Positions 1 through 64,000 of a stretch of DNA of 64,000 nt are shown piece after piece. Both the position numbers and the translations under genes were made by a program. Each line of letters opens with the position of its first letter. Positions within the stretch are counted from its first letter, which is position 1. The notes below the pieces were generated by a model. The model did not search any database. It was not told the DNA's origin and worked only from the letters and a program-made list of their open reading frames with translations. The stretch is taken from IMG/VR virus record IMGVR_UViG_3300008050_007409. One strand, written 5' to 3'. The DNA comes from a virus.

Positions 1-2
1 CC

Positions 3-971
3 AGCAAGCTCAAGGGCACCTACGCAGAGGGCCTCCTGAAGTGGCTCCACAGCAACGGGCGGATCCACACCAACTACAGCCCGACCAAGGTGACTGGACG
101 CCTGGGCTCCAACAGCCCGAACCTCCAGAACATCCCGCGCCCCGACTGGGACGTGAAGAAGATCCGCGCTGCCTTCATCCCCGACTGCGAGGACGACATC
201 CTCCTGGACGTGGACTACGGCCAGTTGGAGATGCGGATCCTCGCGTCCGCTGCTGAGGGATACGGCGACTCGACGATGGCAGACGGGATCAGGGGTGGCA
301 TGGACATGCACTCCTTCACCGGTGCCAAGATGATCGGCATCTCCTACGAGGACTTCCTCCAGGGGAAGAAGGACGAAGATCCGCACATCCTCGCAGTCCG
401 CCAGGCGGCCAAGGCCATCAACTTCGGCATCGTCTACGGCATCGCGGCACAGGGACTCTCGATCCAGCTCTCCGAGGCGCTGAAGCGTCGTGTCGGTGAA
501 AGCGAGGCCCAGGGCTACATCGACGCCTACTTCGAGGCCTTCCCCGGCGTGAAGATCTACATGGCCGCGCAGAAGAGCTCTGCTCGCAACGTCGGCTACG
601 TCCAGACCATCGCCGGCCGCTTCCGTCGCCTGAGCGCTGCTCGCAGCAAGAGGCCGATGGAGCGTGGCTACGCCTACCGACAGGCGATCAACGCCCCCAT
701 CCAGGGCTCCGCGGCCGACGTAGTGAAGGACGCGATGATCAAGCTGGAGAACGACGTCTACCTCAGGGATGACCTCGGATGCACCCTGCGCATGCAGGTC
801 CACGACGAGTTCGTCTTCAACGTGAAGAACGGCGCCAACGATCCTGATCTCATCGCAGAGTGCACCGAGATCATCAAGGAGACGATGGAAGCCTGCTTCT
901 CGCAGATCCTCACCGTGCCGCTGATCGCAGATCCTTCGGCGGCCCACAACTGGAGCGATGCAAAGGGATGA
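3..971 (+). CDS. polA: DNA polymerase family A, C-terminal polymerase domain (5'-truncated by window)
   Basis: Frame open from window start (SKLKGTY..GRIHTNY..TGRLGSNSPNLQNIP); motif A DYGQLEMRILA, motif B RQAAKAINFGIVYG, NAPIQGSAAD, motif C QVHDEF. Confidence 0.97.
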   Translation, partial: SKLKGTYAEGLLKWLHSNGRIHTNYSPTKVTGRLGSNSPNLQNIPRPDWDVKKIRAAFIPDCEDDILLDVDYGQLEMRILASAAEGYGDSTMADGIRGGMDMHSFTGAKMIGISYEDFLQGKKDEDPHILAVRQAAKAINFGIVYGIAAQGLSIQLSEALKRRVGESEAQGYIDAYFEAFPGVKIYMAAQKSSARNVGYVQTIAGRFRRLSAARSKRPMERGYAYRQAINAPIQGSAADVVKDAMIKLENDVYLRDDLGCTLRMQVHDEFVFNVKNGANDPDLIAECTEIIKETMEACFSQILTVPLIADPSAAHNWSDAKG

Positions 972-1105
972 GCAACACCGACAAGAAGCCCGAAGAGAAG
1001 GGGATGACGAAGTACGCCGTCGTCCAGGACCCCAAGGAGAAGGAGGCCGCCGCCAAGGCCAAGAAGGACATCGACAAGTCCAAGAAGGCCAAGCCCAAGA
1101 AGTGA
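968..1105 (+). CDS. small Lys-rich hypothetical protein (45 aa)
   Basis: ATGA overlap with polymerase stop; GC3-rich codons; MSNTDKKPEEKGMTKYAVVQDP... Confidence 0.7.
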   Translation: MSNTDKKPEEKGMTKYAVVQDPKEKEAAAKAKKDIDKSKKAKPKK

Positions 1106-1374
1106 GGCGGCTCATCCTGGGCGCAGCGGCCCTCTTCGCGCTGGTCCTCCACCCCCTCCGGACGCTCAAGTCCGTGATCCAGGGAGCTCGGGAGGGCTGG
1201 CGCCGAGGGGTGGCCGGTGAGCCGAAAGAGCAGATGCCCTCCATGCGGGGGCACGTGGTGGACGTGGAGATCGCTCCTCGGAAGCCCTCCCACCGAACCT
1301 ACGGGTTCAGCCACCAGATCATCGAAGTAGGAGAGACCAGTGCCCTCGCAGTCCGCAACGAAGAAGGCCCGTAA
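1102..1374 (+). CDS. hypothetical protein with N-terminal hydrophobic segment
   Basis: GTGA overlap with previous stop; [17 protein letters not shown]. Confidence 0.6.
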
Positions 1375-2386
1375 GAGGGGCGAGAAGCAAGCCCTCGGCG
1401 ACCCCGAGAAGGTCATCGCTGACCTGATCAGCACCATCAACTCGAAGGGGGACGGCCAGATCGGCACGGTCCGAGGGAAGCACGGCATCAAGGCCGAGGT
1501 CTCCGGAGCTGTCCCTTCCGGCTCCATCGGTCTGGACAAGGCCATCGGCGTGGGCGGCTACCCGGCCGGTCGTGTCATCGAGATCTACGGCCCCGAGTCC
1601 AGCGGCAAGACCACCCTGGCCCTGCACGCCATCGCCAAGGCGCAGGAGATGGGCAAGGTCGCCGCGTTCATCGACGCTGAGCACGCGCTCGACTCCGAGT
1701 ACGCGGCAGCCCTGGGCGTCGACCTCGAGCACCTCCTCCTCTCCCAGCCCGACTGTGGAGAAGACGCGCTGCAGGTGGTAGACGACCTGATCCGCACCAA
1801 CAAGGTCGGCATCATCGTCATCGACTCTGTGGCGGCGCTCGTGCCCAAGGCCGAGCTCGAGGGCGACATGGGCGACTCGCTGCCGGGCCTCCAGGCCCGG
1901 CTGATGTCCCAGGCGCTGCGGAAGATCACGGGCGCCATCAGCAGGAGCGACTGCGTGGTGATCTTCATCAACCAGATCCGCTACAAGATCGGCGTCAAGT
2001 TCGGCTCCCCCGAGACCACCAGCGGAGGCAACTCGCTGAAGTTCTACGCCTCGGTCCGTCTGGACATCCGCCGCATCGGCTCCGTGAAGAAGGGCGAAGA
2101 CCTCACGGGCAACCGCACCCGCGTCAAGGTGGTGAAGAACAAGGTCTCCCCGCCCTTCAAGAAGGTGGAGTTCGACATCGCCTTCGGCATCGGCATCGAC
2201 GAGGCCGGCGAGCTGCTGGACATGGGCATCGACAACGGCACCCTGGTCCGCTCCGGCTCCTGGTACTACGACGGTCCCAAGTCGGACGGGAAGGCGGTCG
2301 GCCAGGGTCGAGATCGAGCCAAGAGGAACATCCTCGAGGACCTCGACCTCTACAACCGGCTGAGGGCGGCGGCGCTCGATGGCTGA
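1340..2386 (+). CDS. recA: RecA recombinase
   Basis: GPESSGKTT Walker [70 protein letters not shown]; RBS AGGAG. Confidence 0.98.
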
Positions 2387-2999
2387 GGCTGAGGTCACCT
2401 GCAACTACTGCGATCAGTCGGGCACGGTCATCGTGCACGACGTGGTGGGGAAGACGGCCGAGTACGAGGACCGGATCCCTCACCTGGAGTCCTGCTCCAT
2501 CCGGAAGAAGCTGGAGAGCGCGGCCCTGCCCACCCGGCAGCCGCGCCACCTCAAGAAGAAGCGCTGGGTGAAGCAGGAGCGCCGCGCAGCTGAGAAGCTG
2601 GGCCTCCACGCAACCCCGGCGTCCGGGGCCCTGGGTGAGGACGGCGACGCCCGCGAATTCCACGGCATCCGCCTGGAGTGCAAGGGCACCGACTCGGACA
2701 GGTTCTCCTTGAGCCAGGCCGTGTGGTCCAAGCTGGTGACCGGTGCTCGACGCGCCGATGAGATCCCGGTCCTGCAGGTGGAGCTCCGCGGCTCTGCTGG
2801 CCTCTGCCGGTTCTACATCTTCGCCCAGGGCTCCTACGCCATGGAGTCCCAGGAGCACAAGCAGAAGTCTGTCCGCCGGGGGCTCCACCTCCGGAGAACG
2901 GATCAGGCTCGCACCCCCTTCCACGTGACCGCCTTGGACCCAGTCCCTGTCGTGGTCACTGAACGCCAACTACTCGAGGCCATCCGTGCAACTGAGTGA
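2379..2999 (+). CDS. PD-(D/E)XK endonuclease, Hjc-like Holliday junction resolvase with N-terminal Cys motif
   Basis: [25 protein letters not shown] pattern typical of phage Hjc-like resolvases; CNYC at N-terminus. Confidence 0.7.
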
Positions 3000-4314
3000 C
3001 ATCGTCTACGAGGTCCTGCGGGAGTCCAGGGATGACCTCCTCCCTCTGGAAGTCCAGGACCTGATCAGGAACGCCTGCTCCTACCGCAGCTTCCTCAAGC
3101 TGATCCGAGAGGAGCAGAACCAGAGGGGCCCCTCCCCGGAGGAGATCCTCCTCATCGAGTCCGCAAACAACTTCCGGGGCTTCTTCCAGAAGTACATGTC
3201 CGGCGCCTTCGGTGACCGGTACTCCCCGCCCGAGGAGGTCTGGTACGAGGGCGTCGTCCGTGTCCGCTACGAGGGCATGCTCGACAACATCCCCGTCTTC
3301 CTGGAGACGCTGCCCTACAAGCAGTACCAGCAAGGGCAGATCCCCAAGCGCATCCAGCACGCCATCGCGGCGCGAACCCACCTCCTGGGCACAGACATGG
3401 CCTACGTGGTGATCATGGATCAGAACACCCAGGGGTGGAACGCCTGGCAGCTGACCGGGGACTTCAACGTCGTCGGCGAGCTCGCGCTGCAGGACGTCGG
3501 CTACCTCAAGAGCCTGGCTGAAGGCATCGCCGACAGCATGGGGATCCGGACCGAGTGCGAGGCCTGCCCCTACGAGCAGGTCTGCGACGTCGACAACCAC
3601 ATGAGCTCTGTCCAGAGCTTCCCGAGGGTGGCCTACAGGACCACGCACGACTCCGAGCTCATCAAGGAGCTGGAGAAGTACCTCTGGGGCCTGAACAAGA
3701 AGAGCACAGGTCGCAAGACCCACGTGATCCACCCCTCGGAGCTGACGACCTCGAAGTGCGACCGCGCCATCGCCTACGGGCTGCAGGGTGTCGCTGAGCG
3801 GCGGAGCATCGAGCCCGGCCTTCGCCGGATCTTCGACATGGGTCACGCGGCCCACGACCTGGTCCAGATGGCCATCAAGTACCACCTCGGGGACGAAGCC
3901 ATCCTCGAAGCCAGGTGCACGCACGAGCACCTGAAGATCTCCGGCAGCTGCGACATCGCCCTTGAGGACGACGCTGTAGAGATCAAGACGATGTCCTTCA
4001 AGGGCCACGACAAGCTCAACAAGCAGAAGCCCGAGCACGAGGACCAGGACACCATCTACGCCACCGCGTTGGAGAAGGACCACCTGCGGTTCCTCTACAT
4101 CAACAAGAACTCCGGCGTGATCAAGGAGTTCAGGAAGAAGGTCAGCCGACAGCGGTGGCACAAGCTGGCTACCCGAGCCTCTCGCATCGTGAAGGCTGTC
4201 GGAGAGGGCGTCCTGCCCGAGCAGATCGACAAGCCCTACATCTGCAACAAGTGCAAGTACGCATGGCATTGCAAGCCGGAGATCACTGGAAACAACAGGA
4301 AGTTCAGACGATGA
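2986..4314 (+). CDS. Cas4-like/RecB-family PD-(D/E)XK exonuclease with two tandem domains
   Basis: C-terminal domain HPSEL..CDR..GHAAH..SGSCD..EIKT..Q..Y..CNKCKYAWHC; N-terminal half ends in CEACPYEQVC. Confidence 0.8.
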   Translation: MQLSDIVYEVLRESRDDLLPLEVQDLIRNACSYRSFLKLIREEQNQRGPSPEEILLIESANNFRGFFQKYMSGAFGDRYSPPEEVWYEGVVRVRYEGMLDNIPVFLETLPYKQYQQGQIPKRIQHAIAARTHLLGTDMAYVVIMDQNTQGWNAWQLTGDFNVVGELALQDVGYLKSLAEGIADSMGIRTECEACPYEQVCDVDNHMSSVQSFPRVAYRTTHDSELIKELEKYLWGLNKKSTGRKTHVIHPSELTTSKCDRAIAYGLQGVAERRSIEPGLRRIFDMGHAAHDLVQMAIKYHLGDEAILEARCTHEHLKISGSCDIALEDDAVEIKTMSFKGHDKLNKQKPEHEDQDTIYATALEKDHLRFLYINKNSGVIKEFRKKVSRQRWHKLATRASRIVKAVGEGVLPEQIDKPYICNKCKYAWHCKPEITGNNRKFRR

Positions 4315-4961
4315 GCGAAGAGAACAGATCGCGCTTCAGCGCACCTGCCCAGATCCGAGTCGACGAGCTCATCAGCATCTACGACGGGATCCTCCCGGCC
4401 GTGGACGCGATCCTCGCCGACAAGGAGATCACCACCGAGCTCCCGCAGCCTCGCATGCCGCTGGGGATCGAAGACTACCTGGTCGAGGCCGACAACGGCG
4501 ACCCGGTCCTGCCCGACGACCTGACGGTCCTGGGCGACAAGGAGATCGGGAAGCTGTTCAGCTTCTTCACCAACTGGACCAACTACGTCCAGGGGCTGCT
4601 CACCACCGCCGAGTGCGCTCGCGACGTGATCAAGTCCAAGGTGGCGACGCTGGAGAAGGCCCTGATCATCACCTACCAGGAGGAGGACTCCCGACTCTCC
4701 GACGCGAAGGCCAAGGCGAAGATCCGCCTGGACCGACGCTTCGTGGAGGCCGAAGCTGCCTACCAGCGCTCTGTGGTCCTGGCCAAGCGGCTCTCGACCC
4801 GGTGGGATCAGCTCAAGCGATCCGAGAAGGTGATCTCCCGAGAGCAGACCCGTCGAGCTCAGGAGCTGGAGGCACTTCAGCATGAGCAGCGCGGCGGCCG
4901 CACCTTCGACCGGAGTCGAGGTCGTGGAGGACCTCGAGGAGGCGGCGGGAGGTACGACTGA
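4311..4961 (+). CDS. helical protein, possible UvsY-like recombination mediator
   Basis: ATGA overlap; amphipathic helical composition; position in RecA/nuclease module; Arg/Gly-rich tail. Function is inference. Confidence 0.45.
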   Translation: MSEENRSRFSAPAQIRVDELISIYDGILPAVDAILADKEITTELPQPRMPLGIEDYLVEADNGDPVLPDDLTVLGDKEIGKLFSFFTNWTNYVQGLLTTAECARDVIKSKVATLEKALIITYQEEDSRLSDAKAKAKIRLDRRFVEAEAAYQRSVVLAKRLSTRWDQLKRSEKVISREQTRRAQELEALQHEQRGGRTFDRSRGRGGPRGGGGRYD

Positions 4962-5572
4962 TGGAGTCCCTGACCCCAGAAGCCTTGATCTCTCAGCTCC
5001 TTGCAGAGCGGTGCGGAGGTCGGTGCCTGGATGACGAGGAGGACCGCCTGGCTGTCGCTGAGTGGGTCCTGGACTTCATGGAGGTCATGGCGGAGGGGCC
5101 TCAACCCCTCGCCACCTTCAGATTCCCAGATCCCCCTCCCAGCGCCAACAAGATCTACACCGTCAACCGAGGGCGGAAGATCTTGATGGCCGAAGCCAGG
5201 AAGTGGAAGAACCGCTTCGTCACCAGCAAGGGTGGGGCTCATTTCCTGGAGCTGGCTTCCTTGGATCTGAGCGACCATGATCAGTTCCACCTGGAGATCT
5301 GGATCTACCTTGATGAGGAGGAGATCCGGAACGTGAAGTTCGGCCAGGACAAGAGGACCAAGTACCCCTACGCAAAGGTCGACACCTCCAACTTCTTCAA
5401 GCTGGCGGAGGATGCAGTCACCGAGCTGCTGGGGGTCACCTGTGACCGGCAGAACTTCAAGATCTCCGCGCATAAGAGGGTAGCCGACGACCGCGGCCGT
5501 AGGATCGTCATACACCTCTTCCCCTACAACTCTCACCCTGATCCCTTGGATGCTGCCCCGGCCGTGGGTTAG
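4961..5572 (+). CDS. RusA-like Holliday junction resolvase
   Basis: PPSANKIY..GRK..EARKWK and KVDTSNFFKLAEDAV..CDRQ resemble RusA D-x-D-N-x-x-K-x-x-x-D...DD motifs. Confidence 0.7.
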   Translation: MESLTPEALISQLLAERCGGRCLDDEEDRLAVAEWVLDFMEVMAEGPQPLATFRFPDPPPSANKIYTVNRGRKILMAEARKWKNRFVTSKGGAHFLELASLDLSDHDQFHLEIWIYLDEEEIRNVKFGQDKRTKYPYAKVDTSNFFKLAEDAVTELLGVTCDRQNFKISAHKRVADDRGRRIVIHLFPYNSHPDPLDAAPAVG

Positions 5573-5596
5573 CCTGAGATCGGAACTGGAAGCGGA

Positions 5597-5944
5597 ATGT
5601 CGCGGAAGAAGAAGACTGGCTGGGACTTTGATCCCCAACGACTGGACGAGGTGAGCCTGAGCGAACTCGTCCAGATCGCACGGTACATGGGCCACACCCA
5701 TGCGACCCACCAGGTCCCCCGAGAAGAGCTGGAGAACCTGCTCCTCGGCGAGGACTTCGAGGTGGAAGATCCCCTGGAGATCATCCGGGAGAAGACCCAC
5801 GAATACATCAAGGGCAACGCCGTGTTGCTCTCCACCTTGCGCTGCTCCTCGCATTGCCCCACCTGCCCGCACGAGCGGGTCGTGCACTGCTTCGCGATGA
5901 ACAGCGACCTGATCTTGCCCCCTGAAGAGAACCCCATCACCTGA
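5597..5944 (+). CDS. hypothetical protein with C-terminal Cys cluster
   Basis: CSSHCPTCPHERVVHC; coding-like codon usage. Confidence 0.75.
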   Translation: MSRKKKTGWDFDPQRLDEVSLSELVQIARYMGHTHATHQVPREELENLLLGEDFEVEDPLEIIREKTHEYIKGNAVLLSTLRCSSHCPTCPHERVVHCFAMNSDLILPPEENPIT

Positions 5945-5952
5945 GAGGACCA

Positions 5953-7248
5953 ATGGCTGAAATCACGATCCACACCGAGGTCGCAGACGCCAAGAAGCGC
6001 AAGGAGCAGATCCGTCTGCTCCAGCTTGTCATCGGCTGTGTCGACGGAGACTACATCCGCGCCGTGACCACCATCCGCCGGCCGGAGATCCCGCCCATCA
6101 TCGCCGCCAAGCGCGCTGGACTGTTCGACTACGGGCAGCTCCTGGTCGAGACCTCCGCCGGTCGTCGCTGGCCCCCTGCTGCCGAGGTCCTCGAGGCCAT
6201 CAAGGTCGCCGGCGACGGTGAGCTGACCGTCGAGTCCCCGGAGTGGCTCGCCATCCTGAAGAGCATCGGCATCGACGACGTCGAGAAGGTCCACGACGGC
6301 ACCAAGGTCAAGAGCCCGGAGCACCTCTTCCACCTGGTGACCGAGTTCACCATCCTGGACGACGGCGGCCGGAAGACCAAGCCCATGCGTCGCAAGAAGG
6401 CCGCGCCGAAGAAGAAGGTCGCGCCGAAGGTCGTCGAGGAGGTCGTCGAGGCCCCTGAAGAGGTCGAGGAGGCTCCGCCCGCCGAGGAGAAGCCCAAGGT
6501 CCGGAAGCCTCGTGCCCGCCGGAAGCCGAAGGCTCAGCCCGAGCCGGAGGTCGAGGAGGCGTCCAAGCAGGCGCCCTCCATCGACACCGACGAGCTCATG
6601 GAGCAGATGGCCGGAGCCTTCCAGGCCCTGGACGGGGAGATCTCCAAGAAGATCGACCACGCCACCCAGGAGCTGACCGGCCGCGTGGACGTCTGCCGCG
6701 AGGAGATGGCCCAGGCCCACGGCGGCCTGTTCCGTGCCCTGCAGCTGGTGGCCAAGCTGGGGCTGACCGTCTACCAGCGTCAGGAGGACATCGCCCTCGA
6801 TCCGATGGGCGATGCCGCCGAGCTGTCGGACGACGAGATCTCCGAGCTGGAGGAGCTCGTGGGCTACCAGCTCGACGACCTGCCGGAGGTCGCTCCTGAC
6901 CCCGACGAAGAGGAGGAGGAGGAGGTCGCTCCCGAGGAGGAGGTCGCTCCCGAGGAGGACGACTCTGCTCCCGAGGAGGCCGAGGATGAGGGAGGTGACG
7001 AAGACTCCGACGACGACGTCAACGTCATCGAGCTCTCCGACGAGCACGCGAACATGTCCGACGAGGAGTTCGCTGGACTCATCGCGGACGTGGACGACAT
7101 CGAGGTGAACGACCTCAACATCCTCGACGACTTCAGCGTCGAGAAGATCCGGGCGCTCGCGCTCCGGGTCGGTGTCCCCGGCGCCAAGTCCATCAACCAC
7201 CGCAAGCTGCTGATCACCCGTATCCGCGGCGCCCTCTCTCCGGAGTAG
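5953..7248 (+). CDS. acidic low-complexity protein with possible C-terminal SAP/Rho-N-like helix-extended-helix
   Basis: RBS GAGG; K/A/P-rich then D/E-rich tracts; DDFSVEKIRALALRVGVPGAKSINHRKLLITRI. Confidence 0.7.
   Translation: MAEITIHTEVADAKKRKEQIRLLQLVIGCVDGDYIRAVTTIRRPEIPPIIAAKRAGLFDYGQLLVETSAGRRWPPAAEVLEAIKVAGDGELTVESPEWLAILKSIGIDDVEKVHDGTKVKSPEHLFHLVTEFTILDDGGRKTKPMRRKKAAPKKKVAPKVVEEVVEAPEEVEEAPPAEEKPKVRKPRARRKPKAQPEPEVEEASKQAPSIDTDELMEQMAGAFQALDGEISKKIDHATQELTGRVDVCREEMAQAHGGLFRALQLVAKLGLTVYQRQEDIALDPMGDAAELSDDEISELEELVGYQLDDLPEVAPDPDEEEEEEVAPEEEVAPEEDDSAPEEAEDEGGDEDSDDDVNVIELSDEHANMSDEEFAGLIADVDDIEVNDLNILDDFSVEKIRALALRVGVPGAKSINHRKLLITRIRGALSPE
6916..6957 (+). repeat. 18-bp tandem repeat (EEEVAP x2.3)
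   Basis: gaggaggaggtcgctccc at 6916 and 6934, partial third copy. Confidence 0.85.
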
Positions 7249-7260
7249 GCTGCGATGACG

Positions 7261-7288
7261 GCGCCCCCTCCCAGGCGGGAGGGGGCGT
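7261..7288. terminator. hairpin between convergent replication and virion operons
   Basis: gcgccccctccc-aggc-gggagggggcgt, 12-bp stem; no long U tract. Confidence 0.7.
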
Positions 7289-7647
7289 CAGTCCTGGTCT
7301 TCTTCGCCCATGGCCCGCTCGAGCACGTCGTCAGGCAGCGTGATCATCAGCCGTAGGAGCTTGCGCAGCTCTGGCGTCTGCGCTGCCCACAGCTCGCGGA
7401 ACTCATCTCCGGAGGCCTGAATGGCCTCCTGCTGGGCGTCCAGCTCCTTCTTCGCCTTCTTCTTCCGGCGCTTGAAGGTGGACTCGGTGATCCGGACAAC
7501 GGTGTCCGACTTCGCGTCGTACCGGGCCAGGCGAGGGGGGATCTCCTCGGAGGCCTGGACGATCTTCTGTCCAGGCTGAGGGACGATGGGGCCCTTGACG
7601 AGGAGGAGGACTTGCTTGGTCGAAGTGTCGACGAGGTAGTCAGTCAT
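7288..7647 (-). CDS. hypothetical protein, possible tail fibre assembly chaperone
   Basis: Last gene after two fibre-like genes; size and position only. Confidence 0.5.
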   Translation of the reverse strand: MTDYLVDTSTKQVLLLVKGPIVPQPGQKIVQASEEIPPRLARYDAKSDTVVRITESTFKRRKKKAKKELDAQQEAIQASGDEFRELWAAQTPELRKLLRLMITLPDDVLERAMGEEDQD

Positions 7648-7650
7648 GGA

Positions 7651-9210
7651 TCAACCGTAGAAGACGATGACGTGGTAGTCGCCGCCGTCGAAGACGCTGC
7701 CGAGGTTGCCGCCTGCGAAGTCGCCGTCGATGAAGACGTTGCCGGCCGGGTCCACAGCGACGACGGCCTTGGCGGTGGTGGTGGATGCCCTGTTGAGCTC
7801 AGCCACGTAGAACTTGCCGGCGCCGGCATCCTCGACCTTCACGATCACCCCCTTGATGCCGACGATGCCGGTGGCGATCGTGACGGCCACGGCCGGAGTG
7901 CCGAAGGTGCCTGAGTACTCGGCCCAGCGCATGGAACCGAGGGGAGCTCCGGCGGTGTCGTAGAAGGACAACCCACCGCCAGGGCTGAACTCGAAGCCCT
8001 TCCCAGAGCCCATGTGCTCGAGGCGTAGGTTGCCTGGGGCGAAGCCCTTGAAGCTCCACTGGTTGCCCGCACCGTCGTCGATGAGCAGCTCCCGGATCTC
8101 CAGCGTCCCGTCTGCGTGCAGGATCGTGAAGGGGGTGGGACCTCCTCCAACCTTGGTCTGGAGCACGACGTCGGGGCCGCCTGGCCAGTCCAGCTCGATC
8201 GGCCCCTTGGCAGGTGATCCGGAGATGTCCGGTCCAGCGTCGTAGGCGTCCTGGAAGTCGACGACGCCTGCGTCGCCCTGGGGACCCTGCCCGCCTGAGA
8301 CGTTGATGAACTCGACGTTGGCGCCAACTCCTGGCTCCTTGCCGGCCTTGAACGAGACCATGTGCACGGTGTCGCCAGCAAGGCCAGGTTCGTCGTAGTC
8401 GATGCCGGCGATCTTCACGATTCCGTTGACGTGCACCAGCAGCTGACCAGAGCCATTGATGTACCCGAAGCCTTGATCGTAGACCTCGTAGACGAGCCCC
8501 GTCCCTACCGTCGCCAGGGTGTTGATCGTCACGTTGAAGTTGTCGATCACCTGAGTGATCTGGAAGACTCCATCCCCCTGGATGTGCAGGAAGGACATCG
8601 AGTCCGGCTCACCCAGGGTGTTTGGGATCCAGGTGTTGAACGCCGCCGTCGGGGAGTTGAAGTTGGTGCGATCTCCGATGAGGACGATGCCGTCCGCGGC
8701 CCCTCCGTTCTCCCTTCCGATCGGGTACGGGTGAGGATTCAGACGGCCATCGGAGAGGGTGTCCACCCGATCAGTACCCTGCTCGGATGTGCCGATCAGC
8801 TTCGACTCACCGTGGTTGAAGATCGTCCCGTCCCTGACGTAGAGGCGGTCGTCCAAGCCTCTGAGAGCGATGGGGATGATGTCGTCGGCGTTGAAGATCG
8901 AGTTGGCGATGTCGTCTGTGATCATGAAAGTCGCAGACGGGCCCGACCTGTCTACGATGATCCTGGCCGTCTTCCCTGCTACGTCCAGCCCGCCGACAGC
9001 TCCGGCGGGGATGGTGTGCGTCCCGACGCTCTGGACGTAGATCGTGATCTCATCGGTCCAGGAGAGGTTGTTCGTGGAGGCGTCCCACGTCCACGTCCCT
9101 CCACCTGTGATGAAGATCCCCCTGTCCTGTCGGGTGTTGACGATGGACTCGGCGTCCTTGGTCTGGCTACGGCCCAGCGTCGCCGGCTCTGTGGTGCTCG
9201 GAGAAGACAT
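7651..9210 (-). CDS. tail fibre-like virion protein
   Basis: Gly/Thr-rich beta composition; GGGTWTWD module shared with upstream gene; LLVHVNG; short collagen-like GGQGPQGDAG. Confidence 0.7.
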   Translation of the reverse strand: MSSPSTTEPATLGRSQTKDAESIVNTRQDRGIFITGGGTWTWDASTNNLSWTDEITIYVQSVGTHTIPAGAVGGLDVAGKTARIIVDRSGPSATFMITDDIANSIFNADDIIPIALRGLDDRLYVRDGTIFNHGESKLIGTSEQGTDRVDTLSDGRLNPHPYPIGRENGGAADGIVLIGDRTNFNSPTAAFNTWIPNTLGEPDSMSFLHIQGDGVFQITQVIDNFNVTINTLATVGTGLVYEVYDQGFGYINGSGQLLVHVNGIVKIAGIDYDEPGLAGDTVHMVSFKAGKEPGVGANVEFINVSGGQGPQGDAGVVDFQDAYDAGPDISGSPAKGPIELDWPGGPDVVLQTKVGGGPTPFTILHADGTLEIRELLIDDGAGNQWSFKGFAPGNLRLEHMGSGKGFEFSPGGGLSFYDTAGAPLGSMRWAEYSGTFGTPAVAVTIATGIVGIKGVIVKVEDAGAGKFYVAELNRASTTTAKAVVAVDPAGNVFIDGDFAGGNLGSVFDGGDYHVIVFYG

Positions 9211-11669
9211 CAGGCTGTCCAGAGGCTGGTGTTGGTGCTGTAGCGGCCTTCGACGTACCCGGTCAGCCAGACACCCTCGAAGGAGTCGAACTCACCGCCG
9301 CTCCCTGGATCCTCCAGCTCCCAGATCCAGTCCCCGCTGTCGCTCAGACCGATCTCGAACTCGTGCGTGTAGTACCGGCCCGCCACCAGATTCATGGTGT
9401 GCATCCGGTAGGACGTCGCCTCCTGCCCGTAGCGCATTTCGATGTCGCCAGAGGTCGAGGCATGCAGCTTCATCAGCACACGGACGGCGGCCACACCGGA
9501 GTCTGGGATGTCGGTGCCTGGGACCGGCGTGACTGTCTCCTGGGAGCCCAGAGACAGCGTGGTCGGAGAGGAGAGCTCCGAGCCCTGGGTGTAGATGTGG
9601 ACCTGGCTGCCGATCTTGGTGAACAGCGTGAACTTGCTGACCGCGTTGACGTAGACGCTGGTGAGGAACAGGTAGCTCGAGTCGCTGGGGTGCTTACCGT
9701 CGACCGGCGCCGTCAGGGAGAGCTCTCCCTCTGGTCGTCCTCCCGGAGAGGCCCCTGCCGTGATGTAGACGTAGTGCCAGGTCGAAGCCGTCAACACGTC
9801 CGACCCGTACATGTCCGTAGTGTCCACGTTGATCAGCGACGTGGTGCTGTCGGAGATGTAGGTGACCCCGCCGATCACTGCCTTGCCGTAGCCGACTCGG
9901 ATCCGAGTGTTCGTCTTCGTCTTGATGACGTCGAAGCCCTCCAGGCGGGAGGTCTGCTTCAGCGTAGCCATGATGTTGGTGGCGTCCGGATCTTCGGCTC
10001 CAGTGAGGGCCGCGGCGAGGTCGCTGTCCACGTCGGAGAGGTGGGACAGCTGAGCGCTCAGACCGATATGGATCTCCCCTGGAATGGAGTCGTCCAGGTT
10101 GATGCCGGCGTTCTGGTGGAAGGAGAGAGCCCCTGTCTGAGCCCCCTGAGATCCACCATCGACCTCGATGCTCGCGACTCCTGCCGCGACAGTGGCAGTG
10201 ATCACGATGGAGTTGTTGCCGTAGTCGTAGGCCAGGCTGACGCCTGATCCCGACTCGATCTTCACGTCACCATCGAGGGTTGCTCCGCCGAGGCCCTGGA
10301 TGCCTACGGAGTCGACCGGGCTCGGCCCCTCCCCCTGCAGACCAACGAAGGCTTCGAGCCAGTCGTTGGTCTGCGGCCAGCTGTAGGGGATCGCATGTGT
10401 CGCGGCTGGGTGGTAGGCGGGCTCGGACACGGCCTGGCCGTCAGCCAGGAAGACGATCTTGGAGCCGGTGCTGCTACCCTCGTCCACCTCGAGGTAGCGG
10501 TCTCCGTCGTCGAGAGATCCGACCAGAGATCCTGACGGGTAGGAGCCAGACCAGTAGGCGTCGCTGCCCTTCACCTTCTGCCCGTTCATGTAGACCATGA
10601 GCGAGCCGTCGCCGACCTTGTAGTCGCGCTCTGGGTAGGTGCCGCCTTCGGTGAGGTCGTAGACCTGGGTGGCGTCTCCGTAGGCCCGGTACATGAACTC
10701 CACGCCAGAGCTCACACCACCCAGTCGGCGGCGATCTCCGTCGCTGAGTGCGGTTCCGTCCCAGAGGTAGATGCGGCCGTCGACTGCGTCGTGGTAGGCC
10801 AGAACGAAGACGTTGTCGCCCAGGCTCACTGACCCATCTGCGACAGCCGAGAGGGTACCGGAAACGTCCACCGCAGACCCGGGAGCCCTGGTGAGCGTTA
10901 GGACCAGGAACTCTCCGGCGGCCACGGTGGCGTTCCCGGCTGGAATTCGGTTGTTCCCTGCGTAGGCGGGGAACGAGAGCACGAGCTGAGCATCCCAGGT
11001 GAGGAGCTCCGCCGTCTCGTCCCAGGTGATGAACCCGCCGCCGTGCAGGAGGAACTGGAGGTTCTCCTTCTGGTTGGTGTGGACCAGGGTGAGCTCGGAC
11101 TGCTGCCCGTACTGCGTGTCGGTGAAGCCGTTGGCCGTGAGGCTCTCACCTGTGAGGATCCGCCGACCGTCCCAGAGCACCAGGCCGTTCGCGTCCCGGT
11201 AGGCCAGGAGCTGGTAGTCGAGCCTGTCGGTGTTCCCCGTCACCAGGGTCACGAAGGCCAGCATGTTGGCCGAGATCCCGATGGTGGGGTTGGCGCCGTT
11301 GGTCTCCCGATCCAGGACGCAGTAGGCGATGTTCCCGGCACTGGCCAGGGTGATCGCTGTCGCCGAGGCGATCACGTTGTTGTTGGCACCTCCGAGCTCG
11401 TTGAGCATCTTGAGGGTGAGATCGGCCGTCCTGGTGAAGGAGCCCGAGACGTGATCCCAGGCCAGCGTGCCGCCGCCGGCGATGACCATGTTCCGGTCGG
11501 TCTGCAGCACGTCGAGCAGGGCGTCGATGCTGCGTGCCAGGCGCTGGGCGATCCGGTTGGTACCCGTGGCGCTGGAGAGACTCCCTGACTCGAGCTTCTC
11601 GCCGTACCCGATGAACTCGGACGCGGCCAGCATCTCGGCGTAGGTGCGAAGCTGGTCAGAGGTGCTCAT
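9210..11669 (-). CDS. tail fibre-like virion protein (819 aa)
   Basis: Two GGG-x-x-x-WD modules, LMVYMNG, TASTWHYVY tail-protein-like segment; TGATG coupling. Confidence 0.7.
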   Translation of the reverse strand: MSTSDQLRTYAEMLAASEFIGYGEKLESGSLSSATGTNRIAQRLARSIDALLDVLQTDRNMVIAGGGTLAWDHVSGSFTRTADLTLKMLNELGGANNNVIASATAITLASAGNIAYCVLDRETNGANPTIGISANMLAFVTLVTGNTDRLDYQLLAYRDANGLVLWDGRRILTGESLTANGFTDTQYGQQSELTLVHTNQKENLQFLLHGGGFITWDETAELLTWDAQLVLSFPAYAGNNRIPAGNATVAAGEFLVLTLTRAPGSAVDVSGTLSAVADGSVSLGDNVFVLAYHDAVDGRIYLWDGTALSDGDRRRLGGVSSGVEFMYRAYGDATQVYDLTEGGTYPERDYKVGDGSLMVYMNGQKVKGSDAYWSGSYPSGSLVGSLDDGDRYLEVDEGSSTGSKIVFLADGQAVSEPAYHPAATHAIPYSWPQTNDWLEAFVGLQGEGPSPVDSVGIQGLGGATLDGDVKIESGSGVSLAYDYGNNSIVITATVAAGVASIEVDGGSQGAQTGALSFHQNAGINLDDSIPGEIHIGLSAQLSHLSDVDSDLAAALTGAEDPDATNIMATLKQTSRLEGFDVIKTKTNTRIRVGYGKAVIGGVTYISDSTTSLINVDTTDMYGSDVLTASTWHYVYITAGASPGGRPEGELSLTAPVDGKHPSDSSYLFLTSVYVNAVSKFTLFTKIGSQVHIYTQGSELSSPTTLSLGSQETVTPVPGTDIPDSGVAAVRVLMKLHASTSGDIEMRYGQEATSYRMHTMNLVAGRYYTHEFEIGLSDSGDWIWELEDPGSGGEFDSFEGVWLTGYVEGRYSTNTSLWTA

Positions 11670-11672
11670 TGA

Positions 11673-12254
11673 TCAGAACCTGAGCGTCCAGCGGAGCTGG
11701 AGCGTGAAGTCGTTGTTCTTCGTGAAGGCCGTGAAGGTCTTCCGGGCGTAGGGGTGCGTGCCGTCGTTGCTCCAGAGCATGGCCTCGGAGATGGTCTGGT
11801 TGACCTCGGACTCGCTCCACTGCGCCACGAAGGTGACGTAGGGGTTGGTGCCGTCGAACTCGACCTCGGTGACCGCCTTCGCGGAGTCTGGCGTGAGGGC
11901 CGTGTCGAGCTCGCTGTCGGAGCTGGCCTCGGCCGTGGTCCCGGAGCCCAGCTCGATGTTGCCGATCTTGTAGTCGTCGCCGCTCAGGTTCCCCGTGAAG
12001 GTCGAGGGGACGATGAGCCGACGCATGATGTCGCGGCCGGAGTAGGGAGGTCCGCCCACGAAGCCTGTGACCACGTTGCGGCCAAAGACCGGACGCCAGA
12101 TCCGCTTCTTCTCGCGGTGGTGCACCTCCCCGGTGTCCTTGTGGATGAGGAGGATCTCGACCCAGCCACGGGGTCGGAAGTTGTCGAGCAGGGCGTCTGC
12201 GTCCTTGCGGAACTCCCTGACCCACTCACTGATCTTCTGGAGCAGTCTTCGCAT
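11673..12254 (-). CDS. tail-collar/fibre attachment protein
   Basis: IELGSGTTAEASSDSELDT..TFVAQWSESEVNQTISEAML..YARKTFTAFTK..LRWTLRF typical of baseplate-fibre junction domains; start moved to ATG 12254 with RBS-like GAAGGA. Confidence 0.7.
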   Translation of the reverse strand: MRRLLQKISEWVREFRKDADALLDNFRPRGWVEILLIHKDTGEVHHREKKRIWRPVFGRNVVTGFVGGPPYSGRDIMRRLIVPSTFTGNLSGDDYKIGNIELGSGTTAEASSDSELDTALTPDSAKAVTEVEFDGTNPYVTFVAQWSESEVNQTISEAMLWSNDGTHPYARKTFTAFTKNNDFTLQLRWTLRF

Positions 12255-12392
12255 CGTCCTTCTTCCGCGGGAGGTTGGGGGAGGCGTGCTCCCGCTTGTC
12301 GTCCTTGTAGATACCCGAGTGGGGCTCTCCTCGCCGTAGCAGCCTGATCTGGAGAGTATCACCTCGAGGCTTGAGGAGGTCAGCGAGCTTCA

Positions 12393-15300
12393 TCAGATCG
12401 GCTCCGCAACAGTGTCCGAAAGCTGGCCGCCGGCGGTGCCGTTCCAGTCGGTGAAGTTCTGGCTGCCACTGGGTAGCCCGACAGCCAGAGGAAGAACACC
12501 ATCTCGCCGGATGGCCTGCGTGGTTCCAGAGTTACCTGAGTAACTGGAAGTCAGCGTGATGTTGACTCCTGAGATCGTCAAGATCTCCGCCACAGGTTCC
12601 CCGCCAGGAACCGACTGAATCCAGTCGCCCACGGCGAGCTCGCCAGTCCCGGTGGCGGAGAGGTCAGAGCTGCAGACCACGGCGCCCGAGCTGTTGGCGA
12701 AAAGCAGGGTGTCCGAGAGGACATTGGCGGCGATGTAGGCCCGCACCAAGGTCTGATCTTCAGTAGCGACCGGAGTGACCTGGATGCTGTCGTTGTCGAT
12801 GATCGAGGTGACCTCGTGCCAGGTCCCGTCCCTGGCCACGATGAACTTGTCCGTGGTCGAGCTGTTGTCGTGGACCTCCCAGTCCTCCCCGGAGAGGCCC
12901 GCGAAATCGGCATCGTAGGCGAACTTGAGATTCTCGTCGTCCGTGACCTCCGTGATAGTCACGTAGCCTACGGCTCCGATCTTCAGCCGGGTCAGGTTGG
13001 TCGGGGGAGTCGCGGCGCCTCCGTTGGGGATCGAGGTGAGGAAGTTCTCCCCGGTCACGGTGAAAGTGATGGGACCAGAGCCCGGACTGTCGGTGTCGCC
13101 ATCCCCAGAGCCAGAGTCCCTGAGCAGGCCGAGCTCCGTGATGTACTCGACGTTCCCGTTCCCCTCGACACCAGCCGAGAACTCCGTAAAGGTCGAGCGG
13201 CCCGTCAGATGATCCTCTCCGTAGCCAACCGAGAGATCCACCACGAACGTGAACTCCTCCTCCGGGCACTGCTCGAGGAACTGGTCGTGGAAGGCTTCTC
13301 GGTAGTCCGGGTCCAGCAGCGTGAGCTGGTAGACCCCGTCGCTGCCTCCGAAGACCGTGTTGAAGGTCAGGGCGTCGTCGGCGCCGACGTTGGACACCTC
13401 GCCCCAGATCTTGAGCTGCCCTGTCGTGAGCCAGGCGACGCCGGTATCATCATCAGTCAGAGGTGCGTCCAGCGTGACCTCCGTGGAGCTGTCCACGGAC
13501 TGCACCTCGTACTCGGTGCCGTCGATGGTCATCATGTCGCCGTCTTCGACGCCTGCGAAGCCCGTCACTGTGTCGGTGAAGGTGTTGGATCCCGATGTCG
13601 CGACGCCGTCTGCCCCGGAGAGCTGCAGGGCGACGGCGACGTAGGTGTTGGTCAACGCCCCGGACCCGATCTCAGTAGTCCAGGCTGTCCCTACGCCAGC
13701 TCCGGCTCCTGAGCCGTTGGTGAGGGTGGCCGTGCCCGTCAGGTAGTACCTGACCTCGGAGTCGCTGTAGACGCCCTGGAGCTGGGCGGAGGTGTAGTCC
13801 TTGCCCGTCTCCCGCATGGCCGCGGAGGTCTCTCCCCACTCGTCCACGCCTTGATCGTACTTCCAGTCAGCCTCCTCCCCCTCGTAGATCGCGTCGTCGT
13901 AGGCCACCAGAGGAGGCTCGTCGCAGGGGATGTCGTAGAGGTTCAGGGCCAGGACGAACTTCAGCTCGTCGTCCAGGTCGACCTCGTCGGTCACGTCCTT
14001 GTGGACGACGAACAGCGCGGACTTCCAGGTGGGCTTGATCGTCTCCACGAAGGACGCGGCGCCTGAGAGGTCCTCGATGTCGAAGGCGTCGATGTTGAGG
14101 AACACCGCGAAGGTGTGGAACTTCTCCACCTCGTGCAGATCGAAGTGGATGAACCACTCCGGACGGGAGAGGTAGTCCTTGATCTGCACCCCGTCGCAGA
14201 GGGGCTGGAAGGCCTTGACCTCGTCCCCCACGACCAACGAAGTCCCCACCAGCAGCGGGTAGAGGTAGCCTGTGCCGTCGATGGTGAGCTCACCGTAGTC
14301 GCCGGAGTAGGCCTCGTTGATGGAGTCGACCTCCCCCGCCTCCTCGGCGATGGGCAGGCCCAGGAGGATCTGCACTCCGGCCTTGATGGAGCTCGGGGTC
14401 GGGCCCTGGTAGTAGGCGTAGTAGAGCCCGCGGACCTTGGAGCGGTAGGTGGCGCTGGACTCCTCGTTGCCCAGGCCCACGTGGGCGCCGAAGTTGTTGT
14501 AGAGCACGTCCTCGTCGTAGGTGCTGTACTCAGCCCACATCGCCGAGGCCGGCGGCTCCTTGAACTGGAAGGCTGATCCGACCACCTCGAAGTCCGTCCC
14601 CTCGTAGAGGTAGACCTCTGGCGTGGTGACCTGGTCCTGCAGGATGGGGGCGGACAGGAGCGTCTCCTCGACGGTCGGATCGAAGTAGATCCAGGTGTCC
14701 GTGTAGCCGGTCAGGGCCTTCCTCCGTGCCTTGGTCGGGATCGAGCCGCCGAACAGCGTGCCCCCAGACCCGTCTGAGACGTAGCGCAGATCGATGGCGG
14801 CCGTGCCGAACTGGTCCACGGTGAAGGTCGGATCTCCAGCCAGGTTGGGGAGGTCCAGAGACACGCTGGTCCTCTGGAGCTTGCCCACGATGGAGTAGGT
14901 GATCCCCGAGCTTCCTGCGGGCAGAGACGAAGAGGCCACGACCAGGGTGCCGCCGGCGACCGTCACGATCTCGTACTCGTCGGTGTCAATGATCAGCGTG
15001 TCTCCGGCGACTACGCCGTCGTCGTCGAAGTCCTGACTCGAGTCGGAGAAGCCCGCGGTGTAGATGTCCGAGGAGTCGGTCGAGTCACACTCCCCTTCGG
15101 TGCCCGTGGCCTTCTCGGCCTCGAGCTCGTGAAGGGTCAGGGTCAGGATCCCGTCCTTCGCCTCGTAGCTGGCCTCGAAGCTGTACTCGGTGTCGATCGC
15201 CATCTCCCAGGAGCCGGTGGTGCTGGTGAGCACTCCGATCTGGGAGTAGTGCCCGACGAAGGGGAAGAGCACGCCGTCCCCGTCCGCCACGGCGCCGACG

Positions 15301-15872
15301 ACCAAGGCGTTGGCGATGGCGTTCTTGTCGGTCGAGCTGAAGTAGCCGAACTGCGCCCCGGACCAGATCGACACCTCCGAGAAGGAGGCTGTCACCGACC
15401 AGGAGAGCGAACCATCCTGGGTGGAGGATCCGTTCAGAGCTGTCGTGGACTTGTCGTGGCCGCGCCTGTTGACCCAAGAGCCGTCCAGGCGGAAGTAGGT
15501 CCCGTCCCACTCCAGTCGATTAGAGACACCGACCGTCGTCAGTCCTGGATCCTTCGTGAAGGTCTCCGTCTTGATCAGGTCGTAGAGGATCCACTTCCGC
15601 TGCTGATGGACCGGGATGTCCTTCAGGGAGTAGGACGCGCCGGCCTGCCAGGCGTCGAGCATCAGGCCGGAGGTCGTCCTGATCATGGCCTCCCAGGAGT
15701 GGGTGAAGACCTCCCGGTCGTCCATGAGGGCGCGGTAGGCGGAGGGCAGGAGCTGCCAGATGAACTCCCCGCTGACCTCGTCGGCGTAGACCGGGTCGTA
15801 GCCCTTCTGGGCATCGGAGATGGTGGACTCAACGGTTGATCCACCGAAGTCCCCGCCGAGGAAGTACGCCAT
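12393..15872 (-). CDS. large baseplate wedge-like structural protein (1159 aa)
   Basis: LYNNFG..YRSKVRGLYYAYYQGPTPSSIKAGVQILLGLP and FVETIKPTW resemble P2 gpI/T4 gp7-type wedge segments; very acidic. Confidence 0.65.
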   Translation of the reverse strand: MAYFLGGDFGGSTVESTISDAQKGYDPVYADEVSGEFIWQLLPSAYRALMDDREVFTHSWEAMIRTTSGLMLDAWQAGASYSLKDIPVHQQRKWILYDLIKTETFTKDPGLTTVGVSNRLEWDGTYFRLDGSWVNRRGHDKSTTALNGSSTQDGSLSWSVTASFSEVSIWSGAQFGYFSSTDKNAIANALVVGAVADGDGVLFPFVGHYSQIGVLTSTTGSWEMAIDTEYSFEASYEAKDGILTLTLHELEAEKATGTEGECDSTDSSDIYTAGFSDSSQDFDDDGVVAGDTLIIDTDEYEIVTVAGGTLVVASSSLPAGSSGITYSIVGKLQRTSVSLDLPNLAGDPTFTVDQFGTAAIDLRYVSDGSGGTLFGGSIPTKARRKALTGYTDTWIYFDPTVEETLLSAPILQDQVTTPEVYLYEGTDFEVVGSAFQFKEPPASAMWAEYSTYDEDVLYNNFGAHVGLGNEESSATYRSKVRGLYYAYYQGPTPSSIKAGVQILLGLPIAEEAGEVDSINEAYSGDYGELTIDGTGYLYPLLVGTSLVVGDEVKAFQPLCDGVQIKDYLSRPEWFIHFDLHEVEKFHTFAVFLNIDAFDIEDLSGAASFVETIKPTWKSALFVVHKDVTDEVDLDDELKFVLALNLYDIPCDEPPLVAYDDAIYEGEEADWKYDQGVDEWGETSAAMRETGKDYTSAQLQGVYSDSEVRYYLTGTATLTNGSGAGAGVGTAWTTEIGSGALTNTYVAVALQLSGADGVATSGSNTFTDTVTGFAGVEDGDMMTIDGTEYEVQSVDSSTEVTLDAPLTDDDTGVAWLTTGQLKIWGEVSNVGADDALTFNTVFGGSDGVYQLTLLDPDYREAFHDQFLEQCPEEEFTFVVDLSVGYGEDHLTGRSTFTEFSAGVEGNGNVEYITELGLLRDSGSGDGDTDSPGSGPITFTVTGENFLTSIPNGGAATPPTNLTRLKIGAVGYVTITEVTDDENLKFAYDADFAGLSGEDWEVHDNSSTTDKFIVARDGTWHEVTSIIDNDSIQVTPVATEDQTLVRAYIAANVLSDTLLFANSSGAVVCSSDLSATGTGELAVGDWIQSVPGGEPVAEILTISGVNITLTSSYSGNSGTTQAIRRDGVLPLAVGLPSGSQNFTDWNGTAGGQLSDTVAEPI
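15418..15491 (+). repeat. 74-bp dispersed repeat, copy 1 (donor, inside baseplate gene)
   Basis: 73/74 identical to 63566-63639 (G15439 vs A63587). Confidence 0.95.
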
Positions 15873-17449
15873 CAGGCCACCTCAGATTCGTCGTCAGGTG
15901 GACCTTCCGTGTTCCGGTAGGAGACGATGCAGTTGACCACACCTCCCAAGTCGTCCTGGTCGAAGTACTGGAAGGCCTGGTGGATGCTGGTGTCGATCTC
16001 GGTCACCACGCAGTCAGCTCCATCCACGGCGGACACCATGACGTTGCCCGTCTCCGGGTCGACAGAGACGTCCACGCAGGAGGAGATGTCCCCCTCCAAG
16101 ATCTCGTAGGTCGGTGTCAGGATCGAGGTGGAGCTGCCGTAGATCAGCTCACCCGCTGAGAAGCTGACGCTGGTGGCGTCGAAGACGCTCTGCAGCACGA
16201 GGAACACACCCTGGTCCGTGGCGACGTAGACGGAGCTCCCGGAGATGCGCACCTTGTTGATCTCGGCGATCTCGACATGAGTCAGCACCACCTTGGTGGA
16301 CCCCGAGCCCGTGCGAGGATCGAGGGCGCCAGCCCCCGTGTACCAGTCCTCGTTGGAGACCTGGGCGACGAGCTGCTGCCCGTTGGCGAAAGCCAGGACG
16401 CCTCCAGATCCGATGAAGATGCTGGGGACGGGCCGGTGGCTCACGTGGATGGAGCCAGAGTCTGTGAGATCGACTTCGGGATCCACGGAGATCTGTTCGT
16501 CTTGTACCTCAGTGACCGTGACCTCGAAGACGGGCCCAGAGGACGGGGTCAGGATGAGGGTGTCTCCGACCCTGACCTCGTTGGCCTTCCAGACCGCGGG
16601 CCCGGAGGGCTTCCTCAAGTACGGGGTGTCGCCGTCGCCGTCGTTGTCGTCGTAGGCCTCCCAGTCCCCAAGACCGGTGACCAGGAAGTCGTCGTGCTCC
16701 TTGGCCTGCGGCGAGCTCACCAGCGAGGAGAGCAGCACGATGCCCGTCATCCCCCTGGAGTGCCCCACGGCGGTCACGACGATGCCGCCGGACGAGCTCT
16801 CCGAGACGGCTGCCCCCACCACGCCCACGTCGACGCAGAGACAGTCGCGGTAGGTCGCGTACTGGGTGTAGACCTCGGCCTCGAGCATGCCGTCTACGTT
16901 CCGGTCCTGCAGCGTCACGCTCCCGGAATGGTGCGAGACCACGGTGCCCAGGTAGAAGGAGCGGTCGTTCCTGAAGTCCCCGATCCGGATGCCGACAGAG
17001 GTGGCCACGACCAGGAAGCCGTCGATGAAGGCGGCCTGCCTGATCTCGGTGGTATCGTCCCCCAGGAAGGTCCCGAAGCTGAAGGCGGTGACGCCGTCAT
17101 GCGGGACGAACCGCATCCACACGTCCAGGCTGTCCGCGTCGAGGATCACCACCTCGGAGGCCGTGGTGACGACGAAGATCCTGTCCGGGAAGCGGTCCAG
17201 CGTACCTCGGTAGAGATCCGCCTCCTCGTGCTCTCCCTCGGAAGACCAGGTGGCCTTGAAGGGGAGGTGCGTCGGGTCCGCGGCGCCGTCGGTGTACCAG
17301 AAGCCGTCTGCGGCGTAGCCGGTGAAGCTGGAGTCGGGATTGGCGAACGGGCTCTTGGAGACGTCGACGAACCTCATGTCCAAGATCTCCGCACCGATCA
17401 GGTGGGCGATCCCTTCGTTGTCCAGAGTTCCTGTCGAGATAGTGGCCAT
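15872..17449 (-). CDS. virion structural protein, probable beta-propeller
   Basis: Repeated blade-like segments (FLVVATSVGIRI, VYVATDQGVFLV); start set at MATIST. Confidence 0.6.
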   Translation of the reverse strand: MATISTGTLDNEGIAHLIGAEILDMRFVDVSKSPFANPDSSFTGYAADGFWYTDGAADPTHLPFKATWSSEGEHEEADLYRGTLDRFPDRIFVVTTASEVVILDADSLDVWMRFVPHDGVTAFSFGTFLGDDTTEIRQAAFIDGFLVVATSVGIRIGDFRNDRSFYLGTVVSHHSGSVTLQDRNVDGMLEAEVYTQYATYRDCLCVDVGVVGAAVSESSSGGIVVTAVGHSRGMTGIVLLSSLVSSPQAKEHDDFLVTGLGDWEAYDDNDGDGDTPYLRKPSGPAVWKANEVRVGDTLILTPSSGPVFEVTVTEVQDEQISVDPEVDLTDSGSIHVSHRPVPSIFIGSGGVLAFANGQQLVAQVSNEDWYTGAGALDPRTGSGSTKVVLTHVEIAEINKVRISGSSVYVATDQGVFLVLQSVFDATSVSFSAGELIYGSSTSILTPTYEILEGDISSCVDVSVDPETGNVMVSAVDGADCVVTEIDTSIHQAFQYFDQDDLGGVVNCIVSYRNTEGPPDDESEVA

Positions 17450-17494
17450 CAGAGTTCTGCACCCGGTCTGCCCAGGTGGATTAGCATACTGCAC

Positions 17495-17695
17495 ATGGAC
17501 ACGCAGACACACCGCCCTCGACTCAGCCAGGAGGATCTCCTCGATCTGGTGAAGGACCAGAAGGTCGTGCCGGGTCTGCTGACCCCGAAGCGCTGTGGAC
17601 GCTGCGACTGCCTCATGGCCCCCGAGAGGACCCTCGAAGGCGAGTCACGCTTCATCTGCCCGAACTGCCCCGAGACGGCTACGAGTCCTCAGTAG
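17495..17695 (+). CDS. small zinc-ribbon protein on the opposite strand of the virion operon
   Basis: MDTQTHRPRLSQEDLLDLVKDQ..CGRCDC..CPNC; fills the only gap between two minus-strand genes. Confidence 0.7.
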   Translation: MDTQTHRPRLSQEDLLDLVKDQKVVPGLLTPKRCGRCDCLMAPERTLEGESRFICPNCPETATSPQ

Positions 17696-20300
17696 AGGTG
17701 ATCGAGTCGGTGTCCGCGAGGTAGTGGTTGATCCTCGTGGTCGAGTGCTTGTCGGTGATGTGCTCGCCGATCCACTGGCGGTTGCGGCCGCAGCTGATGA
17801 CCGATCCCTGCAGCGGCATCTTCACGTACTCGGCGCCGGCGGCGTAGAGCTCATCGACCAGGTCCGAGATCTCGAAGTCGTCCTGCGGGTCCATGGCCAG
17901 CAGGAAGTCGATGACCGCCTCGTCGGCGTCGTCGGCGTCCAGGTCGGTGACCGGAGACATGATCACCACGGAGGGCATCATGTGCCGGATGAGGATGTCC
18001 TCCCCGACCGGGCGGTTGTCCTCGTGCTCCACGTAGTCCTGCAGGTCCTGGTAGCCCTCGGCGTAGTCGTAGGTGAGGCGGAGGACGTAGGAGGTCGAGG
18101 TGCTGCGGAGATCCTTGGTGTCGTTCACGTACCTGGTCAACGCCATGTACGTGTGCTCCTTGGTCGAGTAGGCGAGCTCGCTCTCCTGGGCGTGGAGGTA
18201 GTAGCCCTCGGCGAAGAAGCTGTCGGTGCTCGAGGTCACCGCCATGAAGGTGTCGATGTCCTGGTTGCCGGCTGATCCCTTGGCCGTCGCCTCCGCCTCG
18301 AGGTCGATGTAGTAGAGGCCCGTCTCCGCATCCAGGGCCATGCCCCGGCCGTCATCAGAGACCAGGTCAGCCTCCAGGCAGCCCTCCAGACCGTCAGGGC
18401 TCGACAGGATCACCGTCCCACTGTCCTCGCGGATGTCGAAGGTGGTCTTCCCGGAGCCTCCGTCGTAGACGGGCTCGCTCATGATGGTCCAGTACTCGGC
18501 GCCACCGTAGAGCCGGTTCCCTGGCTTCAGGTTCGGATCGCTGGTCAGATCCCCAGAGACCTCGCAGGAGTTGCTGTCGATGGTGTAGTTGCCGCTGGAG
18601 ACCGAGACGTAGTCCACCAGGTAGGTCACCACGCCATCGGGGCTGAACCGGAAGTCGGGGCCGACGAAGAAGTTGACCGGGTCCTTGAAGTAGATCCGCA
18701 CGGTGCCGGTGGCCTTGGTGCTGGCGTCACCACCCTCGAAGGCGGTCAGGGCCTTCATGGTCAGGATGTTGGCCAGAGGGATCGTGTCTCCGGTCTCCGT
18801 GAGGTCCAGGGAGTCCAGGAAGGCCACGCTCTTGACCCGCACCAGGGGGAGCTCCAGGTTGGCGTCGGCGATGTTCTCGGTGACCTTGACGTAGTCGCCG
18901 TCGCCGTCGGTGTAGGCCGTGAGGTCCGCGCTGCCGGGGATGACGAAGACCACATCGTCGTCGTCGTCGGTGACCACGCTGCCGTCGCTCTCGGCGACCA
19001 GGTTCCAGAGCGGGACCGTGAGGAGGTAGGCCTTCCCGTCGTTGTGGACTGACCGATCCACGTAGGTCACGATCTCGTAGGTCTGCTCGGACAGGGCGGG
19101 ATCGATGGAGGAGGCCAGCGTCAGGGTGGTCGCGGTCCTGCTGTTGATCTCGATCACCTCCTCCCCCAGCTTGAGGAAGTCGCCTCCGGAGACGCCTCGG
19201 GAGGAGAACCGGCCGTACTCGTCCCGGAACGTCGTCGTCGGTCCAGATCCGGGGTTCGTGTAGCCGTGCGTCCCGGCCCAGACCCTGAGCCCCTGGTCGG
19301 TCACGTTCTCGATGTCCAGGGACTCCTCGGTGGGGGTCGTGGTGAACAGCCAGATGTCGGTCTTGCCACCGATGTGGACGGTCTGGCCGGACCCGACCAG
19401 GCTCGGGTCCGCGCCGACGTAGCCGCCGGGGATGCCGGAGATGTCGACGGGGCCTGTGATCACGTCCCGGAGCATGAGGCTGTCGCCCATGCCCACGATC
19501 TCGATGTCGTCGATCGAGCTGAACTCCGCCTGCAGGACGGTCCTGCAGCCACGCAGGACGGCCAGGTTCCGGATCGTGATCGACTCCTTTGCCCTGGTGA
19601 TGCCCTCCAGCTTGGTCTCGTCGTCGTCGCCGGCGGTCGCGGCGGACTTGTTGGTGACCCGGACGACTCCTGCGATCCCCTGCACGGAGATGATGGACCC
19701 CTTGTCCACGTTGTAGGACTCGCCGGCGGCCTCGGCCTCCAGGGTCACGTCGAAGTAGTAGAGCGAGCCCTCCTGGTTGAAGCTCATCGACGTGCTGGTG
19801 ATCGTCTGGGTCTGGGTCGGGAAGAAGTTCAGACCGCTGCCGGTCGAGAACTGGCTCAGGGCTGTCACCACCACGGTCTGCGCGGAGGTGAAGTACATGC
19901 GCGCCGTGACCGTGGCCTTCTCGCCGACCTTGAGCTCGGTGAAGAAGTTGGCCAGCAGGGAGTTGACCTCCGGACGCGTCATGGCCTCGTAGTTGTCCAG
20001 GGACGCTGCGACCTTGATCCCGGCGAGCTCGCGCTTGTAGGGCTCCATGCCCACGGTCAGAGGCCGGGCGATCAGGTCTCTGGTCCCCGAGCCCTCACCC
20101 ACGTCGATGCCGTCGATGTTCTCCTCGAGGTGGGCGGCGACGAGCAGCTCGACATCTGTGGCGAGGGGGTCATCTCCGATCCGCTTCATCAGCGGGGTGA
20201 TCACCTTGGTGTAGAAGGCGGACCCGCTCGACGTGTCGATGGAGCTGTCGTAGTCGGACACCAGCTCTTGGATCAGCTCGATCATGGTCGTGTCGGCCAT
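17679..20300 (-). CDS. baseplate J-like (gp6/gp47) wedge protein
   Basis: GEGSGTRDLIARP, GEKATVTARMYF, LEAEAAGESYNV, VTNKSAATAGDDDET motifs typical of baseplate J. Confidence 0.85.
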   Translation of the reverse strand: MADTTMIELIQELVSDYDSSIDTSSGSAFYTKVITPLMKRIGDDPLATDVELLVAAHLEENIDGIDVGEGSGTRDLIARPLTVGMEPYKRELAGIKVAASLDNYEAMTRPEVNSLLANFFTELKVGEKATVTARMYFTSAQTVVVTALSQFSTGSGLNFFPTQTQTITSTSMSFNQEGSLYYFDVTLEAEAAGESYNVDKGSIISVQGIAGVVRVTNKSAATAGDDDETKLEGITRAKESITIRNLAVLRGCRTVLQAEFSSIDDIEIVGMGDSLMLRDVITGPVDISGIPGGYVGADPSLVGSGQTVHIGGKTDIWLFTTTPTEESLDIENVTDQGLRVWAGTHGYTNPGSGPTTTFRDEYGRFSSRGVSGGDFLKLGEEVIEINSRTATTLTLASSIDPALSEQTYEIVTYVDRSVHNDGKAYLLTVPLWNLVAESDGSVVTDDDDDVVFVIPGSADLTAYTDGDGDYVKVTENIADANLELPLVRVKSVAFLDSLDLTETGDTIPLANILTMKALTAFEGGDASTKATGTVRIYFKDPVNFFVGPDFRFSPDGVVTYLVDYVSVSSGNYTIDSNSCEVSGDLTSDPNLKPGNRLYGGAEYWTIMSEPVYDGGSGKTTFDIREDSGTVILSSPDGLEGCLEADLVSDDGRGMALDAETGLYYIDLEAEATAKGSAGNQDIDTFMAVTSSTDSFFAEGYYLHAQESELAYSTKEHTYMALTRYVNDTKDLRSTSTSYVLRLTYDYAEGYQDLQDYVEHEDNRPVGEDILIRHMMPSVVIMSPVTDLDADDADEAVIDFLLAMDPQDDFEISDLVDELYAAGAEYVKMPLQGSVISCGRNRQWIGEHITDKHSTTRINHYLADTDSITSTEDS

Positions 20301-20309
20301 CAGAATTCC

Positions 20310-20972
20310 TCAGAGCACCAGGGGCACGGAGACTGCCTGCCCTGCGTAGGTGGTCACGCTCAGGTAGGCCACAGCCTGCTGGCTCTCCGGGTTGAAGGAT
20401 ACCCGAGTGAACGTGAAGGACAGCAGCCTCTCAGACGGCGGGAGAGCCCTGCCAGCCTGGGCTGCGATGAACTGGGTCTCCGTCCGGGACGCCGCCTCCG
20501 TGAAGACGGCGGCGAGCTGGGCCTTGGAGCTGGGATCCAGGGTCAGGCCCAGGGCCCGGAGAACGTCTCCGCCCTCTGCCCTGTTGAACCGGTTCGAGCC
20601 CGAGTTGGAGAGCATCGACTTGACCAGCTGCTGGATCAGCTTCTGGACGCCCGTGACCTTGGTGATGTTGAAGGTCGGGGTGAAGACCAGGCGCACCCGG
20701 TTCCCAGAGGTCCACCTGGACGACACGATGGTGATCGCCATCTGACTGGTCGTGGTGTCCTCGAAGCTGTCGCCAGGGAACACCAGCAGGGTGCGGTCTG
20801 ACACCGCCGAGAAGTCCGTGATGTCCAGGCCGTTGATGCTGACGGTCTTGGCGTAGCGGACGTCCCCGTCACAGACGAGGCGTACAGCTCGCGGGTCCGA
20901 GTCCAGAACCTCGGAGGCGGACAGAACCCGGATGTCGTCTGCGATGGACAGGAACTGGATGTCGAAGCTCAC
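20310..20972 (-). CDS. gp25/GpW-like baseplate protein
   Basis: VTGVQKLIQQLVKSMLSNSGSN..GG, directly upstream of baseplate J. Confidence 0.7.
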   Translation of the reverse strand: MSFDIQFLSIADDIRVLSASEVLDSDPRAVRLVCDGDVRYAKTVSINGLDITDFSAVSDRTLLVFPGDSFEDTTTSQMAITIVSSRWTSGNRVRLVFTPTFNITKVTGVQKLIQQLVKSMLSNSGSNRFNRAEGGDVLRALGLTLDPSSKAQLAAVFTEAASRTETQFIAAQAGRALPPSERLLSFTFTRVSFNPESQQAVAYLSVTTYAGQAVSVPLVL

Positions 20973-23900
20973 TCGCCCTCCACCGTCTCGAATTCATCAG
21001 GGTTCTCGATCATGTAGTCGAGGGCAGCGTCGGCCGCTTCCTTCGTCTCGATGATCCTGTCCTTCTTCGACCCGGAGACAGCGATCCACGGGAGGGTGGG
21101 ATCAGTGTCGGTGATGAGATCGCTCTCCACCTCTCCGTTGAGCTCGAAGATGGCACGAGAGAGGGCCTCGTCCAAGCCCATCTCCGCAGCCTCGTAGGTT
21201 CTGGTCTCCGCTGCCAGGTACTCGGCCAGGTCGGCCAGGGCGATGCGGATCTCCACCTCTTCCGGGACCGTGGTGGACGTGTTGGTCCCGGAGTAGTCCG
21301 AGGAGGTGGACTCGTCGGGGTTCTCCCCTGCGACGTTGCTGCTGGCCGCGGAGCTCCCTGACGACGTTCCCGACAGGGCGGTGGACTGGCCCAGTGTGTT
21401 GACGGCCACCGCGGCCGACGCGGAGTAGGAGCTGTCCCCGGCCGACATCTCCGACAGGGCCTCGAGGTCTCCGGCCTTGATGGCGTCGACCGCCTTGTCC
21501 ATGCTGAGCTGCTCGAACAGCGCGGTAACCGCGGAGGTCTCGCTGTTGGCCGGTACCTCGAAGGCAGTGGCCACGTCCTGGATGGCCTCGATCTGGGAGT
21601 AGAGACCGTCGCTCTCGTTGAAGATCTCGTCCAGGACGTAGGAGACGCTGTTCCGGACGATGCTGTAGGTCGTGACGGTCTGACTCGACTCGAACTCGTG
21701 GTACAGCGTGAGGGCGCTGTACGTGGGGTCTGAGTGATCCACGGTCTCCACGTAGGAGAAGACCTCCCCGTCGTCGGAGAGCGTCATGTAGACCTGATCT
21801 CCGGCCTGGATGTCCGCCTCCTTGGTCACGTGGAGGGTCGGAGTGGTGTCGTCGGCGTCGGAGTCGTCCTCCAGCGTGGCCGTCCCTCCCGGTGATGCGA
21901 CGATCTCGACCTTGGCCTCGCCGCCGAAGTCGGCAATCACCTCGGCCAGATGGAGCTTCAGGTCGTCCAGGTCCTCGTCCAGGTCCAGCTGCTCGAGCAA
22001 GTAGCGGAGCAGGAGGAAGCGGCCCCAGGCCTGTGCCCCGTTGCGGGTGATGACGAAGGTCTGGTCCGTCAGCCCAGCGGAGATGCGCGGGTTGAGCTCC
22101 ACCGTCCCGGCGCCGGCGTCGACCTCCTCGATCTCGTAGACCTCGGATCGGCCCCAGACCGTGAGCAGGTCCCCGGCCTCGACCAGGCTGAGGTCGATGG
22201 GTGAGCCCTCGGTGTCGTCACCTGGTGTGAAGGTGACGGTCTTCATCTCCTCGAAGTCCAGCACCTTGTAGGAGACGGGCCCCTTGGACAGCGGCATCCC
22301 CTTGTCGATGATCACAGCCTCAGCAATGCCATCGCCGTCGAGGTCGCTGACCCCCACGACCTTCGCCTTGATCATCTGACTGCCCATGACGTGCACGGTG
22401 GAGCCCTCGACCCAGTCGTCGGGGACGGAGCCGGTACCGAAGCCCCCGTCCGCGAGGAAGGCCGCGTCCCGGTCCACCAGGTAGGTCGTGTCGAGATTGG
22501 TGCCGGGGAGCACCACGAACCAGGTGAGGTCCTTCCCGACCGAGGCTGGGAGGGAGGTCCGGAGCTTGAGGACGTGCTCGTCGGCGATGTCCACGATCTG
22601 GACTCGGCGGGAGCCCGTCACCAGCTCCATCCCCGGCTTGACCGTGTCGAAGATGGCGTAGCTCAGACCCGACTGCCCGGCGTCGAGCTGTGCAGAGACC
22701 TTCACCTCGCTGGCGCTGATCACCTCGATGATGATCACGTCCTGCTGATCGGGGCCGTTGGGGTCCAGCCGGATGATGTCGCCCAGGGCAGAGCTGCCAA
22801 AGGGGCTGTTCACGGTGTCGGTGAACACGTCCGTGGTCAGGCCTCTCCAGATCTCCCAGTCCTGCCAGGGGGTCTCCAGCACGTCCACCCGGTCCTTGAT
22901 GCGGATCGTGTACGCCGGCGACGTGGAATCGTAGGGATCTTCCCGCACGGCGAAGTAGACCTGGTAGGCGTTCCCGTCGTGCACCAGGTAGCAGGCGTCG
23001 CGAGAGCCGTCGTAGGTGATCGTTCCCGCGACGCTGTTGTCGTCCCCGTTGTCGTCGGTGAAGTCCAGGAAGTCGATCTTGCTCCCGTAGCTGTCGCTGA
23101 AGGCGAAGAGCCAGGTCTTGTCGTCCTGGGGCGACACGTGCCAACCCGTGTAGAAGGCCGGGTTGTCGGCGTCGTTGGGGAGCGAGTCGTCCAGCTCCAG
23201 CCAGTAGAGGCCGATCTCCGGATAGGCGTTGCGGTCGTCTGGGTTGTACTTCAGGTTGTAGTCGCCCTCGTGGGACGACATGGCTGAGGCGGTGATCACC
23301 AGCTTGTAGCCAGGGCTCTCTGCCAGGGTGTCCTTCAACAGCCCGGCGTAGACGATCACGTCCTGGCTGTTGAAGAAGTACGTGCTGTCCGGGGAGATGT
23401 GCCAGGTGATCTGGGTCGAGTGCTCCGTGAAGGGGGTGTCGACCTTGAGGTAGTTCTGACCCACCACCTCGGAGATGGTGTGCGCCTCTCCTCCTATGCC
23501 GATGGGCGTGCCCGTACCGGAGCCCTCGTGGAGGTAGAGCTTGTCGCCGGCGACGATGCCCTTGGTGAGGAACTCCCCGTCCGGATCGTAGAACAGGTCC
23601 GTGTAGTCCTCAGGGTGGAAGTAGACCTCGACCTGGGAGTCCTCGAATCCTGAGAACACTCCATCGATCTGCACGATGTTGTCGGAGATCAAGGCTGTGA
23701 TCTCGTAATCGCCTTCGGCGTCCCCTCCGGTGTAGACCCTGGCCACGTCCCCGACCTGCACCAGGGCATCGAAGAAGCTCCCCGCGGTGTAGATGTAGTC
23801 CGGTCCGATCGTGCTCGTATCCGTGACGCTGGCCCCGTTGTAGACGATGCAGAAGACGTCTGTCTCGTAGCTGGCGATCGTGCTGTCCAGCATGATGCGG

Positions 23901-25735
23901 TCTTCGGAGATCACCGAGTCCACCTGGAACAGCTCCCGGTAGTCGCCGTCCACGGACTTGAGGTAGACGTAGTCGCCGATGGCGACGCTGTCGGTGACGA
24001 AGGTGGCCGTGCTGTCGTAGACGACGTAGTTCGAGCAGCGGGCCTTGACCTTCCAGTTCTTCCCGGAGAGAGCTGGCATGGATCGAGCGGACTCATCCAC
24101 GGTGAACCAGGTCGAGACGATGCCGTCGATCCTCCAGTAGACAGCGTCGGCAGAGACGCCAGAGATCTCCAGTAGATCGCCTACTGACACGCCGAGAGCG
24201 GTGAAGTCAGCGACGTTGGTGTCGAACCAGCGGTTGCTCGCGCTCTGGCCGGAGGAGGTGAATTGATCGTGAGTGGAGGGGTAGGTCCCGGCCTCGGCGT
24301 TCGCCACGCCGCTCTTGCCCAGAGGCTTCCCTCCGAGCTGACCGTCGACCGGCTTCATCTTGAAGGGCCACTTTGTCCCGGACTTCTGCCCCGTGAGGGC
24401 ATGGTCAGACGTGACCACCGAGCTCTGCCGCAGCTTCTTGCTGTTCAGGCCGTTGGTCGAGCCGTCGTCGTCCTCCAGGCGTCGATCCGTGAGGAAGATG
24501 CCGCCGCCTCCGGAGACCACCACGTTGGAGCCAGTCGCGCCGTCGCTGTACTCGGTCCAGAAGCTCTCGCCGGTGTCCTTGAAGTAGGTCCCGAGCATGT
24601 CCTCGAGGACCAAGTACCTGTCGTCCGAGGTGATGTCGTTCGGGATCTCAGGGGTGGTCGTGAGCTCCGTCGCCGTGACCGTCAGGATCCGGTAGCACTG
24701 AGCGGTGTGCACCAGGAACAGGAAGTGGTCTGGCTTCACGCCGTCCACTACGAAGGCGGCCCCGGAGTCCCGGAAGGTGTCGGTGAGGATGTCGCCGTCG
24801 CCGTCGTCTACGGCCTCTCCATGCCCACCTGCTAGAGGGTCCAGGTGGATGCGGCCGCCAGTCCCGAATCGAGCCCCAGAAGGCAGATCCACCACACTGA
24901 TCGGCTCTGGTACGCCCTTGCCCTGCCGCTGGAGGTAGTCCTTCGGCGTGGAGCCCTCGATGGCCGGGACGACCATCTTGGTCCCGGTGTAGTCCGGCGC
25001 GGTCTGGATGATCTTCAGGACTGCCCGGCTGGCTGCCAGGTCGATGAGGACCTGCTCCGCCAGGGCGGCCTGCTCGCTGGAGTTCGCCCCCTCCAGGTCC
25101 TTGATGGTCTGGGCGAGCTGCTTCCGGATCGCAAGGATCAGCTCGGAGGCGACCTTGGACTTCAGGTCGACCTCGAGGAAGGCATCGACCTGGGCGAGGA
25201 GGTCGTCCTTCTTGGCAAGCACGTCCAGCCACAGCGGCTCGAGTCCGGCGTAGACTGCCTTGGCCTCGTCCCTGATCACCACCCGGTTGCGGTTGGTGAC
25301 GTTGGGCATCACCTCGTCGGCGACGAAGTCCTCCAGGTCGCCCGTGAAGCCGTCCAGGTAGTTGTCGCTGAGAGTCCCCTCGGCGACGGAGCCGGAGAGC
25401 TGGGAGAGCTTCGTCCGGGCGCTGCGCAGCTTGGTGAAGTCGCTGATGAAGTAGGGGGCCTCGTCCCGGAGCGACAGCAGCAGATCGTCGCTGGCGAGCT
25501 TGGCCATTGCGTCGAGGATGCTCTGCAGGTCCTCGCCCCACGACGTGACCGCCATCGACAGCGGGTAGAAGGGCGCCTCGATGTCCATGAGCATCGACGT
25601 GCGGGCGATCTGAAGCGCCCTCTCGACGACCTTCTCCTGGTCGAGAGCCCCGGTGTCTGCATCACGGGAGACCTCGAGCGTCCTCGGGAGGAACTTCTCG
25701 ACGGCCGCCTGTACCTGTTCCGCTGTGATCGCCAT
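20969..25735 (-). CDS. giant acidic virion protein with repeated beta modules (1588 aa)
   Basis: Helical N- and C-termini; about 8-10 copies of F-x-D..F...GV..GD-x-L...Y-x-I..V. Confidence 0.75.
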   Translation of the reverse strand: MAITAEQVQAAVEKFLPRTLEVSRDADTGALDQEKVVERALQIARTSMLMDIEAPFYPLSMAVTSWGEDLQSILDAMAKLASDDLLLSLRDEAPYFISDFTKLRSARTKLSQLSGSVAEGTLSDNYLDGFTGDLEDFVADEVMPNVTNRNRVVIRDEAKAVYAGLEPLWLDVLAKKDDLLAQVDAFLEVDLKSKVASELILAIRKQLAQTIKDLEGANSSEQAALAEQVLIDLAASRAVLKIIQTAPDYTGTKMVVPAIEGSTPKDYLQRQGKGVPEPISVVDLPSGARFGTGGRIHLDPLAGGHGEAVDDGDGDILTDTFRDSGAAFVVDGVKPDHFLFLVHTAQCYRILTVTATELTTTPEIPNDITSDDRYLVLEDMLGTYFKDTGESFWTEYSDGATGSNVVVSGGGGIFLTDRRLEDDDGSTNGLNSKKLRQSSVVTSDHALTGQKSGTKWPFKMKPVDGQLGGKPLGKSGVANAEAGTYPSTHDQFTSSGQSASNRWFDTNVADFTALGVSVGDLLEISGVSADAVYWRIDGIVSTWFTVDESARSMPALSGKNWKVKARCSNYVVYDSTATFVTDSVAIGDYVYLKSVDGDYRELFQVDSVISEDRIMLDSTIASYETDVFCIVYNGASVTDTSTIGPDYIYTAGSFFDALVQVGDVARVYTGGDAEGDYEITALISDNIVQIDGVFSGFEDSQVEVYFHPEDYTDLFYDPDGEFLTKGIVAGDKLYLHEGSGTGTPIGIGGEAHTISEVVGQNYLKVDTPFTEHSTQITWHISPDSTYFFNSQDVIVYAGLLKDTLAESPGYKLVITASAMSSHEGDYNLKYNPDDRNAYPEIGLYWLELDDSLPNDADNPAFYTGWHVSPQDDKTWLFAFSDSYGSKIDFLDFTDDNGDDNSVAGTITYDGSRDACYLVHDGNAYQVYFAVREDPYDSTSPAYTIRIKDRVDVLETPWQDWEIWRGLTTDVFTDTVNSPFGSSALGDIIRLDPNGPDQQDVIIIEVISASEVKVSAQLDAGQSGLSYAIFDTVKPGMELVTGSRRVQIVDIADEHVLKLRTSLPASVGKDLTWFVVLPGTNLDTTYLVDRDAAFLADGGFGTGSVPDDWVEGSTVHVMGSQMIKAKVVGVSDLDGDGIAEAVIIDKGMPLSKGPVSYKVLDFEEMKTVTFTPGDDTEGSPIDLSLVEAGDLLTVWGRSEVYEIEEVDAGAGTVELNPRISAGLTDQTFVITRNGAQAWGRFLLLRYLLEQLDLDEDLDDLKLHLAEVIADFGGEAKVEIVASPGGTATLEDDSDADDTTPTLHVTKEADIQAGDQVYMTLSDDGEVFSYVETVDHSDPTYSALTLYHEFESSQTVTTYSIVRNSVSYVLDEIFNESDGLYSQIEAIQDVATAFEVPANSETSAVTALFEQLSMDKAVDAIKAGDLEALSEMSAGDSSYSASAAVAVNTLGQSTALSGTSSGSSAASSNVAGENPDESTSSDYSGTNTSTTVPEEVEIRIALADLAEYLAAETRTYEAAEMGLDEALSRAIFELNGEVESDLITDTDPTLPWIAVSGSKKDRIIETKEAADAALDYMIENPDEFETVEGE

Positions 25736-25758
25736 GAAGCCAGTCTATCGGTTCTCGA

Positions 25759-26814
25759 CTACGCCAGCATGAGCGCTCCGTAGATGCGCCTCCTCTGTGC
25801 CGGCGACATCTGGTCCAGGTGGCCCTTTCCGGTGAGATCCTCGGACATCGACATGAACGCCCCGGAGCCGGGGAGATGGCTATCAGATTCGATCCCCTTG
25901 GACTTGGCGAGTCTGTGGATCTGAGCCGGAGAGGGTCCGGAGCCCGGTCCCCGCTTCTCCACCCCAGCTCCTACAGCCATGCCAGCTCCAGGCATCATCA
26001 AGGCCAGCGTCAGCTTGCCCTTCTTGAAGTACTCGTGCCGGCCTCCGTCTCCCTTGATGCCGGCGGCCTCACGCTGCAGACGGGACGCCCTCTCCGACCC
26101 TCTCGAAGCTGGGAAGCCGCCCTTCGGGGCGATCTTCACAGAAGAGATCGGAGATGCTCGAACCTCCTCTCCTGGGAGCTCCTTGAAGCCTTTGGAGAGG
26201 ACCTGATCGATCTTCTTCGTCCGGTAGAAGTCTGCCTGCCAAGCCCCACGCTTCCTGGCCATGAGCTGGGCCTTCACCACCTTCGGGTCCTTCCTCATGT
26301 GGACGAAGACGTCGAAGCTACCGGGATCGGCTTCGGCGAGCATGTGGGTCTGCTCGTAGACTCCGGGCTTGACCTGCTTGCGTGAGAGGGTTGAGATCTG
26401 CTGCGCAGTCATGTTCGGCTTGTCGTAGTGGAAGACCCTCGTACCGGCTTGCTCCGCCAGGGCCTTGGCCGTGGTGCTCTTGCCCGTACCTCCGGTACCC
26501 GAGACTGCGATCCGAGACTTCTTCGGATCCACTCCTGCGTCCTTGAGCGCCTTCAAGATCCGGGCAGCCTCGTCCTTCGCTCCTTGAGGTAGGGGTCGAG
26601 CTGCATCCACCTTCCGAGAACCTCCCTTGCCGACTCCCTTGATCATGGCCCGGAGATTGGCCCGAGTGCCCGGAAGTCGACTGAGGCCCAGAGCCGTTCC
26701 CGCCGCGGCTCCGATGGCGACCCCTCTCCAGGGGAACTTCCGCCTCTTCCGAGAGGCTCCCAGCTTCTCGATCTCGTCCCAGAAGTAGGTCGCTGACGTG
26801 GTGGAGATGTTCAT
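25759..26814 (-). CDS. leader-bearing basic protein with P-loop kinase-like domain
   Basis: YFWDEIEKLG leader; RIAVSGTGGTGKSTTAKALA Walker A; two Gly-rich hydrophobic helices. Confidence 0.75.
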   Translation of the reverse strand: MNISTTSATYFWDEIEKLGASRKRRKFPWRGVAIGAAAGTALGLSRLPGTRANLRAMIKGVGKGGSRKVDAARPLPQGAKDEAARILKALKDAGVDPKKSRIAVSGTGGTGKSTTAKALAEQAGTRVFHYDKPNMTAQQISTLSRKQVKPGVYEQTHMLAEADPGSFDVFVHMRKDPKVVKAQLMARKRGAWQADFYRTKKIDQVLSKGFKELPGEEVRASPISSVKIAPKGGFPASRGSERASRLQREAAGIKGDGGRHEYFKKGKLTLALMMPGAGMAVGAGVEKRGPGSGPSPAQIHRLAKSKGIESDSHLPGSGAFMSMSEDLTGKGHLDQMSPAQRRRIYGALMLA

Positions 26815-27485
26815 CAGGACACCGTGACCGTGATGGTGGGGAGGGTGATCGTCGGGTGCTGGAGCCTCTCGATCACGTCGCCATCAGGCTCCTGGTACTC
26901 GTTGACCTCGTCGGTGTCGACCTCGGTGATCTCGATGGTGACGGTCCCGGCCTTGAGGGCGCGGAAGGACAGGTTGGCCACCTGCACCACCACCGTCTCG
27001 TCGCTGATCTCAATCTCCAAGGCCCCCTGCACGGAGCTCCCCGCCTCCTCGCCGTTGGAAAGGGTGGTCGTGATGTCCAGGGTGAACTGCTCCTCGACCT
27101 CGGCCTCATAGTCATCGCCGTCGTCGAACTCGATCTCGGTGATGTAGGGGAAGATGAGCGCCACCAGGTCGATGGAGCTCTCCTCTGGGACCACGACGGT
27201 TCGGACCAGGTCCGATTCCCTGCCTGGGATCTCGATCCTGACCGTAGCGCCCTGGTAGAGGTCGAACTCGACGTAGCCGTCGCCGTCCGACTTGGCGGTC
27301 TGGTGCTCGTTGAGGATCAGCGTGTTCGAGCTCACCGCTGCCGGGATGTGGATGTTCCGCACCGTGAGCTTCTCGCTCACCAGAGCGTCGCCGTGCAGGT
27401 CCTTCAAGTAGCCGGACACCCGACACATGTCTGCGTCGGGTTCGCCGCTGCCGGAGATCGCTGTGCCTGTGACCGTGTACCCCAT
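26814..27485 (-). CDS. acidic Ig-like virion protein
   Basis: EISDETVVVQV..RALKAGTVTIEIT resembles Big_2; SDGDGYVEFDL prealbumin-like fold. Confidence 0.65.
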   Translation of the reverse strand: MGYTVTGTAISGSGEPDADMCRVSGYLKDLHGDALVSEKLTVRNIHIPAAVSSNTLILNEHQTAKSDGDGYVEFDLYQGATVRIEIPGRESDLVRTVVVPEESSIDLVALIFPYITEIEFDDGDDYEAEVEEQFTLDITTTLSNGEEAGSSVQGALEIEISDETVVVQVANLSFRALKAGTVTIEITEVDTDEVNEYQEPDGDVIERLQHPTITLPTITVTVS

Positions 27486-28282
27486 CAGGATCCTCCTCGG
27501 GCCTTGCCTGTCCAGTAGGCCTGTCCAGGCCCGCTGACGTGTCGCTTCCCGTCTGGGGTGAAGCTGTAGGACACGTTGTCCTTCCCGAGGACCTCGGACA
27601 TCTGACCCTCTGCTGTCATCCTCGAGGGGACCTTCACCACGCGCTTCTCCCCGATGGGGACGTCGCGAGCCGCCTTCCCACCCCAGGGGACGTGCTTCCG
27701 GGCCTTCCTCGCCCTGTCCAGGTAGAGGTCGAAGCTGTGGGACTTCTTCTGGCTGCGCAGGCGCTCCAGGACGGCCTCGGCCTCCCTGTGGCCCTTCAGC
27801 GTCTGCTCCAGGTCGTGCGCTACCTGGAGCTGCTCTGTGGAGCGGCCAACGCCCTTGACCTGCCCCTGGGCCTCCCGCAACTGCTTGATCCTCGCCCCGG
27901 AGCCAGAGACGTTGGACTTCTGCTTCCGGATGGCGATGTCCAGGGGCTTGAAGATCCTCTGGAAGGCCTCTCGGCTGAGTCTGGCGTCCCTGGCGGTGAG
28001 ATGCTTGCGTCGGATCGCGGAGGCCCCCAGACTCAGCGCAGCGGCTCCAGATCCACCCATGACGGCTGCCTTGCCCAGGCGCTTGAGGAAGTCCTGCTTC
28101 TCGCTCTTGGAGAGGTCCCTGCCGTAGATCTGACCGTTCTGGAGCCAGTAGCGGGGCTCCTTCGTCTGGAAGGTCTTGGTGGCGAGGAAGCCTCCAGCGC
28201 CGCCCCCCACGACCAGGCCGGCCAGAGCTTCCAGAGCTCTGGCCTTGGCAGGCGTCATGGCGGCAGTCTTGATCTGAGGCAT
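27485..28282 (-). CDS. basic protein with glycine-zipper helices
   Basis: MPQIKTAA N-terminus; LAGLVVGGGAGGFLA and AAVMGGSGAAALSLGA helices; K/R-rich. Confidence 0.7.
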   Translation of the reverse strand: MPQIKTAAMTPAKARALEALAGLVVGGGAGGFLATKTFQTKEPRYWLQNGQIYGRDLSKSEKQDFLKRLGKAAVMGGSGAAALSLGASAIRRKHLTARDARLSREAFQRIFKPLDIAIRKQKSNVSGSGARIKQLREAQGQVKGVGRSTEQLQVAHDLEQTLKGHREAEAVLERLRSQKKSHSFDLYLDRARKARKHVPWGGKAARDVPIGEKRVVKVPSRMTAEGQMSEVLGKDNVSYSFTPDGKRHVSGPGQAYWTGKARGGS

Positions 28283-29112
28283 CAGCTGATCGTCAGGGAG
28301 AGGCTGGAGGAGGTGAGGTACTCGCCCTCGTTGTCGGGATCATCCTTCTTTACCCGAACGGTAGCCGGTGAGTCCAGCTCCTCGGGCACGACGAAGATGA
28401 GCACCGTGCCGTCGTCGGAGACCGCCTCGGGCGTGACCTCCTCACCACCGATGGTGACGATGGGGTTGTCCCCGTTGAAGTACGAGCCCTTGATCGCCAC
28501 AGAGTCGCCTTCGGAGGCGGTGCTGGGGAGGAGCTCGGAGATGACCGGCGTGACGTTCTCCCAGGCCAGCACGACCACGCTGGTGGGGTTCTCCTCGGAG
28601 AAGTCGTAGCCGCTCTTGGAGAAGCGGGCGTAGTAGCTCCCGGTGGGCAGGTCGAAGGAGACCTCGCCCGACGAGTCCGTGAGCGCCTTGCCGACCAGGC
28701 CGGAGCCGGTGCTGGTGAGGAGCCGGACCAGGACGCCCTCGATGGGGTTCTCCGAAGCATCCTCCACCGTGATCTCCAGAGTGCCCTCAGCGCCGTAGAG
28801 GGTCTGCCCGATCAGGTCCTGGGACTCGTGAGCGACCTGCAGGTGGATCTCGTGGGTGTCGTTGTCCACCAGGCGGAGGTAGGTCAGGCCAACCTCCGAG
28901 GGGGTCACGACGAGCTCGTAGTACCCGGGGAGATCCGAGTCATCGACTTCGGCCAGGGTCAGCGAGAGGTCTGTCTCTGGGTCCGAGCTCAGGGCGCCAG
29001 CAACCGCGGCGGAGATGGTGAAGTCTCCGATCACCAAGCCGGTCGTGTCCGACGAATCGATGATGGGGATGCGGAGCTGCCGTCCCTTGACGGCCTGGTA
29101 GATGTTCGGCAT
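28282..29112 (-). CDS. virion protein with carboxypeptidase-regulatory-like and IPT/TIG domains
   Basis: NPIEGVLVRL..TDSSGEVSFDLPTGSYYARFSKSGY; PVISELLPSTASEGDSVAIKGSYF..VTIGG. Confidence 0.8.
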   Translation of the reverse strand: MPNIYQAVKGRQLRIPIIDSSDTTGLVIGDFTISAAVAGALSSDPETDLSLTLAEVDDSDLPGYYELVVTPSEVGLTYLRLVDNDTHEIHLQVAHESQDLIGQTLYGAEGTLEITVEDASENPIEGVLVRLLTSTGSGLVGKALTDSSGEVSFDLPTGSYYARFSKSGYDFSEENPTSVVVLAWENVTPVISELLPSTASEGDSVAIKGSYFNGDNPIVTIGGEEVTPEAVSDDGTVLIFVVPEELDSPATVRVKKDDPDNEGEYLTSSSLSLTIS

Positions 29113-29115
29113 GGA

Positions 29116-29268
29116 TCAACCGGCCTTGACGACGGCGAAGGCATCCTTCTTGTCGCCCACGAGGGTGAGGAGGTTGGCCGAGGGCTGCTTGGGCAGGACC
29201 CCTCCGCCGTCCTGGTAGCTGTCGAGGGCTGAACCTCCGCCTGCGCTGCTTCCGCTGATCTGATCCAT
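29116..29268 (-). CDS. small hypothetical protein (50 aa)
   Basis: TGATG coupling with upstream gene; MDQISGSSAGGG... Confidence 0.55.
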   Translation of the reverse strand: MDQISGSSAGGGSALDSYQDGGGVLPKQPSANLLTLVGDKKDAFAVVKAG

Positions 29269-29468
29269 CAGACATCCACTCCCAACGTGGCGAGGTAGTC
29301 GTTGGCCTCGTCTATGGCCTGCTGGGTGGTGTTCTCGCTGGCCTCCGTCGACGCGGTCTTGATGCGCTGGAGCTGCTCGACCCGTGAGTCGACCTCGGCG
29401 CACTTGGCGTCGAAGACCTCCTTGACCGCGTCCTTGACCGCCTGAGCCTGAGTCGCCACGTCGCTCAT
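29268..29468 (-). CDS. small helical hypothetical protein
   Basis: ATGA overlap with sigma factor gene. Confidence 0.7.
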   Translation of the reverse strand: MSDVATQAQAVKDAVKEVFDAKCAEVDSRVEQLQRIKTASTEASENTTQQAIDEANDYLATLGVDV

Positions 29469-30217
29469 GTCAGACCTCGCTTCTTCATCTTGTCGTCGAT
29501 GCTCTTGCGGAGCCGGCTCACCTTCGGGCCCGAGACGTTCATCCGCCTGGCGATATCCTTGGCCGGGAGCTTGGGCTTGCCGTTGACGCCCAGGGTGTAC
29601 TCGTAGACCACGCGCTCCTGCATGGTCAGATCATGGTAGATGTAGCGCAGGATGTCCCGCTCCTCGCTCTCGAACAACGAGGGAAGCTGATCAGGCTCCG
29701 GCGTCATGGAGGCGATCCGGTCCTGGCGGAGCTCGGTCTCCATGCGACCCACCTCGGCCACGCTCCAGGTGTACTTCGGGTTGTGGGCCTGCAGCGCCTC
29801 CGACAGGGTTACAGCGTCCGGAGGATGGCCGAGCTGTTCGGTCAGATCCGCCCTGACTTCCTTGAAGGGGGTGATCTGGAGGGCACGGCCTTCGGGGATC
29901 CGCCCGAAGTTCTGGTGCTCGATGGTGAAGGACCGGAGCTTGCGCAGCTGCCAGTTCACCCAGGTGCGCACTCCGGCGCCCTTCTCGTTGTCCGGGTCGT
30001 AGGTCTGGAGACCCTTGAGGGCCAGCATCCGACCCTTGGATCGAAGCGCCTGCTCCGGGACCACGAAGTTCTTGGTCTTCGAGAACTCGCTGACCTTCCA
30101 GTCGACGTCCGGCTCGAACTCCTTCAGGAGAGGCTCGAGGTTCGCCTCCGTCGGATCTGCTTGCCAGGTCTTCCAGAGTTCGAGCTGCCTCTCCGCATCT
30201 GGATTGCGGCGAGCCAT
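29465..30217 (-). CDS. sigma-70 family RNA polymerase sigma factor
   Basis: Region 2 LKGLQTYDP..GAGVRTWVNWQLR; region 3 EQLGHPPDAVTLSEAL; region 4 LTMQERVVY..KDIARRMNVSGPKVSRLRKSI. Confidence 0.9.
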   Translation of the reverse strand: MARRNPDAERQLELWKTWQADPTEANLEPLLKEFEPDVDWKVSEFSKTKNFVVPEQALRSKGRMLALKGLQTYDPDNEKGAGVRTWVNWQLRKLRSFTIEHQNFGRIPEGRALQITPFKEVRADLTEQLGHPPDAVTLSEALQAHNPKYTWSVAEVGRMETELRQDRIASMTPEPDQLPSLFESEERDILRYIYHDLTMQERVVYEYTLGVNGKPKLPAKDIARRMNVSGPKVSRLRKSIDDKMKKRGLT

Positions 30218-30220
30218 TGA

Positions 30221-30763
30221 TCAGTACCCCGGACCGCTGCTTCCGCCACCGTAGCCCTGCTTCTTGTTCTTCTGGATGTCGTAGACGCGCTTCCCACCGA
30301 CAGCGGCTCCCGTGAGGCCGAGGCCGGCGGCGGTGCCGATGGCTACACGGCGGAGGGTGGAGGATCCGCCCTTCTTGTTGGTGGTGTTGGGGAGATCCAC
30401 ATGGGTGGGCGACTTCCGAGCGGGCTTCCCTTCCAGGATCCGGAGGGCGGAGTCCTGGTTCCCCCGTCCGGTACGGATCGCCTTCTTGGCCGCATCCCTC
30501 TCCACCTGGATCTGGGCCGTGGCCTTGCTGCGGGCCGCCTTCGCTCTGAGCCTGGATGCGTCAGCCATTCGGTGATCATCCGTGAAGGGCATGAACTTCT
30601 TCCACCCTCCCCAGCCAGTCGCGTTCCCTACTCGTTGGTGTTGCTTGGCGGCTCTGTTCGCCTGGGAAACCAGGCGATGTGCCTGACGGCTGTAGGCGAT
30701 CTTCTCCATCTCGGTCCAGAAGGCCTGGGCGATGGCGCGTCCGCGGGTGTCGAAGCTGTTCAT
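30221..30763 (-). CDS. leader-bearing basic protein with C-terminal hydrophobic helix
   Basis: AFWTEMEKIA leader; VAIGTAAGLGLTGAAVGG. Confidence 0.75.
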   Translation of the reverse strand: MNSFDTRGRAIAQAFWTEMEKIAYSRQAHRLVSQANRAAKQHQRVGNATGWGGWKKFMPFTDDHRMADASRLRAKAARSKATAQIQVERDAAKKAIRTGRGNQDSALRILEGKPARKSPTHVDLPNTTNKKGGSSTLRRVAIGTAAGLGLTGAAVGGKRVYDIQKNKKQGYGGGSSGPGY

Positions 30764-30769
30764 GTTGAT

Positions 30770-31915
30770 CTACCTGTAGACGACGGTGGTTTTGTTGCCA
30801 GCTGCCAGACCAGCGCCGCCTGCCAGCATGGTGCCGGCACCGCCCATCGCCCCCATGACGTTGGTGCGCTGATGCCTATTGAGGCCTCCCCACCACATCC
30901 CCATACGGGACTGACCCTGCTGCATGGGACCTTGGATGGGGGCTCCTCCCAACCCGAAATGGCGCTGGGCCCACGGCTGCTCTGCGGCGACTGGCGGTGC
31001 TCCTGTCGGAGCAACAGGACGACCTGCGGTTGCAGCGGGGTTGACCGGCTGAGCCGGCGCTCCCCCAACCACCGGCTGAGTAGCCGTGGGGGTCGGAGTC
31101 GGCTGAGCTGCCGTGGTGGGGGCAGCCGCGGGCTTGGCTGCGGCCTGCCTGCGAGCGAGCTCGGCTTCGATCTTCTTCTTCCGATCTGCCTTCCGCTGAC
31201 TCTTGGTCATCTGAGGCTTCTTGGGAGTGGCAGCCTGCGTAGGGGCGGGAGCAGTAGGACGTGCGGCAGTAGGAGTGCCGACGACCTTGGGCTGACTCAG
31301 GGCAGCCGATGCCGGTCCACGTGATCGGTCGGCGAGCGCAACGGATGCCGGACCCTTCCGCGCTCCGGCCTGGGCTCCCCCGGGAACCTGGACCCGTGCT
31401 CCAGGTCCGGGACCGGACGGAGGCTTCGGCATCTCGATACGAGCGCGAGGGGTACTGGACAGCGGAGCGGGCTTGGCACCGGTGAGGTCGATGGTGGGCT
31501 TCCGAATCTTGCTGGGGCTCACCCCGCGGTAGGCCGACTGGAACTGAACAGAGGCGTTGTCAGCGACAGCCCGAGCTTTGTTCTGCACGGTTCGCTTGGC
31601 TCGGCCGGCCGCGGCCTGGGCACTGCGTCCGAGGTTCTGAGCACTGCGTCCGGCACCAACCACACCAGTTCCGAGGCCTTCGAGTCCAGCGGCAGCTCCA
31701 CGACCTACGGCCCGGCCTCCTCGCGCCAGGTGGCCGAGTCCTCTGGCTACAGTACCTACGAAGGCGATCTTCTCGATCTCATCGTTGAAGGAGGCCACGG
31801 CGAGGTACTCGTTGGCCCCTGCGCGTGCCAACGCCTCGTCAGCAGCCCGGCGGAAGGATGCTGCGGATCCTCGGTGGTCCTGCGCGATCTTGTTCAGGGC
31901 TGAGGCGTGGGTCAT
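30770..31915 (-). CDS. leader-bearing Ala/Pro/Gly-rich basic protein
   Basis: LNKIA and SFNDEIEKIA motifs; low-complexity linker; C-terminal GAMGGAGTMLAGGAGLAAG. Confidence 0.75.
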   Translation of the reverse strand: MTHASALNKIAQDHRGSAASFRRAADEALARAGANEYLAVASFNDEIEKIAFVGTVARGLGHLARGGRAVGRGAAAGLEGLGTGVVGAGRSAQNLGRSAQAAAGRAKRTVQNKARAVADNASVQFQSAYRGVSPSKIRKPTIDLTGAKPAPLSSTPRARIEMPKPPSGPGPGARVQVPGGAQAGARKGPASVALADRSRGPASAALSQPKVVGTPTAARPTAPAPTQAATPKKPQMTKSQRKADRKKKIEAELARRQAAAKPAAAPTTAAQPTPTPTATQPVVGGAPAQPVNPAATAGRPVAPTGAPPVAAEQPWAQRHFGLGGAPIQGPMQQGQSRMGMWWGGLNRHQRTNVMGAMGGAGTMLAGGAGLAAGNKTTVVYR

Positions 31916-33747
31916 GATCTCATCCTATCCGATGGGGGCGTACCCTTCTCGCGGGTAGGCCTCGATCGAAGGATCTTAGCCGCGAGGGCACCTGTAGCGA
32001 AAGGTGCAGCGTATGTCGACCCTGCCGCCAGGAGGCGAGCTGCGGCCCTCCCGAGCTGTCGGTTGCTCGCTCCCATCCGCTTCATGTACTGCAGGCCCTT
32101 GGCCGTTGCAGTCGCTTCTTCCGCCAGCAGGGGAGCTCCAAGCAGTAGGGAGACCCCTCCGATGCGCTCCGCGAACTTCGCCTTGGCTTCGATCTCCTCC
32201 TTGGTGTGGAAGGATCGATCCGAGGCGCTGTCCAGGACGATCAGGGGAATCACCACAGCAGGGATGCGTGCGATCTCCCCGGCCTTCCGGGCGGCGGGGG
32301 ACGCGATGGTCTTGCGGCGGAGCTCCCCGGCAGTCGCATGCCCAAGCTCGTGGGCCAGGTCGGAGGCCCTGGAGGCGGACACGACGCCCTTGACCTTCCC
32401 TCCCTTGATCTTCTTCGCCAGGGCTCTGGCCTTGGCCTGCGCCTCCGGACTGGCCTCGCTGTGGGTGGACAGCAGCTCAGCGGCCTCTCCAGACAGGTCT
32501 GAGGGGTCGAAGCCTCGGTAGTAGGCCGAGGGCTTCTTGCCGAAGTGGATGCTGTCTCCGGACGAGCCGGCGTTGATCCTCTCCAGGCCACGATCGGCAG
32601 ACATCTGATCCAAGGCATCCTGGAGGACCAGGTCCTTTTCCTTGGCCTTCATCGGACTGATGCCCAGCTCCCAGACCAGGGAAGGGGCTGCGATCACGGC
32701 TGCAGCTGCAGCCGTGTGGGCGATGGAGGTGCCCTTCATCATCGGAGGATGGGTCTGGTGCCGCACTTGCTCCCTGGGCACCGGCAGGCCTCGTGTCCTG
32801 AGCTCGTCGTTGACCGCGTAGGTCACGGCCCGTCGAGAGGGGGTCCTCTCCGGATCCGGCCGTTGCTTGAGGAAGCTCTGAAGCCCCTGGTCAGACACGC
32901 CCCGCGCCTGGGATCGGGTGCTCGCGTAGAGCTGCCCGGCAGAGGATGCGGCAGTCAGCTGAGGTTGAGGCTGGTACTCCGAGGACTTCTTGGTCATCAT
33001 CCGAGCTGCCTCGGAGATGGCGACCGCGCCGATCACTCCAGCAGCGGCACGTCCGGCAGCGGCGCCACCGATCCCCCTCAAAGCCTTCCCGGCGTTGGGC
33101 CCCTTCAACGACTTCAGGGTCTTCTTGGCCCCGTCCTCGACGACCTTCTCGATGGCTCCCTTGGGGGCTCCGATCCCTGCTCCGATCAAGGCCGGCACTG
33201 CTACCCGGTCCTTCCAAGAGAGCTTCTTGCCCTTCTTCTGTGCCTTGGCGATGGATCTGGCGGTGATGGCTGCGGACCCCAGGCCGATGATGCCTCGAGT
33301 CCCTCCGATCTTCTTGGCGAGGTCCTTGATCTGAGTGGAGGTGAGCCCCCGACCTCGGTTCTTGATCCCGGCTTCGAGCCCGCCCTTGATGCCGGAGTAG
33401 GCCCCTCCCGCGGCGAGGACCTTGGCTGTCCCTTCCCTCTGACGCCCTTCCTTGAGGTCCTTGATCCCCGAGTAGAACAGAGGCGTGGTGAGGACGGACG
33501 CACCGAGGCGTCCCGAGGCCCTGCCGAAGCCGGACTTCCATGCCTTGGCCTTGACCGCAGGCTTCAGGCCCTTGGAGACCGCGACCTCGACCTTCTTGTC
33601 GACCCACCCCTTCGGGAAGTCAGCCGCAGACGTAGCGACGGCCACGGGGGCCGCAGCAAGCATCTGCGCCCCGTAGTTCCGCTTCTTCGACTTCTCCTGA
33701 GCGATCTTGCAGAGCTCGTAGGAGAAGGCCAGTCGCTCCAGGTCCAT
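31912..33747 (-). CDS. leader-bearing membrane-type protein with C-terminal zinc metallopeptidase (YugP/Zn_peptidase_2-like)
   Basis: AFSYELCKIA leader; AHELGHA..EEATATAKGL..LLAAGSTYAA; several glycine-zipper helices. Confidence 0.75.
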   Translation of the reverse strand: MDLERLAFSYELCKIAQEKSKKRNYGAQMLAAAPVAVATSAADFPKGWVDKKVEVAVSKGLKPAVKAKAWKSGFGRASGRLGASVLTTPLFYSGIKDLKEGRQREGTAKVLAAGGAYSGIKGGLEAGIKNRGRGLTSTQIKDLAKKIGGTRGIIGLGSAAITARSIAKAQKKGKKLSWKDRVAVPALIGAGIGAPKGAIEKVVEDGAKKTLKSLKGPNAGKALRGIGGAAAGRAAAGVIGAVAISEAARMMTKKSSEYQPQPQLTAASSAGQLYASTRSQARGVSDQGLQSFLKQRPDPERTPSRRAVTYAVNDELRTRGLPVPREQVRHQTHPPMMKGTSIAHTAAAAAVIAAPSLVWELGISPMKAKEKDLVLQDALDQMSADRGLERINAGSSGDSIHFGKKPSAYYRGFDPSDLSGEAAELLSTHSEASPEAQAKARALAKKIKGGKVKGVVSASRASDLAHELGHATAGELRRKTIASPAARKAGEIARIPAVVIPLIVLDSASDRSFHTKEEIEAKAKFAERIGGVSLLLGAPLLAEEATATAKGLQYMKRMGASNRQLGRAAARLLAAGSTYAAPFATGALAAKILRSRPTREKGTPPSDRMRS

Positions 33748-33774
33748 GTCCCTACCTCCTGGGAGGAGGCGAGA

Positions 33775-34437
33775 TCAGGCCTCCGAAACGACGTTGTTCC
33801 GGTTCATCAGGGCGACGTTGTCCGCGCCGGCGGCGACGCTCTCCATGTGCGGGGAGGCCGAGTTCTCGTCGATGATGAACGAGCAGACGTGGGCCCAGGC
33901 GGTGACGCCATCGTGCACGGAGTCGGAGGCCTCCAGGGCCGCCTGGATCTCGGTGCTCGACAGGTGCGAGGTCTCGTCCTCGTAGTCCGTGCTGTCGCCG
34001 TTCACGATCAGGACGAGCAGGGCAGCGCCGTCGTCGTCTTCGTCCGCGTCACCGGCTCCATCGCTGTTGCACACGATGAGGGTGCAGTAGGCGGTCTCGT
34101 CCGTGCTGAGCGACAGGGCCGTCGCGGCCGTGCCGTCCTCGTAGATGGCTGCTCCCACGCTGCCGCTGGTGGCCAGGAGGTCGGTGTTGGTCAGAGCGGA
34201 GATCGTCTGCATCAGGCGCCCGCCCAGCATGCAGCGCAGGGCGGTCATGTCGGCGCTGAAGGTGCCCGCCGCGATCGAGGAGCCCTCGGTGACCACGCCG
34301 CCCTCGAGAACCTCGCTCCGCTCACGGAAGGCGTTCACGATCTTCTGGCGGATCAGCTTGAGCTCGTAGCCCCAGCCCTTGCGGGGGGTCCAGTTGAACA
34401 GCTTCTGGAGGGCGTTCTTGCCGGTGGCGAGGCTCAT
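33775..34437 (-). CDS. acidic hypothetical virion protein
   Basis: RBS AGGAG; very GC3-biased codons suggest high expression. Confidence 0.75.
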   Translation of the reverse strand: MSLATGKNALQKLFNWTPRKGWGYELKLIRQKIVNAFRERSEVLEGGVVTEGSSIAAGTFSADMTALRCMLGGRLMQTISALTNTDLLATSGSVGAAIYEDGTAATALSLSTDETAYCTLIVCNSDGAGDADEDDDGAALLVLIVNGDSTDYEDETSHLSSTEIQAALEASDSVHDGVTAWAHVCSFIIDENSASPHMESVAAGADNVALMNRNNVVSEA

Positions 34438-34516
34438 GCGGGTGCTCCTGCGGTAGGGTCTTGGCCTTCAGGGGTGATCCCTGTCCGGACCAGGTTGCCC
34501 GAGGAGCATAGCACTT

Positions 34517-35782
34517 TCACTTCTCCTTGCCCAGGAAGGCGTTGACCAGGCGGAGGCGCTTGGCGCTCCGGATCCGGTGGACCGGGTTGAGTCCCCGCTT
34601 CCGAGGCTTCCTGGGCTTCTCAGCTGCTGTTCTGACCATCCCTCGCTGCTGAGGTACCGGCTTCTTGGGCTTCATCCACTTGTTGACCTTGACTGCCCCG
34701 TAGGTGCCCGCGCCCAGGACACTCAACCCTCCTGCAGCTCGGAGGGCGTTCATGGGCTGGGCCTTGATGCCTTGGATGATCTGCTTGACGGCGCTCTCCT
34801 TGTCCATGTCGCTGGCCGCTGAGTTCTTGCCTCCGGTGCCCTCCTCCTCGTCCTCGTTCTCCTCCGGCGTCTTGATCCGGTTCTTCTTGGACTTGGGTGC
34901 CTTCTGAGTGATGATCTGCTTGGCCCCACACTTCCGGCAGTGGTTGTCGTCCTCCTGGCAGACGGCTCCGCACTCGAGGCAGTTCTTCCGGCCTTCTTCG
35001 CTGAGGAGATCCTCCGTCTGGATCGTCCCCTCATCGGAGTCGTCAGCGGGGAGACGGGAAGACGCGGCCTTGGACTTCCCCTTCTTCAGTCGAGACTGGA
35101 ACTCCTTCTCAGCATCCCGACCCTTCTGGTACTGGACGTGAGCACCTCCCGCACCGATGGCTCCACCCAGCCCCAACTGTGCGTACCCGCCCGCCAGCTC
35201 CTTCCTGGCACCAGGTAGAACCTGCTTGGCTTGATCTTGGGAGATCCTGTTGGAGCTTGACGTCCTGAGAGGACTGCCGGCCTTCAGGGCCTTCTCGGCT
35301 TGGTCACGTGCCGCGTCGACACTGGCGTTGTCAGACATGTAGCGGAGGTTCTTCTTCTGGGCCTTGGTCAGGCTGACCCCGCCAGTGGTCTTGGCTGCAC
35401 GGTTCAGAGTCTTGACAGCCTTCGTCCCTCGGTAGACAGACTCCAAGGGGTATTTCGCCCCACGAACGGCCCCCGATACAGCTCCGCGAGCCATGCCTCG
35501 GACGCCGCCACCGCTCGCCAACCCCTTCCCTGCTCCGATCAGCCCGTGAATGGCGGAAGGAACGACGACAGCCCCACCGACAACACCACCGGCAACACCT
35601 GCCATCTGCTTCTTCCGATGCGTCTTCCTGCTGAGCCCCTTCCGCTGAGCCTCCTGCCCGTAGCGGCTGGTGTAGGCCCCAAAGGGATCGATGCCGGCCG
35701 CGAAGTCCTTCGCGTACCCTGCCGTCTTGATGATCTCGTCCATCTCCTGCAGCATGGCGAGCTCGATCATCTCAGACATCAC
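34517..35782 (-). CDS. leader-bearing multi-segment protein with glycine zippers and zinc ribbon
   Basis: AMLQEMDEIIKTA leader; AGVAGGVVGG; CLECGAVCQEDDNHCRKCG; internal KAAS, KESA, RTAA. Confidence 0.75.
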   Translation of the reverse strand: MMSEMIELAMLQEMDEIIKTAGYAKDFAAGIDPFGAYTSRYGQEAQRKGLSRKTHRKKQMAGVAGGVVGGAVVVPSAIHGLIGAGKGLASGGGVRGMARGAVSGAVRGAKYPLESVYRGTKAVKTLNRAAKTTGGVSLTKAQKKNLRYMSDNASVDAARDQAEKALKAGSPLRTSSSNRISQDQAKQVLPGARKELAGGYAQLGLGGAIGAGGAHVQYQKGRDAEKEFQSRLKKGKSKAASSRLPADDSDEGTIQTEDLLSEEGRKNCLECGAVCQEDDNHCRKCGAKQIITQKAPKSKKNRIKTPEENEDEEEGTGGKNSAASDMDKESAVKQIIQGIKAQPMNALRAAGGLSVLGAGTYGAVKVNKWMKPKKPVPQQRGMVRTAAEKPRKPRKRGLNPVHRIRSAKRLRLVNAFLGKEK

Positions 35783-37947
35783 GGACCTCCTCCGAACCAG
35801 CGGTACACGCGGGAGTCCCGCTTCTTCTGCTCGTGGGTATGCCTCTGCTGTAGCACATCCCGGAGCTCCCTCGTGTTCCTCGACTTCCGATCCGCAGTCA
35901 TGTAGGCGTACTGACCCACGCTGCGCTCCGCCTTCTGGAACGTGATCGTCTGCCAGAAGTTCTTGGGCACGGCCGTGACGTAGCGGTTGACGATCACGCC
36001 GCGCTTGTCCAGGGGCCGATGGCTCTGCCCGCCGGCCCTGATGCCGCGGGCCGCGGCCTGGTTCATGCGCTCGGGGTTGTAGTGCGGATCAGCCAGCGCC
36101 ACCATCGTCGTGTTGCCCAGGGAGAGGCCCTCGGCCCCAGCCCCGGTGATGATGATCACCTTCTTCTTCCCGGCCTTGTAGTCCTCCACGTCCTGCTGAC
36201 GCCGCTCCTCGGTCATGCCCTTCATGGACTTGCCAGCGAAGACCCCGTGCTCGATGCCTCGGGCCGTCAGTCCAGCGCTGATGACGTCGACCCCACCCTT
36301 CACCAGGTTGGTGTAGATGATCACCTTCCCGTCCGAGGTGGTCTTGAGGTGCTTCTGCACGTCGTCCATGATCCGCTTGATCTTCGGAGTCCGCTCAGCG
36401 GACTGGGCCGGGGTGAGCTTCCGGTTGACCAGGTGCATGGAGTTCGAGATCTGCTGGGCACGCTGCAGGCGGGTGAAGGCGTTCATCTCCTCCCGCTTGT
36501 TGAGCATGATCCCCAGGCTGATCTTCCGGCGCAGAGCCGGGTCCACGCCCTTCATGGCCATCTTGTAGGCCCGGAGCTGCTCCGAGCTCATGGGCACCGC
36601 CACGTCCTTGACGTGCTTGGGCGGCTTCTCGGTGGCGTTCAGATCCTCGATGTAGTGGATGGAGCCGCCGATCCGGTTGTAGAGCTGCTCCTTGTTCTTG
36701 AGCCGCTTCTCCATGACCTTGCCACCGAAGACGCCTCGCTGGGCGGTCTGCACCCTCTGAGTGTGCTGGCGGTGGAACTGCCTCTTGGTCTTGATCGGAG
36801 CCTTTCCGCCTGTGACCAGGTTGACCAGGGGGACGGCGTCGGAAGAGTCGTTCTGGGCGATCGAGGCCGTCAGGCCCATCACGTTGGGCACCCTGGTCCG
36901 TGCGTAGGCGATGGCCTTGTGGGTGGAGCTGTCCGGGTTGCCCGCCCGGTGGAACTCGTCCGCGATGAGCGTGTCGGGCTTGTAGGCGTCGATGAAGGCC
37001 TGGGGGTTCCGTCGGAAGGCTGAGTAGGACACCACGACGTACTCGGTGTCCTGGCTGACCTTCTGGTTGGCGTTGGTGAGCATCACGCTCTTGGATCCGG
37101 TGAACTTGCCGACGCTGTCGTGGAAGTTCTTGCGCAGCCCTGCCGGGGCGATGACCAGGGCTCGCTTGGCCTTGCCCTGACCCTTGAGCTTCTCGAAGGT
37201 GGCAATGGCCGAGACCGTCTTGCCGGTGCCCGTGCCATGGGCGGCGATGTGGCCAGAGGTCGGATCCTTCAGCACCTTCTTGGCGAAGTCCGCCTGGTGG
37301 GCCTTGAGCTTGACGAAGCCCTTGAGCCGGTTCTTCGTGACCCAGGTACGTCCGGCCTGTTCGTTGCCGAACTGGTCGTGTCCCTTCTGACCGGCCGGGA
37401 GCCGGCGCCAGTGGCCTCCTGACTCTGCGATCTTCTGGAACTCGACCTGGAAGGAGGCGAGGGCGACGTTCGACGCTGCCACCTTCCTGAGCTGGTCCGG
37501 AGGGACCAGCTTGAAGCGCATGTCGGACTTGCGGATCCTCGCCCGCACAGCGGGAGGCACATCGTGGAAGTTGTGCTTGATGACCCTCTTGAGGCTCGTC
37601 GGGGCGACGGCGTCCTTGTGGAACAGGTAGTGCTTCCCGACCCGGTGGGCGTGCAGCTTCCCCTTCCGCCAGGTGGGGGTGAACAACCGCTCGCCAGGCA
37701 GTGGGATCGCCATGCGAGTCTTCTTGAACCCACGCTCCTTGAGGTCCCCGATCTCCTTCGCGGACACCGCCACCTGAGGGTGCGTCCAGCCTGGGTTGAC
37801 CACCTGTTCGATGGCATCCAGGATCTGCTTCTCCGCCTTACCTCCATCCACGGAGATCAGCGGAACAGAGCTGTCCTTGGCGATCTTCTCCATCCCGACG
37901 AGAGCCTCGTCAGCGCGGAGTGCCTGGAACCAGCGCTGGGTGCTCAT
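35779..37947 (-). CDS. SF2 (SNF2-like) helicase with leader motifs
   Basis: AHQ, HGTGTGKT, ADEFH, GLTAS, KVIIYTN, AGAEGLSL, YNPERMNQAAARGIRAG; MEKIA and SFQVEFQKIA upstream of the helicase. Confidence 0.92.
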   Translation of the reverse strand: MSTQRWFQALRADEALVGMEKIAKDSSVPLISVDGGKAEKQILDAIEQVVNPGWTHPQVAVSAKEIGDLKERGFKKTRMAIPLPGERLFTPTWRKGKLHAHRVGKHYLFHKDAVAPTSLKRVIKHNFHDVPPAVRARIRKSDMRFKLVPPDQLRKVAASNVALASFQVEFQKIAESGGHWRRLPAGQKGHDQFGNEQAGRTWVTKNRLKGFVKLKAHQADFAKKVLKDPTSGHIAAHGTGTGKTVSAIATFEKLKGQGKAKRALVIAPAGLRKNFHDSVGKFTGSKSVMLTNANQKVSQDTEYVVVSYSAFRRNPQAFIDAYKPDTLIADEFHRAGNPDSSTHKAIAYARTRVPNVMGLTASIAQNDSSDAVPLVNLVTGGKAPIKTKRQFHRQHTQRVQTAQRGVFGGKVMEKRLKNKEQLYNRIGGSIHYIEDLNATEKPPKHVKDVAVPMSSEQLRAYKMAMKGVDPALRRKISLGIMLNKREEMNAFTRLQRAQQISNSMHLVNRKLTPAQSAERTPKIKRIMDDVQKHLKTTSDGKVIIYTNLVKGGVDVISAGLTARGIEHGVFAGKSMKGMTEERRQQDVEDYKAGKKKVIIITGAGAEGLSLGNTTMVALADPHYNPERMNQAAARGIRAGGQSHRPLDKRGVIVNRYVTAVPKNFWQTITFQKAERSVGQYAYMTADRKSRNTRELRDVLQQRHTHEQKKRDSRVYRWFGGGP

Positions 37948-40415
37948 CCTCGAAGTCCTTGGTACAGGAGGCTCTTGGCGTAGGCCAAGGTAGCAGCCTG
38001 TCGCCTCTGAAGCAGATCACGGAGTCCGTAGTTGGTCTCCTCACTCTGCTCCACCTGGAGCGTCTTGTAGGTGGCCTCCACCGTCTTCTTCCCGATCGGG
38101 ACGGATTCCGGGAGGGAGCCGTCGTCGTCGTAACTCGCGATGTTCGTCTCGTAGATGGTCTCTTCGTGCTCAGGAACGTCCACGACCCTCCGCTGCACGG
38201 ACCTGGTCGATGTGTAGCTGTCATCGACAGGGCTGCTCGGATCGACAGCTGCTGAGAAGAAGCCGTGATCCGTTCCGTAGTCTGCCAGGACCTTGGCCTG
38301 GATGGTGCTTTCGATCTCGTCCAGTGCTTCGCCTTCCCCGAAGCTCCGCCAAGAACTGGCCGTAGCCAAGCCCACGGTCTGAGCCATGTCGGCCTTAGGA
38401 CGCTGGGTGATCGACTGCGTGAACGCCTGGAGGTTCCCTTCGTTCTGGAGGATCGTCTGGTAGAGCAGCTGGAGGTAGGCGACCGACCTCACTAGGGCCT
38501 TCGAGTCGTAGCTCGTGACCTCCTCATAGCCCCAGTAAGACTCATCGAATTCAACGTCCTTGAACTCGCCGGTGGGGATACTTTCTGTGTCCCCTGTGGC
38601 AATGTCGGTCTCAAAGAGCAAGATCTCCTCCTTCCGGGTCGCCTTGCGGGTCTTCTTGACCTTCCTCCTGGTGATGATGGGCTCGAAGGCCTGCGCCACA
38701 CCTTCGGATGCCCCGCTTACCAGGTCAGCCAGATCGCCCTCGTTGACGCCGGCGATGACGTCAAACAGAGATCCGCACCCGAAGACGGTCTGGTAGACCT
38801 CCTCCCCAATCCGCTCCCAGTCATAGCGGTCGTCCAGGAACCCGTCTGTCCCGCGGCGGGTGACCTCGTAGACGGATCTCCCTTCGTTGTCGAAGTCGGC
38901 AGCCTCGTCGTGCTGGTAGCAACCCACCATCGTGAAGTGGGTCCAGCCTCCGTTCTGATCGATGGAGTGCACCACCGTCTGGACGTTGCCCATGACGTGG
39001 CGGGTGATCAGTCCGGGGATGCCGACCCTGTCCATCACCAGACCTGGGTAGCCGGGGACCAGGTTGGGGTTGAAGGGTCCGGAGACGTTGGTGGATCGAG
39101 TGCTGAACCGGTACTTCCAGAACAGGTAGTCGCAGAGCTTGGAGAGGTACTCCCTACGGCCGCCCTTCTGGACGTAGGCCCCGAGATCGGACTCCCAGGT
39201 GAAGATGGGGTTGAGGCCGACGAACTCCTCGTGAGGCATGAGGATCTCAGCCATGCGGTCGAGGTGCCCACCCTCCCGGTACATGACCTCTGCGACCTCA
39301 GAGAAGTCCGGGGCGTAGAAGCGCTCTGTGAGCCACTTGGATCGGCCCGTGAAGAACAGGCTCGTGCGGAGCATCAGACGAGTGGGCTCCGCCAAGTAGC
39401 TCCTCTGGTAGGCCAGCGAGTTGTACTGGTGCGGGAAGACGATGTTGCAGGCCGGCGGCGCCAGGAACCAGGTGTCCGGCTTGACCACCACGTAGTTCAG
39501 GCTGGCACCTTCCCAGGGTTGATCAGATACCGTCTGCTTGGCGAGTTCGGGCGCGGCCTGCTGGATGTCGAGCCCCAGGGCCGTGCCGCCGGGATCGAGC
39601 CAGGGACAAGGCATGGTGGTCATGGAGTGCATGACCGTCCCCAGCATGGTGTTGATCATCTGACGGGCGGTCACCATCCCACCACCGCCGCCGACCTGGT
39701 TCTTGATGAACTTCTGGAAGAAGTCCAGCTTCATCAGCTTGGCGGCGGTCTTGTCCTCCGGGATGCCCACGATCAGGTCCCCGATCCTCCAGCGGTTGAA
39801 GGCCTGGGCGTAGAAGACGCTGGAGGCGAAGAACATCTCACGCAGGACACGCTGGGTGCCAGTGTAGATGTTGCTGTAGCTCTCGGTGTTGCCGTCGCTG
39901 TCGGTGACCTTGACCTTGGACGCACTGAGCCAGACGAACAGGTTGGAGCTCACGCCCTTGCCGATCACATCGTAGTTCTTGATCTTGTCCGCGGTGACGC
40001 CCATGAAGGCGTTCTCGAAGAACTCGACCCCGCCGTTGCGGAAGTTCAGGTAGTGCTGGCGGATGAAGTCCAGATAGTTCATCGGGCCGACACAGCTCAG
40101 GATCCCCGCCCTCTGACCGTCCTGTTTCTGCAGACGGACTGACGCCAGCTCCCCGGCGAAGAGCATCTTCCAGCGACGTGGGTCTGCAATTCCGAAGCCT
40201 GACTCACTTCCCTCCTTGAAGGTGTAGTCGGCGTCCTCGTAGTAGAACAGGTGGATCATCGACCGAGGCAGCAGGTCGAACATGTGGTCGGTGGCGATGA
40301 CCTGGATGTCGGCCTGCGCATCGGCGTTGTCGGCGAAGGTACACCGCGCCCCAACGACGGGGAGCTCGACACCGTCGATGAACAACCTGAGGTTGAGCCT
40401 TCGCGGGGTAGTCAT
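37944..40415 (-). CDS. baseplate hub-like protein (gp27/GpD-like)
   Basis: LRLFIDGVELPV N-terminus; SGPFNPNLVPGYPG..VQTVVHSIDQNGGWTHF; position after tape measure. Confidence 0.65.
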   Translation of the reverse strand: MTTPRRLNLRLFIDGVELPVVGARCTFADNADAQADIQVIATDHMFDLLPRSMIHLFYYEDADYTFKEGSESGFGIADPRRWKMLFAGELASVRLQKQDGQRAGILSCVGPMNYLDFIRQHYLNFRNGGVEFFENAFMGVTADKIKNYDVIGKGVSSNLFVWLSASKVKVTDSDGNTESYSNIYTGTQRVLREMFFASSVFYAQAFNRWRIGDLIVGIPEDKTAAKLMKLDFFQKFIKNQVGGGGGMVTARQMINTMLGTVMHSMTTMPCPWLDPGGTALGLDIQQAAPELAKQTVSDQPWEGASLNYVVVKPDTWFLAPPACNIVFPHQYNSLAYQRSYLAEPTRLMLRTSLFFTGRSKWLTERFYAPDFSEVAEVMYREGGHLDRMAEILMPHEEFVGLNPIFTWESDLGAYVQKGGRREYLSKLCDYLFWKYRFSTRSTNVSGPFNPNLVPGYPGLVMDRVGIPGLITRHVMGNVQTVVHSIDQNGGWTHFTMVGCYQHDEAADFDNEGRSVYEVTRRGTDGFLDDRYDWERIGEEVYQTVFGCGSLFDVIAGVNEGDLADLVSGASEGVAQAFEPIITRRKVKKTRKATRKEEILLFETDIATGDTESIPTGEFKDVEFDESYWGYEEVTSYDSKALVRSVAYLQLLYQTILQNEGNLQAFTQSITQRPKADMAQTVGLATASSWRSFGEGEALDEIESTIQAKVLADYGTDHGFFSAAVDPSSPVDDSYTSTRSVQRRVVDVPEHEETIYETNIASYDDDGSLPESVPIGKKTVEATYKTLQVEQSEETNYGLRDLLQRRQAATLAYAKSLLYQGLRG

Positions 40416-41485
40416 CAGCCCACCGCAGGATGATCGTCGATCACGCAGGCACAGTTCGCTACGCCCGCAGAGAGGGAGCTGCTGATCCCTGCCGAATTGG
40501 AGTCCCTCGAGGCCAGCGGGAAGGCGTCTGGATCGCTACGCCGTTGGATCTGGGCCGTGAGCTTGTCTCCGCCTTCCGTCTGCTGGACAGCCAAGTCCGT
40601 GTCGATGAACGTGAGCGCAGCGCCCGGCTCCTTCCAGAGCTTGCCGGTCGAGCTGTCCCCGATCCAAGAGGCGGTCCTAATGCTCGTCGAGGTCGCTGGT
40701 ACATCCTGAGTGCTGCCAGACTCCTCGACGAGCTCCCCCGTCGCCAGGTCGATGTAGTTGTACCCTGGGTTCTTGGCTCCTCCGTACCCAGTGCCTCCAG
40801 CGAGTGGGTACTCGGGGTGGACCTCCGAGCCTACGAGACCTGTTGCCCGTGCAGTGGTCCCGAAGCGGTTGACGTAGGAGTCGTCGCCCTCGCTGAGGTC
40901 CTTGTAGGCCGTGATCAGGAGGGAGAAGTTGAAGGGACAGACGAAGGGGTTGTCGGAGGTCTGCGTGACCGAGGTGCCCAGGATCATCCCCTGCACCAGC
41001 ACGTCGTCGAAGCCCAGGTAGACCCGAGCCCTGTACTCCACGCACTTCGTCCCGCGCAGGTACTTGCCGTAGTTGCGCAACCACTCGTTCTTCCAGTTGA
41101 AGTTCCTACTGTTGAGCAGCATCCCCTGGCACTGGAGGACGATGGGCTTCTGCCCGTAGAAGAAGGCGTAGAAGGGGCCGAAGGTCTCTACGATCTGGAC
41201 CTTCTCCTGCCTGGTCTGAGACACCGCCTGCAGGATGAAGTTGTGGGTCGCGGCCGAGGTGCCCTGACTTCCGTCGTGCGCCGGCGCCGAGCTGTCCAGG
41301 ACAGAGACGTGCTTGAACTCAGATCCGTCCATCCTGTAGAGGGACAGGAAAGCGTGCCGGGGGTCCTTGTGCAACAGCCCCTCGAGAGGACGGCGGACGT
41401 TGACTTCCTCGAAGGGGAGGGAGTCCTTGTCCCCCTCCATGGCTTCGACGAAGGGGTCCTTCTCCAGGAGGATCACCGGCATCAT
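40415..41485 (-). CDS. tail tube initiator/baseplate protein
   Basis: FILQAVSQTRQEKVQIVETFGPFYAFFYGQKP..GMLLN; position after tape measure. Confidence 0.55.
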   Translation of the reverse strand: MMPVILLEKDPFVEAMEGDKDSLPFEEVNVRRPLEGLLHKDPRHAFLSLYRMDGSEFKHVSVLDSSAPAHDGSQGTSAATHNFILQAVSQTRQEKVQIVETFGPFYAFFYGQKPIVLQCQGMLLNSRNFNWKNEWLRNYGKYLRGTKCVEYRARVYLGFDDVLVQGMILGTSVTQTSDNPFVCPFNFSLLITAYKDLSEGDDSYVNRFGTTARATGLVGSEVHPEYPLAGGTGYGGAKNPGYNYIDLATGELVEESGSTQDVPATSTSIRTASWIGDSSTGKLWKEPGAALTFIDTDLAVQQTEGGDKLTAQIQRRSDPDAFPLASRDSNSAGISSSLSAGVANCACVIDDHPAVG

Positions 41486-41700
41486 CCATCCTCGGCCTTG
41501 GGGTTGACCAGGAGCGTCCGGATCTCAGGACTCACTCGAGGCGTTTCATCGGGCAGTCCACCGTACTTAGCAGACGCGAAGCCTCGCAGCAGCATCTGCG
41601 TGATCCGATCAGGCCCGACCCTGTCCACCAGGGTAGCCGTGACGACACCGTCGCGGGTGACAACGGTGGACTTTCCGAGCTCAGTGGAGGTAGCCATCAC
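41482..41700 (-). CDS. small hypothetical protein
   Basis: Overlap-coupled on both sides. Confidence 0.65.
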   Translation of the reverse strand: MMATSTELGKSTVVTRDGVVTATLVDRVGPDRITQMLLRGFASAKYGGLPDETPRVSPEIRTLLVNPKAEDG

Positions 41701-44700
41701 CCGCCCTCGCCTTCCAAGAAGTTCTGATCGAGGGGCTTCCAGTCGTCGCCCAGATCTCCCTTCATGTTGCTCACGAAGCGATCGACGGCTGCGACGAACC
41801 GGGTGTTGGCCTGGGCGTATGCCGTGCGAGTGTCCCCGATCTCCGTGCCGCTGGCGGAGCTGTAGGCCGTGGGGTCGAGGAGGTTCTTCTGCTTCAGGAT
41901 CTCGATGACCTGGGCAGCCCGGGCAGTCTCATCCTGGATGCTGCCGATCATCTTGATCTCGTCTTCCGTGAAGTTGAGGCTCTCCCCTGCGGCCTTGGTC
42001 TTCGTCGCGTCTCCGGACAGGAGTCCCTGAAGGCCCGAACCCAGCCTCCCTCCACTCGCCCCGTAGACCGTCTCCAGGAGAGCTGCCTCTTCGTCAGACA
42101 GGTCACTGTCTGAGAGCAGATCATCCTCGATGAAGCGCTGTGTCATCTCCGAGTAGGTGCTGATCCCTGTGCCGCTTCGTCCCAGTTGATCCAGGCGCTT
42201 GTCGTACTTCCCGCCGGCGAAGCCCTTGGCCTCCCGCGCATTGGCCACAGCGCGGGACTGGCTACGTCCTCTGACCTCTGCGTCCGCGATCACCCCGAGC
42301 TCTTCCAGCATCCCGCCGGCGCTCTGTCGGAGTGACATCCTGTAGTTAACGTGGCTGTCAGCCTTCAGCGCGATCTTGTGGAGCTGATCGTAGGACTCCA
42401 AGCCCTGCATCGCCTCAGCGATCTCCTCTGGAGTTCCTCCCTTCTGCGCCTCCAGGTACTTGGCGAACGCCGCCCGGGCGTCCTTGTCGGACGACAGGGT
42501 CTTGCTGATGTCGTCCTCGTCGATGCCGTCGTAGATGCTCTGGTTGTCCAGGCCGGACAGGAGCTTGTTGAGGTTCTGCTCCCCCGTCTCCCGAACGCCA
42601 GAGACCGTTCCGAGCCTACGCAACGTCCCCTTCTTGGCGATTCCCGTCTCTACGAGCTTCTCGTCCTGACGCATCGTGGAGGTCAAGAGAGTCCGGTAGT
42701 TCTTGTCGGAGATGTACTTCTCGATGTCTCCGGAGCCGCGGAGGCCCGTCTTCGTGTCGCCGCTCAGGGTGTCGCTGGCTGTAGCCAACAGCCAGAGGTT
42801 CTGCTCCTCCTTGCTGAGGTCATCCCACCCTTCGGCTTGGTAGATGTCGTTGAGGCGGTCGTAGCCGAGGTCAGACCCGCCGACGATGGTCTCTCGAGCC
42901 CGCTGGACGATGTCACCGCCACCTCCCGTGAGCCTGCTCAGGTTGGTCCTCTGGCGGTCGGTGAGCTTGGCGGACTGGGAGATCTTCAGACCCCGATTCA
43001 TGTCCTCCCTGGAGATGAATCGTCCATCTCCCAGATCGACGTGATCACCTCCCTTCTTGATCGCCTCGTTGGCGCCGATGGTGTAGGCCGAGAGCTCCGT
43101 GCGCATCCGCTCTCTGGCGCCGGGAGTGCCTCCGATCAAGGGGCCGGAGTCGCTGGTGCTGACCCCCATTAGCTGGTCAACTGGACCATACTCAAGGGCT
43201 GGGGCTACGTGCTCAAGCTGACCGTAGCGCTTCTCCCACCAGGCGGACTTGGCCAGGAGAGCTTCGCTGGCACGCTCGTAGTCCATGTCCCTGCCAGAAC
43301 CCCGTCCGTAGCGCTCGGCCAAGCGCTGATCAGACTCCCCTCCTCCGCTGTAGGTCCGGGGACGCCAGAAGGTCTCAGCGACATCCCCCCAGGAACGGCT
43401 GGCTGCTCCTCCCATGTCCTCGCCCCAGCCTCTGGCGCGAGAGAACAGCCCTCGAGTGAATCCGTAGTCGCCCGAGTTCAGGTACCTGCTGACGCTTGCT
43501 CCGATCTTGTGGTAGTTCCGGTCCTGCTCCCAGGCTTCAGTCTGAGCGGCCTCGTACTCAGCAGACGCTTGCGCCTCCAAGAGCTCTGGCATCGCCATCG
43601 TCTGGGAGAGCATCATGTTGGCCTCGTTGACGCCCATGCCCATCGTGCCCAAGTGCCTGATGATCCCCTGCTTGTTGTACCCCCCATGGAGCTGCTGGGA
43701 CTGGGCTGCCGCGATGGAGACCATCCCCATGCCTGCGTACTGCATGGCGTTCTCGCGGGCCTCCGCTGTGCCGGCACGGTGGAGGGTTCCCAGACCCCGA
43801 TTGGAGGCGCCCGTGACCATGGACTCGAGGGACTTGTCGCCCGACAGGAAGCTGTTGACCCGTCCCATGTCCATCTCGTTGCCTTCGCCGAGCATGTTGG
43901 CGATCATCACCCGGCCGCGAGAGGAGCTGAGGAAGCGCATCTGACGTGCCGCCATCCCTGCACCGACCTGGCCGACTCCGCCGGCCTCCATGACGTCCTC
44001 CTCGCTGAGGTAGCCCTGCCGCATGGCGTAGGCGACGCCAGCAGTCTGCTGCTGGGCGAAGTCGGATCCGTGACGTCCCTTCATCCCAAGCTGCCTGGCG
44101 TACTGGGTGCCGAAGCGCCCGGCGTTGACCATGTCCCCGGTGCTGAGGCCGGACATGATCTCTCGAGCTGTCTGGCGTAGGGAGGCGGCCTTGATGTCCG
44201 AGGTCGTGTAGAAGCCCTGAGTGCGGAGCTCCCCCACCATCTTCAGCGCGTCGTCCACGCTGGTCTGCATGGTGGAGGCGACCTCCTTCACCGTGTCCAT
44301 GATCTTGGTGAAGCGCTCCTTGAACTCCTTCACGTCCCGAGTGGTCTGGAACAGCTTCATGGAGTCCATCTCGCGGACCATGTCCGCCATCTGACCCACG
44401 CCCTTGCCGATGTCCCTCCCCTGATCTGCCAGGAGCTTGCCGACATTGGCTCCGTGGTGCTGGTTTCCTCCGAACTGACCGCCGATGCTGGCCATCAGAC
44501 CCTTGCCCACCATCCCCTGGTGGGCTCCGTGGAAGACCTGTTCACCTGTCTGGATCATCCCCTCTGTGATCGCCAGACCTGCGGCGATGGGAGCAGCGGC
44601 CGCTGCGAGTCCCACAGCGCCTGCGCCGGCGACGCCCATGGCGGCTCGACCGAGACTGAGGCTCGCCCTACCGACCCCTGCCGCGGTCTTGGCTCCGGTG

Positions 44701-45101
44701 AACCCTCCCCAGGCAGTCTTCATGGCCCCGAGAGCACCTCGGCCAGCTGCCCAGGAACCGCCGCCTCCGAAGGCGAAGCCAGCTCGAGCTGCAGGAGCGA
44801 CGTAGCTGAAGGGCTCCAGCGCCATCATGGTGCTGCCCAGCATGCGCGGGGCCAGGCTCTGGGCCCCGGCCATCATCGGAGCAGCGACCATCGCCGCCAT
44901 CATCCCGCCGTGGACAGCCACGGGGGTGACGGTGTTCCCGAAGAAGTCTCCGGCCTGGGAGCCGGCCTGAGCCTGGGAGAGCTGTCCGTACTGGTTGACC
45001 TGGGAGAAGGTCGTCCCGTACTGGGCCCCCATCCCCGCCCCCATTGCCAGGGAGTGGGAAAGGCCTGGCGGTGAGACGTTGGGAGGTCCCTGGCCCTGCA
45101 T
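41697..45101 (-). CDS. tape measure protein (1134 aa)
   Basis: Long Ala/Gly/Met-rich helical protein with hydrophobic N-terminal part, upstream of hub genes. Confidence 0.8.
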   Translation of the reverse strand: MQGQGPPNVSPPGLSHSLAMGAGMGAQYGTTFSQVNQYGQLSQAQAGSQAGDFFGNTVTPVAVHGGMMAAMVAAPMMAGAQSLAPRMLGSTMMALEPFSYVAPAARAGFAFGGGGSWAAGRGALGAMKTAWGGFTGAKTAAGVGRASLSLGRAAMGVAGAGAVGLAAAAAPIAAGLAITEGMIQTGEQVFHGAHQGMVGKGLMASIGGQFGGNQHHGANVGKLLADQGRDIGKGVGQMADMVREMDSMKLFQTTRDVKEFKERFTKIMDTVKEVASTMQTSVDDALKMVGELRTQGFYTTSDIKAASLRQTAREIMSGLSTGDMVNAGRFGTQYARQLGMKGRHGSDFAQQQTAGVAYAMRQGYLSEEDVMEAGGVGQVGAGMAARQMRFLSSSRGRVMIANMLGEGNEMDMGRVNSFLSGDKSLESMVTGASNRGLGTLHRAGTAEARENAMQYAGMGMVSIAAAQSQQLHGGYNKQGIIRHLGTMGMGVNEANMMLSQTMAMPELLEAQASAEYEAAQTEAWEQDRNYHKIGASVSRYLNSGDYGFTRGLFSRARGWGEDMGGAASRSWGDVAETFWRPRTYSGGGESDQRLAERYGRGSGRDMDYERASEALLAKSAWWEKRYGQLEHVAPALEYGPVDQLMGVSTSDSGPLIGGTPGARERMRTELSAYTIGANEAIKKGGDHVDLGDGRFISREDMNRGLKISQSAKLTDRQRTNLSRLTGGGGDIVQRARETIVGGSDLGYDRLNDIYQAEGWDDLSKEEQNLWLLATASDTLSGDTKTGLRGSGDIEKYISDKNYRTLLTSTMRQDEKLVETGIAKKGTLRRLGTVSGVRETGEQNLNKLLSGLDNQSIYDGIDEDDISKTLSSDKDARAAFAKYLEAQKGGTPEEIAEAMQGLESYDQLHKIALKADSHVNYRMSLRQSAGGMLEELGVIADAEVRGRSQSRAVANAREAKGFAGGKYDKRLDQLGRSGTGISTYSEMTQRFIEDDLLSDSDLSDEEAALLETVYGASGGRLGSGLQGLLSGDATKTKAAGESLNFTEDEIKMIGSIQDETARAAQVIEILKQKNLLDPTAYSSASGTEIGDTRTAYAQANTRFVAAVDRFVSNMKGDLGDDWKPLDQNFLEGEGG

Positions 45102-45379
45102 CAGCTACCTCTGGGCCGTTCACTCCGCTGCCGTCGAGGATCGACGATGTGAAGGTGGAAGCCCCGACCGGTCTTGCCGTAGGCTGCCTCGAACACGCGA
45201 CGGAGGCTGTTGGCGTGAACCCCCTTCCGTCCCAGGAGCTTGCCGACGTCCGGGTCTGCCACGGTGACTTCGAAGTGCGCCGAGTGGTCCGAGATGTTCT
45301 TCTCGATCTTCACGGCATCCCGATCGTCGATCAGGCTGAGGATGAGATCCGTCAGTAGTTGATCGAGGGGCGGGTTCAC
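45101..45379 (-). CDS. KH-domain RNA-binding protein (KhpA/UPF0109-like)
   Basis: LIDDRDAVKI..VTVADPDVGKLLGRKGVHANSLR: single KH domain with GxxG loop. Confidence 0.88.
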   Translation of the reverse strand: MNPPLDQLLTDLILSLIDDRDAVKIEKNISDHSAHFEVTVADPDVGKLLGRKGVHANSLRRVFEAAYGKTGRGFHLHIVDPRRQRSERPRGS

Positions 45380-45711
45380 TTCGGGGACTCCAGATCAGGC
45401 AAGACTGCGAGGCGTGCACCAGCACGGAGGGATTCTACACCCTCACCGTATCTGACGCGCACTCGTTCAGCGAACATCAGCCAGTCCTCAGACTCGTAGC
45501 GTCTGGCCTCGGCGTCGTCGAAGACCTTGATGCTCTCACCGACCGCGACCTGGTGCAAGGAGCCATCCCGGTCCTTGACGGTCGAGGGCTCCACGATCTG
45601 GTAGACGCCCTGCTGGCTGGAGCCGGGCTTGTACCGCCCGCGAGCCTTCGGCTTCTTCCGGAACTTCTCGGTCTCTGCGTCGGACGCGAATTCCCACTCG
45701 ACGGCCTTCAT
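45376..45711 (-). CDS. hypothetical protein
   Basis: RBS AGGAGGAG, ATGA/GTGA overlaps. Confidence 0.7.
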   Translation of the reverse strand: MKAVEWEFASDAETEKFRKKPKARGRYKPGSSQQGVYQIVEPSTVKDRDGSLHQVAVGESIKVFDDAEARRYESEDWLMFAERVRVRYGEGVESLRAGARLAVLPDLESPK

Positions 45712-45923
45712 GACTCCTCCTTCAGCTTGAACCAGAGGTAGGCCCGGAGGACCTCCTTCTCGTACCCAGCCAGGGGGCCGCCGCCAGCGCGCTCAGCGAA
45801 GTAGGCACCGAAGCGCTCGATCTCGGGATCGACCACCTGCTGCAGGATCTCTTGGGCCGCCTCAGGGAACTGTGTCCCCTCCGGCGCCTCCATCGTCGTC
45901 TTCAGGAGGATCTTCTCCGCCAC
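45708..45923 (-). CDS. small hypothetical protein
   Basis: Start uncertain (GTG 45923 or ATG 45893); PLAGYEKEVLRAYLWFKL. Confidence 0.6.
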   Translation of the reverse strand: MAEKILLKTTMEAPEGTQFPEAAQEILQQVVDPEIERFGAYFAERAGGGPLAGYEKEVLRAYLWFKLKEES

Positions 45924-46161
45924 GTTCCACCTTCCAGTCCAGGATCTTCTTCCGCGCTGCTTCCAGCCCATCGATCTGGGCCTGCAGTACATCTCGTACC
46001 TCGTCGATGTACCCCTCGTCCACGAACTCCTCGGTGGAGTTGTAGATCGGGATCTTCGCATCCTCCTCTGTGAGCTTGTTCAGGTGCCCCACGAGCTCGG
46101 CGAACACACCCAGCAGGTGATCCTTCTCTTGGAGCTCGAGCAGGGCTTCCGACAGGTTCAT
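45862..46161 (-). CDS. hypothetical protein
   Basis: ATGA overlap; MNLSEALLELQEK. Confidence 0.7.
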   Translation of the reverse strand: MNLSEALLELQEKDHLLGVFAELVGHLNKLTEEDAKIPIYNSTEEFVDEGYIDEVRDVLQAQIDGLEAARKKILDWKVERGGEDPPEDDDGGAGGDTVP

Positions 46162-46703
46162 CGACCGCCCTTCTTGGCGTTGACGTCGCCGCGGCGCACC
46201 GTCTTGGACCAGGGATCCCACTTGAAGTTGTCGGTCAGAAGGCGGTCGATGTCCCGGAGGCAGGGGAACAGCTTGTCCATGTCCGACCGGCCGGAGGAGA
46301 CCGACCCGGAGGAGCGCTTCTGCTTGATCTTCAGGCGAGGGGCCTTCACGATGATGGTGGCGCCCCCGAACCTGTCGTAGAGGCGGAGGGCCTCGTCCAT
46401 CGCCCAGGAGATCCACTTCCCCTGATCTGCGCGGAACTTGACCGGGTCCATGAACATCACCTCGGTCTGGTTGTTCAAGTCCTCCTGCAGGGCCTGGAGC
46501 TCCTCGGTGTCGACCGTCATGGGGTTGACGGCCAGGTCGATGGAGTTGTTGCGGAAGACGCAGATGGCTCCGCACTTCACGCCGTTCTTCGGTGATCTAC
46601 TGAGGATGATCTCGATCTTGTAGACCGACTGCAGCCCGGTGGCTTCCGCCAGGCTGTTGTCCAGCATGTTGACCAGCTTGGCCTTGTCTCCGGGGGCTGA
46701 CAT
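46158..46703 (-). CDS. hypothetical protein
   Basis: RBS GAGGAGAGG; coding-like composition. Confidence 0.75.
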   Translation of the reverse strand: MSAPGDKAKLVNMLDNSLAEATGLQSVYKIEIILSRSPKNGVKCGAICVFRNNSIDLAVNPMTVDTEELQALQEDLNNQTEVMFMDPVKFRADQGKWISWAMDEALRLYDRFGGATIIVKAPRLKIKQKRSSGSVSSGRSDMDKLFPCLRDIDRLLTDNFKWDPWSKTVRRGDVNAKKGGR

Positions 46704-46881
46704 CAGATCCTCTCCTCATCCACGCTGTAGTGCACGCCGCGCACCGGAAGTAGCCTTGATCCATCGAACGCTCAACCTCTCGTTGAGAGATCCTGAACGG
46801 GTGGTTGCAGTCACAGCACTGGTACTCCCGACGCAGGTGCTCCAAGCTGAAGTCTGATCCGATCTCATCGAAGAAGCTCAC
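46597..46881 (-). CDS. zinc-ribbon protein
   Basis: CCDC..CAAC; GTGA overlap; 3' end overlaps the next gene. Confidence 0.6.
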   Translation of the reverse strand: MSFFDEIGSDFSLEHLRREYQCCDCNHPFRISQREVERSMDQGYFRCAACTTAWMRRGSDVSPRRQGQAGQHAGQQPGGSHRAAVGLQDRDHPQ

Positions 46882-47288
46882 CGCTCCACGGTGCAGTAGC
46901 TGGCGCTACAGGTCGCGCAGACGCTGGCGACGAACCCCGCCTTGTTCCGCCTGTTGCACTTGGTCAGGTAGTTGTCCTCCTCCGGCCACTCACGCGCCCG
47001 GTAGAGCTTGTGGTACTTCCTGACCACGGCCTCGAGGTGACTCTTGAGGACGGCGGTGGTGCCTCCGCCGGCCCAGTCCTCTTCCCAGGTCTTGGAGACC
47101 TTGATCCCGTTGTTGGTCTTGCTCGGGATGATGCGGATCTTGACCATGATCCGCTTGGAGGCCCTGAGGTACCAGAGCCTCCCCCAGATCTTCAGGACGC
47201 CGCGCCCAGGCTTGAGGACTGCGATCTCGTGGGAGCCTACGCAGATGCGTCGACGGTCCGCGAACTGAGCTGCGTCAAGACGACCCAT
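46878..47288 (-). CDS. hypothetical protein with C-terminal Cys cluster
   Basis: MGRLDAAQF..CNRR..CATCSASYC. Confidence 0.65.
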   Translation of the reverse strand: MGRLDAAQFADRRRICVGSHEIAVLKPGRGVLKIWGRLWYLRASKRIMVKIRIIPSKTNNGIKVSKTWEEDWAGGGTTAVLKSHLEAVVRKYHKLYRAREWPEEDNYLTKCNRRNKAGFVASVCATCSASYCTVER

Positions 47289-47556
47289 CAGCGACCTCGA
47301 AGAGAGACTGGCACCGGGTACAGATCCGGACCAGTCTACCCTCGAGGTGCACGGCCCCCAAGTGGGAGGCGTCAGCCTGGCACTCCTTGCACTGCACCCA
47401 GTGCCGGATGACGGCGACCTCGTCGCCCTCCGCATCACGGGCTGCTGAGTTCCGCGCCTTCAGATCCTCCCACCACGTCTCGAAGGGCGAGAGGGGGATC
47501 TCCATGCCGATCGACAGTGCGTCATGGTTCAGGGTGATCTGAAGGTTGCGGGCCAT
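47275..47556 (-). CDS. zinc-finger protein
   Basis: MARNLQIT..CKEC..CTRC. Confidence 0.7.
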   Translation of the reverse strand: MARNLQITLNHDALSIGMEIPLSPFETWWEDLKARNSAARDAEGDEVAVIRHWVQCKECQADASHLGAVHLEGRLVRICTRCQSLFEVADGSS

Positions 47557-47560
47557 GATC

Positions 47561-48202
47561 TCAGCCTTCGTCGCTGCCGAGGGAGAAGCCGCGGTCGAGC
47601 TCGTCCTCGTCATCTTCGTTGAGGGGGGCGTCGTGGGTCGCCTGGGAGACGACGCCGGGGCTGCCGACGCGGGAGTTGCGCAGCATCTGGATGGTGATGG
47701 GGAAGAGCGGCTTGCCGTCCTCATCCGCCATGGACAGCTTCATCGCGTTGAAGACGTTGATGGCCGCCTCGGCTCCGGGCGTGGCCAGGACGATCTCGCG
47801 GAAGGCAGCCCACTGGAGGCGGTCGATGCCGTTGGGGGCGAGCTTCATCTTGCCGTCTCGACCGGCGGTGCCGTAGCGAATCCGGTAGGTCTCGCCGTCC
47901 TTCGAGGTGAACTTGGCCACGCCGAACTCGCCCTCGAGGCCGCCCTGGTTGTTCAGGGGGATCTCCAGGATGGAGCGGCGACGGGTGGGCTTCACGCCGG
48001 GGGTCATCGGAGCGTCGGGGGTGATCTCCCGAGCGAGACCGGCGTCGATCGCCGCCTGGGCGATGTCACCGCCAGAGTGGCGACGCGCCTTGCGGGTCTG
48101 ACCCTTCTTCGGAGCGGCCTTGGCCTCGTGGACGGGGGTGGCCGGAGCGCCGCCACCGACTTCGGTGACGCCGGGCGTGGGCAGGTGGGAAAGGTCGGAC
48201 AT
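47561..48202 (-). CDS. hypothetical protein
   Basis: RBS GAGGAG; strong GC3 bias. Confidence 0.75.
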   Translation of the reverse strand: MSDLSHLPTPGVTEVGGGAPATPVHEAKAAPKKGQTRKARRHSGGDIAQAAIDAGLAREITPDAPMTPGVKPTRRRSILEIPLNNQGGLEGEFGVAKFTSKDGETYRIRYGTAGRDGKMKLAPNGIDRLQWAAFREIVLATPGAEAAINVFNAMKLSMADEDGKPLFPITIQMLRNSRVGSPGVVSQATHDAPLNEDDEDELDRGFSLGSDEG

Positions 48203-48212
48203 GGGGAGCTCC

Positions 48213-48407
48213 TCAGTAGCTGACGCCGTCTTGCGGCCGTGTGTTCTCGATGATCTTCTTCCGCACCTCCGCGCACGTGAAGCGGCGGTGGCCACCCTTC
48301 GTGCGGTCCACAGCCTCGAGCTTCCCGGAGGATTCCCAGTTCCGGATCGTCCGAGGGGTGACCCCGCAGAGTTCGGCAACCTGGGCTGTGGTGAGGAGTT
48401 CCGCCAT
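48213..48407 (-). CDS. MerR/excisionase-type HTH DNA-binding protein
   Basis: MAELLTTAQVAELCGVTPRTIRNWESSGKL..RTKGGHRRF. Confidence 0.9.
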   Translation of the reverse strand: MAELLTTAQVAELCGVTPRTIRNWESSGKLEAVDRTKGGHRRFTCAEVRKKIIENTRPQDGVSY

Positions 48408-48457
48408 TGCGACAGCACTACCCCGAAGTCGGAAGAAGGTCAAGTTCCGATTTCCGA

Positions 48458-48464
48458 GTATAAG
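48458..48464 (+). promoter_or_regulatory. GNATAAG putative phage promoter element
   Basis: GTATAAG 33 nt before ATG 48498; same motif at 53956, 60019 and 59969-59975(-). Confidence 0.5.
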
Positions 48465-48497
48465 CACGCGAAACCCATGAGGAGCAGGAGAGTGCCT

Positions 48498-49583
48498 ATG
48501 GATCGACACGAAGAGGCCCTGGTTCTGTCGGGGTCTGCCCCGAACGACCTGGACGTCGTTCGTCAAATGGAGCGCATGCCGACGCGCATGTCCGAGGCTC
48601 CCGAAGGGCTCCGAGAAGATCAGACCCCTGATGAGGGTGCGGCCGCCTTCGTCCAGGACATGCTGGACTTCAAGTTCGGGGACCTGATCCAGCAGGAGCT
48701 GGGACTCCAGGTCCGGGAGCTGCCCGAGTACATGATCGCTGTGGGGCTGATCGGCGGGCTGGACTGGATTGCACTGTGCGGCTGGTGGGCCTGGACCTAC
48801 ACCGGCATCTACCACAGCAGCGAGACCTACAAGTGGGTCTACCGCTACACCAGCTGGGACGATGAGGCGAACAAGGAGATCATCTACGAGTTCGACCCCG
48901 ACATGATCATGAAGTTCAAGGAGGATCCGGAGGAGAACGCCTTCGAGGAGCGCTTCACGGATCCGGGCCTGACCGACAAGGAGCGGAGCGAGGCCGTCCA
49001 GTTCCTGATCCACGACGTCTACAGGGCGATGGACCTGGAGCCGCCTCCCAAGCTGCTGGTGGAGCTGATCCTCTACTGCACCTTCATGTGGGTGCTCAGC
49101 GACAACGGCCGGGAGTGGCTCTGCGAGATCGACCCGGTCTGGTCCTGCGTGGACGACTTCGGGGTCGCCTTCCTCGAGCAGTGGGAGAACATGCTCCTGG
49201 ACCCGCGGAACATGGAGTGCACCCAGCGCGGGCTCGGCACCTGTGCCTTCTGCAAGGAGAACCTCCACTGCGTCGTCGGCGCCACTATCAACGACGACTG
49301 GTTCATGGTCTGCAACGACTGCATGTGCGTTGCCATGGACCAGGGCCACGAGGTGGATCAGATGGACAACCGGATCGCAGAGCCTCTCTGCCCGTTCCGA
49401 GGAGGCCGGTGCCTGAACACCGAGTGCCCGCACAACCCACTCACGGAGGAGGATGTGGTCGAGGCGATGCAGGAGCACGGCACCCGCCGACTGAACCAGT
49501 GGCGAGGCAACCGCCTCGAGTCGAACGAACCTCGGAAGCTGGCCGGTAGGACCGTCGACGAGATCATCGACTTCTTCCGATGA
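48498..49583 (+). CDS. hypothetical protein with Cys-rich C-terminus
   Basis: RBS AGGAG; CAFC, CNDCMC, CPF..CLNTECPH. Confidence 0.8.
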   Translation: MDRHEEALVLSGSAPNDLDVVRQMERMPTRMSEAPEGLREDQTPDEGAAAFVQDMLDFKFGDLIQQELGLQVRELPEYMIAVGLIGGLDWIALCGWWAWTYTGIYHSSETYKWVYRYTSWDDEANKEIIYEFDPDMIMKFKEDPEENAFEERFTDPGLTDKERSEAVQFLIHDVYRAMDLEPPPKLLVELILYCTFMWVLSDNGREWLCEIDPVWSCVDDFGVAFLEQWENMLLDPRNMECTQRGLGTCAFCKENLHCVVGATINDDWFMVCNDCMCVAMDQGHEVDQMDNRIAEPLCPFRGGRCLNTECPHNPLTEEDVVEAMQEHGTRRLNQWRGNRLESNEPRKLAGRTVDEIIDFFR

Positions 49584-49589
49584 GGGGCA

Positions 49590-49623
49590 ACCGACCGACG
49601 CTCTTCGCGGGGCGTCGGTCGGT
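49590..49623. terminator. 15-bp hairpin between convergent genes
   Basis: accgaccgacgctct-tcgc-ggggcgtcggtcggt. Confidence 0.7.
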
Positions 49624-49680
49624 CGCAGCTGAACTACCCTTCGTTCGCATCCAGACTCTATGGGCGGCGATCTGGACTGT

Positions 49681-49725
49681 CAACTCCAGAGGTGACAAGT
49701 CTCGATCCTGTCACCTCTGGAGTTG
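49681..49725. repeat. perfect 17-bp inverted repeat
   Basis: caactccagaggtgaca-N11-tgtcacctctggagttg. Confidence 0.9.
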
Positions 49726-49730
49726 GCGAG

Positions 49731-50001
49731 TCAGTTGTCGACCTCCTCCTCGGAGTTCTGCTTGGCCATCATCTCGAAGAGCTTGTCGGCGGCCACCTGC
49801 TTCGGATCGGTGATGGCCAGGGGCTTCGGCAGGGACTCAGGGTTCATGGCAGCTCGGCGGAGCTCCCCCAGGATCACGTTGAACATGTTGACCACGTCGA
49901 CCGGACTCATCCACATGGCGATGACGGTCGTGCCGTCGTTCTTGCGGATCTCGAAGTGGAACTTCTTCTCCTGGGGGGATCCAGAGGAACTTGAGCTGCA
50001 T
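49731..50001 (-). CDS. hypothetical protein interrupted by a +1 frameshift in a C6 run
   Basis: ATG 50001 (MQLKFLWIP) is one base out of frame with the coding-like QEKKFHFEIRK...EEEVDN. Confidence 0.6.
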
Positions 50002-50004
50002 GGT

Positions 50005-50295
50005 CTACTTCCGGTGCTTGGTGAGGTCGAGGACGACCTGGGTGGAGTCTGAGAGCGGATGCACGTACTCATCCAGGCTCCAGTCCACTCCGTTGACGAT
50101 GTCGCGGACGACCTGCTCTTCGAGGCCCTTCAGGCCGAGGACGAGCCGGAGCTTCTCGATGTCCGACTTGCTGTAGAGCCCTGCGCGGCCGCGGCCGCCG
50201 GCGCCCTGGGACGGAGTCACGATCCCCCGCTCGCGGAGGTACTGGACCTGGCGGGAGGAGCAGCCCAGGAGGTCGGCCACCTGGCTCAGCTTCAG
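50005..50295 (-). CDS. MerR-family HTH protein, probable CTG start
   Basis: (M)KLSQVADLLGCSSRQVQYLRERGIVTP..GRAGLYSKSDI. Confidence 0.8.
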   Translation of the reverse strand: MKLSQVADLLGCSSRQVQYLRERGIVTPSQGAGGRGRAGLYSKSDIEKLRLVLGLKGLEEQVVRDIVNGVDWSLDEYVHPLSDSTQVVLDLTKHRK

Positions 50296-50492
50296 GGCCT
50301 GGGAGGAGGTCTCCTCTCCAGCGCCCGGGCGAGACTCGTCCAAGCCGCCACGACCTTCTTGGCGGAGCTCTTCAGGCTGCTGATGCTGTCCAGGATCTCG
50401 CACGTGTCGTTCTTGAAGGCCCTGCAGCTCTGGTTGCAGGGCCTCTCCTTGTCGATGAAGCAGGTCAGAGGGAGCGGAGCTTGTCCAGCCAC
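50292..50492 (-). CDS. small Cys-rich protein
   Basis: CFIDKERPCNQSCRAFKNDTC. Confidence 0.65.
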   Translation of the reverse strand: MAGQAPLPLTCFIDKERPCNQSCRAFKNDTCEILDSISSLKSSAKKVVAAWTSLARALERRPPPRP

Positions 50493-50719
50493 GTCGGCTC
50501 CAGGTGCTCCTCGGGGTTCTTCTGGACCCGTGCCCGGATGACGCCGAGCTCGTGGTCAGTGAGCAGCAGGGTCTCCAGCTCCCCGTCTTCGTCCTTCACC
50601 AGGACGCGGTTGTAGACCCAGACGGCACCCATCTTGGGGTCGTTGTTCGTCGTCTTGTGGATCTTGCCGTAGGCCTTGTCGCCCGCGGTTGGTGCGGTTG
50701 TAGGGAGCTGGTTTGCCAT
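50465..50719 (-). CDS. hypothetical protein
   Basis: TGATG coupling; coding-like composition. Confidence 0.7.
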   Translation of the reverse strand: MANQLPTTAPTAGDKAYGKIHKTTNNDPKMGAVWVYNRVLVKDEDGELETLLLTDHELGVIRARVQKNPEEHLEPTWLDKLRSL

Positions 50720-51366
50720 CAGAGCCTCATCAGAGCCTGGAATTCGTCGAGCTGATGCTTCGCGTCCTCCAAGGCGTTGTGTTTGGTCCCCTCCACCATC
50801 GGGTCGATCCCCAAGGCTTCCTCGAGGTCGGACTCAGGGAAGCCGTAGTCCAGGCCCAGCTTGCCCATCGCCAGGGAGCTGATCTCGATGAACTCGTAGT
50901 GGAAGGGGTTCTCCAGTCCGCAGTGGGCGAAGGCCCTGGTGACGAAGCCCCAGTCCAGCCCGCCGCAGTAGCAGACCATCACGGCCTGGACCTCTGCCAA
51001 GGCGGAGTCCGCTGCCCTCAGCTTGAAGCCGCCCTCAGGCTTGGGCTCCGGCGTCGAGACAGCGGCCATCCGCCGTTGCTGGACCCAGGTGTGCATCTTC
51101 TGGACCTGGGCGAAGAAGATGCCGTTGATCCCTCGACGCCTCACGTGCACCGGCGCAAAGGCGTAGGAGTAGGCCCTCCAGCAGTCCTCGAGCAGCTCCT
51201 GGAGGTTCTCCCGGACCCAGTCGCTCGTCTTCGAGGTGTTCTTGACCGGGAAGACGAGCTCGAGCTCCGAACCATCTTCAGCAACCAGGCCCACCTGCAT
51301 GAGCCGGCCGTGGACCGGATCCGTGTCAGTGACCTCGACGTCGACGCTGATGAAGACCTGGCTCAT
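50719..51366 (-). CDS. DEDDh 3'-5' exonuclease
   Basis: ISVDVEVT (ExoI), LDWGF (ExoII), HNALEDA (ExoIII). Confidence 0.85.
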   Translation of the reverse strand: MSQVFISVDVEVTDTDPVHGRLMQVGLVAEDGSELELVFPVKNTSKTSDWVRENLQELLEDCWRAYSYAFAPVHVRRRGINGIFFAQVQKMHTWVQQRRMAAVSTPEPKPEGGFKLRAADSALAEVQAVMVCYCGGLDWGFVTRAFAHCGLENPFHYEFIEISSLAMGKLGLDYGFPESDLEEALGIDPMVEGTKHNALEDAKHQLDEFQALMRL

Positions 51367-51710
51367 TGGATCTGCCTCGACGCACCCACGTCAACCCATG
51401 CCTGGGACCACCCTTCTGGACTATCGTAGACCTTCAGAACTCCCTTCATGTAGACCTGGAGATTCTCCCCTCTGAAGGCGGCGTTGAGCTTGCCCTCAAG
51501 CTCGGCCCTCGCTTCGTCCGAAGAGCGCTTCCGATCTGAGGCGAAGGTGTGGAGAGGGATGAAGGCACGCCGAGTCCTCCGCTTCCAGCCATCCAGAGTG
51601 AAGATCTCCAAGGCTCCGTCGAACTCGATCATGTACCCGATGGAGTTCACCTCCACGTTGCGAGTGCACTCCCCGATGGCCAGCTTCCTTGCGCCCTCCA
51701 ACACCTTCAC
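51363..51710 (-). CDS. hypothetical protein
   Basis: GTGA overlap with RBS GGAGG..; ATGA overlap downstream. Confidence 0.65.
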   Translation of the reverse strand: MKVLEGARKLAIGECTRNVEVNSIGYMIEFDGALEIFTLDGWKRRTRRAFIPLHTFASDRKRSSDEARAELEGKLNAAFRGENLQVYMKGVLKVYDSPEGWSQAWVDVGASRQIQ

Positions 51711-52078
51711 AGCACACCGCCTCGGAACTCGACGTGACCCAGGGCGAAGCTGAGGTCGACGCGGGACTTCTCGATCTCGTCGATGAAGACCACCTTGCTC
51801 TTCGAGGGGTGGCTGGTGACGTGCACCCGCAGGAAGGTCTCGAAGTCCTTGTAGGAGGTCTCCGTGCTCATCGGCGGACGCCACTTGGCGGTGACGGAAC
51901 CGTCCTGCCAGATGACGGCCTCGAGGACGCGGCCGGTGCCGGAGACACCCGTCTCGTCCTCCACCCGCTCCAGGAAGAAGCGCACCGCCGGCTTCGAGTC
52001 GTAGTGGACCTTGGTGTCCATGAGGTGTCGTTCCACGTTGTTCCGCTCCAGGTCAGGTCTGTAGTTGTAGTTGCTCAC
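51707..52078 (-). CDS. conserved phage hypothetical protein (GVSGTG family)
   Basis: FFLERVEDETGVSGTGRVLEAVIWQDGSV, recognised by eye as a motif of small phage proteins. Confidence 0.7.
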   Translation of the reverse strand: MSNYNYRPDLERNNVERHLMDTKVHYDSKPAVRFFLERVEDETGVSGTGRVLEAVIWQDGSVTAKWRPPMSTETSYKDFETFLRVHVTSHPSKSKVVFIDEIEKSRVDLSFALGHVEFRGGVL

Positions 52079-52083
52079 GGTGC

Positions 52084-52911
52084 TCAGGCAGCCCACCACT
52101 CCACGAAGCCGTGGAGGTCCCGCTTCTTCCGGGTGTAGGAGCGGACGCCGTTGCTGACGTTGCCCTCGATGGTGGTCACGGTGCCGTCGCCGTTGTCGCA
52201 GACGACCATGCCGACGTGACCGGCCTTGGCCGTCTGGGCCGGGTCGGAGTTCGAGCCGCCGCGGGCCATCGTGAAGACGCTGGCGGGCTCGGCCAGCTCG
52301 GTCTCCTCGGCGTAGCAGCCCTTGTCGTAGCCCCAGGCCTCGTACTGGCTGGCTCCACCGAAGAACTTCTTCATGGGCGTACCGCCCCAGTTCATCTCGG
52401 CCGACCGGGTGCCGAGGCCCATTCCCAGAGCGATCCAGGAGCTGCAGGCCATCGCACACCAGGCCATGCGGCCGTACTTGGCGGTGTCGACACCCCAGTA
52501 CTCGTTGTAGCCCTCGACCAGGTGCATGATCTCGTCGCCCCAGTTGGAGCCGTCGGGGACCTCGTCAGCGCCCAGGTCCCGAATGGCAGACTCGAGGACC
52601 AGGCGGCGGACGCCGCTGATGTCATCGGGGATCTTGTCGATGAGCGCCTGCTCTGCGGACTTGCGGGCGTCGTCGTCCCCGATGTCCACGGCCCGGCTGG
52701 TCGAGGCGCCCTCGAGGTAGCCCCAGGTGGTCGGGCCGACGATGCCATCGGCCTTGATGTTCCGGCTGGCCTGGAACTGTCGGACCGCGTCGTAGGTTCG
52801 AGCTCCGAAGTCGCCGTCGATGGAGACCTGGGCACCGTGGTGCCGGAGGCGCTCCTGGGCGTACTTGACGTCGACGCCCTTGCTTCCCTTCCTGATCGTA
52901 GATCGAGCCAT
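52084..52911 (-). CDS. endolysin: peptidoglycan-binding domain plus CHAP amidase
   Basis: IRKGSKGVDVK..DGDFGARTYDAVRQFQ..ADGIVGPTTW; AWCAM..GHVGMV..TIEGN. Confidence 0.92.
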   Translation of the reverse strand: MARSTIRKGSKGVDVKYAQERLRHHGAQVSIDGDFGARTYDAVRQFQASRNIKADGIVGPTTWGYLEGASTSRAVDIGDDDARKSAEQALIDKIPDDISGVRRLVLESAIRDLGADEVPDGSNWGDEIMHLVEGYNEYWGVDTAKYGRMAWCAMACSSWIALGMGLGTRSAEMNWGGTPMKKFFGGASQYEAWGYDKGCYAEETELAEPASVFTMARGGSNSDPAQTAKAGHVGMVVCDNGDGTVTTIEGNVSNGVRSYTRKKRDLHGFVEWWAA

Positions 52912-52950
52912 GTCGTGTTCCTCTGAGTGGTCGCAACGAACCTACCGAGC

Positions 52951-52977
52951 GCTGCCGGGGCGGCGTGTCCCGGCAGC
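52951..52977. terminator. hairpin upstream of endolysin
   Basis: gctgccggg-N9-cccggcagc. Confidence 0.55.
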
Positions 52978-52986
52978 CTCTGTAGA

Positions 52987-53352
52987 TCAGCTGCGGAGCT
53001 TGCGGAGCGCCTTCTTCAGGAGCTTGCGGCTGCCGCGCTTGCCGTGCTTCTCCTGGAGGGTCATGCCCCAGTAGACCCACTCGACCAGGCCGTAGAGCAT
53101 CCGGTCGCGCTGCTCCTCGGAGAGGTCACCCCACTCGGGGATCTCGTCGAGCTTCTCGTCGATGAGATCGGCCGCCGCCTCGACGGTGACCTTGGCCTTG
53201 TCGCTGCCGCTGGCGCTCTCGTCCTTGAGGACCCGGATGACGTCTGCGATCTCGGGGATGAGGTCCAGCAGGAAGGTGAAGACAGACGCCGGGATCTGGC
53301 TGCCGGTCAGGGCAGAGAGCATCGGAGCGAGGAAGGAGAGGGTGGCAGCCAA
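52987..53352 (-). CDS. hypothetical protein, possibly holin-like
   Basis: TTG start with GGAGG; hydrophobic N-terminus, basic C-terminus; next to endolysin. Confidence 0.5.
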   Translation of the reverse strand: MAATLSFLAPMLSALTGSQIPASVFTFLLDLIPEIADVIRVLKDESASGSDKAKVTVEAAADLIDEKLDEIPEWGDLSEEQRDRMLYGLVEWVYWGMTLQEKHGKRGSRKLLKKALRKLRS

Positions 53353-53420
53353 CGTGGCCTCCAGGGTGGTGAGCGAGTACCATAGTCGGAACCGATGATC
53401 GGTTCAAGGAGAGCGAGTCT

Positions 53421-53744
53421 ATGTTCAAGCCCCTGGTCATCACCGAAGGAGGCCTCATCCGGCTGCTCCGCCGCTACGGCAAGCACATGGGCCAGTCCGA
53501 CGTCATGAGCAACGCCACGGCTCAGGTCTTCCTGCAGGTCGACGAGGGAGCTCAGCGATGGGACCTCTGGCTCCGGAACAACTGCGGACGCTGTGTCCAC
53601 TCTCCAGACGCCTGCCGGATGTTCCACCCGACCGAAGATCAGTGCCAGGGCGACCTGACTCCGCAGAAGCTGAGGGACGCACACCTCCTGGTGATCGAGA
53701 CCGGGAGGGTGACCGAGTGCCCTCTTAGATCAGAATCTGGGTAG
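53421..53744 (+). CDS. hypothetical Cys-containing protein
   Basis: RBS AAGGAG; CGRC..C..C..C. Confidence 0.7.
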   Translation: MFKPLVITEGGLIRLLRRYGKHMGQSDVMSNATAQVFLQVDEGAQRWDLWLRNNCGRCVHSPDACRMFHPTEDQCQGDLTPQKLRDAHLLVIETGRVTECPLRSESG

Positions 53745-53984
53745 ATCAGAATCCGACGTGCGTGTAGAGGCGCTTCCCTGATTCTCAATCCGAAACCAGA
53801 AACACTAATGGGTAGAGTTCACTGTACTAACCAAAAAACTTACCCATTATATGAAGATTAGAAGAAGGAGGAATAAAGGTAGAGGGCATCTACGCATCTA
53901 CCGGATCTGTTGGATCTCCTGATCAGCTTGTCAACTCAGGAAGTGACAAAAGCTGGCATAAGGATCTGATCACCAACAGATCAC
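53745..53984. other. AT-rich intergenic region, candidate replication origin/control region
   Basis: Most AT-rich stretch of the window; direct and inverted repeats; lies at the strand switch. Confidence 0.5.
53956..53962 (+). promoter_or_regulatory. GNATAAG putative phage promoter element
   Basis: GCATAAG 22 nt before ATG 53985. Confidence 0.5.
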
Positions 53985-54914
53985 ATGGAGAACCCACAGA
54001 ACATGAGCACTCAGCAGATCCTCCGGACCCCGGCCTCTGACCTGGTCCCAGATCCCAAGACCCCCTTCGTCGACGTGAACGGCGTCTTCGACGACGCCCT
54101 CGACTACATCGTCCCCGGAGACATCCCGGTCCAGAACCTCCTCTTCAACAGCAAGCACGGCCTGGGCAAGACCCTGCTCTGCGCCCACCTGATCAAGAAG
54201 CTGGGCGAGAAGCTGGGGCTGGCCGTGCCCCTGGTCACCTTCGACTGCTCCGAGGACACTCGGGAGTGGGACCTCATCGGCATGCCGACCGTCCTGCCCG
54301 ACGGCTCCACGGCCTTCCAGCTCGGACCCTTCCCGCTCGCCATCGACCTGGCCAACGAGGTCGGCTGCGCGGCGCTGCTCCTGGAAGAGATCAGCGCCCT
54401 GCCTCCCGGAGCGCAGAAGGTCTGCAACCGGATGACCGACTGGCGGAACGGCATCTACGTGGCACCGGTCGGTCAGATGTTCCGGCTCAACTCCGGTGCG
54501 ACCCTGATCGTCCTGGCCACCATGAACCCCTCGGCCTACGGCGGCGTCTACTCGCTGAACCAGGACCTCCGCTCCCGCTTCGGCGAGGAGAAGCTGGACC
54601 CGCCCACCCGAGCCCAGATGGAGAAGATCCTCAAGAAGGTCTGCCCCTGGGCCAAGCCGGCGCTCGTCAAGCAGGTCGCCCAGCTCAGTGAGGAGACCCA
54701 GGCGGAGTCGCTCGAGTACAGCCTCAGCACCCGCGACATGGTCCAGCTCCTCCAGAAGATCCAGCGCAAGAAGGGCAAGCTGGAGTCGCCCCTCCGCCAG
54801 GTCATGCACAAGTTCGAGGGCACCGAGATGAACACCGTCGCCGACCGAATCGACGGCATCTTCGCCACGCGCCTCAAGTCGAACGTGCCTGGGCGTCGGG
54901 CCTCCCATGTCTGA
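53985..54914 (+). CDS. MoxR/CbbQ-type AAA+ ATPase
   Basis: SKHGLGKT, DCSEDTREWDLIG, LLLEEI, ATMNP..YGGVYSLNQDLRSRF, LSTRD. Confidence 0.9.
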   Translation: MENPQNMSTQQILRTPASDLVPDPKTPFVDVNGVFDDALDYIVPGDIPVQNLLFNSKHGLGKTLLCAHLIKKLGEKLGLAVPLVTFDCSEDTREWDLIGMPTVLPDGSTAFQLGPFPLAIDLANEVGCAALLLEEISALPPGAQKVCNRMTDWRNGIYVAPVGQMFRLNSGATLIVLATMNPSAYGGVYSLNQDLRSRFGEEKLDPPTRAQMEKILKKVCPWAKPALVKQVAQLSEETQAESLEYSLSTRDMVQLLQKIQRKKGKLESPLRQVMHKFEGTEMNTVADRIDGIFATRLKSNVPGRRASHV

Positions 54915-56988
54915 CTCGAAGCAGAAGGTCTACGTCCCTCCGATCAAGCCGGGGAACAAGGGCCCGACTCGGAACGACCGGACCCTGAAGTGGCCGAAGA
55001 TGATGGAGGACGGCAAGTTCACCGCGGCCTACCGGGCCTTCAGCGAGGACATGTCCGTCTGCTACGACCTGGTCGACATCGGGAGCTACATCGTCGGACG
55101 TCGCCTCGTCCTCGTCGCCGGCGGACCCCGCCAGGGCATCACGAAGGCGGCGACGGACGGCACCAAGATCTTCCTCCCCAAGATGCACCCGGCCCGTCGA
55201 GTGGCCACCAAGCACGAGCTCTCCCACATCTTCTTCAAGTCGAACCTGGCCCTGCGGCTGGCCTTCGTCCGAGGGATGATCAAGAAGTTCGAGGAGGACC
55301 GTGGACGGCCTCTGGCCCTTCACCTGAAGGGGCAGATGACCGACGACCTGTGCTTCTTCATCAACATCCTGGACGACTGGCGGGTCAACAGCCTGTGGGG
55401 ATTGATCTACCCAGGCGACGGCCGGGACATGGACGAGCACTACGTCGACAAGATCGGCCCGGCCATGATGAAGAAGGCGCAGAAGATCTTCAAGAACGGG
55501 GACGTCGACCACCTGTTCACCTACGCCATCCTGCTCTGCCTGGACCAGCCGGCGCAGAGCTCGAAGTGGGGTGAGTTCGAGGACGACATCATCCAGACCC
55601 GCGACGACGTGCTCTGGACCAGCTTCCCCTCCTGCCTGGTGGCCTGCCGCCACCTGGTGGAGAAGATCCTCAAGAAGGTCGCCGAGGACATGGAGGAGGC
55701 CCCGCAGCCCCAGCCTGACCCGCTCAACGGCCTGCAGGCCGACCCCAAGCAGGCGGGGAAGGACCTGGGCGACGCCGACGACAGCGGCCAGGACCTCTCC
55801 CAGACCGGCCCCAACCAGTCCATCGAGGACGACATCAAGGCCAAGCAGAGGGAGAAGGCCGCGGCCGCAGCTGCCGACAAGGCGCTGCAGGAGCTGTTCA
55901 AGGGCAAGAAGCCCTCGGCCATCGAGTTCCGCTCCGACAACGCGGGCTTCGACGACAACCACCAGATCCCAGAGCGGAAGGTCACCGATCCGATCATCAC
56001 CAGCCAGGTCCTCAAGCTGCTCAAGATCGACCCCAAGGACGCTGGCTCCGTCCAGGACTTCCTGGACCGGGCTGGCGACGCCGGAGCTCAGCAGGCTCAG
56101 CAGATCAAGAAGAAGCTGGACGCACGAGCTCGCGACCCGCTCATCCAGAAGAGCGACTACCTGAAGAAGGCCGTGAAGGCGGACCTCCAGATCATCAAGG
56201 TGAAGAGGGAGCGACTCCGTGCCGCTGCCCTGTCTCCGGAGGATCTGGAGGTCGCCGAGAAGTGGCGGAAGCAGGTGATCCGAGCGATGGGTGCTCTGCA
56301 GAACCGGATGGTCCACCAGGGAGGCCGCCTGTCGGTCCCGGACCTGATCCGCGCCCAGCAGAGCGGGATGCCCATCCCCTGCTTCCGGCGAGAGGTCACC
56401 GGCCGCGGGTTCGAGGTCATCATCTCGGTGGACATGAGCGGTTCGATGGCCGGGAGCCTGTTCGCTGAGGTCGAGCGGCTGGTGCTCATCCTCCGCCGAG
56501 CTCTGGACTTCCCCTTCGTCAAGATGCGGGTCCAGGGCTGGGCCAGCAAGGAGGACGGCGGCGTCACGCTCTACGACTACCCGGTCTGCACGGGGAACGA
56601 GGGCCTGGTCTCTCCCGAGAGCCGCGCCGGCGGCGTCACGCCGTTGAGCTTCGCGGTCCAGCTCGCTGGCCAGAGCCTCCGGAACTCCCGCAACGAGCGC
56701 CACGTCTTCCTGCTCAGCGACGGCTTCCCGGTCTACCGGCTCAAGAACAAGAGCCAGTACATGCAGACCGGCGCCCTGCAGGAGTGGACCCGAGACGCGG
56801 TGCAGGAGCTCCGCAAGCAGCGCATCCGGTGCTGGTGCTGGATGATCGGCCGCCACGTCCCCCGCGATGGTGCGATGGACCAGATGTTCGGCCCTCGGAA
56901 CTGGCGAAAGATCAACGTCGAGCAGCTCTACCAGGACGGCTTCGACTTCCTCACCCAACAGTTCCTCGCCTACCTCCGGAGTCGTTGA
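54907..56988 (+). CDS. VWA-domain protein with N-terminal HExxH metallopeptidase-like domain
   Basis: AATDG..HELSH..NILDDWRVN; MIDAS DMSGSM, GVTP, LSDG. Confidence 0.9.
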   Translation: MSDSKQKVYVPPIKPGNKGPTRNDRTLKWPKMMEDGKFTAAYRAFSEDMSVCYDLVDIGSYIVGRRLVLVAGGPRQGITKAATDGTKIFLPKMHPARRVATKHELSHIFFKSNLALRLAFVRGMIKKFEEDRGRPLALHLKGQMTDDLCFFINILDDWRVNSLWGLIYPGDGRDMDEHYVDKIGPAMMKKAQKIFKNGDVDHLFTYAILLCLDQPAQSSKWGEFEDDIIQTRDDVLWTSFPSCLVACRHLVEKILKKVAEDMEEAPQPQPDPLNGLQADPKQAGKDLGDADDSGQDLSQTGPNQSIEDDIKAKQREKAAAAAADKALQELFKGKKPSAIEFRSDNAGFDDNHQIPERKVTDPIITSQVLKLLKIDPKDAGSVQDFLDRAGDAGAQQAQQIKKKLDARARDPLIQKSDYLKKAVKADLQIIKVKRERLRAAALSPEDLEVAEKWRKQVIRAMGALQNRMVHQGGRLSVPDLIRAQQSGMPIPCFRREVTGRGFEVIISVDMSGSMAGSLFAEVERLVLILRRALDFPFVKMRVQGWASKEDGGVTLYDYPVCTGNEGLVSPESRAGGVTPLSFAVQLAGQSLRNSRNERHVFLLSDGFPVYRLKNKSQYMQTGALQEWTRDAVQELRKQRIRCWCWMIGRHVPRDGAMDQMFGPRNWRKINVEQLYQDGFDFLTQQFLAYLRSR

Positions 56989-57452
56989 TGCTCGAAGACC
57001 ACCCCGTGATCAAGGAGTTCCTGAAGTGGCTCTACGATCCGCAACCTCATGGCTGGCCCACCTACGCCTCCTACACCGGCCTCGAGGGGTTGGAGTTCCG
57101 TCGCAGTCTGGAGGGGGAGCATCCCCACGTCGTCGAGACCTGGAAGCCCGGCGATGAGGAGGCTTGCGGGCAGATCTGCCTCGACTGCGGTTGCTCCAAC
57201 CACCAGCCCTGCGGTGAGGGCAACTGTCCCCACTGCGGGCCCTGGGCCTCCGGTCGCCAGATCGGCTGGATCCCCCAGAAGACCTGGGGGTTCCGCTGCG
57301 ATGCCCAGACCCTCGAAGGTGACTGCCACTGGAGTCACCTCTCCGAAGGCGGCGATCCCCCCAACCCCTGCGGCGAGGCCAAGAAGTGCCTCAAGGGCAG
57401 GGACGACTACTACGGCTGCGCCGGGAAGGAGCTCAAGACGACATGCACCTGA
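56988..57452 (+). CDS. Cys-rich hypothetical protein
   Basis: TGATG coupling; CLDCGC, CPHC and many further Cys. Confidence 0.7.
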   Translation: MLEDHPVIKEFLKWLYDPQPHGWPTYASYTGLEGLEFRRSLEGEHPHVVETWKPGDEEACGQICLDCGCSNHQPCGEGNCPHCGPWASGRQIGWIPQKTWGFRCDAQTLEGDCHWSHLSEGGDPPNPCGEAKKCLKGRDDYYGCAGKELKTTCT

Positions 57453-58189
57453 ACCGACTCGAATTCGACAGGAAGTTCCCTGGCCCGGTCCTGGGTCTCG
57501 ATGAGGTGGGGACCGGAGCCATCGCCGGCCCGATCACCGTCTGCGGCCTGGTCCTGCCGGGCGACCCCGAGGTCGAGGAGCTGCTCTACAAGGCAGGGGC
57601 TCGGGACTCGAAGCAGCTCAGCCCCTCTCGAAGGGAGGCCATCGCCGAGCTGGTCCACGATCACTACGTCTGGCACTACATCGTCCAGGTCGAGGCCGTG
57701 GACTACAAGAAGGGCTGGATGGCCAGGCACCTGGACGACCTGTTCCGGCAGGTGTTGAACGAGGCCCTGGCTCGAGGCCCCGCGGTGAAGACCATCATCA
57801 TCGACGGGGACCAGGACCGGGACCTCAGGGGCTACCACTTCCGGGCGATCCCCAAGGCCGACGACAAGTCCCTGACGGTCGCCTGCGCCTCCATCATGGC
57901 CAAGGTCCACCGGGACCGGCAGATGGCGGCCCTGGAGGGAGATCACCCCGGCTACGGCTTCGCCCAGCACAACGGCTACTGCACCAAGCAGCACAAGGAG
58001 GCTCTCCTCCGCCTGGGCACCGTCGACGGCGTGCACCGCGACAACAAGGTCACCAGACGGGTCAGCGCCTCTCGATCAGCGCTCCCGGAGGCGGAGCGGG
58101 ACGGGGCTTGGACCTCGCGACTGCGCCGGAGGGAGTCTTCCGTCGCAGACGCTCGACGATTCCGTCCTGGTAGCGGAAGATTCCGTTGA
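57443..58189 (+). CDS. rnhB: ribonuclease HII
   Basis: GLDEVGTGAIAGP, RDSKQLS, IIDG, KADDKSLTVACASIMAKVHRD, YGFAQHNGY.TKQH, HR. Confidence 0.95.
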   Translation: MHLNRLEFDRKFPGPVLGLDEVGTGAIAGPITVCGLVLPGDPEVEELLYKAGARDSKQLSPSRREAIAELVHDHYVWHYIVQVEAVDYKKGWMARHLDDLFRQVLNEALARGPAVKTIIIDGDQDRDLRGYHFRAIPKADDKSLTVACASIMAKVHRDRQMAALEGDHPGYGFAQHNGYCTKQHKEALLRLGTVDGVHRDNKVTRRVSASRSALPEAERDGAWTSRLRRRESSVADARRFRPGSGRFR

Positions 58190-58520
58190 GGGCAGCGATC
58201 CTCGTCACCCGCCGGACAGAGCCGTCCGGCAACTCCACCTGCTCTCCTGGGCCGAAGATCAGCGTGTAGCGTTGGTCTTCGGCCTGGAGTGTCCTGGCGA
58301 TTTCATTCTCCCGTAGACTCAGCTTCTGAGCAGCCAGGGAGGCTGTGCGCGCTTCGGCCACGAGCTCGTAGATGAGCACCTGCCGTCCCTTCCGCTTGGT
58401 CCAGACGCCCTTCTTCATGTTGAGCTGCTGGATCCGGGGACTGGCCCCGATCTTGGAGCCGACCTCGACGTAGAGCACGGTCGAGGCGAAGCGTCTGAGC
58501 AGGCTGTGGATCGGGTACAT
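58062..58520 (-). CDS. hypothetical basic protein
   Basis: Coding-like frame filling the gap; 3' end overlaps rnhB. Confidence 0.6.
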   Translation of the reverse strand: MYPIHSLLRRFASTVLYVEVGSKIGASPRIQQLNMKKGVWTKRKGRQVLIYELVAEARTASLAAQKLSLRENEIARTLQAEDQRYTLIFGPGEQVELPDGSVRRVTRIAALNGIFRYQDGIVERLRRKTPSGAVARSKPRPAPPPGALIERR

Positions 58521-58592
58521 GGTCTACATCGTAAGCGAGAGCAGACGCACGCGCCCCGGCCACGCCTTGCGACGCAGCCGGGGGTTGTACGA

Positions 58593-59924
58593 TCAGGGCT
58601 GTGCGTTCAGGACCTGCTGGGCGGTCACCTGGGTCTGCAGGACGTGGAGCAGGCTCCTCATGAGGACCGGGGTGTCCTTCCGGACCCGGACCCCCTTCGG
58701 AGTCGACGCCGGCCGCTGACGCGGCTTCGCCTGGGGACGGGCACGTGCCCGGCTCACGGGCACGTTGCTCAAGTCCATGCGGAAGGTCAGAGGCTCTCGC
58801 TCGAGCTGACGACCGGCGACCTTGCGAGCCGCGTAGACGCCTTCCTCCTCCCAGCCGTAGATCTGGCCGACCAGGCGGTCGAAGGCCTTCGTGAAGCGCT
58901 CACCGTCCCGGCTGCGGGTGCTGCGCATGAGCTTCTGCGCGTGGCCGACATCGGTGAACTTGCCGTCCTTCACCAGGTACTCGGCAGCCTCCTTCGAGCT
59001 CTGGGCGCTGATCAACGCCTTGACGGTGACCAGGATGCCCCGGTACTCGGTCATGTTGAAGCGCTGTCTCCAGAAGGCGATGATCGCTCCAGCCTGCCGA
59101 GAGTCCTCCTCGATGCGCTGCTTCTCGGCCTCCTTCTCGGCCTCGTCCGCGATCCGAGCCTCCTCAGCCTCCTTCGCGGCCTGCACCTCGTCCGCGATCT
59201 GGGCCTTCAGGATCTCGTAGGCCCCGATGGCCTGACCGTACTCCTCGTCCAGCGGCCCCTTCAGCTCCTGGAAGATGTCCTGGTTCGCCTCGAGGAGCGC
59301 CGTGAGGCCGTCGTGAGCGGCAACGACACCGACGACGTCCTCCTTGTCGACGCACTTCCGCATCTCGGAGATGAGGGCACGTCCGGACTCGATGGCCTGG
59401 GCGATCCGCATCTCGTCCTGGTGCTGGTTCGAGAGCTCGAAGAGGTCCTTCGCCCCTCGGTAGAGTTCGTCCAGGACAGAGACGTTGTAGTCCACACGAC
59501 AGGTCTCGGTCGTCATCACCCGGTCCAGCTCCTTCCAGACCTCGTCGAAGGCCACCTTGGCAGTACCAAAGTCGGACTCACCTTCGTAGGCCAGCACCAG
59601 GGCCTCAGAGGTCTCCTGCACCTTCTGGGTCAGCTTCTGGGTGTTCTTGGCCTGGGCGATGGCCCTCTCCCGCTCCATGATCCACAGCTCGGCGTCCAGG
59701 TGCGCCAGGATCTTCTCCGCGGTCTTGGCGCCGACCTTGTGGAGGTCGGTGAGCAGCCCGTCGACCTTGATGGCCTTCGACTTCACCTTCGCTGCGATGT
59801 TCTCCGCGTTCTTCCCCTTGAAGGGGAACTTGCCCCCGATCTCGATGCCCTGCAGTGCGGTGACGAGCTCTCCAGTGCTCATCATGTCGATCATCCGAAG
59901 ATGGTCGCGGTGGTTGGTGTCCAT
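58593..59924 (-). CDS. coiled-coil protein with helix-hairpin-helix motif
   Basis: RBS AGGAGG; DLHKVGAKTAEKI HhH motif; E/A/K-rich coil. Confidence 0.75.
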   Translation of the reverse strand: MDTNHRDHLRMIDMMSTGELVTALQGIEIGGKFPFKGKNAENIAAKVKSKAIKVDGLLTDLHKVGAKTAEKILAHLDAELWIMERERAIAQAKNTQKLTQKVQETSEALVLAYEGESDFGTAKVAFDEVWKELDRVMTTETCRVDYNVSVLDELYRGAKDLFELSNQHQDEMRIAQAIESGRALISEMRKCVDKEDVVGVVAAHDGLTALLEANQDIFQELKGPLDEEYGQAIGAYEILKAQIADEVQAAKEAEEARIADEAEKEAEKQRIEEDSRQAGAIIAFWRQRFNMTEYRGILVTVKALISAQSSKEAAEYLVKDGKFTDVGHAQKLMRSTRSRDGERFTKAFDRLVGQIYGWEEEGVYAARKVAGRQLEREPLTFRMDLSNVPVSRARARPQAKPRQRPASTPKGVRVRKDTPVLMRSLLHVLQTQVTAQQVLNAQP

Positions 59925-59968
59925 GAACCCTCCTGTTGTGTTGGGGATCGTTCCCCTTGGGTCAGGTT

Positions 59969-60025
59969 CTTATGCGTGGATCAACCTCCTCATTACGCGT
60001 AGATACGTCCCGATTCTTGGATAAG
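59969..60025. promoter_or_regulatory. divergent pair of GNATAAG motifs
   Basis: GCATAAG on - strand (59975-59969) and GGATAAG on + strand (60019-60025), each pointing to its own gene. Confidence 0.55.
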
Positions 60026-60048
60026 AAGCCGAACCCCCAACCAAGGAG

Positions 60049-60675
60049 ATGCACCTGGACTCAGAGCATCACACTGGCGTGTACCAATCAGAGTTCTACC
60101 TCCAATGGGCACTGGAGGATCTGGACTCCTTCGACAACATGGAACTCACCTACATGCACTCCGTCGAGCCCGTCATGCGGATCGTGGAGAAGGGTCGAGG
60201 CGGCGGCATCAAGAGGCTCATCGCACGGGAGAGATTCCGGAAGCACCAGGAGACCTCGGACTACACGATCCACGCCGACTACGAGGACTTCGACGACGTA
60301 GACCACGGCTTCGACATGCTCATGGCAGACCACCAGTGCTGGGCGATCTACTTCGACGGGCCCGGACTTGAGTGGGTACCTGAGATCGAAGACTGTATGG
60401 ATGCCCTGGAGGCCATCCTCGCCCGCGAAGAGAACACTCTGGTGGTCTTGATCGACGTGCACGGTGGCAACACCTACGTGGTCCGTTCCCCATACATCGC
60501 TGAGGGTCGATTCCACCCTGACGCTGGTTACTACGCTTTCGACGAGGTCGTGTCGTTCGGAGAGCACCCAGGACACAACACCCACGAGGCCTACGCGCTC
60601 ACGCCCGAAATCCTCGAAGCTGCAGCAGAAATACAGAAGACCCTGGAGGGCTACGAGAATGAACATGCAGGTTGA
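60049..60675 (+). CDS. hypothetical protein (paralog A)
   Basis: Acidic; aligns by eye with the next gene. Confidence 0.75.
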   Translation: MHLDSEHHTGVYQSEFYLQWALEDLDSFDNMELTYMHSVEPVMRIVEKGRGGGIKRLIARERFRKHQETSDYTIHADYEDFDDVDHGFDMLMADHQCWAIYFDGPGLEWVPEIEDCMDALEAILAREENTLVVLIDVHGGNTYVVRSPYIAEGRFHPDAGYYAFDEVVSFGEHPGHNTHEAYALTPEILEAAAEIQKTLEGYENEHAG

Positions 60676-61348
60676 GGACCTCCCTCAGCGCGGAGTCTAC
60701 CCAGCCACAGAGTCCGTGATCGACTGGCTCTCCCACAAGTTCGAGGCCATCGATCAGGGAGTCTTCGTCCACTTCCGAGGCCTCCGCAAGATCGTCAAGT
60801 CCGTGGACAGAGCGGAAGGTGGATCTGTGATCCATCGTCTCAAGGCCAGGTCCGCCCTGCGCGAATACAACGAGACCCACGAGACTGATGTCCGCTGGAC
60901 CGACGTGAAGCACAGAACCACCAATTACGTCCCGGCCTTCGCCGGCGACTGGGTGGCCTTCACCGACAACTCCAAGTCCATCCTGGAGGACCCGGAAGAC
61001 GGCTCGAACTACTACATCGAGGACGCCCTCTACGGGGCTCCGATGGACGTCCGCTGGGCGATCATCTGGGATCCGATGGAGTGCATCATCGTGGTCTACC
61101 GGTCCCCGGTCCTCAAGGACTGCCTGGACATCGACCAGGAGCAGCTCCTCTCCTGCGGCATGACCCAAGGAGACCGGCTGTCCTTCGTCCTCCCCTCGGA
61201 GATCGAGGGAGCCATCCGACAGGACGTGGACAGGATGGAGAACGACAACCAGCCCTCCGGAGTCATCTCGGAGCACGCGCTGATGAATCCCCCCGCACGC
61301 GTCGAGAACATCAGCATCACGGAGTTCCTCTCATGGGCGAAGTGGTAG
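60659..61348 (+). CDS. hypothetical protein (paralog B)
   Basis: RBS GGAGG; aligns by eye with the previous gene. Confidence 0.75.
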   Translation: MNMQVEDLPQRGVYPATESVIDWLSHKFEAIDQGVFVHFRGLRKIVKSVDRAEGGSVIHRLKARSALREYNETHETDVRWTDVKHRTTNYVPAFAGDWVAFTDNSKSILEDPEDGSNYYIEDALYGAPMDVRWAIIWDPMECIIVVYRSPVLKDCLDIDQEQLLSCGMTQGDRLSFVLPSEIEGAIRQDVDRMENDNQPSGVISEHALMNPPARVENISITEFLSWAKW

Positions 61349-61968
61349 ATCCACGAATCGAGAAGCGGTGGGAGGGAGTCCCTCTCAACGCCAGGCCTGG
61401 AGGGTGGCAGAAGTGGGACGGCCTCCAGGTCCGTCGCTGGAAGGAGGCGGCGCAGAAGCGATACCGCAAGAAGCTTCAGTGGATGAAGAAGATCACCGAG
61501 CTGGCCAGCCGCGAGAGGAAGGGTCCGGTCTCCATCCGTGTCGCGGACGGCGGACTGCCGGTGATCGTCGAGGCCACCTACGGACCCCTCTCGGGCCGCC
61601 CGAGCTTCATCATCACGGTCCGGGAGGAGAACCCCCTGGCTGAGGGGATCAACGAGGCCGGGATGCGCATGTCCTACTTCGACGGGTGCAAGCAGCTCCC
61701 CTTCCACGCCATCCCCCACAGGCTCTCGGAGCTCCCCGCGGTCTTCACCGACCTGACCACCGAGCACAAGATCATCGGCCCGCGCCGCTTCCTCACGAAG
61801 CTGTTCGAGGTCATCGGATACTTCGGCGGCAACGCCACCGTCATCATCAAGCCCAGCAACCTCACCTTCACGGTGGATCCGGAGCAGTTCCGACGCTGGG
61901 CAGAGAAGCCGGAGGAGATGCTCTCCTTGCTGGCTGGTCAGATGAAATCTCTGGAGGATCACGGATAA
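61333..61968 (+). CDS. hypothetical protein
   Basis: RBS GGAG; start at MGEVVDPR. Confidence 0.7.
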   Translation: MGEVVDPRIEKRWEGVPLNARPGGWQKWDGLQVRRWKEAAQKRYRKKLQWMKKITELASRERKGPVSIRVADGGLPVIVEATYGPLSGRPSFIITVREENPLAEGINEAGMRMSYFDGCKQLPFHAIPHRLSELPAVFTDLTTEHKIIGPRRFLTKLFEVIGYFGGNATVIIKPSNLTFTVDPEQFRRWAEKPEEMLSLLAGQMKSLEDHG

Positions 61969-62415
61969 GTGAGCGACACCAAGGACACGCTGGCGGGGAT
62001 TCGCAAGAAGTTCTCCCGCACGGCAATCGAGCAGATCATGAAGACCAAGACCCTGGACGCCGACAAGCAGCGACGGCTCTGGGCCCGCGCCAGTGCGGGC
62101 AAGCGGTTCATCCTCACCCTCCTGGCGCCAGAGCTCTTGGAGCTGCGAGCTCGTCACGATGCTCTGGAGATGTTCGTCCTGGACTTCATCGAGCCTCGGC
62201 TGGGTGAAGAGACAGCCGAGAGCCTTCAGGAACGGCTGGAGACCTACCGCAGGAAGGCCTTGGCTGACCTGCCTGAGAACGACCAGCTCAAGCACTTCGC
62301 CGACCCGGCCATCCAGAAGGAGATCTGGAAGGGCATCGAGGATGGGATGAAGCGCAGCGTCGAGAAGAGCCAGCGCAAGAAGCTCCTCAGCAGCGCTGGC
62401 GTCGAGGAGCAGTGA
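61969..62415 (+). CDS. hypothetical helical protein
   Basis: GTG start abutting previous stop; RBS GGAGG. Confidence 0.75.
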   Translation: MSDTKDTLAGIRKKFSRTAIEQIMKTKTLDADKQRRLWARASAGKRFILTLLAPELLELRARHDALEMFVLDFIEPRLGEETAESLQERLETYRRKALADLPENDQLKHFADPAIQKEIWKGIEDGMKRSVEKSQRKKLLSSAGVEEQ

Positions 62416-62666
62416 AGCCAAGTTTCCTCGTACCCTTTCTGTTCGGTCAGAAGGTCGAGGTGATTCGGGAAACCAGAGTGATCTTCGCAGGCGTGGAGTT
62501 CTGGATTCCTATGGGGTCGAAGGGTCGGGTGGTGCGAACTACTGCCGGATCCTCCTCGACCTTGGTACAGCTGGAGGACGAACACCGACACCTCCAAATC
62601 CCCAACCTGAATCTCCTCCCGATCAACGTGGAGGAGCGCATCAAGACGAGGTTCAAGCGCAGATGA
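62412..62666 (+). CDS. small hypothetical protein, possible SH3-like barrel
   Basis: GTGA overlap; FGQKVEV..GSKGRVV..VQLED. Confidence 0.65.
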   Translation: MKPSFLVPFLFGQKVEVIRETRVIFAGVEFWIPMGSKGRVVRTTAGSSSTLVQLEDEHRHLQIPNLNLLPINVEERIKTRFKRR

Positions 62667-62977
62667 GCGTACAGATCACCATCCGGTTCGAGGACGGCAC
62701 CCTCGAGACCGTGAGTACCGAAGCCTTCGTGCTGACCTCCTTCGAGGCCGAAGACGGCAACGAGGAAGGCCAGCTCTCCCCCAAGACCTACGAATTCCCT
62801 CCCGGCAAGGGCTGGCCGGTCTTCGAGGCCATCGCCATCCTGGGCGAGCGCCTGATGCAGGAGCAGGGTCCGGTCATGCAGTCCATCGGGATGGCCGTGC
62901 ACAAGACCATGGAGGCCGGTCGCAAGATGATCGCCTCCGCCAACGAGGAGCTTCGGAAGTCGCAGGCAGACGGCTGA
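62663..62977 (+). CDS. hypothetical protein
   Basis: ATGA overlap, RBS GGAGG. Confidence 0.75.
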   Translation: MSVQITIRFEDGTLETVSTEAFVLTSFEAEDGNEEGQLSPKTYEFPPGKGWPVFEAIAILGERLMQEQGPVMQSIGMAVHKTMEAGRKMIASANEELRKSQADG

Positions 62978-63255
62978 GGACCTTCTACGTCTGGAGCGGC
63001 TCCCTTCTGGGAGAAGCCGTACAGGCTGAGAACCACTGGAGCGCGGTCGAGACGGCCGTACACCAGCAGGTCGACCGCCATGAGCACTGCGTACTGGGTC
63101 CAGTTACCCGAGTAACTCTGCTCTCCCGAGGTGAGTCGGATGACGATGAGTGGATGGCGCCTCCCTACGAGGAGCACTTCCCTGGCCTCTTCATGGACGA
63201 AGATGGCCCCCTCGACGAGAACGATCTCGTCTTCACAGTGGCCTCCCTTGAGTAG
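62974..63255 (+). CDS. acidic hypothetical protein missed by the ORF track, probable CTG start
   Basis: 93 sense codons (M)RTFYVWSGSLLGEAVQAENHWSAVETAV..DLVFTVASLE*, beginning in a CTGA overlap. Confidence 0.55.
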   Translation: MRTFYVWSGSLLGEAVQAENHWSAVETAVHQQVDRHEHCVLGPVTRVTLLSRGESDDDEWMAPPYEEHFPGLFMDEDGPLDENDLVFTVASLE

Positions 63256-63319
63256 TACTGTGAGTACCCCTCCGCCGGCCGATCGTGGCTGGCTACCCTT
63301 CGACAATCCGCAAAGCAGA

Positions 63320-63348
63320 CCCCCGGCGCCTACGACAGGTGCTGGGGG
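63320..63348 (+). terminator. GC-rich hairpin
   Basis: cccccggcgcct-acgac-aggtgctggggg followed by tt. Confidence 0.5.
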
Positions 63349-63372
63349 TTCCCGCCTTGCGACTGGAGAGAA

Positions 63373-63666
63373 ATGAACAAGGAAGAGCTGCTGGCCACGT
63401 TCGGCCAGCCCCGACGAGTCTTGGACAAGGGACACATCCGCCTGGTCGACGTGATGGGCGACGACGCTGCCATCGTGCAGGCTGCCCGAGTGTCCTACGG
63501 CGAGGGCGAGGGGCTGGAATTCGATAAGCGGAAGCTGATGAGGGACCGGGCGACCGCGTTCCACATGGGTGGAGGATCCGTTCAGAACTGTCGTGGACTT
63601 GTCGTGGCCGCGCCTGTTGACCCAAGAGCCGTCCAGGCGTTCTGGAAGGCGGTGGGGGTCCTGTGA
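63373..63666 (+). pseudogene. thyX: truncated flavin-dependent thymidylate synthase fused to foreign sequence
   Basis: [30 protein letters not shown] is the ThyX N-terminus; RHRx7S catalytic motif absent; only 97 aa. Confidence 0.8.
63566..63639 (+). repeat. 74-bp dispersed repeat, copy 2 (inside thyX remnant)
   Basis: 73/74 identical to 15418-15491. Confidence 0.95.
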
Positions 63667-63986
63667 AGCAGGCTCCCCCGACGATGGAGGAGGCGGGGCG
63701 ACCGCTCCGCTCCCCCATCACCGGCCTGTTCTGCTCAGACGACGAGTATGAGAGCGACCGGGAACACGTCATGGATCAGAGACGTAGCGACATCGCGCAC
63801 GTCGAGAAGACCATCAAGGGGCTCCGAGAGCCCGATGAGCACGTCGACTGCGACGGAGACGGGATCAGCTGCGATTGCTTCGTCAGCGAGATCGTCATGC
63901 TCTCCACTGGCTACGCCGAGGTCTGGCGCGACGGCGACGTCGTGCAGTCCGGCAAGGTCGTCTACAAGGAGGATCAGGATGCCTGA
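63663..63986 (+). CDS. hypothetical protein
   Basis: GTGA overlap; acidic; [10 protein letters not shown]. Confidence 0.65.
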
Positions 63987-64000
63987 GCAGACAGCTCTGG

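Follow-up and report, generated by a model that had tools for sequence, protein, structure and literature searches.

The window analysed here is a 64,000-nt stretch of the IMG/VR record IMGVR_UViG_3300008050_007409, from the genome of an uncultured phage of ~170 kb; the record used for genome-level counts is the 104.7-kb fragment G000. Proteins of unrelated kinds encoded on the minus strand of the window carry the same short peptide, or parts of it (Table 1). The peptide, hereafter the tag, has the ten-residue form A-F-x-D-E-L-E-K-I-A and is common to the N-termini of many unrelated basic proteins of this phage and its relatives, with the extended consensus [M/L]-x-x-[I/V]-x-x-x-A-F-x-D-E-L-E-K-I-A. 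The motifs quoted in an initial annotation of this DNA were all found on the minus strand at the genes to which they had been assigned. The range proposed for them (25759-37947) does hold tagged genes but was drawn too narrowly: elsewhere in the record, beyond the limits of the window, there are at least five further tagged genes.

Table 1. Tag-bearing genes of the window, in window coordinates
Gene product	Coordinates	Strand	Tag and position	Other features
P-loop (Walker A) protein, 351 aa, basic	25759..26814	-	FWDEIEKLG, residues 11-19, nt 26758-26784	Gly/Ala-rich segment after the tag
265-aa basic protein	27485..28282	-	Core only: M-P-Q-I-K-T-A, nt 28262-28276 (QIKTA, residues 3-7)	Glycine zipper after the core
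180-aa basic protein	30221..30763	-	FWTEMEKIA, residues 15-23, nt 30695-30721	C-terminal glycine zipper
381-aa basic low-complexity protein	30770..31915	-	Half tag LNKIA, residues 7-11, nt 31883-31897; full tag FNDEIEKIA, residues 43-51, nt 31763-31789	
611-aa candidate zinc metallopeptidase	31912..33747	-	FSYELCKIA, residues 8-16, nt 33700-33726	Glycine-zipper helical N-terminal half; C-terminal domain with HExxH (466-470) and E544
421-aa basic protein	34517..35782	-	Degenerate tag …DEIIKTA, residues 10-21 (DEIIKTA, 15-21), nt 35720-35755	Glycine zipper; CxxC…CxxC zinc ribbon
SNF2-family helicase, 722 aa	35779..37947	-	Half tag GMEKIA, residues 18-23, nt 37879-37899; full tag FQVEFQKIA, residues 166-174, nt 37426-37452	

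The double-tag layout of the 381-aa protein is also seen in proteins of relatives, and the full tag of the 722-aa helicase lies four residues upstream of the conserved helicase body. Several of the tags in the window sit amid baseplate and tail genes and not beside head genes. Pfam searches confirmed the helicase as SNF2-type. The protein first annotated as a P-loop kinase is confirmed only as a Walker A NTPase, and the zinc ribbon is weakly supported (E = 0.002). For the proposed zinc peptidase, the HExxH motif and downstream Glu are invariant in 16 orthologues, but no Pfam, PDB or fold match was obtained. Searches with Pfam, PHROGs, PDB profiles, ESM Atlas, AlphaFold2 with Foldseek, and VIA-align were all uninformative or sub-threshold for the identities of this 611-aa protein and of two further proteins, g078 and g069.

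Enrichment of the tag at late-gene N-termini

Tags were counted with the expression F-x-x-[ED]-h-x-K-[ITLV]-[AG] against a null model of 2000 composition-preserving shuffles of the proteins called in G000. Thirteen matches were found in 12 of the 89 called proteins, where 0.45 ± 0.69 were expected (maximum 5 among the shuffles), and 11 of the 13 fall within the first 60 residues (binomial p = 2e-7). Tagged genes account for 12 of the 51 on the late strand and for none of the 38 on the other (Fisher p = 7e-4). Matches are confined to two reading frames of the coding strand, with none in the other four.

The K/R-rich character claimed for the tagged proteins, relative to acidic neighbours, was likewise borne out. 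Lys and Arg make up 16% and Asp and Glu 9% of tagged proteins, compared with 11% and 14% of untagged late proteins (Mann-Whitney test on net charge, p = 3e-4). Of 114 tagged ORFs, 91% carry a net positive charge, and the part that follows the tag has a median length of 117 residues. The charge and size of these cargo proteins fit internal head proteins. The conserved residues of the tag itself (F, E, L, K, I and A) show a hydrophobic spacing of i, i+4, i+7/8, and conservation drops abruptly right after the Ala. Most likely, the tag forms a short N-terminal helix that is both amphipathic and acidic.

Distribution and modularity of the tag

IMG/VR DNA was scanned with the pattern A-F-x-x-E-L-E-K-I-A, and the same pattern was run on cell genomes. 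At least 120 viral stretches bear the pattern, spanning 23-70% GC, with mostly N-terminal matches and up to six per locus among the matches listed, whereas matches in cell genomes are mostly single and internal. Where a start could be defined among the matches listed, the tag lies no more than 30 residues from the first start codon in 68% of 169 viral matches, compared with 20% of 92 from cell genomes. Asp occupies tag position +2 in 58%, although it was not selected by the pattern. An internal helix of T4-type portals (…R-A-F-x-S-E-L-E-K-I-A-V-V-H-L…; Pfam Portal_T4, E = 7.5e-79) accounts for 26 of the 120 stretches listed, and this family was taken out of the tag statistics.

Each of five complete relatives carries 3-7 tags, 23 of 23 on the strand of the RNA polymerase gene, while a reversed control pattern gave 0-1 matches. 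A single-chain β-β′ RNA polymerase of ~2070 aa is encoded in all five large tag-bearing genomes tested; that of the window's record is a 2060-aa chain with Rpb2_6 and Rpb1_1-5 domains. These tailed phages thereby combine cellular-type β and β′ modules with an NADFDGD-type core, as do the RNA-polymerase-encoding Caudovirales (mReC), a clade for which T4-type capsids have been reported (PMC7481178). Because such capsids were not found in the fragments G000-G004, the tag-bearing phages are not equated with that published clade. Scanned regions of the distant cultured relatives Arash (100 kb) and D69 (47 kb) contain no tags, and a search for related loci with the 823-aa neighbour as query found nothing. 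This distribution supports the tag as a hallmark of one phage clade, carried by late or virion-strand genes.

The description of the tag as a portable motif on unrelated proteins holds at the level of the peptide. Orthologues in relatives keep the tag while its x positions and codons vary, and in the 611-aa protein F8 and K14 show no variation across 16 orthologues. A nucleotide-level element was rejected because the tag is conserved with varying codons over the full GC range of the matches listed. Inside individual genomes, the stretch preceding the tag is similar as well, as in L036, where six genes all start M-N-F-[EQ]-[EQ]-A-F-F-D-E-L, and recent duplication of tagged genes is therefore indicated.

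The 722-aa helicase is a homologue of Gp217 of Salmonella phage Arash, which was detected in virion preparations (PMC10585845). In the helicases of relatives the tag directly precedes the helicase body, whereas the Arash homologue begins at the body and has no tag. Given that the Arash helicase is present in virion preparations without a tag, and that the scanned regions of Arash and D69 are tagless, the tag is not the general packaging route of the clade. The RNA polymerase and sigma-like protein of Arash are also virion proteins by mass spectrometry (PMC10585845); in the tag-bearing phage both are tagless, which counts against a universal packaging signal.

The K-h-A core in head-module proteins

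The end of the tag recurs outside full tags, with 20 occurrences of [DEQN]-K-[ITLV]-A observed where 7.6 ± 2.8 were expected. The 666-aa protein g078 has eight such core sites, and its closer orthologues retain most of these at aligned positions. A likeness of the g078 segment A-L-Q-E-K-I-A-G-V-F to T4-type portals was rejected as coincidence (hhalign probability 0.2%). In the acidic, scaffold-like 490-aa protein encoded just upstream of the capsid gene, the sequence L-D-E-I-M-K-I-A is present. The capsid protein of relatives matches phrog_2522, and in most close tag-bearing relatives its residues ~20-26 read E-G-K-E-K-[LI]-A or a close variant. This segment is absent from the capsid proteins of Arash and D69, and G010-type capsid proteins have no E-K-L-A at the aligned position, although G010 has seven tags.

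Between the terminase and scaffold/capsid genes, a candidate prohead protease family is encoded (561/935 aa), with invariant H-H and S-M-G-C motifs and a zinc ribbon. It matches the head-maturation-protease family phrog_18299 weakly (E = 1.5e-5), and its domain gave no hit in Pfam at E ≤ 10 or in a PDB profile search. K-x-A is nearly invariant before this conserved His/Ser domain and invariant just after it (…K-[VL]-A-S). The K-h-A core thus occurs in all four classes of protein (capsid, scaffold-like, protease-like and putative internal proteins), which is weak evidence because the motif is short. The motif is also helix-friendly, and where it lies inside folded domains a structural role may explain why it is conserved. 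Taken from sequence, the circumstantial support is for a tag linked to head maturation, with putative cleavage at K-x-A.

Possible roles of the tag

We favour, at a probability of about 0.5, the reading of the tag as a T4-like capsid-targeting propeptide, a head-assembly address that ends in a maturation-protease site. During prohead assembly, the tag helix would dock the small basic, DNA-binding-like proteins, together with the SNF2 helicase, the P-loop NTPase and the HExxH protein, to the scaffold or inner capsid. Cleavage by the prohead protease would follow, at or beside K-[ILVT]-A of the tag and at the matching core in the protease's own flanks, in the N-terminal arm of the capsid protein and in scaffold-like proteins. 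The basic glycine-zipper cargo would remain with the DNA and be ejected along with it when a cell is infected, as would the RNA polymerase and the sigma factor, which are virion-borne in the distant cultured relative.

It is unlikely, on the present evidence, that the tag is instead left uncut on the mature protein, its helix binding one conserved phage hub (the scaffold, capsid interior, portal, tail lumen or packaged RNA polymerase), a mode of action akin to that of encapsulin cargo-loading peptides or of the N-terminal packing signals in contractile injection systems. The strict conservation and spacing of the six tag residues would suit a groove-binding helix, tandem tags in one protein would add avidity, and many tags of the window do lie among baseplate and tail genes. 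In the AlphaFold2 model of the 611-aa protein the tag is held inside a helix (residues 3-20), then a low-confidence stretch (residues 15-34). Against docking without cleavage, the core lies at the invariant flanks of the protease-like domain and many times in the scaffold-like protein and g078, a pattern typical of cleavage sites rather than cargo tags, and in G001 the orthologue of the 421-aa protein begins, with M-T-I-A-K-D, exactly at the end of the tag.

Recruitment of an insertase or holding chaperone, rather than of the capsid, is improbable. The tagged proteins would then be glycine-zipper membrane proteins of an ejectosome or channel, or of lysis or exclusion. Glycine-zipper motifs do reach 1.0-1.3 per 100 residues in tagged proteins, compared with 0.21 in untagged late proteins, and in the 611-aa model the N-terminal half is similar to helical bundles of the Tim17/22/23 type, with values too low to be meaningful for helical folds (Z 9-10, rmsd 4-6 Å, 115-216 residues aligned). 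However, a strongly hydrophobic 19-residue stretch occurs in only ~10% of tagged ORFs, soluble enzymes (the helicase and P-loop NTPase) are tagged too, and the tag departs from known membrane-targeting helices in being acidic and sequence-specific. The core motif in capsid, scaffold-like and protease-like proteins would also be left unexplained. That the tag has no signal function, and is either what remains of a duplicated N-terminal module in a family of paralogues or a degron or regulatory element with no part in assembly, is very improbable: the alike upstream residues within genomes such as L036 would suit it, but conservation is limited to ~10 residues, persists over 23-70% GC (matches listed) and unrelated domains, and is restricted to late-strand genes.

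A full-text literature search for 'ELEKIA' returned unrelated words only, and the mReC paper makes no mention of the tag motif. Most likely the tag has not been described before, and in kind it appears to resemble the capsid-targeting sequence of T4, which is removed from the internal proteins IPI-IPIII by the prohead protease gp21 (Mullaney & Black 1996, as cited in PMC9958956). Both are acidic amphipathic N-terminal peptides of ~10 residues common to unrelated basic proteins. That of T4 is portable to foreign proteins; it ends where the protease cuts, and this enzyme also trims the capsid protein and breaks down the scaffold. However, the T4 protease cuts after Glu in L/I-x-E, whereas the tag ends at a conserved K-I-A with no L/I-x-E in register, and neither the T4-type capsid (PF07068) nor the S77 protease (PF03420) gave a match over the cut-off in the fragments G000-G004. 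Tagged proteins are also more numerous than their T4 counterparts, with 3-7 per complete genome tested and at least 12 in the incomplete record.

In the phiKZ-like phage SPN3US, the N-terminal propeptides cut off by gp245 at A-x-E are 20-254 residues long (PMC10052503). As proposed for the tag, many head proteins of such phages, including ejection proteins, portal and capsid, are made with N-terminal propeptides that are cleaved at a short motif; several sites occur in long propeptides, the protease trims itself and an RNA polymerase is in the virion. In contrast to the tag, these propeptides share only a three-residue site and no 10-residue consensus, the protease family and motif are different, and the RNA polymerase has several subunits rather than one chain. 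Herpesvirus assemblin and HK97-type prohead proteases cleave after Ala in h-x-A/S at release and maturation sites. The small-residue sites before and directly after (…K-[VL]-A-S) the candidate protease domain resemble such self-release sites, but the hydrophobic/polar order within the site differs and the domain has no Pfam or PDB match. Compared by description, encapsulin cargo-loading peptides and PVC/Afp signals are also short portable peptides that load diverse cargo into an HK97-fold shell or contractile device; the former are mostly C-terminal, of another consensus and uncleaved, and the injection-system signals have no strict consensus.

More tentatively, a strict and portable ten-residue tag for loading into the head and trimming may be used by a whole globally distributed uncultured clade, phages of 175-200 kb that package their own single-chain RNA polymerase, and may define the proteins delivered with the DNA. 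As part of that same tentative reading, the delivered set would comprise basic DNA-coating proteins, a helicase, an NTPase, a metallopeptidase and membrane-active glycine-zipper proteins. To learn which proteins a phage packs and injects, one usually has to culture it and turn to mass spectrometry. If the reading is true, metagenomic sequence would directly reveal the injected protein set of a large uncultured clade. Foreign proteins are already loaded into capsids with the T4 capsid-targeting sequence, and the tag would be a second portable capsid tag, unrelated to that of T4, much more strictly conserved and useful for comparison, giving a new handle for such loading. A defined peptide-receptor pair in HK97-type capsids would also bear on encapsulin cargo loading versus phage scaffolding. 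For the phages themselves, which appear to bring their own RNA polymerase and sigma factor, the tagged set of helicase, NTPase, metallopeptidase and small basic glycine-zipper proteins hints at the early infection strategy.

Distribution and cargo of an N-terminal tag

Every motif quoted in the initial annotation was found at its gene, on the minus strand of the window. The shared ten-residue N-terminal peptide, here called the tag, was searched for in G000, the 104,726-bp virus record holding the window (CheckV completeness ~60%; in reverse complement, its positions 5204-69203 correspond to the window, with 12 mismatches between the two), using the pattern [FWYLM]-x-x-[ED]-[ILMVFC]-x-K-[ITLV]-[AG] and a null of 2000 shuffles. 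Thirteen matches were obtained in 12 of 89 called proteins, with 0.45 ± 0.69 expected, and 11 of these fall inside the N-terminal 60 residues (p = 2e-7). The anticipated enrichment among late genes was borne out, with the motif in 12 of 51 late-strand genes versus none of the 38 genes on the opposite strand (p = 7e-4). Further tagged genes beyond the window are located beside a 639-residue protein and close to the terminase. In the uncultured relative G001, the tagged genes are grouped at 89.5-100 kb, downstream of the capsid. The tagged proteins exceed their untagged late neighbours in basicity, as had been described, and contain glycine-zipper motifs more commonly.

The tag behaves like a detachable N-terminal extension. 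Alignment of the window helicase with its G001 orthologue begins at residue 178, four residues past the tag, and helicases on other contigs carry the tag immediately N-terminal to the helicase body. The homologue Gp217 of Salmonella phage Arash (31% identity, E = 9e-50) begins at the body without a tag, and the G001 orthologue of the tagged 421-residue protein starts M-T-I-A-K-D, at the endpoint of the window protein's tag.

Among the cargo, the proposed P-loop kinase retains a Walker A NTPase assignment, while its designation as a kinase was unsupported. The 611-residue protein annotated as a zinc peptidase has an invariant HExxH (466-470) and Glu544, and an identical copy is recorded on a 165-kb contig. 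Its AlphaFold2 model (pLDDT 66) places the tag within a helix spanning residues 3-20, and the N-terminal half is similar to Tim17/22/23-type bundles (Z 9-10), at a score that is non-significant for helical folds. The acidic proteins encoded among the tagged genes have Ig-like domains, which would suit a role in fibres or decoration more than one in the core of the tail.

Features of the tag-bearing genome and its relatives
Feature	Location	Strand	Remarks
Acidic Ig-like protein	window 26814-27485	-	among tagged genes; weak Big_2 match
Acidic Ig-like protein	window 28282-29112	-	among tagged genes; matches to CarboxypepD_reg, TIG and SdrD_B that exceed or approach the Pfam cut-offs
Sigma-like protein, 250 aa	window 29465-30217	-	among tagged genes; untagged
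Tagged 421-residue protein	window 34517-35782	-	
421-aa protein	window 48213-49478	-	C-terminal MerR/excisionase-type helix-turn-helix (PF00376, E = 3e-13); a family of small terminase subunits is also among the best PHROG matches
Single-chain beta-beta' RNA polymerase, 2060 aa	G000:C1:85211-91393 (L002:212-6394)	+	Rpb2_6, Rpb1_1-5 domains; outside window
g078, 666 aa	G000:C1:95058-97058 (L002:10059-12059)	+	eight E/Q-K-[VTL]-A sites; outside window
Large terminase	G000		
Baseplate-J protein and gp5-like spike	G000		
Candidate protease family, 561/935 residues	G001 (IMGVR_UViG_3300025687_000024) 81143-82828; G006 148907-151714; Arash Gp222		between terminase and scaffold/capsid

Conservation across an uncultured clade

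No close cultured relative was identified, the nearest being Arash and the Vibrio phages D69, D181 and D148 (28-30% identity in terminase and RNA polymerase). The RNA polymerase gene of G000 sits within the virion gene block, and its product shares 33-42% identity with those of five complete 175-202-kb relatives and 28% with those of the three Vibrio phages. In Arash the gene is split in two, and the match has 29% identity and covers the initial 71% of the query. The same polymerase (~2070 residues) is present in each of the five large tag-bearing genomes examined, which measure 175-202 kb and three of which have terminal repeats. Each carries three to seven tags, and the 23 in total share the strand of the polymerase; a reversed control pattern has 0-1 matches.

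The motif is also conserved in orthologues. G001 (110 kb), whose terminase is ~60% identical, carries 14 tags or more, and its 611-residue orthologue reads F-A-A-E-L-T-K-I-A where the window protein reads F-S-Y-E-L-C-K-I-A; Phe8 and Lys14 of this protein are invariant across 16 orthologues. When IMG/VR was scanned at the DNA level for A-F-x-x-E-L-E-K-I-A, at least 120 stretches were returned, covering a GC range of 23-70%. Among the matches listed, up to six tags occur per viral locus, and where a start could be defined, the tag is no more than 30 residues from the first potential start codon in 68% of the 169 viral cases. In a control scan of cell genomes (596 Gb) this held for 20% of 92 such matches, which are mostly internal and single, the exceptions being two phage-like contigs from metagenome-assembled genomes. 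Two contigs from metagenome-assembled genomes, L192 (Proteobacteria, 7.5 kb) and L214 (Anaerolineales, 116-kb contig), have three to four N-terminal tags each. They probably belong to the tag-bearing clade and were binned into bacterial genomes, which could give a clue to hosts. In Arash (100 kb scanned) and D69 (47 kb scanned) no tags were found.

The resulting logo reads A-F-x-D-E-L-E-K-I-A, in which Asp, absent from the search pattern, reaches 58% and the remaining positions are partly fixed by the pattern itself. Upstream, I/V at -5 and M/L at -8 are weakly preferred, and conservation drops abruptly after the terminal Ala.

Among the matches listed, 26 IMG/VR stretches were rejected as an unrelated helix inside T4-type portal proteins (~660 aa, many marine contigs; L025, L027, L030, L033 and 22 more), whose internal R-A-F-x-S-E-L-E-K-I-A-V-V-H-L matches the tag over ten residues. 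This likeness is probably coincidental given the lack of homology to proteins of this phage (hhalign probability 0.2%).

The core motif and a candidate protease in the head module

Outside full tags, the core [DEQN]-K-[ITLV]-A was observed 20 times with 7.6 ± 2.8 expected. Most of the eight core sites of g078 are retained at aligned positions in closer orthologues, and this protein could be a multi-site protease substrate; searches of PDB, Pfam and Atlas gave no match (AlphaFold2 pLDDT 63). In most of the close relatives that bear tags, residues ~20-26 of the major capsid protein read E-G-K-E-K-[LI]-A or differ from it slightly. At the aligned site Arash and D69 have G-L-[VT]-K-E-A-G-A, and G010-type capsids lack the motif. 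Directly upstream of the capsid gene of the relative G006, an acidic, low-complexity 490-residue protein containing L-D-E-I-M-K-I-A has the look of a scaffold.

The family encoded between terminase and capsid occurs throughout the clade and is a candidate for a new prohead protease family lacking a Pfam model. Its domain contains an invariant H-H, S-M-G-C and a zinc ribbon, and weakly matches the head-maturation-protease family phrog_18299 (E = 1.5e-5); Pfam and PDB searches returned no support for the assignment. Some members contain inteins, and the G006 member has an InPase (PF18823) domain as a fusion partner. K-x-A directly precedes the domain (K 90%, A 100%) and directly follows it (invariant) in the ten aligned members, which include those of Arash and D69.

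Interpretation of the tag

Together, basic proteins that begin with an acidic peptide, the recurrence of its core in the capsid and in scaffold-like and protease-like proteins, proteins with several sites, and self-flanking sites at a protease-like domain make up the four-part pattern known from T4 (capsid-targeting sequence and gp21; PMC9958956) and SPN3US (gp245; PMC10052503), here with another sequence and apparently another protease. From these sequence features, the tag may be a targeting propeptide ending in a maturation site, to which we give a probability of about one half. Several observations count against this reading: the RNA polymerase and sigma-like protein are untagged, several window tags are located among baseplate genes, and the protease call is weak. 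Virion mass spectrometry of Arash detected both RNA polymerase pieces, sigma factor Gp10 and helicase Gp217, although its authors warn of possible contamination by abundant non-structural proteins (PMC10585845). The window sigma-like protein (24% identity to Gp10, E = 6e-14) and helicase are homologues of these, and the detection of an untagged helicase homologue in Arash virion preparations likewise counts against a targeting propeptide.

A docking tag that stays uncut is a tentative alternative, and targeting to a membrane or chaperone is less likely still. That the tag is a remnant without signal function is improbable.

No published description of the tag was found in a literature search. 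It is best filed with the N-terminal virion-targeting or maturation propeptides, a known kind, among which it is distinctive by its strict consensus, the number of proteins that carry it and its spread over an uncultured clade.

Follow-up and report, generated by a model that had tools for sequence, protein, structure and literature searches.

Two adjacent minus-strand genes of a large uncultured phage encode proteins in which unrelated modules follow one another, and they raise the question of whether such proteins act as single chains or as precursors of several mature proteins. All gene coordinates refer to the window, i.e., the whole stretch of 64,000 nt that was analysed; the phage's own record is 60%-complete. 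A common N-terminal peptide is found at the start of ten otherwise unrelated genes in the record; six of these lie in the window. This leader has the general form F-x-x-E-h-x-K-[ITVL]-[AG] and is predicted to be an amphipathic helix. Its end is K-[ITVL]-[AG], followed by Glu only in the helicase family; the T4-type end (L/I)-x-E was not found in the leaders. The ten N-terminal leaders were the sole input of a scoring matrix with BLOSUM pseudocounts; these ten themselves received leave-one-out scores. The matrix was scanned against the proteome of the record (~32,000 residues), and shuffled proteomes served as control; at 6 bits, about 10 chance matches are expected per proteome. The leader-coding DNAs have exact runs of 12-16 nt in common. 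Because codon bias and the shared peptide already produce such runs, they are not independent evidence of recombination. A full-text literature search revealed no description of such a leader or design.

The larger gene (35779-37947, minus strand) encodes a 722-aa precursor consisting of a leader, an N-terminal module (N-module), an internal leader and a SWI2/SNF2 helicase; the same ORF is present on two contigs. Pfam domains above cut-off were SNF2-rel_dom (PF00176, 56.5 bits), Helicase_C (PF00271, 50 bits) and ResIII. The ATPase core (residues 178-722; 35782-37416, minus) starts with G-H-W-R and was modelled with pLDDT >90. Foldseek matched its fold to ISWI, Chd1, CSB and SsoRad54 (E ~1e-22), and phmmer matched the core to 1z63. 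It thus combines an SNF2-related N-lobe, a Helicase_C lobe and the fold of a SWI2/SNF2 ATPase. The N-terminal leader (residues 13-25, with K-I-A at 21-23; 37873-37911, minus; leave-one-out score 6.2 bits) is disordered in the structure model (pLDDT <50), and helicase homologues have a similar start of the type M-S-x-x-R-W-F-x-K-L-A. The N-module (~115 aa, residues 27-140; 37528-37869, minus) is folded in the model (pLDDT 86-96), and a short K-V-A site is found at its tail (residues 153-159; 37471-37491, minus).

Between the N-module and the helicase core we found a full copy of the leader, F-x-x-E-h-x-K-I-A (residues 164-176, with K-I-A at 172-174; 37420-37458, minus). Its score of 13.8 bits was the highest of all non-training positions, and shuffles yield 0.1-0.4 such matches per proteome. 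An earlier reading of the DNA (the sequence-only reading) had placed a motif at F166-A174 between an N-terminal module and the helicase; this placement was borne out, residues 166-174 (window 37426-37452) lying between the folded domains. Both leaders of the precursor are outside its predicted folded domains, as that reading had presupposed. The internal copy falls within a predicted helix of moderate confidence (150-175) that adjoins the core in the structure model; it could instead be a structural element.

The short "leader + core" architecture was present in 38 of 54 related helicases, and the internal leader of the 722-aa protein is at a position homologous to the N-terminal leader of these short forms. 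Unrelated modules were inserted between the N-terminal leader and the core in 16 of the 54. K-[ITVL]-[AGS] occurred within 16 residues upstream of the core in 35 of 54 helicases versus 2% expected, the homologues being akin so that this and the other K-x-A enrichment counts overstate independence; reversed, R and E versions of the motif, used as controls, gave 1-4 of 54. Ahead of the core, long-form helicases have kept no more of the motif than its short K-x-A(-E) end. One relative, P0047, has the order P0014-type module, full leader (350-362), P0015-type module, helicase. A search whose positive control worked found no N-module in five related records, two complete, that have a short helicase.

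Homologues of the N-module formed 72 representative clusters at E<=1e-3. The module is His/Asp-rich; D112 and H125 are invariant, and R94, H99, H101 and H110 near-invariant. In 19 of 71 representative clusters its only companion is a leader of its own, and in its fusions a leader lies directly upstream or downstream of it. Of 31 strong leader matches in the 71 representatives, 27 were within 26 residues of the module border (20 upstream, 7 downstream), and only one leader match was inside the module. Among 36 fused relatives, K-x-A occurred within 39 residues after the N-module in 31 (22% expected) and K-[ITVL]-A in 16 (7% expected); K-x-A at this place could belong to the domain's own tail. 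Fusion partners include PF18823, GNAT families, PF05708 and PF22547, and there are relatives with up to three modules per protein. The fold of the N-module had no PDB match (best Foldseek E 0.44; best Z of a wide VIA-align search 3.2), and a protein atlas score of 0.80 was uninformative. A related-locus search with the single N-module or with alignment A3 gave no relatives, and tblastn of the module against 77 related loci gave no match. The N-module is a widespread, conserved and mobile cargo domain.

The second gene (34517-35782, minus) encodes a 421-aa protein comprising a leader, a Gly-zipper module, a Zn-ribbon (weak Zn_ribbon matches) and a hydrophobic/basic tail; its homologues are P0075, P0076 and P0149. 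The leader (residues 11-23; 35714-35752, minus; leave-one-out score 6.6 bits) ends in K-T-A. It is identical to the P0149 leader at 12 of 20 residues, and homology breaks right after K-T-A. The Gly-zipper module (about residues 24-237; 35072-35713, minus) was found in three other settings. P0076 (249 aa) consists of a leader and this module alone; in P0075 (495 aa) the module lies between other modules, including KTSC, and one junction has M-L-A, without Lys; and elsewhere in the related loci L003/L006 it is a separate 284-aa gene. These two were the only ones of 77 related loci in which tblastn gave a Gly-zipper match, and the Zn-ribbon and tail segments matched none of the 77. The module ends at the string S-K-A-A-S (residues 237-241; 35060-35074, minus). 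P0076 ends 2 residues past the position aligned to this string. P0149 has a leader and Zn-ribbon tail as in the 421-aa protein and a different middle module; its homology resumes at residue 244, and it has K-I-S-A-A at the same junction.

The Zn-ribbon contains two C-x-x-C pairs (residues 268-286; 34925-34981, minus), which are invariant in P0149. Two candidate weak sites follow. M-D-K-E-S-A (residues 326-331; 34790-34807, minus) is kept as M-D-K-x-S-A in P0149, the sole known homologue of that part. M-V-R-T-A-A (residues 382-387; 34622-34639, minus) carries R instead of K at the key position and lies in a nine-residue block identical in P0149, in a region of 45% identity. None of the three internal strings of this gene fits K-[ITVLM]-A, and all have matrix scores of 5 bits or less, so that their resemblance to the motif is not above chance. 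The claim that they separate the segments of the protein thus survives in part: the first is at a real swap boundary, the second and third are conserved, and none stands out as a motif.

In both genes, the leader or its K-x-A end is located at module joints, and the joint motif is retained even in proteins that already bear an N-terminal leader. The architectures of the relatives indicate that related phages exchange the modules freely by recombination. Because the leader occurs inside two genes exactly where unrelated modules meet, we regard these genes as mosaics of swappable cargo units. The proposal that they were built by fusing leader-plus-cargo units is thus supported, and among the relatives each main segment does occur on its own or fused differently. 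Three of the five internal motifs on which the sequence-only reading drew cannot be regarded as leader copies, being too weak.

Three genes that adjoin cargo and terminase genes contain 10, 7 and 4 copies of K-[ITVLM]-A, versus 1.2, 0.9 and 0.5 expected, and most copies were h-E-K-h-A, resembling the leader end. Since these genes had no family assignment (PHROGs gave no name), the label of head-core proteins for their products is a guess. Pfam searches for a head protease (S77, S78) were empty or sub-threshold in the 60%-complete record and three relatives, and the S77 control matched nothing. No peptidase or MPTase family domain was found by Pfam in the 722-aa or the 421-aa gene. The precedent of T4 and the K-x-A enrichment in three genes near head genes and terminase suggest that a head protease probably separates the modules of both mosaic proteins. 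The full reading, that both genes string together independent virion-cargo modules with leaders and that the head protease cuts the joints, is the one to which we incline, by a modest balance of probability.

According to this polyprotein reading, the N-terminal leader would carry the precursor into the procapsid in the style of T4 capsid targeting, and the head-maturation protease would cleave at or beside each K-x-A. The 722-aa precursor would yield a His-rich N-module protein of ~130 residues and a SWI2/SNF2 ATPase of ~550 residues; from the 421-aa precursor a Gly-zipper protein and a Zn-ribbon/tail piece would arise, the latter possibly cleaved again. The pieces would then be ejected with the DNA, together with the phage RNA polymerase and sigma factor. 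With its own address and cut site in each unit, an in-frame insertion or swap at a leader would be tolerated, which would account for the variety of architectures.

In T4, IPI-III and Alt bear a capsid targeting sequence that the prohead protease gp21 removes. The front part of this peptide is the address and its end the cut site, it can bring any cargo into the head, and it has been suggested to be an evolutionary device for new cargo (PMC9026906). The present phage resembles T4 in having an N-terminal peptide of ~10 residues common to unrelated, poorly conserved, basic internal proteins. However, its peptide ends in K-x-A rather than (L/I)-x-E and is found also inside genes, between modules, and its cargo includes a 550-residue SNF2 ATPase. 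In phiKZ, 201phi2-1 and SPN3US, proteins of the head and proteins that are ejected have several A/S/G-x-E sites at which the prohead protease cuts them (PMC10052503). These are likewise large phages with many internal or ejected proteins, a packaged RNA polymerase and several cleavage motifs per precursor. In SPN3US, however, the additional cleavages break long, discarded N-terminal propeptides into pieces (PMC10052503), whereas here conserved folded domains that occur independently lie between the motifs, and the joints bear K-x-A instead of A/S/G-x-E.

A third comparison is with the polyvalent proteins of phages and conjugative elements, e.g., P1 DarB and DdrB, which are described by Iyer et al. 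2017 (PMC5512222) as strings of unrelated effector domains delivered with DNA and extensively shuffled. Both mosaic genes have this composition (N-module and SNF2 in one, Gly-zipper and Zn-ribbon in the other). The domain repertoire of polyvalent proteins (SWI2/SNF2 ATPase, InPase, GNAT, papain-like amidase, 2H, P-loop kinase, zincin) overlaps with that seen here, and the fusion partners of the N-module supply SNF2, InPase, GNAT, papain-like amidase and 2H. Separation of such proteins is proposed to occur through an embedded MPTase metallopeptidase (PMC5512222), whereas none was found in these two genes. Copies of a capsid-cargo leader delimit the modules here; this feature did not appear in the consulted passages of PMC5512222.

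The leader might serve for targeting only, as an uncut helix that binds scaffold or core; internal copies would then be fusion leftovers or extra binding sites, and the proteins would stay whole in the particle, like the virion RNA polymerase of N4. Such targeting explains the fusions and leader placement equally well and agrees with the predicted helicity of the leader, and there are polyvalent proteins whose delivery involves no processing (PMC5512222). We nevertheless consider it doubtful. The isolated K-x-A(-E) end in long-form helicases is the counterpart of the processing part, not the targeting part, of the T4 peptide (PMC9026906), and a motif present 4-10 times in three non-cargo proteins is more like a cleavage code than an address. 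Cutting by another enzyme, either a cargo-borne zincin-type metallopeptidase or a host protease, appears unlikely. A candidate is encoded next to the mosaic genes: a leader-bearing 611-aa protein (31912-33747) with an H-E-x-x-H motif and M48/M78 matches. Modules with H-E-x-x-H recur among the inserts of relatives (e.g., P0009, P0106, P0138), and peptidase-mediated processing of polyvalent proteins was proposed by Iyer et al. (PMC5512222). However, the M48/M78 matches were below the Pfam cut-off, neither mosaic gene contained a detectable MPTase domain, and K-x-A enrichment beside the terminase better fits a head-assembly enzyme.

We think it very unlikely that an internal start at Met143 gives long and short helicase isoforms without proteolysis. 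There is an in-frame ATG 21 codons upstream of the internal leader, with G-A-G-G-A 13 nt before it, and T4 gp21 offers a precedent, its own gene having an internal start (PMC9026906). Inspection of the sequence at Met143 against chance expectation, however, revealed no convincing ribosome-binding site: spacing and sequence were no better than chance in GC-rich DNA, and the genuine start regions of the block differ from one another. The fusions in P0047, P0109 and P0142 would each require an internal start of their own, and K-x-A at joints without Met would be left unexplained. Accidental matches in Lys/Ala-rich proteins are hardly credible as a general account of the internal strings. They may suffice for the three strings of the 421-aa gene and the first motif of a nearby 381-aa gene, which score at or below the level of ~10 chance matches per proteome; they are refuted for the helicase site at 13.8 bits and fail for the family-wide placement of leaders at module borders.

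If the joints are cut as the polyprotein reading predicts, a simple, general rule for adding injected proteins would be to place cargo behind a leader, anywhere in frame, and the injected mature proteome of uncultured large phages would become predictable from sequence. The true N-termini of the packaged SNF2 ATPase and His-rich domain would be defined. There would be a second, non-Glu class of head-protease specificity, usable to package foreign proteins in capsids in the way the T4 leader already is, and capsid-targeting leaders and polyvalent proteins, so far treated separately, would become linked. More tentatively, the K-x-A leader might be a universal cassette joint that unites capsid address, cut site and preferred in-frame recombination point (via the 12-16-nt microhomology). 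It would let a whole lineage of uncultured large phages plug in effectors such as the SNF2 ATPase and the His-rich domain, delivered as separate proteins; this wider proposal is possible, and we would not call it probable.

In a gene near the mosaics the full leader is placed late. tblastn of the 381-aa protein (30770-31915, minus) against 77 related loci gave no match, and tblastn of a neighbouring 823-aa protein gave no match in cultured phages. Two motifs had been claimed for the 381-aa gene. The first (residues 6-11, K-I-A; 31883-31900, minus) scored 5.5 bits, which is chance level, and was not clearly conserved in positional analogues. The second is a full leader (residues 43-51; 31763-31789, minus) with a leave-one-out score of 18.4 bits, and in L002 the positional counterpart of this gene carries a leader at residues 30-42.

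A genuine second copy of the cargo leader (F-x-x-E-h-x-K-[ITVL]-[AG], ending in K-x-A) lies inside the 722-aa helicase precursor (35779-37947 (-)). Ten N-terminal leaders and BLOSUM pseudocounts went into a 13-column leader matrix, which was run over ~32,000 residues of predicted proteins. Residues 164-176 of the precursor were the top non-training position, at 13.8 bits. True leaders scored 6.2 to 26.0 bits in leave-one-out scoring, and shuffled proteomes gave 0.4 matches >12 bits and 0.085 >14 bits, which rules out chance resemblance at this site. The residues that the sequence-only reading had reported at a domain boundary in the helicase gene are present where it placed them, and this internal copy counts as a true leader. 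The same reading had listed three strings in a 421-aa gene (34517-35782 (-)) and two motifs in a 381-aa gene (30770-31915 (-)). The three strings and the first of the two motifs exist, but they scored ≤5.5 bits, which is chance level (about ten chance matches are expected at 6 bits), and cannot be called leader copies on motif alone.

A search of 5.8 billion proteins revealed 66 clear relatives of the helicase, and the SNF2 ATPase fold of the core was confirmed. Among 54 relatives with a recognisable core start (G-H-W-R), <60 residues preceded this start in 38 and 64-595 residues in 16. Short forms had a leader-like start (M-S-x-x-R-W-F-x-K-L-A, or the full F-x-x-E-L-E-K-T-A) and the core within a few residues. 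Long forms retained an N-terminus of this kind, followed by an unrelated module (P-loop kinase-like, H-E-x-x-H, hydrophobic segments, or unknown type) and then a second K-x-A motif directly ahead of the core. K-[ITVL]-[AGS] was found ≤16 residues ahead of the core in 35/54 relatives (2% expected from motif density in cores) and K-x-[AGS] in 47/54 (14% expected), with controls (reversed motif, R- and E-variants) at 1-4/54, all counted on cluster representatives with common ancestry. In homologue P0047 (1128 aa), a P0014 module precedes a full leader (350-362), a P0015 module and the helicase. One sub-module is common to homologues P0006, P0010 and P0031, with different neighbours in each. The modules of this family have evidently been recombined, judging from these arrangements. 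Because the internal leader of the window helicase matches the short-form N-terminal leader in position, it appears to be the counterpart of that leader, with a cargo unit set in front. The proposal that genes were built by leader-cargo fusion is supported for the helicase by the K-x-A ahead of the core, the inserted modules and the recombined P0047.

A search with residues 1-177 of the precursor across 1.84 billion representative proteins gave 72 representative clusters at E≤1e-3 for the N-module (37528-37869 (-)), which is a widespread phage domain. AlphaFold with the N-module alignment predicted a confident domain at 27-140 (pLDDT 86-96), a disordered leader at 1-24 (pLDDT <50), a weak linker at 140-150, and a helix at 150-175 with the internal leader within it. 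The model of the whole precursor showed a confident SNF2 core (178-722) and moderate confidence for helix 150-175. Since the models fold 27-140 and 178-722 confidently, both leaders of the precursor are predicted to lie outside folded domains, not inside them. D112 and H125 of the N-module were invariant, and R94, H99, H101 and H110 near-invariant; it matched neither a Pfam family nor a PDB fold. The domain may represent a metal-dependent enzyme, so far uncharacterised, that capsids deliver.

A strong leader was present ≤26 residues upstream of the N-module in 20/71 representatives. Small proteins of 135-190 aa that stand alone account for 19 of these; in the remaining one, P0082, the leader is internal, at residue 219. 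Seven representatives (P0089, P0092, P0096, P0109, P0115, P0141 and P0142) had a strong leader 8-25 residues downstream, and the other matches comprised three far away and one weak match inside the domain. The N-module therefore occurs alone behind a leader, as expected of a separate unit by the sequence-only reading, and in other fusions as well. Its partners include InPase (PF18823), GNAT, C92 papain-like amidase, 2H phosphoesterase, a P-loop domain and, in P0142, a distant SNF2 helicase, the repertoire described for polyvalent proteins (PMC5512222). Thirty-six fusions extend ≥45 residues past the domain. Within the first 39 of these residues, K-[ITVL]-A occurred in 16 fusions (7% expected) and K-x-A in 31 (22% expected), and five control motifs were flat; these counts, too, come from cluster representatives with common ancestry, and the K-x-A here may belong to the conserved tail of the domain. 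A profile search did not find the N-module in five related virus records with a short-form helicase, including two complete genomes, and the same profile gave one match in the virus's own record (G000), inside the helicase gene. Because of this distribution, the N-module is regarded as an accessory unit inserted into the helicase gene of the window lineage. P0142 (628 aa, distant lineage) has the order N-module, full leader and SNF2 helicase (~30% identity), as in the window gene, and is without an N-terminal leader; the pairing may be older or recurrent.

Three homologues of the 421-aa gene were found in all. P0076 (249 aa) consists of a leader and the Gly-zipper domain alone, and ends two residues past the position aligned to residue 236 of the 421-aa protein. 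In P0075 (495 aa), the Gly-zipper domain (143-359) follows another N-terminal module and precedes a KTSC domain; in related virus loci L003 and L006 it forms its own 284-aa gene elsewhere in the same block. The leader of P0149 (291 aa) is identical at 12/20 residues, with the same K-T-A end, and the Zn-ribbon and tail (residues 244-416) are common to both proteins over the whole region, at 45% identity. The middle of P0149 differs: it is a module of ~90 residues that matches DUF6582 below threshold. Because P0149 keeps leader and tail around this different middle, the swap is bounded by the leader end on one side and the first proposed string on the other (S-K-A-A-S; K-I-S-A-A in P0149). Blocks conserved with P0149 (M-D-K-x-S-A and a nine-residue identical block) contain the other two strings; conservation in one homologue indicates constraint, not function. 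The Zn-ribbon and tail never occurred apart among the homologues found, so the proposed cut between them is without comparative support; the boundary at the first string stood, as did the Gly-zipper unit.

In the 381-aa gene, the second motif proved to be a full leader starting at residue 41, and the first short motif, at chance level, was not clearly conserved. Leaders of positional counterparts in L002 (30-42) and L003 (28-40) also start late, so the pre-leader segment is a conserved feature of this gene position.

K-[ITVLM]-A occurred in 10, 7 and 4 copies in three G000 genes outside the window (G000:C1:95058-97058, 79704-80888 and 103043-103903; loci L078 and L079), against 1.2, 0.9 and 0.5 expected; 0/300 shuffles reached these counts. 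The genes lie beside cargo genes, near the large terminase, and most copies are h-E-K-h-A, like the leader end. No family assignment was found for them. They are candidate scaffold or core proteins cut by a head protease. The repetition of the motif recalls the T4 scaffold with its many gp21 sites (PMC9026906) and SPN3US precursors with multiple sites (PMC10052503). In the T4 targeting sequence, the front part addresses and the last residues govern processing (PMC9026906). The joint ahead of the core in long-form helicases often retains only a short L-x-K-x-A(-E) end, a remnant that would fit this split by analogy.

We lean slightly towards a mechanism in which the leader would load the precursor into the capsid, a head protease would cut at every K-x-A joint, and the cuts would release the N-module and SNF2 ATPase as separate ejected proteins. 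No head protease was found by Pfam S77/S78 in G000 (~60% complete) and three relatives. A leader that targets without cutting is rather improbable. Cutting could instead be due to a cargo-borne zincin, which we consider unlikely. A 611-aa leader-bearing protein (31912-33747 (-)) has H-E-x-x-H near residue 470 and sub-threshold Peptidase_M48/M78 matches, and similar H-E-x-x-H modules are among the inserts of relatives P0009, P0106 and P0138; the 611-aa protein is a possible zincin metallopeptidase among the cargo. A short isoform initiated internally at Met143 is quite unlikely. That the internal strings overall are chance resemblances is very improbable, and at the helicase site chance has been excluded. 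There are precedents for capsid-targeting leaders, for head-protease processing at multiple sites and for polyvalent proteins. Literature searches gave no case of leader copies that mark off exchangeable modules within cargo genes and follow a K-x-A instead of a Glu rule.

G000, a linear virus contig of 104.7 kb (~60% complete by CheckV estimate), has the leader peptide at the N-terminus of ten genes, six of them inside the window. The window corresponds to G000 positions 5204-69203, reversed, and is GC-rich (61-67%); no tRNA genes were found in it. Particle genes form a single long minus-strand block (~7.6 to 45 kb) that contains a baseplate-wedge-like gene and has recA and nuclease genes on its flanks. 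An 823-aa neighbour protein had no match among cultured phages. Window and G000 differed at only 12/64,000 bases, and five of these differences fell within 82 bases (22616-22697 (-)) inside a large tail-region gene (1588 aa), a local strain-variation hot spot.

Leader-coding DNA of different genes (e.g. 37873-37911, 30689-30727 and 31757-31795) had common exact runs of 12-16 nt (G-A-G-A-A-G-A-T-C-G-C-C and longer). These are enough microhomology for in-frame illegitimate recombination; shared peptide and codon bias also predict them. A 351-aa leader-bearing protein (25759-26814 (-)) has a P-loop and weak AAA and thymidylate-kinase-like matches; two helicase homologues, P0010 and P0013, contain P-loop kinase-like modules as inserts too. 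Homologue P0053 carries an intein with an HNH domain (PF14890, PF13392), which splits the Walker A loop after G-T-G and before the next S-G-K-T. The cargo block ends with a 250-aa sigma-factor-like gene (29465-30217 (-)), and in L001, L002, L003 and L006 such a gene (239-261 aa, same N-terminal sequence pattern) likewise stands directly behind the final leader-bearing gene.

Follow-up and report, generated by a model that had tools for sequence, protein, structure and literature searches.

A probable thyX relic carrying a short templated copy of a distant virion-module gene in a phage genome

Deletions between short direct repeats, with classical examples in the rII region of T4 and in T7, arise in phage genes by replication slippage or illegitimate recombination. 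The locus described here resembles these cases in that its core deletion appears to join two Y-[G/A]-E-G(-E-G) coding repeats, each about 12 nt long, of which the tail-side one is seen only in a sister relic and not in the phage's own ancestor. It also resembles a second group of rearrangements, in which short pieces of DNA are copied into breakpoints. With MMBIR/FoSTeS and the “filler DNA” of synthesis-dependent MMEJ it shares the short copy (66-74 nt) of the same genome placed into a breakpoint, but it lies in a phage genome, and such events with an identified donor have rarely been documented in phages. Common to microhomology-mediated templated insertions and to this locus are junctions with at most a few shared bases, the putative microhomologies here being deduced from proteins, and a small local deletion, while a second rearrangement junction, here 52 nt away, is reminiscent of serial template switching. 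Template-switch mutations of the Ripley type, described for example in yeast (PMC8604942), use a nearby inverted repeat as template, whereas the template in the present case is located 48 kb off and in direct orientation.

Here, we describe an open reading frame (ORF) near the end of a 64,000-nt stretch of DNA from a large, uncultured marine phage (the window), which is the minus strand of positions 5204-69203 in a 104,726-nt IMG/VR virus record. The record is linear, has a G+C content of 64% and is approximately 60% complete according to CheckV. We are fairly confident that the ORF is a non-functional relic of thyX, the gene for FAD-dependent thymidylate synthase, with at least two lesions from illegitimate recombination, namely a deletion of approximately 270 codons of the core and a templated insertion. 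The features of the relic and of the donor gene are compiled in Table 1.

Table 1. Features of the thyX relic, the downstream gene and the donor gene (coordinates of the window)
Feature	Coordinates	Strand	Remarks
Donor gene, 1159-aa virion-module protein	12393..15872	-	811 homologues
Copied segment within the donor gene (codons 128-152)	15418..15491	-	Model strands 128-134 and 141-151, pLDDT above 87
thyX relic ORF	63373..63666	+	97 codons, open; SD-like GGAGAG before ATG
ThyX N-terminal codons 1-47	63373..63513	+	GC3 0.85; family-invariant residues all intact
Large-deletion junction zone (codons Y-G-E-G-E-G)	63496..63513	+	About 270 core codons missing after it
ThyX C-terminal tail, first part (codons 48-64)	63514..63565	+	Matches tails of P0009, P0013 and P0281 (FDKRK...DRATAF); GC3 0.88
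74-nt donor copy	63566..63639	+	Unambiguous insert about 63570-63635; TGGG on the left and GGCG on the right may be microhomology
Last 8 tail codons and stop	63640..63666	+	Ending as in P0009 and P0281; G-rich SD-like run; GTGA overlap
Downstream Cys-rich 107-aa gene	63663..63986	+	GTG start overlaps relic stop; 7 homologues, 53-61% identity, matching N-termini

An initial annotation of this DNA had read the ORF as a dead thyX carrying an antisense copy of a baseplate gene. As origins of the copy it had offered a template-switch or illegitimate recombination scar that destroyed thyX, a trans-antisense RNA repressing a late gene, or an assembly chimera. Its description of the sequence could be reproduced. 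The two copies form a direct pair on the same strand (63566-63639 and 15418-15491) with 73 of 74 nt identical, the sole mismatch being A at 63588 versus G at 15440. The chimeric ORF has no internal stop, and in GTGA its own stop is shared with the GTG start of the gene that follows. Of 24 codons, 4 end in A/T when read in the donor frame and 12 when read in the thyX frame, and an ATAAG is located at 63524-63528. The antisense geometry is also correct, because the donor is encoded on the minus strand and the relic mRNA would thus be complementary to the donor mRNA. A self-BLAST, which the initial annotation had proposed, was run on the whole 104,726-nt record and detected no long repeat of near-perfect identity other than the 74-nt pair (98.6%, E 1.3e-29).

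Both ends of the ORF are significantly similar to full-length ThyX, which argues for a descent from thyX. In comparison with phage ThyX proteins (PF02511), represented by the closest full-length one found (P0009, 349 aa), BLASTP gave an N-terminal HSP over the first 47 residues (36/47, 77% identical, E 3e-23) and a second, C-terminal HSP (E 6e-12) comprising relic residues 48-64 and 90-97. The latter is interrupted by a 16-residue gap exactly at the copied block, and the same gap appears against the sister relic P0281. The last approximately 25 native residues match a C-terminal extension which in the P0009 clade ends ...FDKRK...DRATAF-N-L-G-S-S-R-E-R-K-A-FW.AVGVL. In contrast to phage ThyX, the relic is devoid of the catalytic core: the RHR(x7-8)S motif is absent from the 97-aa translation and the core columns of the alignment are all gaps. 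The Pfam model Thy1 (PF02511) reaches 13.8 bits on the relic against a cut-off of 24.8 and covers profile positions 1-30 of 191 only, and a six-frame search of the record returned the same lone N-terminal match. As the whole catalytic core is missing, the predicted product could not be an enzyme. Neither a second ThyX nor a ThyA was found in the 104.7-kb record, which, like all absence statements made here (ThyA, reverse transcriptase, second ThyX), spans approximately 63% of the phage. At least within this record, the phage no longer makes its own ThyX. An intact thyX, for which the initial annotation had proposed to look elsewhere and in relatives, was encountered as the full-length P0009, and a low-depth relative in one of the metagenome runs described below seems to carry an uncollapsed gene as well.

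The block is located in the non-catalytic C-terminal tail and the core deletion is a separate lesion; thus, contrary to the initial annotation, it was not the block that destroyed thyX. It was the in-frame deletion of the whole catalytic core that killed the gene, and the block was inserted into an already (or simultaneously) collapsed thyX. Likewise, positions 63506-63565, which had been suspected to be a further captured fragment, turned out to be the own tail of thyX, since the tails of P0009, P0013 and P0281 match it. Approximately 18-30 nt of the tail were replaced by the copied block. Counted as CACA plus the block, 78 nt stand in place of 30 nt, giving a net gain of 48 nt in frame. The 395 nt upstream of the relic (62978-63372) contain no convincing gene, show a coding-like third-position G+C in two phases and include a 33-codon acidic ORF (63154-63255) in phase with thyX. 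Debris of further genes may be present in this stretch.

Sister relics were detected by searching for proteins about as long as the relic, an approach which by its nature favours in-frame forms. The first of them, P0281 (103 aa, on a 30.9-kb contig), consists of ThyX residues 1-27, about ten odd residues, perhaps left over from the RHR region, and the last approximately 67 residues of the ThyX clade; its two HSPs to P0009 have E values of 1e-9 and 3e-25. P0281 is devoid of residues 28-47, which the present relic has kept, and retains C-terminal residues that are absent here, so neither of the two was derived from the other. A second protein, P0287 (62 aa), combines the N-terminal approximately 50 with the last approximately 12 residues (E 2e-18 and 9e-4 to P0048) and is probably a third collapsed form of thyX. 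Taken together, these proteins suggest that the collapse of thyX is recurrent in the clade and occurs in frame with differing breakpoints. Other short ThyX-like proteins were mostly fragments caused by contig ends or frameshifts and not fusions of N- and C-terminal parts. Searches for close relatives of the relic, the downstream gene, P0281, the donor and a 1134-aa gene of the window in IMG/VR, phage GenBank and GTDB returned distant ThyX proteins or nothing. One metagenome scan yielded mainly generic ThyX proteins and not the contig of P0009, which is about 2 kb long. A distant C-terminal relative of the downstream gene is encoded on a 185-kb IMG/VR contig (L152), without a thyX upstream of it.

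P0281 also provides what seems to be the best available picture of the empty site, the proteins being approximately 75% identical. Its tail reads N-M-G-S-S-R-E-R-L-A-F-W, where the present relic has H-M-G, the block and then F-W. On this picture, drawn at the protein level, ATGGG to the left and (G)GCG to the right would already have been present before the insertion, and the copy may have been primed and resolved at microhomologies of about 4 nt, with a loss of about 18 nt and a gain of about 66 nt. Again as far as proteins can tell, TGGG and GGCG are in keeping with the ancestral codons of the relatives (N-M-G and L/K-A-F). A similar comparison is possible for the core deletion. P0281 carries Y-A-E-G-E-G directly before the tail, the N-terminal part of ThyX contains Y-G-E-G, and the fusion in the present relic reads Y-G-E-G-E-G, which suggests that the deletion crossed between short direct repeats.

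Most likely, the reading frame has been retained because translation has to proceed to the native stop, with which the start of the conserved next gene overlaps. P0009, P0281 and the present relic all end in ...GVL-stop. Deletions would therefore survive if the thyX start and the native stop share a frame and the next gene remains coupled. The chance that two lesions both keep the frame is 1/9, which is suggestive only; the sister relics add weight, although the search by which they were detected favours such forms. On the other hand, the N-terminal 47 codons are entirely free of decay, as would be expected if the deletion is very recent or if the peptide itself is under selection.

The latter possibility leads to an alternative in which the mini-ORF is a new small protein, for example a fragment made of both ThyX ends that interferes with the ThyX of the host, or a protein with another role. 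It could explain why both ThyX ends have stayed in frame in three relics that collapsed in different ways and why, in the present relic, the first 47 codons preserve every residue invariant in ThyX together with a native GC3. However, the retained lengths vary widely (27, 47 and about 50 residues at the N-terminus, about 67, 25 and 12 at the C-terminus), invariant residues are no longer preserved in P0281 (Arg23 to His), and a foreign insert of 26 residues is tolerated in the present relic. Translational coupling accounts more simply for the retention of both ends, and we regard a new small protein as clearly unlikely.

Regarding the block as a copy placed into a thyX relic, the 1159-aa gene is securely identified as the donor. 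This assignment is based on codon usage, on conservation of the segment among homologues and on the absence of the block from related tails, and it bears out the direction of copying proposed initially. In detail, the GC3 of the relic is 0.85, 0.88 and 1.00 in the three native parts versus 0.54 in the block. The donor segment is aligned and conserved in 20 homologues (W.NR..G.DK.T..L.G, residues 128-152), and at the protein level the thyX tails of P0009, P0013 and P0281 continue across the insertion site without interruption. As Ala145 of the donor is the common state among the 20 aligned homologues, the single difference arose in the copy. With one change in 74 nt, located in the copy, the copying event is recent.

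The initial annotation had called the donor a baseplate gene. In fact, this label is supported by context, the donor being located two genes after an 873-aa protein with a Baseplate_J/baseplate-wedge match, but the donor protein itself has no sequence match in Pfam, PHROG or PDB; a search of the protein atlas returned nothing either. An AlphaFold model of residues 1-420 (pLDDT 81) shows a beta-sandwich at residues of approximately 100-360 (pLDDT above 90). The fold of this domain is of the ConA/legume-lectin type, with similarity to legume lectins, to calreticulin and to CBM2 in the Dit protein of phage J-1 at weak TM scores of 0.3-0.5. In this model, the donor segment forms two beta-strands of the lectin-like sandwich. 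By context and predicted fold, the donor is probably a baseplate-peripheral or tail-fibre-type adhesin, and the model suggests a carbohydrate-binding adhesin in a baseplate or tail-fibre module (window 14613-15872, minus strand).

The orientation of the two copies makes a regulatory role of the relic transcript conceivable. Its 74 nt, complementary to donor mRNA codons 128-152, would repress or time the late gene through duplex formation and cleavage of the RNase III type. Apart from the complementarity of 73/74 nt in the correct orientation, the copy has been kept identical in samples from 2017 to 2021, and the genome appears to contain a further pasted antisense fragment, the 59-nt inverted repeat described below. 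The sequencing runs in which the sequence was found were all DNA runs. On the other hand, neither a sigma-70-like promoter nor an intrinsic terminator was found, the target is located 381 nt inside the coding region rather than over the ribosome-binding site, the two related thyX tails available are free of the block, and an Rfam search gave no match, by which a known RNA family was rejected for the block. The ATAAG upstream of the block offers little help as a promoter signal. This pentamer is under-represented in the window (7 sites versus 14 expected), and at five of the seven sites (48460, 53958, 59969 on the minus strand, 60021 and 61965) it occurs in the form ATAAG-N4-YGA, in most cases just before the first gene of a run, which fits a putative phage-specific promoter element. 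The site at 63524 deviates from this form and represents the Asp-Lys codons of the conserved tail FDKRK, where P0281 has Asn-Lys. As an explanation of the block, an antisense RNA is therefore very unlikely, complementarity alone speaking for the trans-antisense repressor considered initially against the lack of promoter and terminator and the block-free relatives. The block is probably not a regulator, and its complementarity to the donor mRNA is best read as a by-product of the copying.

An assembly artefact had to be considered as well, since the record was assembled from a metagenome and assemblers can be misled into mis-joins by repeats that exceed the k-mer length. Four marine metagenome runs (X1 to X4) were therefore compared with positions 63100-64000 by means of their Logan contigs (k = 31). 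In X1, which is possibly the source sample, a single contig of 1371 nt covers both junctions with zero differences. In X2, a separate sample from a separate study, an 11.5-kb contig with a depth of 14.5 crosses the left junction and ends at 63617, and a 5.5-kb contig with a depth of 12.9 begins at 63610 and crosses the right junction into the thyX tail. The shared unitig of 52 nt has a depth of 25.3, approximately double that of these flanking contigs. The donor locus is represented by two 35.6-kb contigs (depth about 13), both of which terminate within this shared stretch and carry the sequence of the donor flanks at their loose ends. The X2 graph is thus two-in, two-out, as expected of two real loci which share an exact stretch of 51 nt. 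A 151-nt contig of X4 extends across the left junction, whereas the junctions are not covered in X3. In total, junction-spanning 31-mers are present in reads of three studies dating from 2017 to 2021. A contig that skips the block was not seen among the Logan contigs, which by their nature cannot prove such a form absent. Furthermore, the exact 97-aa protein is recorded from two contigs, the longer of which has a length of 165,236 nt. Contigs and 31-mers without differences in three studies, equal depth of two loci in the X2 graph and the second record of the protein leave a chimera extremely improbable; the junction check proposed initially thus refuted this option, both junctions being present in independent samples (X1 and X2, the left one also in X4). 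At 63472-63506, an X1 contig additionally reveals a low-depth relative with three differences over 35 nt, which past 63506 continues as an intact-type ThyX (G-E-G-T-K-K-V-T-E-D-R-G-L), and a related phage with an uncollapsed thyX seems to co-occur in this sample.

Finally, although a repeat pair of about 70 nt with one copy in a lectin-like adhesin domain recalls the template and variable repeats of diversity-generating retroelements (DGR), this reading was rejected and retains practically no probability, because no reverse transcriptase (RVT_1) was matched in the 104.7-kb record, the single G/A difference is not an adenine-specific pattern, and the adhesin copy is located at residues 128-152, conserved in homologues, and not in a C-terminal variable region.

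The scar in the thyX relic is therefore a real DNA copying or repair event, a templated insertion and as such an ordinary kind of mutational scar. The template-switch or recombination origin considered initially is supported, except that it was the core deletion and not the block that destroyed thyX. The microhomologies, the mechanism and a selection for the reading frame are what we infer from these comparisons, in the following sequence of steps. An in-frame deletion of approximately 270 codons, probably between short Y-[G/A]-E-G(-E-G) direct repeats, would have removed the catalytic core, by which codons 1-47 became joined to the clade-specific tail. A polymerase or a broken end would then have switched to the donor 48 kb away at a microhomology of about 4 nt (TGGG), copied approximately 66-70 nt and returned at a second microhomology (GGCG). 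The relic would thereafter serve only as a translational relay to the next gene. As the two lesions are 52 nt apart, they may also represent one event with multiple switches. Beyond the window end, at a distance of 1-4 kb, genes of free-standing endonucleases of the GIY-YIG (L151:4201-4539, minus strand) and HNH_3 (L151:1409-1897, minus strand) types are located, next to a gene of the Mom family (L151:540-1409), and some ThyX proteins in databases carry HNH and intein domains. On this basis, breaks made by endonucleases are a conceivable, though speculative, trigger.

A second candidate for a captured fragment emerged from the self-BLAST in the form of a 59-nt inverted repeat (34353-34411 and 43163-43221, 85% complementary, E 1.3e-10). 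One arm (34353-34411) belongs natively to a 220-aa gene (33775-34437), of which it forms codons of approximately 10-28 with a GC3 of 1.00. The arm at 43163-43221 is located in frame inside the 1134-aa gene and has a GC3 of 0.53 versus 0.78 in its flanks. By these features, it looks like an older templated insertion in inverted orientation. A broader reading of both loci, in which the in-frame collapse of thyX is selected, as a relay or as a new small protein, and the lineage, with a genome of roughly 165 kb, is unusually prone to pasting short copies of its genes into other genes through a particular replication or repair activity or with an effect on late-gene RNA, appears rather unlikely to us.

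In the thyX relic, a clean natural templated insertion with an identified donor is found in a phage, beside a deletion of the microhomology type, and it has been checked in independent samples. Such scars reveal the repair and replication errors that shape phage genomes. For annotators, the locus is a caution against taking every short antisense copy for a regulator. With the in-frame thyX stubs of three lineages, composed of N- and C-terminal parts and retaining the native stop that overlaps the next gene, it can be tested whether translational coupling is under selection instead of the protein, and these recurrent stubs may be a more useful result than the insertion scar itself.
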